Origin: Candidatus Micrarchaeota archaeon
GTDB taxonomy: Archaea > Micrarchaeota > Micrarchaeia > Norongarragalinales > SBBD01
Reading direction: 5' to 3'
Length of the DNA: 20,694 nt
Assembly (NCBI GenBank): GCA_043813365.1
Contig: JBDRLB010000076.1
Location: 1-20,694, forward strand
Under the pieces are notes generated by a model. It was not told where the DNA came from. It saw only the letters and a program-made list of their open reading frames with translations, and made no database searches. Shown here in pieces: positions 1-20,694 of the stretch (its first letter is position 1; each line of letters begins with the position of its first letter). Both the position numbers and the translations under genes were made by a program.

Positions 1-140
1 CGTATTTCCATCGCAGCGCTGGCGATGCAGATTTGGAAACTATTCGGAGCTATGTGCGCGAGGAGAACGACCCGAGGCAGCGCACCCTCACATCTTATTA
101 ACGGGGAAATCCTACGCCTTTAGGCGTAGGTAATTTAAAT
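1..140 (+). mobile_element. Right end of an IS200-like element with subterminal hairpin
   Basis: Perfect hairpin CCTACGCC-TTTA-GGCGTAGG at 111-130, 9 nt after the tnpA stop. It resembles the CC...CTTTAGG...GG end hairpins of IS200/IS605 elements. The exact end is uncertain. Confidence 0.7.
3..101 (+). CDS. tnpA: C-terminal part of an IS200/IS605-family Y1 (HUH) transposase TnpA, truncated by the window edge
   Basis: Manual translation from nt 3 gives YFHRSAGDADLETIRSYVREENDPRQRTLTSY*. This matches the TnpA C-terminal pattern YF-x-x-S-x-G...E-x-I-x-x-Y-(I/V), which holds the catalytic Tyr. Not in the ORF track. Confidence 0.8.
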   Translation, partial: YFHRSAGDADLETIRSYVREENDPRQRTLTSY

Positions 141-170
141 ATTAAAGTTGAGTTTAAATCAGGTGATTGC

Positions 171-677
171 GTGGTTGAATTACGGACGTGTTTGCTGATG
201 CTTTTTGGTGTGCTTCTCCTATTGAATACGGCAAGTGCCACCAAGATTGAGATTATCAAGGCTCAGGGGTGCAATAAGGGCGGATTCCTGCAATTCGAAG
301 CCAAATTGATGTATGATAATGGCGCAATAGTGCCGAACAATCCGATTGACCTCACTATTTACGACGCGTTGGGGAAGGATCTAACTTATGGGACGGTTAC
401 TGGAACTTCCGGCATAGCTACCTGGACTATCGGCACAAGCACGGCAGGAGCGGAATGGGATGCCGGGACATATAACGTGGATATCACGGCTGTCACCTAT
501 TCCGAAGGGGATGAAACCGTAAGCACTACGGTGGATATATCCCCAAAACCAACTCCCACGCCAACGCCGATCCCAGACCCAAATTATCGGCCCTGGTACA
601 AGAAGATCATATGCTACCCGAAGGCAATCTGGTCGGGCATATGTTCAATAGTCAACTATTACGTATTTGACAAATGA
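171..677 (+). CDS. Secreted/surface protein with signal peptide, beta-rich (Ig-like) region, Pro-Thr linker and hydrophobic C-terminal segment
   Basis: GTG start after AGGTGA RBS; hydrophobic N-terminus ending in ASA; PKPTPTPTPIPDP linker; C-terminal WYKKIICYPKAIWSGIC. Confidence 0.75.
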   Translation: MVELRTCLLMLFGVLLLLNTASATKIEIIKAQGCNKGGFLQFEAKLMYDNGAIVPNNPIDLTIYDALGKDLTYGTVTGTSGIATWTIGTSTAGAEWDAGTYNVDITAVTYSEGDETVSTTVDISPKPTPTPTPIPDPNYRPWYKKIICYPKAIWSGICSIVNYYVFDK

Positions 678-723
678 ATCGGATATTCGGGAAGGCAACT
701 GATCCCAGTGGAGGCGGATAAGC

Positions 724-1218
724 ATGGGGAAGCAATTCAGCAGGATTGACCGGATGTTGCGGAAAAAGGCAGCGGAAGAGCCTACGGAATTGACGCATCA
801 GGCACGCGCAACTTTGATGTTCGCGATCGGCAGGCCGAGGTCGGGGCTCAATTCGCTGAAAATGGCTTACGAGCACCGCTTGGGGAGGGATGACCGCAAA
901 GCCATGAATTCCGAGCTGGATTTTGTAAGGGCGAATAGCGGCATCATCGTTTCCTCGATGCGGAAGCTTCCATATGAGCCTCAAACCCGGAAATTTCTGC
1001 GTTCGATAAGCGCAAACGGCACGAGGGCAGTTGGCAAAAATGAGGTAGAATATATCCGCGGAGTGCTCGAGGTTGCGCTGCAAAAGCACGGGGTTAGCGA
1101 GGAAGAATCCAAGAAATTGTCCGAAATAGTGGCGCCGCACCCGAACATCCTTGCATGGAGCCTGGTTGTTGCGAATATGGGGAAGCTGCAGAGGAAAGCC
1201 GTTCCCAGGCGTAAATGA
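724..1218 (+). CDS. Hypothetical basic protein
   Basis: 164-aa ORF with GGAGG upstream, tiling cleanly with its plus-strand neighbours. No family recognised. Confidence 0.65.
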   Translation: MGKQFSRIDRMLRKKAAEEPTELTHQARATLMFAIGRPRSGLNSLKMAYEHRLGRDDRKAMNSELDFVRANSGIIVSSMRKLPYEPQTRKFLRSISANGTRAVGKNEVEYIRGVLEVALQKHGVSEEESKKLSEIVAPHPNILAWSLVVANMGKLQRKAVPRRK

Positions 1219-1272
1219 CTTCGCGGGTAGATAGGGATGTATTAAAGCTAATATGGACAATTAAGTGATTGC

Positions 1273-1665
1273 ATGGCAACAAATCCGGAAGCGGCAATTA
1301 GGGAATTGATGGAAGGGAAAAAGTTCAGGCTGTCGCCTACTCCCTTGGGATTAAAAATCACATTCGAGGCGACTTTCAATAGACGCTTGGGCCGATCCGG
1401 GAAAGCATACGTGTTCGAAATGGAAAACCATTTATGGAAGAGGAAAAAGGTGCAACTGGAAGCCGGGATTGGAAGCATAAGGCAAAACTTCCCCAACTTC
1501 AGAATTAGCATAATGCACATGGTGCCTCCGGGCAAGCTGACGAACAGCGTTTATTGGCCCAATAAAGCAGGCACCAAATTCAAAACAAAAACTAGGGTCA
1601 CCGAGCAGGGGCCTTACCGGGTAGCCGTGATAATTTCTCGGACAGGAAAGAAAAATCCGGAATAA
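1273..1665 (+). CDS. Hypothetical basic protein
   Basis: 130-aa ORF with AAGTGA upstream of ATG and an AT-rich promoter-like stretch at ~1240; convergent with the TrmB gene. Confidence 0.65.
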   Translation: MATNPEAAIRELMEGKKFRLSPTPLGLKITFEATFNRRLGRSGKAYVFEMENHLWKRKKVQLEAGIGSIRQNFPNFRISIMHMVPPGKLTNSVYWPNKAGTKFKTKTRVTEQGPYRVAVIISRTGKKNPE

Positions 1666-1682
1666 AATTCCATGATGGCTAG

Positions 1683-2492
1683 CTACAATTTGCCATTCAA
1701 TTTGTTTTCACTCTTGGAGGCTTCCTTTTTCTTCCAGGGGCCGGAGACCTGCTTCTGTTCCCGAGTTTTCCCATTTTTCCATAGCAGCTCGAATTGCTTC
1801 CTATATGCATCCGCAAGCTGGGGATTCCTGATCTTTATTGCGTATTTAGGCGCGCTTTGCATCAGCAGGAAAGTGACGAGGTTGCCGTCGATGAGCGTCT
1901 GTGCGGGATTGAAATATTCGTCGGGAATGAGGCGGTAATCCGCATTTGTGCCGCCAATGAAAATCTTTTCGGTTTCGTATGAGATAAGCCTTTCCTTTAT
2001 TTTGTTCTTCTCCAGCTGCCGGATGAACCATCTGCTGAAAAGGGGCTCGCTTTTCATGAAAACCAGTTCATCAATGCCTATTCCCAGGTGGTTCAGGCCC
2101 GGATGCGCCTTCAGCTCCTTCAATATGTCCATGAGGGCCTTCCGGATGGCATTCTTGCCGCGGTAGACCCATACCTGAGTTTCATCATGTCCCTTGAGCA
2201 TTTCCTTCTCCAATTCGGGGATGATCTCGTCTATTGCGCGCATCTTTTCCTCCATGTAATCATGCAGGGTTTCCGGGCTGGCTGCCTTGAAAACCTTCTT
2301 CCCATCTATGATGATGTTGGAGCAGAGGCCCTTCCCGATCAGTTTGTAGAGGTTGTCATAAACGTAGGGACGGTACATGCCCACGCGTTTTGAGATTTCA
2401 CTGACTTTCAGCGGGCCGTTCTGGAGGAGGCATCGGTAGACGTTGATTTCCGCCCCGCTCAGCCCCGCCTCTTGCAAAATCTGTTTTGCCAT
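1683..2492 (-). CDS. TrmB-family transcriptional regulator (N-terminal winged HTH plus C-terminal effector-like domain)
   Basis: GLSGAEINVYRCLLQNGPLKVSEISKRVGMYRPYVYDNLYKLIGKGL is a TrmB HTH, followed by V-x-VYRGK and IRNPQLADAYRKQFELLW. ATG at 2492 is preferred over the track's 2525 start. Confidence 0.9.
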   Translation of the reverse strand: MAKQILQEAGLSGAEINVYRCLLQNGPLKVSEISKRVGMYRPYVYDNLYKLIGKGLCSNIIIDGKKVFKAASPETLHDYMEEKMRAIDEIIPELEKEMLKGHDETQVWVYRGKNAIRKALMDILKELKAHPGLNHLGIGIDELVFMKSEPLFSRWFIRQLEKNKIKERLISYETEKIFIGGTNADYRLIPDEYFNPAQTLIDGNLVTFLLMQSAPKYAIKIRNPQLADAYRKQFELLWKNGKTREQKQVSGPWKKKEASKSENKLNGKL

Positions 2493-2504
2493 ATAGTCCC
2501 TTTG

Positions 2505-2525
2505 TTGTCGTAAAATTAACGACAA
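2505..2525. promoter_or_regulatory. Palindromic candidate operator TTGTCGT-N7-ACGACAA
   Basis: Perfect 7-bp inverted repeat between the TrmB start and an AT-rich TATA-like segment (2530-2541). Confidence 0.55.
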
Positions 2526-2568
2526 ATCGATATATTAAATTAACGGTTAAGTATTGCGGTGGGAAAAT

Positions 2569-2676
2569 ATGGCGAGCGATCCGATGCTGGTGGTTTATAG
2601 CTTGCTGATCACAGCGACTTTCTTTGCCGTTTTTTTCATCATTTTCAGCAAGTTCCACCATGAAGTTCCTCAGTAA
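2569..2676 (+). CDS. Small single-transmembrane peptide (35 aa), MASDPMLVVYSLLITATFFAVFFIIFSKFHHEVPQ
   Basis: GGTGG RBS-like sequence upstream, TATA-like region at 2530-2541, one ~20-aa hydrophobic stretch and a downstream hairpin. Below the ORF-track cutoff. Confidence 0.55.
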   Translation: MASDPMLVVYSLLITATFFAVFFIIFSKFHHEVPQ

Positions 2677-2700
2677 TGTGTTCGAGTGCAACTGGAGGTG

Positions 2701-2740
2701 AGTTCCGCCCCTGAAAATTGGGGCGGAATTTCTTTTATTA
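2701..2740 (+). terminator. Hairpin plus T-rich tract between the convergent small ORF and rpl30
   Basis: AGTTCCGCCCC/GGGGCGGAATT 11-bp stem (one G-U on the plus strand) with an 8-nt loop, followed by TCTTTTATT. Confidence 0.5.
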
Positions 2741-2782
2741 AAATAGCTAATCGTTTGTTAGAAAAAAAATTTGGAACACGGA

Positions 2783-3250
2783 TCAAATCATCTTCAGAAT
2801 AAGCTCGTTGATCTTCTCCTTCCGGTCGCCCAGGGAGCCCTTCGGGTATTGCAGCTTTATGCCTTCAAATCCGCCGCGGGCAGGGCTGAGCCTGAATAGC
2901 GGCTTGAGCAATTTTACATCCGAAAGTTTCGCAGTTCCTTCGAATAGCGCCTTTGCGAATTCGGGGATGGATTTGAATTTGGAGTTCTTTGAAAGGTAAG
3001 CATCGGTCAGCTTTTCGCCGCCCTCAAGATATGCCCTGTTTTTCAGCAAAAGCTCAACTGTTGGGAGGTCGATCCCGCCCCATGTGACGTAATCCTTCAC
3101 GAGTATGATGAATCCCCTTGTAGAGCGGTCCTCGGGCATCAGGATGAGGTGGTTCTTTCGGGTGAGGTGGTTCTGGCGGAGGGCGCTTTCAGTATTTGTG
3201 CGGGTTTCCATGCAGCCCCTGATCCTCAAAACAGCAACAATTTTAGCCAT
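2783..3250 (-). CDS. rpl30: 50S ribosomal protein L30 (uL30, long archaeal form)
   Basis: VAVLRIRG...VKDYVTWG...LFRLSPARGGFEGIK...GSLGDRKEKINELILKMI; follows S5 in the spc order. Confidence 0.95.
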   Translation of the reverse strand: MAKIVAVLRIRGCMETRTNTESALRQNHLTRKNHLILMPEDRSTRGFIILVKDYVTWGGIDLPTVELLLKNRAYLEGGEKLTDAYLSKNSKFKSIPEFAKALFEGTAKLSDVKLLKPLFRLSPARGGFEGIKLQYPKGSLGDRKEKINELILKMI

Positions 3251-3959
3251 TTGCTTCACCGGTTTGTTTCACTTCGGCGGTTTCGCCAGCCTTTTCCTCC
3301 TCCTTGATTTCAGTCTCAATTTTCTTTATCTCCTCAACAAAATATTTGCCCTGTTTCAGCTGGTTGGCGGCGTTTAGCGCCTTGAGTGTGGCAAGGACCG
3401 CATTCAATATGTTGCGCGTCCTTCCCTTTGAGAAAGACCAGCAGTCATGAATGCCTGCCAGTTCCAGCACTTTCTTGGTGTTCTCGCCAGCGACTATCCC
3501 GACTCCCTTTGGTGCGGGCTGAATGGTAACTTCGGTGCTTGAGCTCTTGCCCTTCACCTTCTGCGTTATGGAATGTTCCGAGCCGCAGCCGCACTCCCAG
3601 GATCCGCATCCTAATTTAACCTTGATTATTGTCTTTTTGGCCTCAACGATAGCCTCCCCGATGGCGTCCCTGACTTCCGCAGCCTTTCCAACACCAACGG
3701 CAATGTATCCCCGCCTGTTCCCGAGGATGATCACGGCGCGCATCTGCTGCTTCCTTCCGTAAGCGGTCATTCTCTGGGTGCTTTTGATTTCAAGGACCTC
3801 GTCCTTCAGGTCAGGCAGCAGCGCATCAATGATTTCAATTTCCAGGATGCGCTTCCCCGATGCCAATATCTCATCAATGTCGGTGATTTCCTTTGCAGCT
3901 ACCTTCCTTCCGAGCTCGGTTCTCGGGATCCACGACCGTTCCTCTCTTTCGCCTCTCAT
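3243..3959 (-). CDS. rps5: 30S ribosomal protein S5 (uS5)
   Basis: WIPRTELGRKV, TQRMTAYGR, GCGSWECGCG and PAPKGVGIVAG motifs. Confidence 0.97.
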   Translation of the reverse strand: MRGEREERSWIPRTELGRKVAAKEITDIDEILASGKRILEIEIIDALLPDLKDEVLEIKSTQRMTAYGRKQQMRAVIILGNRRGYIAVGVGKAAEVRDAIGEAIVEAKKTIIKVKLGCGSWECGCGSEHSITQKVKGKSSSTEVTIQPAPKGVGIVAGENTKKVLELAGIHDCWSFSKGRTRNILNAVLATLKALNAANQLKQGKYFVEEIKKIETEIKEEEKAGETAEVKQTGEANG

Positions 3960-3969
3960 CGAATCACTC

Positions 3970-4479
3970 TCAAACCTTCAAGTTTTTGACTTTCTCCCTG
4001 CAATCATTGAATTTCGAAGCCGCATCACCCTTAAGGTGCTTGCCCTCTATCCGGTCCATCGGAGGCAGGATTTCCTCTGAAAACGGCACGCTGATTCCCC
4101 CATCAATTGCGCCTTTGAGCGCTGCAAAAATAATCCCGCCCTTTGTTGCTTTCTGGAGGCCTATGTCGAGAATTGCATCCTTCACTCCCAATGCAAGCGC
4201 TTTCTTCGCGCAGATCATGCCCGTCAAATATGCCGAAGGCGAATTGCTCTTCCCGGGATAGCCCAGTTTTTGGAGGACCTTTGAAGTGGCGGAGGTGATC
4301 ACCTTGTCACCCTTCAAATCGAATTGTGCAAACTCCACTATGACATAGCGGTTGGTTTTCCTGACGATGAGCCTTGTTTTCTCCGATATAAGGTGGGCAA
4401 GCCTCTTCGAATAGTCGGTCTTGCCTTCCCTTCTCCTCCTGAAATGAACCGCGAAAATCGCGCCGGTTGCTTTTGTCAT
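3970..4479 (-). CDS. rpl18: 50S ribosomal protein L18 (uL18)
   Basis: FRRRREGKTDYSKRL, NSPSAYLTG and AILDIGL motifs. Confidence 0.97.
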   Translation of the reverse strand: MTKATGAIFAVHFRRRREGKTDYSKRLAHLISEKTRLIVRKTNRYVIVEFAQFDLKGDKVITSATSKVLQKLGYPGKSNSPSAYLTGMICAKKALALGVKDAILDIGLQKATKGGIIFAALKGAIDGGISVPFSEEILPPMDRIEGKHLKGDAASKFNDCREKVKNLKV

Positions 4480-4504
4480 AATGTTTCACTTAATAATAAT
4501 AAAC

Positions 4505-4942
4505 TCAGGTTTTGCTGGATTCGTTCTTCTGGATGAATTCAAGCAGCTGCTTCTTGCCCTTGAATGCGTTGCCCGAAACCATGCCATAAATTTTGCGGTA
4601 ACTTGGGGAATCCAGCCGGAACTTGTTGTTTCTCAGCATTTTGCGCAGTGCGCGAACCTTCCTGATCCAAAGGTCCTTGCGGGTAGTCTGGGCATACATG
4701 GAGCCCTTCTTGCTTCCTTTTCCCCTTCCACGGCCTGCATGCTTGCGGCTTTGGGTTATCCTCGCCTTCCCTCGGGAAACGCCATCCTTCGGGATGACGA
4801 TGACTGCCTTTTCCCTTATGAGTTTGCGCACATCGTCCCGGGTGAGCGCTTCGCTTGCTGCCTTTACATCCAATATTCGGATCCGGCTTTCGCCCGCATT
4901 CAGCAGATCGGCCGCAACCCTACGAACAGTTTGTATTGCCAT
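4505..4942 (-). CDS. rpl19e: 50S ribosomal protein L19e
   Basis: RRVAADLLNAGESRI, GRGRGKGSKKG, WIRKVRALRKML and YRKIYGMVSGNAFK; start placed at ATG 4942. Confidence 0.96.
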   Translation of the reverse strand: MAIQTVRRVAADLLNAGESRIRILDVKAASEALTRDDVRKLIREKAVIVIPKDGVSRGKARITQSRKHAGRGRGKGSKKGSMYAQTTRKDLWIRKVRALRKMLRNNKFRLDSPSYRKIYGMVSGNAFKGKKQLLEFIQKNESSKT

Positions 4943-4953
4943 AAAAATCCACT

Positions 4954-5292
4954 TCAATTTAAAACGTGCAATTTCAATTCGGACGCTTTCTTCCGTATCA
5001 TTTCCTTGCTCCTTTTGGAAAGACCCGATTGCATCCTGATGACGAAATCCTTGAGGGAATCCTTGAATTTCTCCAATTCAGCGATGTTCCTTACGTAGAA
5101 CTCCTTCTTCCCCTGCGGGTGACGGTTCCTCGTTGCAGCGGCGCCCTGGTAGCCGATGTTCGGGGTTGCGCCAGCCCATTTGACCTTCCGCGCCTGCTTC
5201 GAATCAATCCCGCGGCCATGCCTCCATGTATCGGCGAGTCTCTTCATCGTTGAGAGGTTCGGGCGCACGAATTTGGGATGCTTTGTTGCCAT
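4954..5292 (-). CDS. rpl32e: 50S ribosomal protein L32e
   Basis: HPKFVRPN...WRHGRGIDSKQ...PNIGY...RHPQG...HVLN. Confidence 0.95.
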   Translation of the reverse strand: MATKHPKFVRPNLSTMKRLADTWRHGRGIDSKQARKVKWAGATPNIGYQGAAATRNRHPQGKKEFYVRNIAELEKFKDSLKDFVIRMQSGLSKRSKEMIRKKASELKLHVLN

Positions 5293-5319
5293 TTCATAAC
5301 ACCATTTTCAATCGCGATA

Positions 5320-5832
5320 TCATTCTTTTATGAGGTAGATGCCATCCTGAAAAACCCTGCGGTCCTTCCCCACAATGCGCACTGCCTGCACAATATTTGC
5401 GGCTGTTTGGCCGACTTCCTCCTTGTTGGAGCCCTTTACGTTTATCTCCTGTCCGGAAACCTGCACCTGCGTATTGCCGACAATCACTGCCTCGCGGGGA
5501 ACCTTTTCCCCCAGGAAATTTTTAATCTGGATGGCTTTTCCCTTGACTTCAATGCTCACTGGGAAGTGCGCGTAAATGACGGAAAGCTTCTTCTGGTAAA
5601 CAACAGAGCCGCCGCCGAACATGTTCGTAAGGTGCTTCCGGATGCTGTTGATCATCGCATGCGTCTTCCGGCGCTGCTTCTTGATGGAGACCATCGCAAC
5701 TGAGCCATCCTTGATCTCGACCCTGATTTTCTTCGAATCGAAATGGATTTTGTGCTCCTCGGAGCCCGCTTTCACTATGAGGTATCCGCCTTCTATCCGG
5801 ACAGAGCAGTTTTGCGGTATTGCGACTTCCAT
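5320..5832 (-). CDS. rpl6: 50S ribosomal protein L6 (uL6)
   Basis: YAHFPVS, IKNFLGEK, VGQTAANI and DRRVFQDGIY; ATG 5832 follows GTGA. Confidence 0.97.
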   Translation of the reverse strand: MEVAIPQNCSVRIEGGYLIVKAGSEEHKIHFDSKKIRVEIKDGSVAMVSIKKQRRKTHAMINSIRKHLTNMFGGGSVVYQKKLSVIYAHFPVSIEVKGKAIQIKNFLGEKVPREAVIVGNTQVQVSGQEINVKGSNKEEVGQTAANIVQAVRIVGKDRRVFQDGIYLIKE

Positions 5833-5839
5833 TTTATCA

Positions 5840-6226
5840 CTAATAAACATAGGCGATGAGCCTTCCCCCTATCTTCTTTTCCTTTGCGCTTTTATGCGTC
5901 ATCAGCCCTTGCGATGTTGAGACTATGAGCAATCCCAGCCCCCTTGCTGGCAAGTACCTTCCCTCCCAGACTTCCCAATTGGAGCCCTTGACGGAAAACC
6001 TCGGCTTGATTGTCTTGCAATTGTTGATCCTCCCGGAAAGCTTGACATTTATCTTGCCGCCAATGCCGTCCTCGATGGTTTCAAAGGATTCCACATAGCC
6101 TTCCTCCTTGAAAATTTCCAGTATGCGCACGAGTATCTTCGAGGGCTTCTTCAGCAGCGCCGAAGACCTGCCCTTCGTTTCGGAAACGTAAATCGTGTTC
6201 AATGAATCCGCTAAAGTATCAACCAT
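5840..6226 (-). CDS. rps8: 30S ribosomal protein S8 (uS8)
   Basis: DTLADSL...GRINNCKTIKPRF...YLPARGLGLLIVSTSQGLMTH...GGRLIAYVY. Confidence 0.97.
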   Translation of the reverse strand: MVDTLADSLNTIYVSETKGRSSALLKKPSKILVRILEIFKEEGYVESFETIEDGIGGKINVKLSGRINNCKTIKPRFSVKGSNWEVWEGRYLPARGLGLLIVSTSQGLMTHKSAKEKKIGGRLIAYVY

Positions 6227-6231
6227 CAATT

Positions 6232-6393
6232 TCACCCAAACTTCCTGAATCCCAGCTTTTCCGCATTTTCACGGAAGCATTTGCGGCAAATGTAAAGCCC
6301 GTATTTCTGTATGAGCCCCCGGACATTGCCGCATATCCTGCACTTCCTTGTGCCGCGGTGCTTGAATTTAAGGTCAATGTTTTGCTTTGCCAT
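6232..6393 (-). CDS. rps14: 30S ribosomal protein S14 (uS14, Zn-binding), absent from the ORF track
   Basis: Manual translation [53 protein letters not shown] with CxxC...CxxC; expected position between L5 and S8. Confidence 0.96.
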
Positions 6394-6397
6394 CCAA

Positions 6398-6919
6398 TCA
6401 TTCCTCTGAAGGTAATTCTACCTTGACGTTGAATTTTTCCTCCATGAATTTTTTTGCCTCGGAAGTTGTCACGCGCTGCTTCTTCGGAAGCCGCTTCTTC
6501 TGGATCCTGCGCGTCGAAACCCTCTTGCCCGCCTTAGTCAGGGAAATGCTCACATCGAAGCCCATCATCCCGATCTTGGGGTCGTATTTCATTCCGGGGA
6601 AATCGATATACTCCTTTATGCCGAATGCGACGTTCCCGTATTTGCCGAACGAACTATCCTGGAGTATGTTGTCCTTCACGTCAAGCGCCTTCCTTAGCAG
6701 CTCCTCCGCATCCTTCCCGCGCATTGTGACCTTTGTGCCGATATTGTCGCCCTTCCTTATCTTGAATGTGGGATTGCGGTCCTTTGCCTGCGTGAGAATT
6801 GCCTTCCTTCCTGAAAGCCGTTCGAGGAGGACCTTCGCATTCTCCAGCCTTTCCCCGGGCGCGCCCACCCCCACATTTAGGGTGATCTTCTCCAACTTTA
6901 CCTGCTGCATCTGGTTCAT
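6398..6919 (-). CDS. rpl5: 50S ribosomal protein L5 (uL5)
   Basis: [26 protein letters not shown] and [25 protein letters not shown]. Confidence 0.97.
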
Positions 6920-6929
6920 CAATAATCAC

Positions 6930-7643
6930 TCAATCCAAACGGAACTCCTTGCTGACTGCGAAGAGGTAATCCTTCCTTGTTATGAGCTCCTCGCCAGCAA
7001 CCTTCAATTTCGCATCCGACGGCTGGCCGCCGGGCTGCTCGACTATTTCCTCAAGCGTCCCGAGCTTGCCGGAGTGCTTCCCCCGGAAAATGTAGCAATT
7101 GGAGCCTTTCTCAAGCTTCTGGAACGATTCAACCTTGTAATCGGGGATGGTGATGCGGACTGTGTCGCCCACCCTGAACCGGTCCTCCTCCTTTTCGATG
7201 AGCAGATTTTTCCCGTCATGGAGGTTGAGTTGCACCTTGTTCCCGGAAACGAACGTCTTGCCCATGATCCTGCAGGATTTCAGCTTGGAATCCGCTTCGG
7301 GTATCTCAACAAGCCTAAGCTTGCCCTTGATCGTGAAGACCTGGAATGATTTCTTCATTTTGGGAATGGTAATGATGTCCATGAGCCCTACTCCGAATTT
7401 CGGCTCCCTCCGGGGATAGCCGTCAACGAGGACATCGCCTGCGGAAAGGATGCGCTTTGTCTCCTTGAGATTATCGGAAATCCTGATTACTTCCCGCAGC
7501 ATGATAAGCAATGGCATGCTCTCCGAACCGGAATGGGGGCCTGCCTGCGGCTTTATCAGCCATAGCGCAGTCTTCGGGGTAATCGCAAGCATGGGGCTTT
7601 TTGCGAGCCTCTTCAGATGTCTGTTGTTTCCCTTGTTTGCCAA
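6930..7643 (-). CDS. rps4e: 30S ribosomal protein S4e
   Basis: HLKRLA...PQAGPH...VLVDG...VGLMDII...QLNLHDG...GKHSG; TTG start with GGTGAT RBS. Confidence 0.96.
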   Translation of the reverse strand: MANKGNNRHLKRLAKSPMLAITPKTALWLIKPQAGPHSGSESMPLLIMLREVIRISDNLKETKRILSAGDVLVDGYPRREPKFGVGLMDIITIPKMKKSFQVFTIKGKLRLVEIPEADSKLKSCRIMGKTFVSGNKVQLNLHDGKNLLIEKEEDRFRVGDTVRITIPDYKVESFQKLEKGSNCYIFRGKHSGKLGTLEEIVEQPGGQPSDAKLKVAGEELITRKDYLFAVSKEFRLD

Positions 7644-7663
7644 TTATATCACCATAAAAACAA

Positions 7664-8179
7664 TCATTTAACCGATATGGCAGCAGCCGGTTTTTGTTCC
7701 GGTTGCGCCTCTTTTTTAACAGGATTCTGGGGAACTGGTTTTTGCAAGGGCTGCTGTGCTGCTGGTTTTTGTGCCTGTTGGCCCTTCGCAGCATCAACTG
7801 GCTTTTTCTCCTTTTTTTTGTAGTTTTCCGGCCTTTCCTTCCTTTTGGGCACGTTCCATTCGAGGAGTATGCAATTAGAGGGCTCAATTGCTACCGGCTT
7901 CTCCTTCCCGCCCTGCTTCTTGACGATCACTCCCTCCACGTAAATTTTGCCGGTCTTGACGTTAACATCCGTAATTTTCCCTTCCTTTTTCCTGAATTCG
8001 CCGGTCAAAATCCGCACTTTGTCGCCCTTTTTTCCGAGCCTTGAGCGCTTCTTCAGCGTTTTCCTCAACTCCTTGTTCAAATGGATGGAAATATCCCGCT
8101 TTAACGTGTGGATGTCCGCATTGTACATCGCCTTACGCTTCTTCCTTGGCTGTTTGGTAGTTTTTTGGAAAAATTTCAT
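7664..8179 (-). CDS. rpl24: 50S ribosomal protein L24 (uL24) with a long low-complexity C-terminal tail
   Basis: TKQPRKKRKAMYNA...KGDKVRILTGEFRKKEGKI...IYVEGV...IEPSN. Confidence 0.95.
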   Translation of the reverse strand: MKFFQKTTKQPRKKRKAMYNADIHTLKRDISIHLNKELRKTLKKRSRLGKKGDKVRILTGEFRKKEGKITDVNVKTGKIYVEGVIVKKQGGKEKPVAIEPSNCILLEWNVPKRKERPENYKKKEKKPVDAAKGQQAQKPAAQQPLQKPVPQNPVKKEAQPEQKPAAAISVK

Positions 8180-8188
8180 TCATATCAC

Positions 8189-8584
8189 TTATACGACTGC
8201 AGCTGCAATGGCGACAACTTTCGGGAACCTTTCTGAAATTTCCCTTGCAACCGCACCCTTGATTTCCGTGCCTTTCGGCAAATTCTGGTCGTCAATGAGG
8301 ACGCATGCATTGTCCTCAAATTTAACGTGCTCCTTGCCCCTGCGGAATTCCTTCTTCTGCCTTACTATGAGTGCGCGTTCCTTCTTCTTGACCATGTCCG
8401 GCTTGCCCTTCTTCACCGCAACCATTATAATGTCCCCCACTCCGGCCGAAGGGTACCTGCGGAACCTTGCCTTTATCCCAATGACGTTTATGATCTCCAC
8501 TACTTTCGCACCGCTGTTGTCGTCGCAAATAAGCTGCGTTGCCTTCGTGAGGCCTTTTGTTATCTTTGCAGGAACGCCCAACAT
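8189..8584 (-). CDS. rpl14: 50S ribosomal protein L14 (uL14)
   Basis: CDDNSGAK, RYPSAGVGD, VKFEDNACV and GTEIKGAVARE. Confidence 0.97.
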   Translation of the reverse strand: MLGVPAKITKGLTKATQLICDDNSGAKVVEIINVIGIKARFRRYPSAGVGDIIMVAVKKGKPDMVKKKERALIVRQKKEFRRGKEHVKFEDNACVLIDDQNLPKGTEIKGAVAREISERFPKVVAIAAAVV

Positions 8585-8596
8585 AAATATCACGGA

Positions 8597-8947
8597 TCAA
8601 TCAATGATGACGAATGCCTTGGTTTTGCTCAGTTTCCGGCATTCCATGAACTTGATCTTGTCCCCCTCCTTTACGTCGTAACATACGGGGATGTGCACAT
8701 GGAGTTTGCTCTTCCTTTTTTCGAAACGCTCGTATTTCTGGACCTTCCTTAAATACTGTATTTCCACAACTGCGGTTTTTGCCGCCTTGGTTGAAACAAC
8801 AAGGCCCTCGAAAATCCTCCCTTTTACCCGGAGGTGGCCGTGCTTCGGGCAGCGCTCGTCCTGGCATTGCCTTGGTTCAGATGCAACAGTTTCCTCTTTC
8901 CTGGGCTTTTTTTCCGCCTTGGTTTTCAATTGTTTCTCTTCGGCCAT
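8597..8947 (-). CDS. rps17: 30S ribosomal protein S17 (uS17)
   Basis: CQDERCPKHG-x-LRVKGR, KYERFEKR and ECRKLSKTKAF. Confidence 0.97.
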   Translation of the reverse strand: MAEEKQLKTKAEKKPRKEETVASEPRQCQDERCPKHGHLRVKGRIFEGLVVSTKAAKTAVVEIQYLRKVQKYERFEKRKSKLHVHIPVCYDVKEGDKIKFMECRKLSKTKAFVIID

Positions 8948-8952
8948 TTGAT

Positions 8953-9243
8953 CTACCCTAAATGCAATTCCTTGGAAAGCCTCTTGGTCCTATCCTCGGG
9001 CCTGCAGATGAGCAAACTCCCATCCACATTGAGGCCTTCGGGTTCGAAAAGGAAAACGTTGCCTTTCTTGGGGACAACAATCCTCCTGCCAGAAGCATCG
9101 AGCAAAAATGTGTTTTTGCTCTCGTCAATGATCGTCCCTTCCTTGCCCTGCAGAGATCTGCTGCTCGCTTTCGAAATCCGGACCTTTTTGCCTATCAACT
9201 CTCCGAGCAGGAAAGCATGTCCCCTGCTGAATTTTTTCCTCAT
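8953..9243 (-). CDS. rnp1: Ribonuclease P protein component 1 (Rpp29/Pop4)
   Basis: ELIGKKVRI...GKEGTIIDESKNTF...VPK...F-x-F...VDGSLLICRPEDR; canonical position upstream of S17. Confidence 0.93.
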   Translation of the reverse strand: MRKKFSRGHAFLLGELIGKKVRISKASSRSLQGKEGTIIDESKNTFLLDASGRRIVVPKKGNVFLFEPEGLNVDGSLLICRPEDRTKRLSKELHLG

Positions 9244-9247
9244 AAAC

Positions 9248-9339
9248 GTGACGGGAATGGATAGCGCTTGTTGATATCGGATTTGATGCAGCTTTGACCT
9301 GCCATAAGGCGGAAGTCAAACGACTATCAGACGCGTCAC
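9248..9339. ncRNA. Candidate structured RNA, either the 5' leader of the rnp1-spc operon or a small RNA
   Basis: Nested helices GTGACG/CGTCAC, GATAG/CTATC, TTTGAC/GTCAAA and CTGCC/GGCGG; TTTATAAA at ~9359-9366. Confidence 0.45.
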
Positions 9340-9358
9340 ATAATATTGGAACTTTGCT

Positions 9359-9366
9359 TTATAAAT
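9359..9366. promoter_or_regulatory. TATA box (TTTATAAA) in the divergent rnp1/thioredoxin intergenic region
   Basis: Archaeal TATA consensus. It is palindromic, and the spacing would place a minus-strand TSS near 9340. Confidence 0.55.
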
Positions 9367-9461
9367 GTTTCTGAAATACTGCTTCCGAAATGAAGCTGTA
9401 AAACAGCGATTATGCTCGAGTTTTTAATTATGCAATGCGTTAGGGAAAGGAGGTGCGTCGG

Positions 9462-9830
9462 ATGCGGCTTAATAAGTTCGTTGTAGCTTTGCTCGTGATT
9501 TTCATCGTAATTGGATTCTATTTCGTAACGTATGCATCCGCTCCGGGCGAGCATGACGCGTTCGCGCAATGCCTTTCCTCGAAGGATGCGACGATGTATG
9601 GGGCCTATTGGTGCAGCCATTGCAAAAATACGAAACTGGAATTCGGGAAATCGTGGAAATACATCAATTACGTCGAGTGTGATGCAGCAGGCCCAAATGG
9701 GAACCCCGACCTTTGCAGATTGAAGGGAGTGACCGGTTACCCAACGTGGGAAATCGCAGGTATGATGCAGCAGGGTGGCGAAATGTCGCTCGACAATCTG
9801 GCTGCAATAAGCGGATGCCCACTGATTTGA
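9462..9830 (+). CDS. Membrane-anchored thioredoxin-fold protein (VKOR-associated Trx-like)
   Basis: N-terminal TM, MYGAYWCSHC active site, YVEC and GVTGYPTW (cis-Pro); GGAGGTG RBS before ATG 9462. Confidence 0.9.
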   Translation: MRLNKFVVALLVIFIVIGFYFVTYASAPGEHDAFAQCLSSKDATMYGAYWCSHCKNTKLEFGKSWKYINYVECDAAGPNGNPDLCRLKGVTGYPTWEIAGMMQQGGEMSLDNLAAISGCPLI

Positions 9831-9837
9831 AGAGGAG

Positions 9838-10560
9838 TTAGGCCAGGTATTTTTTGCTTAATCTATACCTTGCGAGATGGTCAATTATTTCAAGCATCTG
9901 TGGATGATGGACTTCCAGGAAATGCTCCACCTCCGCTTTTGTCATGACCCTTCCCTTTACATACCTCTGGGAAAACTCGGTTTTACCATCATCTCCGCTT
10001 ATTAGTTTTTTGAAAAAATGAGGGAACCTTCTCCAGACATATTTTTTTAATTTTCCAAAAGGCTGAATTTCGATATTCAATTCATTGGGGTTTGACCAGT
10101 TATGGAGGGCGACAGCAGGATGGGGCTTTAGTAGGGAATTCTTGCCCATCCAATAATATACAGACATGGCTTTGTTTTTCCGGTCAGGATTGGAGTGGAA
10201 ATTTATAACGGGGACTTTGAAACCGCTATCATATATTTTTTTTAGCACTTGATCATCCGTCGGAATAGCGCGGATCCGCTTCGCTAATTGGTGAGGATCG
10301 AGTTTTTCTTTCCTTGCTTGGTAATACAGCCAAGTCGGGGTCCATTTAGGGGGGATAACAACAGTGACCGCACCCCGCTTCTGCCATTCATCGTGCTGGC
10401 TTTGCGCTATTTTCAGTGTGCCTTCATTGAGGTGGCGGCCCACGAGGATTATCACCCTACGGTCGATTTTCGGCACCCTGCGCAGCTGCGCAACCATATC
10501 CTCAATATTCTCAGGTCTGAGGAGCATGTTTTCAATATCAAAAATGAACTTAAAAAGCAT
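9838..10560 (-). CDS. Hypothetical protein, possibly a divergent M14/AstE-AspA-like zinc hydrolase
   Basis: IILVGRHLNEG (HxxE), VINFHS and LNIEI. The start may be 10527. Confidence 0.6.
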   Translation of the reverse strand: MLFKFIFDIENMLLRPENIEDMVAQLRRVPKIDRRVIILVGRHLNEGTLKIAQSQHDEWQKRGAVTVVIPPKWTPTWLYYQARKEKLDPHQLAKRIRAIPTDDQVLKKIYDSGFKVPVINFHSNPDRKNKAMSVYYWMGKNSLLKPHPAVALHNWSNPNELNIEIQPFGKLKKYVWRRFPHFFKKLISGDDGKTEFSQRYVKGRVMTKAEVEHFLEVHHPQMLEIIDHLARYRLSKKYLA

Positions 10561-10619
10561 GGCGTTGTAGGCAAATGACTTTTAACCTAATTGAATAAAA
10601 GTATTGCAAGGTGCCGATT

Positions 10620-10958
10620 ATGCCAGTTGTTGAATTTACAAGGAAGTTAATCGAAGAGGTTAAGGAGAGGTTCGTATCTGGGAATTACGACCCTCAAAAA
10701 AGATCCCTGACCGCAGTCATCGAGGGGAAAGATGTGCCCCCCATGGTTTGGAAAAGCCACGGGGCACTTCAAGCTGCCGGATATAGTATGCAGACACCCC
10801 TTGTCGAATATGGAGCGGGAAAGGCGTTTCACGTAGTCTTGACATTGAATAACCAATTCAAGCCCAAAAAGAAACAACCAGACGAAAGAATAAAAAAATT
10901 GTCGGAGGCTGGAGCTTTACTATTCGTGCATAGCCGGAAAGGGACGCAGGAGCGCTGA
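10620..10958 (+). CDS. Hypothetical protein
   Basis: ORF with AAGGTG upstream of ATG 10620; no recognised motif. Confidence 0.6.
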   Translation: MPVVEFTRKLIEEVKERFVSGNYDPQKRSLTAVIEGKDVPPMVWKSHGALQAAGYSMQTPLVEYGAGKAFHVVLTLNNQFKPKKKQPDERIKKLSEAGALLFVHSRKGTQER

Positions 10959-10993
10959 CGAAGAAATATCGAAATGCATTTGAAGTGAAAAAA

Positions 10994-12304
10994 ATGTTCG
11001 ATGTCGACTTGGAATTCGAAGCCGCGAGTTTGGTAAAAAGATTGAAGGCTAGAAAGGAAGGCAAATTGAGCAGGTCGGATCGCAGCGATACGATGGTTTT
11101 TGCGCAATTGGTTGCAAAGGGTGAAGAGCGGGAATTGAAAAAAGCCATTGAAAACCGGCTCATAATTCCCTCATCAAAACTAAGCAAGCGGATGAGATGG
11201 AAAATATTGCGTAACGGCCGGAGAATAAGCCGCACATATCTAATTCCCATGGATACTCCCTATGTTCATAGCTACGGGATTCCAGTTCATGATGTCCGCT
11301 CGCAAAATTATCTGATGATCAATAATGAGGATCTCGAGCAAGGTGCATGGAAGGGCAAGGGAACCGCTTTCATGACAGAAGACGTAACCTATGGGGTTGA
11401 TGAAAAAACCGGCAAGAAGCTATTGTTGAGGGGAAATTTGCTTTTCAGGTCCGAGGAGCATTCGGATGAGCGGAAATTATGGGGAGGCGGGCAGGTGCCT
11501 ACTTTGATGCATGCTATGGAATCCATACAGTTGATTAGGGATGAAATTGAGGTGGCGAAACGCGAGGGAGATCCCGCATTTGCCCTTGCAAAGAAATATG
11601 GTTGCGAAGAGCCCATTTTAATCCGCCCGTTCGGCATTTTCCGCCAGATGCAATTGCCAATAGCTATTGATTTTGATAGATTTGGAAATGATGACCCAGT
11701 GACGCCCTTGAACATTGGCAAAAAGACGAGGGAGCGGTTAATGAAAGTTGGAAGGGATAGGGCGGTGGAATTCATGGAATCCTTCAAAGCCAGACATTTT
11801 ACCGCGTTCAAGGATAAGCAGCGGGTAATCAAAGTGGGATTAAAAGAAGGGGGACGGATTTTGGGAATCCCTAAGAATTTCATGAAGAATTTAGGGATGA
11901 TGGGTTATACGAGCCCATGGAATGTGCGTTTATGGAAAGTAAAAAAATTTGCGCCAGTTTCAAGGGAAATTGCCCTCGGGCACCTAAACCGGTTTGCGGC
12001 ATCGCAGGGGCTTATTATACACGTTCTTCACAATCGGTTATCCCTATCCGGCGGGTCAAGGAAAAGCGGCTCGGTTCTTACTCCGCAAAATATCGGAATT
12101 GACCTTGCGGATTACCGGGCAATTTACCACGATTTTGATACAATCCGGCCTGCCAACCATTATGACGCCCTGACGTTGCCACGCGAATTGGCTTTTGCAA
12201 GAAGCAGCATACGTGACTTTGCAAATATTTTGGGATTATCAAAACCGGATGTCCGGGAAGCAGCTAGTATAATGACTAAAATTGCCAAAGGCGCCAGAGA
12301 ATAA
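10994..12304 (+). CDS. Hypothetical protein, possible SelO/protein-kinase-like fold
   Basis: Long ORF of about 436 aa with WKGKG, SPWNVRL and LTPQNIG...YHDFD motifs. Confidence 0.65.
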   Translation: MFDVDLEFEAASLVKRLKARKEGKLSRSDRSDTMVFAQLVAKGEERELKKAIENRLIIPSSKLSKRMRWKILRNGRRISRTYLIPMDTPYVHSYGIPVHDVRSQNYLMINNEDLEQGAWKGKGTAFMTEDVTYGVDEKTGKKLLLRGNLLFRSEEHSDERKLWGGGQVPTLMHAMESIQLIRDEIEVAKREGDPAFALAKKYGCEEPILIRPFGIFRQMQLPIAIDFDRFGNDDPVTPLNIGKKTRERLMKVGRDRAVEFMESFKARHFTAFKDKQRVIKVGLKEGGRILGIPKNFMKNLGMMGYTSPWNVRLWKVKKFAPVSREIALGHLNRFAASQGLIIHVLHNRLSLSGGSRKSGSVLTPQNIGIDLADYRAIYHDFDTIRPANHYDALTLPRELAFARSSIRDFANILGLSKPDVREAASIMTKIAKGARE

Positions 12305-12316
12305 ACCGGTAAAAAA

Positions 12317-13696
12317 CTATTTCCTATATTTCTTCCCGTATTTCTCCTTGTGCTCGGGCTTCGCGCGCTTCAGCTCGTCTTCAGGAAGCATGCTTGCCAG
12401 GTCCCAGCAGAGTTCGAGCGATTGCTCAATAGTGCGGTTCTCGTACTTTCCTTGCTGCACGAAACGCTGCTCGAATGCATCCGCAAACCTGAGGAATTTC
12501 CTGTCGCGTTCGGTGAGAGCTTCTTCTCCCACAACTGCAACGAGGTTTCGGAGATCCCTCCCTTCTGCGTAAGAAGCATATACTTGAGATGAAATACCCG
12601 CATGGTCTTCCCTTGTTTTTCCTTCCCCAATGCCCGAGTTCATCAACCTGCTTAAGGAAGGAAGAACGTCCACTGGAGGGAATATGTTTTTCCTGTAAAG
12701 GTCACGGGAAAGCACGAACTGCCCTTCCGTAATGTAGCCGGTAAGGTCGGGAATGGGGTGCGTAATGTCATCATCAGGCATGGAAAGGATCGGCAGCTGC
12801 GTAATCGAGCCCTTCTTCCCCTTTATCCTTCCTGCACGCTCATAAATGGATGCCAAATCGGTGTACATGTAGCCGGGGTAGCCCCTTCTTCCGGGCACTT
12901 CCTGCCTTGCAGCGGAAAGTTCCCTGAGAGTGTCGCAATACATTGTCATATCTGTAAGGATGACGAGCACTTGATAGTCTTTTTCGAATGCTAGGTATTC
13001 TGCCGTAGTAAGGGCTAGTCGGGGGGTAAGGATACGTTCAACTGAGGGATCGTTCGCCAAATTCAGGAACAAAATTGCTTTCTCAAGCGCGCCTGTTTTC
13101 TCGAAATCCTGTATGAAAAAGTTTGCTTCGGAATAAGTGATTCCCATTGCTGCGAATATAACCGTAAAGTCCTCCTTTTCCCCCAAAACAGTTGCCTGAC
13201 GAGCAATTTGAACTGCAAGATCGTTGTGCGGCAAGCCGGATGCTGAGAAAATGGGCAGCTTTTGCCCCCTTACAAGCGTGTTTGTGACATCAATGGTCGA
13301 GATGCCGGTCTGGATGAACTCCTTCGGTTCTGCACGTGCGAACGGGTTGATGGCATTCCCCGTAATGTCGACTTTCTCCTTTGAGATTATGGGTGCACCC
13401 TTATCAATGGGTTCTCCGGAACCGTTGAAAACGCGGCCGAACATCTCATCCGATACGGGAAAGCGCATAACATCGCCGGAAAAGCGGATGATGGTGGATT
13501 TGGTATCCAATCCTTGCGTTACCCCGAAAATCTGCACTGCCGCAAGCCCTTTCGATGTTTCCAGAACCTGCCCCTTCTTCCTTTCGCCATTTGGGAGCAT
13601 GATGTCGACCATTTCACCGTAAGCGGCATTCTCGACCCCTTCAACAATTAGGATGGGGCCAAAGACTTCCTTGACAGATTGGTATTCGCGAGTCAT
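12317..13696 (-). CDS. atpB: A/V-type ATP synthase subunit B
   Basis: [40 protein letters not shown] and [19 protein letters not shown]. Confidence 0.98.
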
Positions 13697-13731
13697 ATTG
13701 ATTACCTTTTTTCCATATCGGATTTTTCCAA

Positions 13732-15465
13732 TTACTTCTTGAATGTCGAATCGATGCTCTTGATGATTTCGGAGATGCTCCTAAGCGCTTCCCCCTCCTC
13801 CTGCCGCTTCATGAGCGCGATCTGCTGCTTCTCCTTCGCATTTGCGATCTTTTCATAAGGCATTTCCGCTGTAAGTGCAGCAAGCGCCTTGTCGTAGAAG
13901 TGAAGGATCACTTTGAGCATTCCATGCTGCTTCTTTAACGTAGTGTAAACATCGACCTCATCATAGGAGTTCTGCTGCAGGAAATCCTCCCTGAGCATTT
14001 TAGTTACCTCGAGTACCAGCCTTTCCTTGTCGGGCAGCGCATCGGAGCCGATGAGCTGCACTATTGCCTGGAGTTCTGCCTCCTTCTGCAATAAGGCCAT
14101 TGCCTTGCTCCTTAATCCGAAGAAGTCCGAGGAGACGTTCTTGCCGTACCAGCTTTCGAGATTGTCCAAATAGAGAGAATAGGATTTCAGCCAATTAATG
14201 GCGGGGTAATGCCTCCTTCTTGAAAGGTTCGCATCCAGCGCCCAGAAAACTTTCGTGACCCTGAGGGTTGCCTGTGAAACCGGTTCTGAAAGGTCGCCTC
14301 CGGGAGGCGAAACCGCTCCAACCAATGAAACAGAGCCAGTGCGTTCCTTCGAACCTAGGGTGTGCACCCTTCCTGATCTTTCATAGAATTCTGCCAATCT
14401 CTTTGCAAGGTAGGCAGGATAGCCCTCCTCTCCGGGCATTTCCTCCATTCTTCCTGAAATTTCACGCATTGCCTCTGCCCATCTCGAGGTGCTGTCGGCC
14501 ATCATGGCAACATCATAACCCATATCGCGATAATATTCCCCGAGCGTAATCCCGGTGTAAATAGATGCTTCACGCGCCGCAACTGGCATATTCGAAGTGT
14601 TTGCAACCAATACCGTGCGGTTCATGAGCGGTTTTTTTGTTTTAGGGTCAACTAGTTTTGGGAATTCGGTAAGCACGTCGGTCATTTCGTTCCCCCTTTC
14701 CCCGCAGCCAACGTAAATGATGATGTCCGCATCCGCATATTTCGCCAGGTCCTGCTGGTTGACGGTTTTCCCCGAACCGAACGGGCCGGGGATTGCTGCG
14801 GTGCCTCCTTTTGCTATGGGGAAGAAGGTGTCCATGATGCGCTTCCCCGTAATAAGCGGAACATCGAGCGGGATTTTCTCCTTGTAAGGGCGAGGGGTCC
14901 TCACGGGCCATTTTTGTGCCAATGTGACTTCGGTTTTCCCGATTTCGCCGATCGCATCCTCGACATTGTAAGTGCCGCTTGAAAGCGACTGGATTTTTCC
15001 GGAAATCCCATTAGGGACAATTATGCGGTGCTCGAAATCCATTTCCTGTACGGTCCCCAGTATATCGCCGGAAACAACATCATCACCTTTCTTTGCCTTC
15101 GCCTCGAATTTCCACTTCTTCTTCCTGTCAAGCGCAGGTACAGTGATCCCCCTAGCGATGAAATCGCCGGATTTTTCCCTTATTGCCTCTAGTGGGCGCT
15201 GGATCCCGTCGAATATGGATGTGAGCAATCCCGGGCCAAGTTCCAATGACAATGGCGCATATGTCCTCTTGACTGGCTCGCCTGGCCGCAGGCCGGAGGT
15301 TTCCTCGTAAACCTGAATGGAGGCGCGATCATACCTCAAGGCGATGATTTCTCCCATCAAATCGCTATCGCCCACCCGGACGATTTCATTGATTTGCGCC
15401 CCGGACATTCCAGTCGCTTGCACGACCGGCCCGGAGATTTTCGAAAGCACTGCTCCATTGGCCAT
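13732..15465 (-). CDS. atpA: A/V-type ATP synthase catalytic subunit A (no intein)
   Basis: P-loop [40 protein letters not shown] and [11 protein letters not shown]. Confidence 0.98.
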
Positions 15466-15466
15466 A

Positions 15467-15553
15467 ATCACTAACCTCGTTCTCGAAATCAGGTTTATCC
15501 GCTAAGCGTTTACAATTAGCGTAAGGGAAGATTTCGACGATATCAGAAGTGAT
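15467..15553 (-). promoter_or_regulatory. Long hairpin in the putative atpA 5' leader that covers the RBS
   Basis: On the minus strand ATCA/TGAT, CTGAT/GTTAG (G-U pairs), TCG/CGA, TCGAAATC/GATTTCGA and CGCTAA/TTAGCG nest into one stem ending just before ATG. Confidence 0.45.
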
Positions 15554-15680
15554 GATTAAAGGGAAAAAAGGTTTTTAATGGTTGCTTTTAAAGCCCAAGG
15601 AATCGGATGGCTGTTAAGCATGGGCTTTTTCCCGTTTGCCTTTTCAAACATTATATAATAGTCATCCCCCTAATCAAAAT

Positions 15681-16418
15681 ATGATAGACGCGCATTGCCA
15701 TATTTCACATGTGCAGTTCAACGCGGACAGGCACGAAGTGCTTTCGAGGGCAAAGAAGAAGCTGCAGGCGATTGTTGAGGTCGGCGGCAATCTCGAGCAG
15801 AACCAGGATGCGGTTTCGTTGAAGCACCAGAACAAGGGGTTCGTGCTTGCTGTTGCCGGGGTATCGCCGCATTTTGTGATGCAGACGCGGGTCATGGAGG
15901 AAGTGGAGTTCATCGAGCGCAATTCAGAGGATTTGGTTGCAATAGGGGAAATTGGGCTGGAATACCATTATTTCAAGGAAGAGGCAGAGCATGAGAGGCA
16001 AAAGCAGGTATTCCGGGAAATGCTCATGCTTGCGGAGAAGATGCAGCTTCCCGTTGTGATACATTGCAGGGAGGCTTGGGAGGATTTGCTGCTGATATTG
16101 GCGGATTTCCCCCAACAGAAGGTAATGCTGCATTTCTTCAACAAGCCCCCGTACCTGAAGGAAGCGCTCAGGAGGGGCTACTGGATAAGCATTGCCACGC
16201 TGAAAAGCAAGGATGTTGACAAGGCCATAAAGGAAACGCCGCTTAATTCGCTGCTCACGGAAACCGACTCGCCCTATTTATGGAGCGGGGGGAGGAATGA
16301 GCCTGCTAATGTCGCAAATGTATACGAACGGATAGCCAAAATCAAGGATACGACTGTTGATGAGGTCAACAATGCAATCATGGCGAATGCGAGCAAATTC
16401 TTCGAATTGCCGTTCTAG
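15681..16418 (+). CDS. tatD: TatD-family metal-dependent nuclease/hydrolase
   Basis: MIDAHCH, AIGEIGLEY, PVVIHCREA, LLTETDSPYL and RNEP. TTATATAA at 15651-15658 suggests a leaderless start at ATG 15681. Confidence 0.95.
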   Translation: MIDAHCHISHVQFNADRHEVLSRAKKKLQAIVEVGGNLEQNQDAVSLKHQNKGFVLAVAGVSPHFVMQTRVMEEVEFIERNSEDLVAIGEIGLEYHYFKEEAEHERQKQVFREMLMLAEKMQLPVVIHCREAWEDLLLILADFPQQKVMLHFFNKPPYLKEALRRGYWISIATLKSKDVDKAIKETPLNSLLTETDSPYLWSGGRNEPANVANVYERIAKIKDTTVDEVNNAIMANASKFFELPF

Positions 16419-16506
16419 AGGGGGAGCGTCCAATCCGGACAAGGGGGAAACTTCCCCCGCCGCGGATATGGCGAATGCGAGCAAATTCTTCGAGATTCCG
16501 TTCTGA
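16380..16506 (+). repeat. Direct duplication of the tatD 3' end (26 nt identical, ~39 nt similar)
   Basis: ATGGCGAATGCGAGCAAATTCTTCGA at 16380-16405 and 16468-16493. Confidence 0.9.
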
Positions 16507-16637
16507 TAGAGTGGGAATGCGCAATCTCCCCAATCGGCTCATCATTCGTTTTCTGGTCATTGATTGCATTTATAAATTTTATTTGCTTCAACATATTTCC
16601 TGATTTTATCGTTTTCAATTGTTAGGGGAGAATTGCA

Positions 16638-17294
16638 ATGAGCAAGGAATCGGTAAGGCCGACAAGGATGGAGATGCTTAATACGAAGCAGAAGCTGCTG
16701 CTCGCCTCGAAGGGGCATTTCATATTGAAGCAGAAAAGGGATGCGCTTGTGCCGGAATTCTTCAGGCTTGTGAAGAAGGCAAGGAACCTCAGGAAGGAAG
16801 TGGATGCGGAGATGGCAAAGGCGTTCAAGGCGCTGGCAATTGCGAAAGCGTTCCACGGGGACCTGTTCGTTGAAACTGCCGCACTTGGATCGAAAAAAGT
16901 GCCTGAAATCAATGTGAAAACACGCAACATCATGGGAGTGAAAATCGCGGATATTGAGGGAATAGATGTTAAGAAGAGCCTTATGAATCGCGGCTATTCG
17001 ATCAGGGGCTCATCCGCCAAATTCGATGCGGCCGTAGAGCATTTCGAGAACGCACTGAACATGATCATCCAGCTTGCGGAATTCGAGACTGCATTGCGGA
17101 GACTGCTCCGGGAAATCGAGAAAACCAATCGCAAAGTCAATGCACTTGAGTTCAACATCCAGCCGAATTTGAAGGAGACTATCAAGGAGATACAGGCGCA
17201 CCTGAACAGGCTGGAGAGCGAGGCTTTCTACGCGCTCAAAGTCACGAAGAAGAAGCTCTCGAAGAAGGATTCGGGGGAAGAGGAGAACAACTAG
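16638..17294 (+). CDS. atpD: A/V-type ATP synthase subunit D
   Basis: VRPTRMEML, GHFILKQKRDAL, NIMGV and EIEKTNRKVNALE; TTTATAAA at ~16569. Confidence 0.97.
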   Translation: MSKESVRPTRMEMLNTKQKLLLASKGHFILKQKRDALVPEFFRLVKKARNLRKEVDAEMAKAFKALAIAKAFHGDLFVETAALGSKKVPEINVKTRNIMGVKIADIEGIDVKKSLMNRGYSIRGSSAKFDAAVEHFENALNMIIQLAEFETALRRLLREIEKTNRKVNALEFNIQPNLKETIKEIQAHLNRLESEAFYALKVTKKKLSKKDSGEEENN

Positions 17295-17295
17295 T

Positions 17296-18210
17296 TTATT
17301 TTTCAGCATTTTCCTTGCCCAGCGAAAGCGTGGCAATGCCCGCAATTACGATCGGTATCCAGATCCTTACGATGTTCCAAAGAAGCAGAACGGCAGCGAT
17401 CAAAGATGCTGGAATTGTGCCGGAAAGGATGAAGATGCCAACCAATTCGGTGATCCCCAGCCCCTGGGGTACGAAAAATGCCTTGGATGCGAAAAACAGG
17501 AGGACGAATACGAGGTAGGCGTTTAGGAAGTCAAGGGAAACGCCGAATGCGGAGAATGCAAACAGGAATGCAAGGAATTCGAAAACAAGCGATATGAAGA
17601 GCAACAGGATAGTGGATTTCGAGGGCGAATAGATGAATTTCCGGAGGGTTTTGGAGAATTCGGCGGTATCCTCCTTCCCTATGCGCTTAAGCGTGATGTT
17701 GGAAATCAGCCATGGGGAGTAGTTGCGTGTGAGGAAGAATACGCCTGCAAGCATGATTATCGGGATCCCCGCACCTAATAGCAGCGAACCCTTCAAATCG
17801 GAGTGCTGGTATATCAGAAGGCCGATCCCGATGGCGGAAAACACCAGCGCGAGGAGGATTTTGTGGAATTTTGATGCCAGGGAGGCAGCCATTCCGGCTG
17901 AAAATTTCCTCCCTGCCTTTTTGGAGTAATATCCCCTGAGGAAATCCGCCCCCAGGGAAAGCGGGGTGAGGCCGCCCAATTGCGAAGCAAAACCCAGTTT
18001 GATTGATTCGGAAGCCGGAAGGCTGAAATATCTTCCCCATGCAATGTTCCAGATTGTTATCGAGGCAATGTAAATTAAGGCGGAGAGTACAGCTATTCCG
18101 AGGTTCAGGTCCTTGATATGCCGATCCGCTTCAAAAATCGTAAGGAGGGCGTAAACCACTGCTATTAAGGCCGCAAGGAATAGGCCGTTCTGCCAATTGA
18201 GGTATTTCAT
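17296..18210 (-). CDS. Multi-pass membrane protein, lysylphosphatidylglycerol synthase TM/flippase-like (UPF0104) family
   Basis: About 8 TM segments; LTPLSLGADFLRGY and VPQGLGITE motifs. Confidence 0.8.
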   Translation of the reverse strand: MKYLNWQNGLFLAALIAVVYALLTIFEADRHIKDLNLGIAVLSALIYIASITIWNIAWGRYFSLPASESIKLGFASQLGGLTPLSLGADFLRGYYSKKAGRKFSAGMAASLASKFHKILLALVFSAIGIGLLIYQHSDLKGSLLLGAGIPIIMLAGVFFLTRNYSPWLISNITLKRIGKEDTAEFSKTLRKFIYSPSKSTILLLFISLVFEFLAFLFAFSAFGVSLDFLNAYLVFVLLFFASKAFFVPQGLGITELVGIFILSGTIPASLIAAVLLLWNIVRIWIPIVIAGIATLSLGKENAEK

Positions 18211-18277
18211 GAAAACATCCTCAAAGGTAATTTACCGCTATATTAATAACCCTGTTTTCCCAAAAGCGTAGGTTTAT

Positions 18278-18637
18278 GCGGAGGTCGCCTAGTGGCTATG
18301 GCGGCAAGCCTCTTTTTCTTTCACAAAAGAAAAAGACCTTTGGGAGAAAAAGAAAGGTATTTTGATCTGCGAATCAAGAAATTGAGGCACGCAAGCCTGC
18401 TATCTGGAACCGCTGAATTTCCGGTCATTCCGGGATGAAAGCTTTTGTTGAGTAATCGTCGCGCGGGTTCGAACCGACTTGCCCATTTCTTTTTAGAAAA
18501 AAGAAAGCGGCGGTGTCGCCGCTGGAAAGAAAAAAATTACTTTGATTCGCAAATCAAATTCCCTTTTCTTTTGCGGCGCCTTACGCTTTCCTTTTCTGGG
18601 AAAAGAAAAGCAAGGCACGGACATCCCGCCCTCCGCG
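18278..18637 (+). tRNA. tRNA-Ser(GCT) with three introns; predicted exons 18278-18306, 18395-18402, 18440-18473 and 18624-18637
   Basis: Acceptor stem GCGGAGG/CCTCCGC with discriminator G; D arm GCC...GGC; anticodon loop CT-GCT-A|A; long variable arm GTTGA-GTAA-TCGTC; T arm GCGGG-TTCGAA|T-CCCGC. BHB-like geometry at each junction. The mature tRNA is about 85 nt and CCA is not encoded. Confidence 0.85.
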
Positions 18638-18727
18638 CTTTCTTCCTTCATGCCTCCAAAATGCCTACGGGTAGTTTTAAATATCGGCTTAAGGTGTTAT
18701 TATCATCCCTCGAAAGCCGGTGATAAA

Positions 18728-20656
18728 ATGAGCCTTTTCCGCAAGTTTCTGATGGCAATATTCCTGATTTCCTTTTCTGCACTAGCAAATGCAACGGGAG
18801 ATGCAACCTGCGGCGATTCCGATGGCGGGAAAAATTATTATACGTTCGGAATTGTTTCCGGCTATATTGGCGAAACGCCATTCTATTATACCGACACCTG
18901 CGCTTATGCGAATGCATCCAACCTAGTAGAATATTATTGCGACCCAGTTACCCAAATACCCTATACCGATGTAAAAACCTGCCTCAACGGGTGCGCAAAC
19001 GGCGTTTGCATAACTTTAGGCGTCTCGCCTTCACCAACGCCTGCCCCAAATTCATGCATTGATTCAGATGGCATTAATCTGGATGCGAAGGGCACGGTAA
19101 GCGGGATTTTCCACGAGATGCCATATACCAGAATAGATACTTGCCTGGATGACACATATATATTGGAATATTATTGTGTAGGCATGGAAATGGCCCAAAT
19201 GTCGCAACAATGCAGAAGCGATAGGCCAAAATGCGTTGACGGGAGCTGCATTCCAACGGCAACCCCGACTACGAGCCCATCGCCCACGCCGGTTGTTTCG
19301 CAATTCCCCTTCACCTGCACGGATTCTGATGGCGGTGAAAACTACTACCTGAAGGGATCCGTCAGCGGGCTATCGAATGGCATCGCATATTCCCATTCCG
19401 ATACTTGCGATTCGAGCTCAAGGCTGATCGAATATGTGTGTGACGGGTATGATTTTGAACGTTTCTTTATCACTTGCCCGGTTTCAAAACCAATATGCTC
19501 TAATGGGGCTTGCACATCAAACGGAACAGCTCCCTCGCCCACCGCCATGGGATCGCCCGCTCCGGATTCATGCTATGATTCGGACGGCGGCTATTACCCC
19601 GATAGGAAAGGAACGGTGAGCGGCATGAGCAATTCCGTGCAATATTCCAAAACCGACAAATGCAACGAAAACGGGGACATAGTCGAATACACCTGCTTTG
19701 GGAGAAGCTACCGGGAAAACACTGCAAGATGCCCCGATGGTTTGCCGTTTTGCATTGATGGGAAATGCATGGAAACCCAAAATGCCACTCCTGCGCCATC
19801 AGTTCAAAATGGAGTTGGCAGCATACGTGCAGTCACAACCCCCGAGGGCGCATATTTCTACCTGGACGGGTATTTCAGCGGGCTGACTCCTGCTAGCGTA
19901 AACCTGATCAGGACCGGAACGCACACATACCTTTTTGCCAAGGAGGGTTATGGGGTTAAAACAGGATCCGTAACTGTAGTTTTGAACGAGGTTGCCCTTA
20001 TCGAGGCGAATTTGACCATGATGCCAAATGCCACTGATCCGGCCAATTCATCTTATAATGGATCCTTATCCGTATCTGCGTCCGTTTTCCCATCGGTGCA
20101 ACTCCTGCAGGACAGCTGCAAGGATTCCGATGGGGGCTTTGACATATACAAACAAGGCACAATTGCGGGCATGCATAACGGAAATGCATATGAAATGGCG
20201 GAATACTGCAGCAATGCGACATTGCTCACGGAATATTTCTGCATGGGCACCGAATATGAATATGCACCAATAAACTGCGGAGGGCAATGTGTAGACGGCT
20301 ATTGCAATGTGACGCCTTTCAACAGGAGCATCCTGGAACCGGCAAGAAGGGCTTCGTCATTCGTATCGCCCACTCCGACGCCGAGCCCGACCCCTTACCC
20401 GACCCCACCGGTTTGCACGGATACGGATGGAGGGGTTAATTACTATACGAAAGGTACCGTATTATTGGGAAGGGACACGCCACTTACCGATTCCTGCAGA
20501 TCTGATAAGATATTATTTGAATTCTCCTGCAACAATGTAATTTCCCAAGGGGAGGCATATACCTGCCCAGATGCATGCGAATACGGCGCGTGCGTTGACA
20601 AGCCGAAGGATATAATTTCGCAGATTATAAGCTTCTTCGCGAACCTGTTCGGCTGA
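18728..20656 (+). CDS. Secreted/surface protein with six Cys-rich CxD(S/T)DG repeats, Pro/Thr/Ser linkers, a PEGA-like domain and an amphipathic C-terminus
   Basis: GGTGA RBS before ATG 18728; signal peptide ending ANA. Repeats begin CGDSDGG, CIDSDG, CTDSDGG, CYDSDGG, CKDSDGG and CTDTDGG. PEGA-like stretch TTPEGAYFYLDG...G-x-TP...GTHTY...KEGY; ends DIISQIISFFANLFG. Confidence 0.85.
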   Translation: MSLFRKFLMAIFLISFSALANATGDATCGDSDGGKNYYTFGIVSGYIGETPFYYTDTCAYANASNLVEYYCDPVTQIPYTDVKTCLNGCANGVCITLGVSPSPTPAPNSCIDSDGINLDAKGTVSGIFHEMPYTRIDTCLDDTYILEYYCVGMEMAQMSQQCRSDRPKCVDGSCIPTATPTTSPSPTPVVSQFPFTCTDSDGGENYYLKGSVSGLSNGIAYSHSDTCDSSSRLIEYVCDGYDFERFFITCPVSKPICSNGACTSNGTAPSPTAMGSPAPDSCYDSDGGYYPDRKGTVSGMSNSVQYSKTDKCNENGDIVEYTCFGRSYRENTARCPDGLPFCIDGKCMETQNATPAPSVQNGVGSIRAVTTPEGAYFYLDGYFSGLTPASVNLIRTGTHTYLFAKEGYGVKTGSVTVVLNEVALIEANLTMMPNATDPANSSYNGSLSVSASVFPSVQLLQDSCKDSDGGFDIYKQGTIAGMHNGNAYEMAEYCSNATLLTEYFCMGTEYEYAPINCGGQCVDGYCNVTPFNRSILEPARRASSFVSPTPTPSPTPYPTPPVCTDTDGGVNYYTKGTVLLGRDTPLTDSCRSDKILFEFSCNNVISQGEAYTCPDACEYGACVDKPKDIISQIISFFANLFG

Positions 20657-20694
20657 AATAAATTCGAGGATAATTGAAGGGAATGGGAAAAGGG

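Follow-up and report, generated by a model that had tools for sequence, protein, structure and literature searches.

The tRNA-Ser(GCU) locus and its introns

Positions 18278–18637 on the forward strand of the window (the whole 20,694-nt stretch of DNA that was analyzed) hold a predicted tRNA-Ser(GCU) gene, without an encoded CCA, which the joined exons, an orthologue and a metagenome contig showed, at the level of sequence, to be split by three introns at tRNA positions 29/30, 37/38 and 59/60. The host is a tiny groundwater archaeon of the Micrarchaeota, represented by a metagenome-assembled genome (MAG) of 1.34 Mb. Exon 1 (18278–18306) comprises the acceptor 5′ strand, the D arm and positions 26–29; exon 2 (18395–18402), positions 30–37 with the anticodon GCT; exon 3 (18440–18473), positions 38–59 with the variable arm and the 5′ strand of the T stem; and exon 4 (18624–18637), T60, the 3′ strands of the T stem and the acceptor, and the discriminator G. 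Joining the four exons by these coordinates generated an 85-nt molecule that ARAGORN recognized as tRNA-Ser(gct), the cloverleaf being restored by intron removal. Within exon 3, the T residues at 18444 and 18448 disrupt pairs that are kept in congeners.

The junctions of introns 1 and 3 were fixed by the orthologue of genome G009 (L012), which has the same exon sequence and lacks both introns, carrying only the canonical one. A comparison with contigs of four metagenomic DNA runs, which yielded small pieces and no joints, added a contig that runs from 18306 directly into the exon 2 sequence, as expected of a relative devoid of intron 1. Two base variants were also recovered from the contigs of these runs. 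The original prediction began at 18307 and ended at 18623, exactly where intron 1 starts and intron 3 ends in this gene model. An alternative model, with GCTGA as the 3′ strand of the anticodon stem and TCCGG-TCATT-CCGGG as the variable arm, was abandoned because orthologues carry GCTGT and a GATGA-GTAA-TCGTC arm.

The intact gene escaped detection: ARAGORN with default settings and Rfam at the gathering threshold gave no match in the window, and in a permissive search of 18230–18680 with Rfam 15 the best match reached 21.8 bits, the cut-off being 70. Rfam searches of five relatives' loci at gathering and permissive thresholds also yielded nothing meaningful. ARAGORN, allowing introns of up to 300 nt, finds 22 of the 39 tRNA genes curated in this genome, and the Rfam tRNA model places 18 over its cut-off; therefore, the tRNA complements of such MAGs are badly under-called.

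Intron 1 (18307–18394; 88 nt) contains a hairpin of a pyrimidine run and a purine run with an 11-bp stem (18311–18336, not assigned to a strand), a second hairpin, CCTTT/AAAGG, with a purine-rich loop, recognized in the sequence and in the centroid fold (18337–18357), and a TTTGAT-CTGCGA-ATCAA hairpin (18361–18377). It is closed by a helix between GCCTC (18308–18312) and GAGGC (18384–18388), folds with −29.7 kcal/mol (z −2.1), and is kept in all four congener orthologues read. Intron 2 (18403–18439; 37 nt) occupies the canonical position, is unrelated to the repeat family described below and had no further BLAST match in the genome. Intron 3 (18474–18623; 150 nt), located in the T loop, consists of a left repeat unit on the forward strand (18476–18538), which includes a hairpin (18486–18506) and a GC hairpin with a GCGGCG/CGCCGC stem (18507–18522), a central TTTGAT-TCGCAA-ATCAA hairpin (18541–18557), and a right unit in inverted orientation (18564–18616, reverse strand) with a further hairpin (18585–18611). 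It folds as a single rod with the central hairpin at its tip (−61 kcal/mol, z −4.4). The pyrimidine/purine hairpins, both TTTGAT-N6-ATCAA hairpins and the GCGGCG/CGCCGC stem had all been pointed out in the original prediction and were found at exactly these positions.

A bulge-helix-bulge motif drawn by eye for intron 3 is made of the T stem, a TTCG/CGGA central helix and two 3-nt bulges (AA|C and CA|T), although the minimum-energy fold instead pairs CCG with CGG. The same rule fits four other introns of the genome (C31, C40, C62 and C43), and the central helix tracks the T-loop sequence by eye, TTCG being matched with CGGA, CGAA or TGAA, and TCCG with TGGA or CGGA. The motifs of introns 1 and 2 have three and two of the four central pairs, respectively, and are therefore relaxed. 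The genome encodes an RtcB ligase and an EndA protein of 388 amino acids with two tRNA_int_endo domains, which aligns with 4fz2_A from end to end (E 2e-128) and is, as predicted from this match, an ARMAN-2-type (epsilon2) splicing endonuclease. Passages on the ARMAN-2 enzyme, 4fz2, describe cleavage of motifs of both the strict and the relaxed kind, one of them located at 59/60 (PMC3488258, PMC3239211).

A dispersed repeat family in tRNA genes and spacers

Introns 1 and 3 had been predicted to share an origin, possibly as inverted copies. Their similarity was assessed by local alignment against 1000 dinucleotide shuffles. In the same orientation the score was 24, which 110 shuffles matched and is not significant. 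By contrast, intron 1 and the reverse complement of intron 3 scored 42, matched by a single shuffle (z 7.2), and the TTTGAT-N6-ATCAA hairpin of intron 1 forms the core of this alignment. Intron 3 against its own reverse complement scored 46, matched by none, and the scores of intron 2 against introns 1 and 3 were reached in 992 and 831 shuffles, respectively. A profile built from four intron-1-type copies of other tRNA genes, all located beyond the window, and run on the complete genome detected intron 1 (E 2e-16) and, solely in reverse orientation, intron 3 (18610–18542, E 2.7e-4). The left and right units of intron 3 were recovered by nhmmer (E 1e-13 and 6e-7), by model R1 (62.4 and 59.3 bits) and by a unit profile made without the window (E 2e-12 and 3.5e-12). 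Introns of the intron-3 type at 59/60 in tRNA-Asn (C31) and in another tRNA (C40) are 80–84% identical to intron 3, with 84% over 140–142 nt; intron 1 is 84–89% identical to introns in C19 and in tRNA-Pro (C43).

The insignificant same-orientation score would suit a coincidence of low-complexity sequence. Nevertheless, the inverted alignment, the detection of both introns by independent profiles and the dozens of copies in this genome and its relatives argue against a chance resemblance, which the copy census refutes and which is now hardly credible. The common origin and the inverted relationship thus both held: the profile searches and the genomic copies showed, as far as sequence comparison goes, that introns 1 and 3 are made of one repeat family that is dispersed in this Micrarchaeota lineage, intron 1 as a diverged single-unit form with short complementary ends that close it, and intron 3 as an inverted doublet of ca. 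56-nt units around the TTTGAT-N6-ATCAA hairpin.

The unit comprises GCCTTGCC, a hairpin whose 5′ arm is a pyrimidine run and whose 3′ arm is a purine run, a GC-rich hairpin and AAAGAAA, and is often followed by a TTTGAT-N6-ATCAA hairpin. The ratio of pyrimidine-first to purine-first hairpins is 38 to 1, and the hairpin has T-runs on both strands. In an alignment that was fitted to the model, and thus favors pairing, 94.7% of hairpin cells were paired and seven of eight stem pairs varied on both sides. Units are found singly or in inverted doublets, in tRNA genes and in intergenic DNA; the doublets give matches to the profile of the family on both strands, are small, contain no ORF and have terminal inverted repeats.

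Copies had been expected elsewhere in the genome and in relatives, and were found in both. A search with nhmmer counted 31 units in the genome, 17 of them inside the curated tRNA genes, which make up 0.45% of it (binomial 3e-32), five at most 150 nt downstream of a tRNA gene and uniformly in the opposite orientation, and nine away from tRNA genes. The family is thus concentrated in tRNA genes and is also present in intergenic spacers. Copies of the intron-3 type sit at 59/60 in tRNAs of several identities, including Asn (C31), Arg (C62), Leu (C65), Val (C47) and Met (C59), and those of the intron-1 type in tRNA-Cys (37/38) and tRNA-Pro (53/54). In five of the nine non-tRNA units, GCCTTGCC begins exactly 2 nt past the stop codon of a long ORF on the same strand, as do two of seven single units read in genomes G002 and G005, both in the latter. 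Two of the ORF-end copies are preceded by GTTTTGAAT, which is similar to the T-loop sequence GTTCGAAT.

Among 67 genomes of the order, 39 had hits, with 15–32 copies in each of the six members of the genus; the 28 without a hit included congeners of copy-rich genomes and all seven genomes of family f2. The best scores in another family equal the best ones in the window genome, and near-identical copies are spread patchily.

These distributions bear on the possibility that the unit is a conserved host cis-element under selection, such as a terminator, a 3′-end stabilizer or a protein-binding hairpin, its intron copies being co-opted or regulatory. The 2-nt spacing of the seven non-tRNA units is more suggestive of a function, or of a highly specific target, than of random insertion, and the single orientation of the five units downstream of tRNA genes, the T-runs on both strands, the bias for pyrimidine-first hairpins and the near-identity across families, which could mean constraint rather than transfer, would all suit such an element. 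On the other hand, it should hardly be missing from 28 genomes, the orthologous genes of congeners end without the unit, T-rich terminator-like hairpins in tRNA introns are expected to be harmful rather than useful, and insertions typically leave nested or truncated copies and duplicated flanks, such as those observed here. Weighing both sides, selection for a host function is an unlikely explanation of the family.

Empty sites, flanking repeats and candidate partners

Orthologous sites were compared among close relatives. The site of the C7 copy is empty in G002 and G005, that of C74 in G001–G004 and that of C70 in G001 and G005. Conversely, a tRNA gene of the window genome (C46) has no intron at 59/60, where G001, G003 and G004 carry a doublet. 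In the tRNA-Ser(GCU) orthologues of G002, G003 and G005, intron 3 is a different sequence. These comparisons showed that the family is present or absent at orthologous sites among congeners. In genome G057 one unit is nested within another.

Direct repeats flanking the units were scored against 400 random sites, among which the maximum was 11. Scores of 16–27 (18–33 nt) were obtained at C42, C74, L134, L135, L142 and L143, and a score of 13 over 25 nt at L139; in the window genome only two of 14 single units exceeded the null maximum. The repeats found around some single units are imperfect, extend over 16–34 nt and have no constant length, and the short repeats at intron ends are indistinguishable from those that the splicing motif would impose by itself. 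Intact tRNA genes are adjoined by half-elements that carry duplicated 3′ or 5′ ends of tRNAs (C2, C42 and C50; L119 in G007; L134, L139 and L142 in G002), and at L135 a unit in a non-tRNA context lies between 33-nt repeats.

Such half-elements would also be expected if the introns had spread among tRNA genes via RNA or gene conversion, a route proposed for Thermoproteales, with the intergenic copies as remnants of tRNA gene decay or recombination. The presence of the same intron type at 59/60 in many tRNAs and the T-loop-like sequence before two ORF-end copies point in this direction. However, reverse transcriptase (RVT_1) was detected in none of the six genus genomes, and the family is found at several tRNA positions as well as between the 33-nt repeats of L135. 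The nine units that lie at least 3–8 kb from any curated tRNA gene and right behind long ORFs, and the empty sites at orthologues of these ORFs, also speak against such a spread. Spread by these routes is accordingly rated as quite improbable.

Duplicated tRNA ends are also reminiscent of plasmids or viruses that integrate at tRNA genes through intron-carrying attachment sites, as in the Caldiarchaeum model, and of which the units could be scars. Here, direct repeats of tRNA ends lie on either side of short inserts, a pattern described for Caldiarchaeum subterraneum in the passages cited (PMC3293823), and a patchy distribution would suit a transmissible agent. Against this, the only tyrosine recombinase match in the genome has no unit near it, only about 100 nt separate the duplicates, and many copies lie away from tRNA genes. 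Furthermore, scanning viral contigs for two exact words retrieved 14 + 1 loci, none of which was a true unit according to model R1. An origin as integration scars is thus very improbable.

A linked HUH nuclease gene, which the original prediction had proposed to look for, could not be substantiated. The Y1_Tnp ORF of the genome (C8:44-562) has no family hairpins beside it, with only 43 nt of sequence available upstream, and Y1_Tnp was found in nine of 39 unit-positive versus nine of 28 unit-negative genomes, and in two of the six genus members, being missing from the other four. An association with HUH/RAYT transposases was thus discarded, Y1_Tnp being neither flanked by units nor co-distributed with them. 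As for other transposase families, DDE_Tnp_1 was present in three, DDE_3 in one and rve in one of the six genus genomes; none is common to all six or co-occurs with the repeat family, and G002, with 17 units, lacks Y1_Tnp, DDE_Tnp_1, DDE_3, rve and RVT_1 altogether. In the window genome the single IS4-like gene (C44) has no matching terminal repeats, and a search for TnpB gave nothing over the cut-off.

A proposed arrival route for archaeal tRNA introns

That the introns could belong to a non-autonomous family akin to REPs or MITEs had been proposed at the outset, and the occurrence of single units and inverted doublets, the copies outside tRNA genes, the empty orthologous sites and the patchy distribution bear this out to a good extent. 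The family is probably a REP/MITE-like non-autonomous repeat that is, or recently was, mobile, and whose palindromic build would make insertions into tRNA genes spliceable. According to this proposal, the helix on the intron side would arise from pairing between the two arms of the element, and the 4-bp central helix from a palindromic target present as a short repeat, e.g. TTCGAA of the T loop, so that the transcript would contain a bulge-helix-bulge motif; this would be cut by the broad-specificity epsilon2 endonuclease, and the exons rejoined by the RtcB ligase. Insertions would be tolerated in tRNA genes because arm pairing and target repeat together build the helices needed for splicing.

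Bacterial REPs and REPINs, associated with RAYTs, are short palindromes that occur singly or as inverted doublets forming long hairpins, mostly at intergenic gene ends and in tens of copies. The family resembles them in its palindromic units, single or in inverted doublets, and in its intergenic copies; it differs in its archaeal host, in a Y1/HUH gene that is neither co-distributed with nor flanked by units, and in that more than half of the copies are tRNA introns. MITEs, such as the SM elements of Sulfolobus, are small and non-coding, with terminal inverted repeats, many copies and nested insertions. All these traits are shared by the family, but here the search for a parent insertion sequence with the same ends was negative, target duplications have no fixed length and single half-elements are common.

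Among archaeal systems, the repeat-unit family is best read as a variant of the tRNA intron transposition of Thermoproteales, a process supposedly taking place at the DNA level (Fujishima et al. 2010, as cited in passages of PMC4090602 and 10.64898/2026.10.13.758758). As in that order, closely similar introns are found here in tRNAs of at least two identities within one genome. By contrast, the host belongs to the Micrarchaeota and has an epsilon2 enzyme, the introns are long (88–150 nt and more) and built of a defined palindromic unit, and there are non-tRNA copies with empty orthologous sites, of which the passages cited on Thermoproteales (PMC4090602, 10.64898/2026.10.13.758758) state none. 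ARMAN-2 (Candidatus Micrarchaeum acidiphilum) is of the same phylum, has the same endonuclease type and, in the passages cited, carries introns at the unusual positions 53/54 and 59/60 seen here, among them two in the T arm of a tRNA-Pro(GGG); the introns assayed were of 13 and 25 nt, and the main-text passages mention no repeat family (PMC3239211, PMC3488258). Caldiarchaeum subterraneum shares the direct repeats of tRNA fragments around an insert beside an intact tRNA gene, and intron gain and loss among close relatives; its insert, as described there, is of 1.9 kb and includes a recombinase gene, in contrast to about 60–100 nt of repeat unit, with no gene, in the present case (PMC3293823).

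The mechanism of archaeal tRNA intron transposition was called unknown in a 2014 review, in the passage cited (PMC4090602), and a 2026 census of Asgard archaea, which tested copying, mobile elements and reverse transcription, left the route open in the part cited (10.64898/2026.10.13.758758). The occurrence of one unit within introns of various tRNA positions, next to tRNA genes along with duplicated tRNA ends, and in ordinary spacers provides a lead on intron origin, and thanks to the filled and empty orthologous sites among close relatives, intron arrival can be tested directly with a small number of genomes. More tentatively, and with the balance leaning somewhat against it, a REPIN-like palindromic repeat may be an arrival route of archaeal tRNA introns, its insertions being born spliceable and spreading horizontally between Micrarchaeota families by a mechanism that is possibly host-encoded. 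If this were true, essential tRNA genes would be open to colonization wherever a broad-specificity endonuclease exists.

A tRNA-Ser(GCU) gene with three introns

ARAGORN at default settings called no tRNA anywhere in the window, Rfam gave no match there at gathering scores, and a permissive Rfam scan of 18230-18680 returned chance matches only, the best scoring 21.8 bits against a cut-off of 70. The gene was read from the sequence: from 18278 onwards an acceptor strand of 7 nt is followed by a D arm, and the 3' side, extending to 18637, comprises the T-stem strand, the complementary acceptor strand and discriminator G. The exon junctions were fixed by comparison with an orthologue, locus L012 in G009 (same family, different genus), which carries the canonical intron only. 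Exons at 18278-18306, 18395-18402, 18440-18473 and 18624-18637 are separated by intron 1 (18307-18394, 88 nt, position 29/30), intron 2 (18403-18439, 37 nt, position 37/38) and intron 3 (18474-18623, 150 nt, position 59/60). The four exons, concatenated by coordinates, were called as an 85-nt tRNA-Ser(gct), and in a 774-nt metagenome contig of a relative the sequence up to 18306 continues directly into that of exon 2. T residues at 18444 and 18448 disrupt the C28:G42 pair of the anticodon stem and one variable-arm pair; the congeners and a contig of the DNA run X1 carry G and A at these positions, and the explanation is an error in the MAG consensus or decay of this tRNA-Ser copy.

All sequence elements that the original prediction had listed for introns 1 and 3 were found where it had placed them, and its outer limits agree to the base with those of the introns, intron 1 beginning at 18307 and intron 3 ending at 18623. 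The introns were compared pairwise against 1000 dinucleotide shuffles. In the same orientation, introns 1 and 3 showed no significant similarity, their score being reached by 110 of the 1000 shuffles. With intron 3 reverse-complemented, its similarity to intron 1 became significant (1/1000, z 7.2), the purine run and TTTGAT hairpin forming the centre of the alignment, and the score of intron 3 against its own reverse complement was reached by none of the 1000. Intron 2 was related to neither in this test. A profile built from four intron-1-type copies, all from outside the window, was searched against the entire genome and recovered intron 1 (E 2e-16) and, on the minus strand, intron 3 (18610-18542, E 2.7e-4). 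Because the profile matches intron 3 on the minus strand, and significant similarity was likewise confined to the inverted orientation, the suggestion that the two copies could be inverted proved correct. The relationship between introns 1 and 3 is real.

Structure and placement of the repeat unit

Iterated nhmmer searches defined a unit of about 56 nt, consisting of GCCTTGCC(CC), a hairpin that pairs a T-rich pyrimidine arm (5') with a purine arm (3'), a GC-rich hairpin and AAAGAAA, often followed by the TTTGAT-N6-ATCAA hairpin; the genome of the window contains 31. Intron 3 is an inverted doublet, with a left unit at 18476-18538 (plus strand), the central hairpin at 18541-18557 and an inverted unit at 18564-18616 (minus strand). 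Its RNA is predicted to fold into a single long rod closed by the T stem (-61 kcal/mol, z -4.4). Intron 1 represents a subfamily of diverged single units whose ends are closed by GCCTC/GAGGC and which occur also in tRNA-Cys at 37/38, in tRNA-Pro(GGG) at 53/54 and in three more tRNA genes. Perfect hairpins at 39 loci genome-wide were pyrimidine-first in 38 cases and purine-first in one. Pairing held in 94.7% of the stem cells, and both sides had changed in 7 of 8 stem pairs, in an alignment of 60 units taken from several genomes; the alignment was fitted to the model, which favours such an outcome. In variant units at C9:4950-5085, C42:33880-34020, C50:12270-12390 and C75:17954-18056 (contig:positions), the pyrimidine/purine hairpin is interrupted by a module of about 50 nt with two extra hairpins, which looks like a nested subfamily.

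For the placement of units, 39 tRNA genes were curated by hand, from the calls of ARAGORN and of the Rfam tRNA model and by reading the sequence; this list is probably incomplete and amounts to 0.45% of the genome. ARAGORN, allowing introns up to 300 nt, found 22 tRNA genes (13 with introns), and the Rfam model found 18 above cut-off; about half of the tRNA genes are missed by standard finders, and many curated ones have two or three introns. Seventeen of the 31 units lie within tRNA genes (binomial 3e-32), five lie no more than 150 nt downstream of a tRNA gene, each oriented opposite to that gene, and nine lie elsewhere. Of the 39 tRNA genes, at least 16 contain a unit or else an element of the intron-1 type. 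Position 59/60 holds doublets or single units in tRNAs of differing identity (Asn, Arg, Leu, Val, Met and others), and there the four nucleotides preceding the 3' bulge track the T-loop sequence, TTCG occurring with CGGA, CGAA or TGAA, and TCCG with TGGA.

Some further loci were noted in this survey. At C43:218-441, two of the three introns of a tRNA-Pro(GGG) gene interrupt the T arm, one at 53/54 and one near 60/61, the same arrangement as that reported for tRNA-Pro(GGG) of ARMAN-2. Pyrimidine/purine hairpins with common flanks (tgaag...gtt) stand 4-5 nt upstream of tRNA 5' ends at C7:19684-19706, C13:21265-21287 and C65:5728-5750, and may be parts of tRNA promoters rather than repeat units. 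Intron-1-like hairpin modules at C42:37560-37760 and C45:42800-42870, around which no tRNA was recognised, may belong to other intron-bearing RNA genes or be orphan copies.

Signs of mobility and spacing to stop codons

Three non-tRNA sites are filled in the genome of the window and empty in congeners: the site on C7 in G002 (15-nt spacer) and G005, that on C74 in G001-G004, and that on C70 in G001 and G005. Conversely, a tRNA on C46 has no 59/60 intron here and a doublet there in G001, G003 and G004. Among Ser-GCU orthologues, intron 1 is kept in all four congeners read, and intron 3 has a different sequence in G002, G003 and G005. At 59/60 these three orthologues (L003 in G003, L004 in G002, L005 in G005) hold a second, unrelated intron family, which has a TGACAC start, a hairpin of the form GGGG...CCCC and a TTTG..CTGCGAATC.. 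hairpin of its own; the intron has therefore been replaced there within the genus.

Imperfect direct repeats flank the single units at C42, C74, L134, L135, L142 and L143 (scores 16-27 over 18-33 nt) and L139 (13 over 25 nt), against a maximum of 11 in 400 random sites, a maximum exceeded by only 2 of the 14 single units in the genome of the window. Several of these repeats are tRNA 3' ends duplicated behind intact tRNA genes, or 5' ends in front. At L135 (G002:C5:56389-56948) the single unit lies between 33-nt direct repeats, in host sequence matching neither a tRNA nor any Rfam family. In genome G057 one unit is nested within another.

Five of the nine non-tRNA units follow a long ORF on the same strand, with GCCTTGCC starting exactly 2 nt past its stop codon; in a sixth, unit and stop codon overlap by one base, and two copies in G005 share the 2-nt spacing. 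The sequence ahead of the unit is TGA-AT or TAA-TT at filled sites, and the empty orthologous ones carry TAG. This spacing could reflect a very specific target, T-loop sequence carried along (GTTCGAAT versus GTTTTGAAT), or a role at the ends of genes. The rival explanation that the unit is a host cis-element draws its main support from this spacing.

A linked HUH nuclease, which the original prediction had suggested looking for, was not supported. The only Y1_Tnp gene of the genome (C8:44-562) has no flanking hairpins of the family, its upstream side being covered for 43 nt only, and Y1_Tnp occurs in 9 of 39 unit-positive versus 9 of 28 unit-negative genomes of the order. Within the genus, DDE_Tnp_1 was found in three of six genomes, DDE_3 and rve in one each, and reverse transcriptase in none. 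G002 (7 contigs, 17 units) lacks hits to Y1_Tnp, DDE_Tnp_1, DDE_3, rve and reverse transcriptase. The genome of the window gave one tyrosine recombinase hit, and two word scans of viral contigs revealed no real unit.

Distribution, splicing machinery and relation to known introns

A covariance model built from 25 units detected the repeat in 39 of 67 genomes of the order (E <= 1e-3). Each of the six genus members has 15-32 copies; in other families some genomes have 8-24 and their congeners zero, and none of the seven genomes of family f2 gave a hit. Top scores in another family equal those in the genome of the window. In an even sample of the phylum, 16 of 151 genomes had a hit at E <= 1e-4, strong hits being confined to this order and weak ones (25-28 bits) falling in two other families of the class. 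In G019, of another family of the order, the intron at 29/30 of tRNA-Ser(GCU) (L007) is A/T-rich, much longer, and includes several pyrimidine/purine hairpins; the unit-scoring model R1 detected no unit in that genome.

The genome itself is 1.34 Mb in 78 contigs with 49% G+C, and the A-type ATPase A subunit in the window is 70-82% identical to its counterparts in Candidatus Micrarchaeota MAGs. Among its products is an endonuclease of 388 aa, which has two domains of the catalytic type and matches chain 4fz2_A over its full length (E 2e-128). Structure 4FZ2 is described in PMC3488258 as the epsilon2 enzyme of ARMAN-2, which according to passages of PMC3239211 cleaves strict and relaxed bulge-helix-bulge motifs, among them one at 59/60. 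An RtcB ligase is also encoded, in pieces at C27:11425-13434 and C7:31021-31758; two N-terminal RtcB stretches lie within a 719-aa frame on C27, which may contain an intein, with the C-terminal part at the contig end of C7.

Related situations have been described in other archaea. Passages of PMC3239211 give 56% of ARMAN-2 tRNAs as disrupted, with introns at 53/54 and 59/60; those of PMC4090602 report similar introns in different tRNAs of Thermoproteales, by a mechanism termed unknown; and those of PMC3293823 tie intron gain in a Caldiarchaeum population to an integrated 1.9-kb element between tRNA-fragment repeats. For Asgard genomes, a 2026 preprint (10.64898/2026.10.13.758758) concludes that the route of intron arrival is still open. 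Literature searches on Micrarchaeota, DPANN and archaeal tRNA introns with repeats, their hits judged by title and abstract opening, turned up no account of a repeat family residing in the tRNA introns of Micrarchaeota, a claim on which the ARMAN supplements and the 2010 Thermoproteales paper could bear.

The main interpretation of the original prediction, a REP/MITE-like repeat residing in tRNA introns, is supported: introns 1 and 3 represent a tRNA intron family built from a unit that also occurs outside tRNA genes. The introns are presumably spliced at the RNA level and the family is probably mobile at the DNA level; its palindromic build would make each insertion spliceable.
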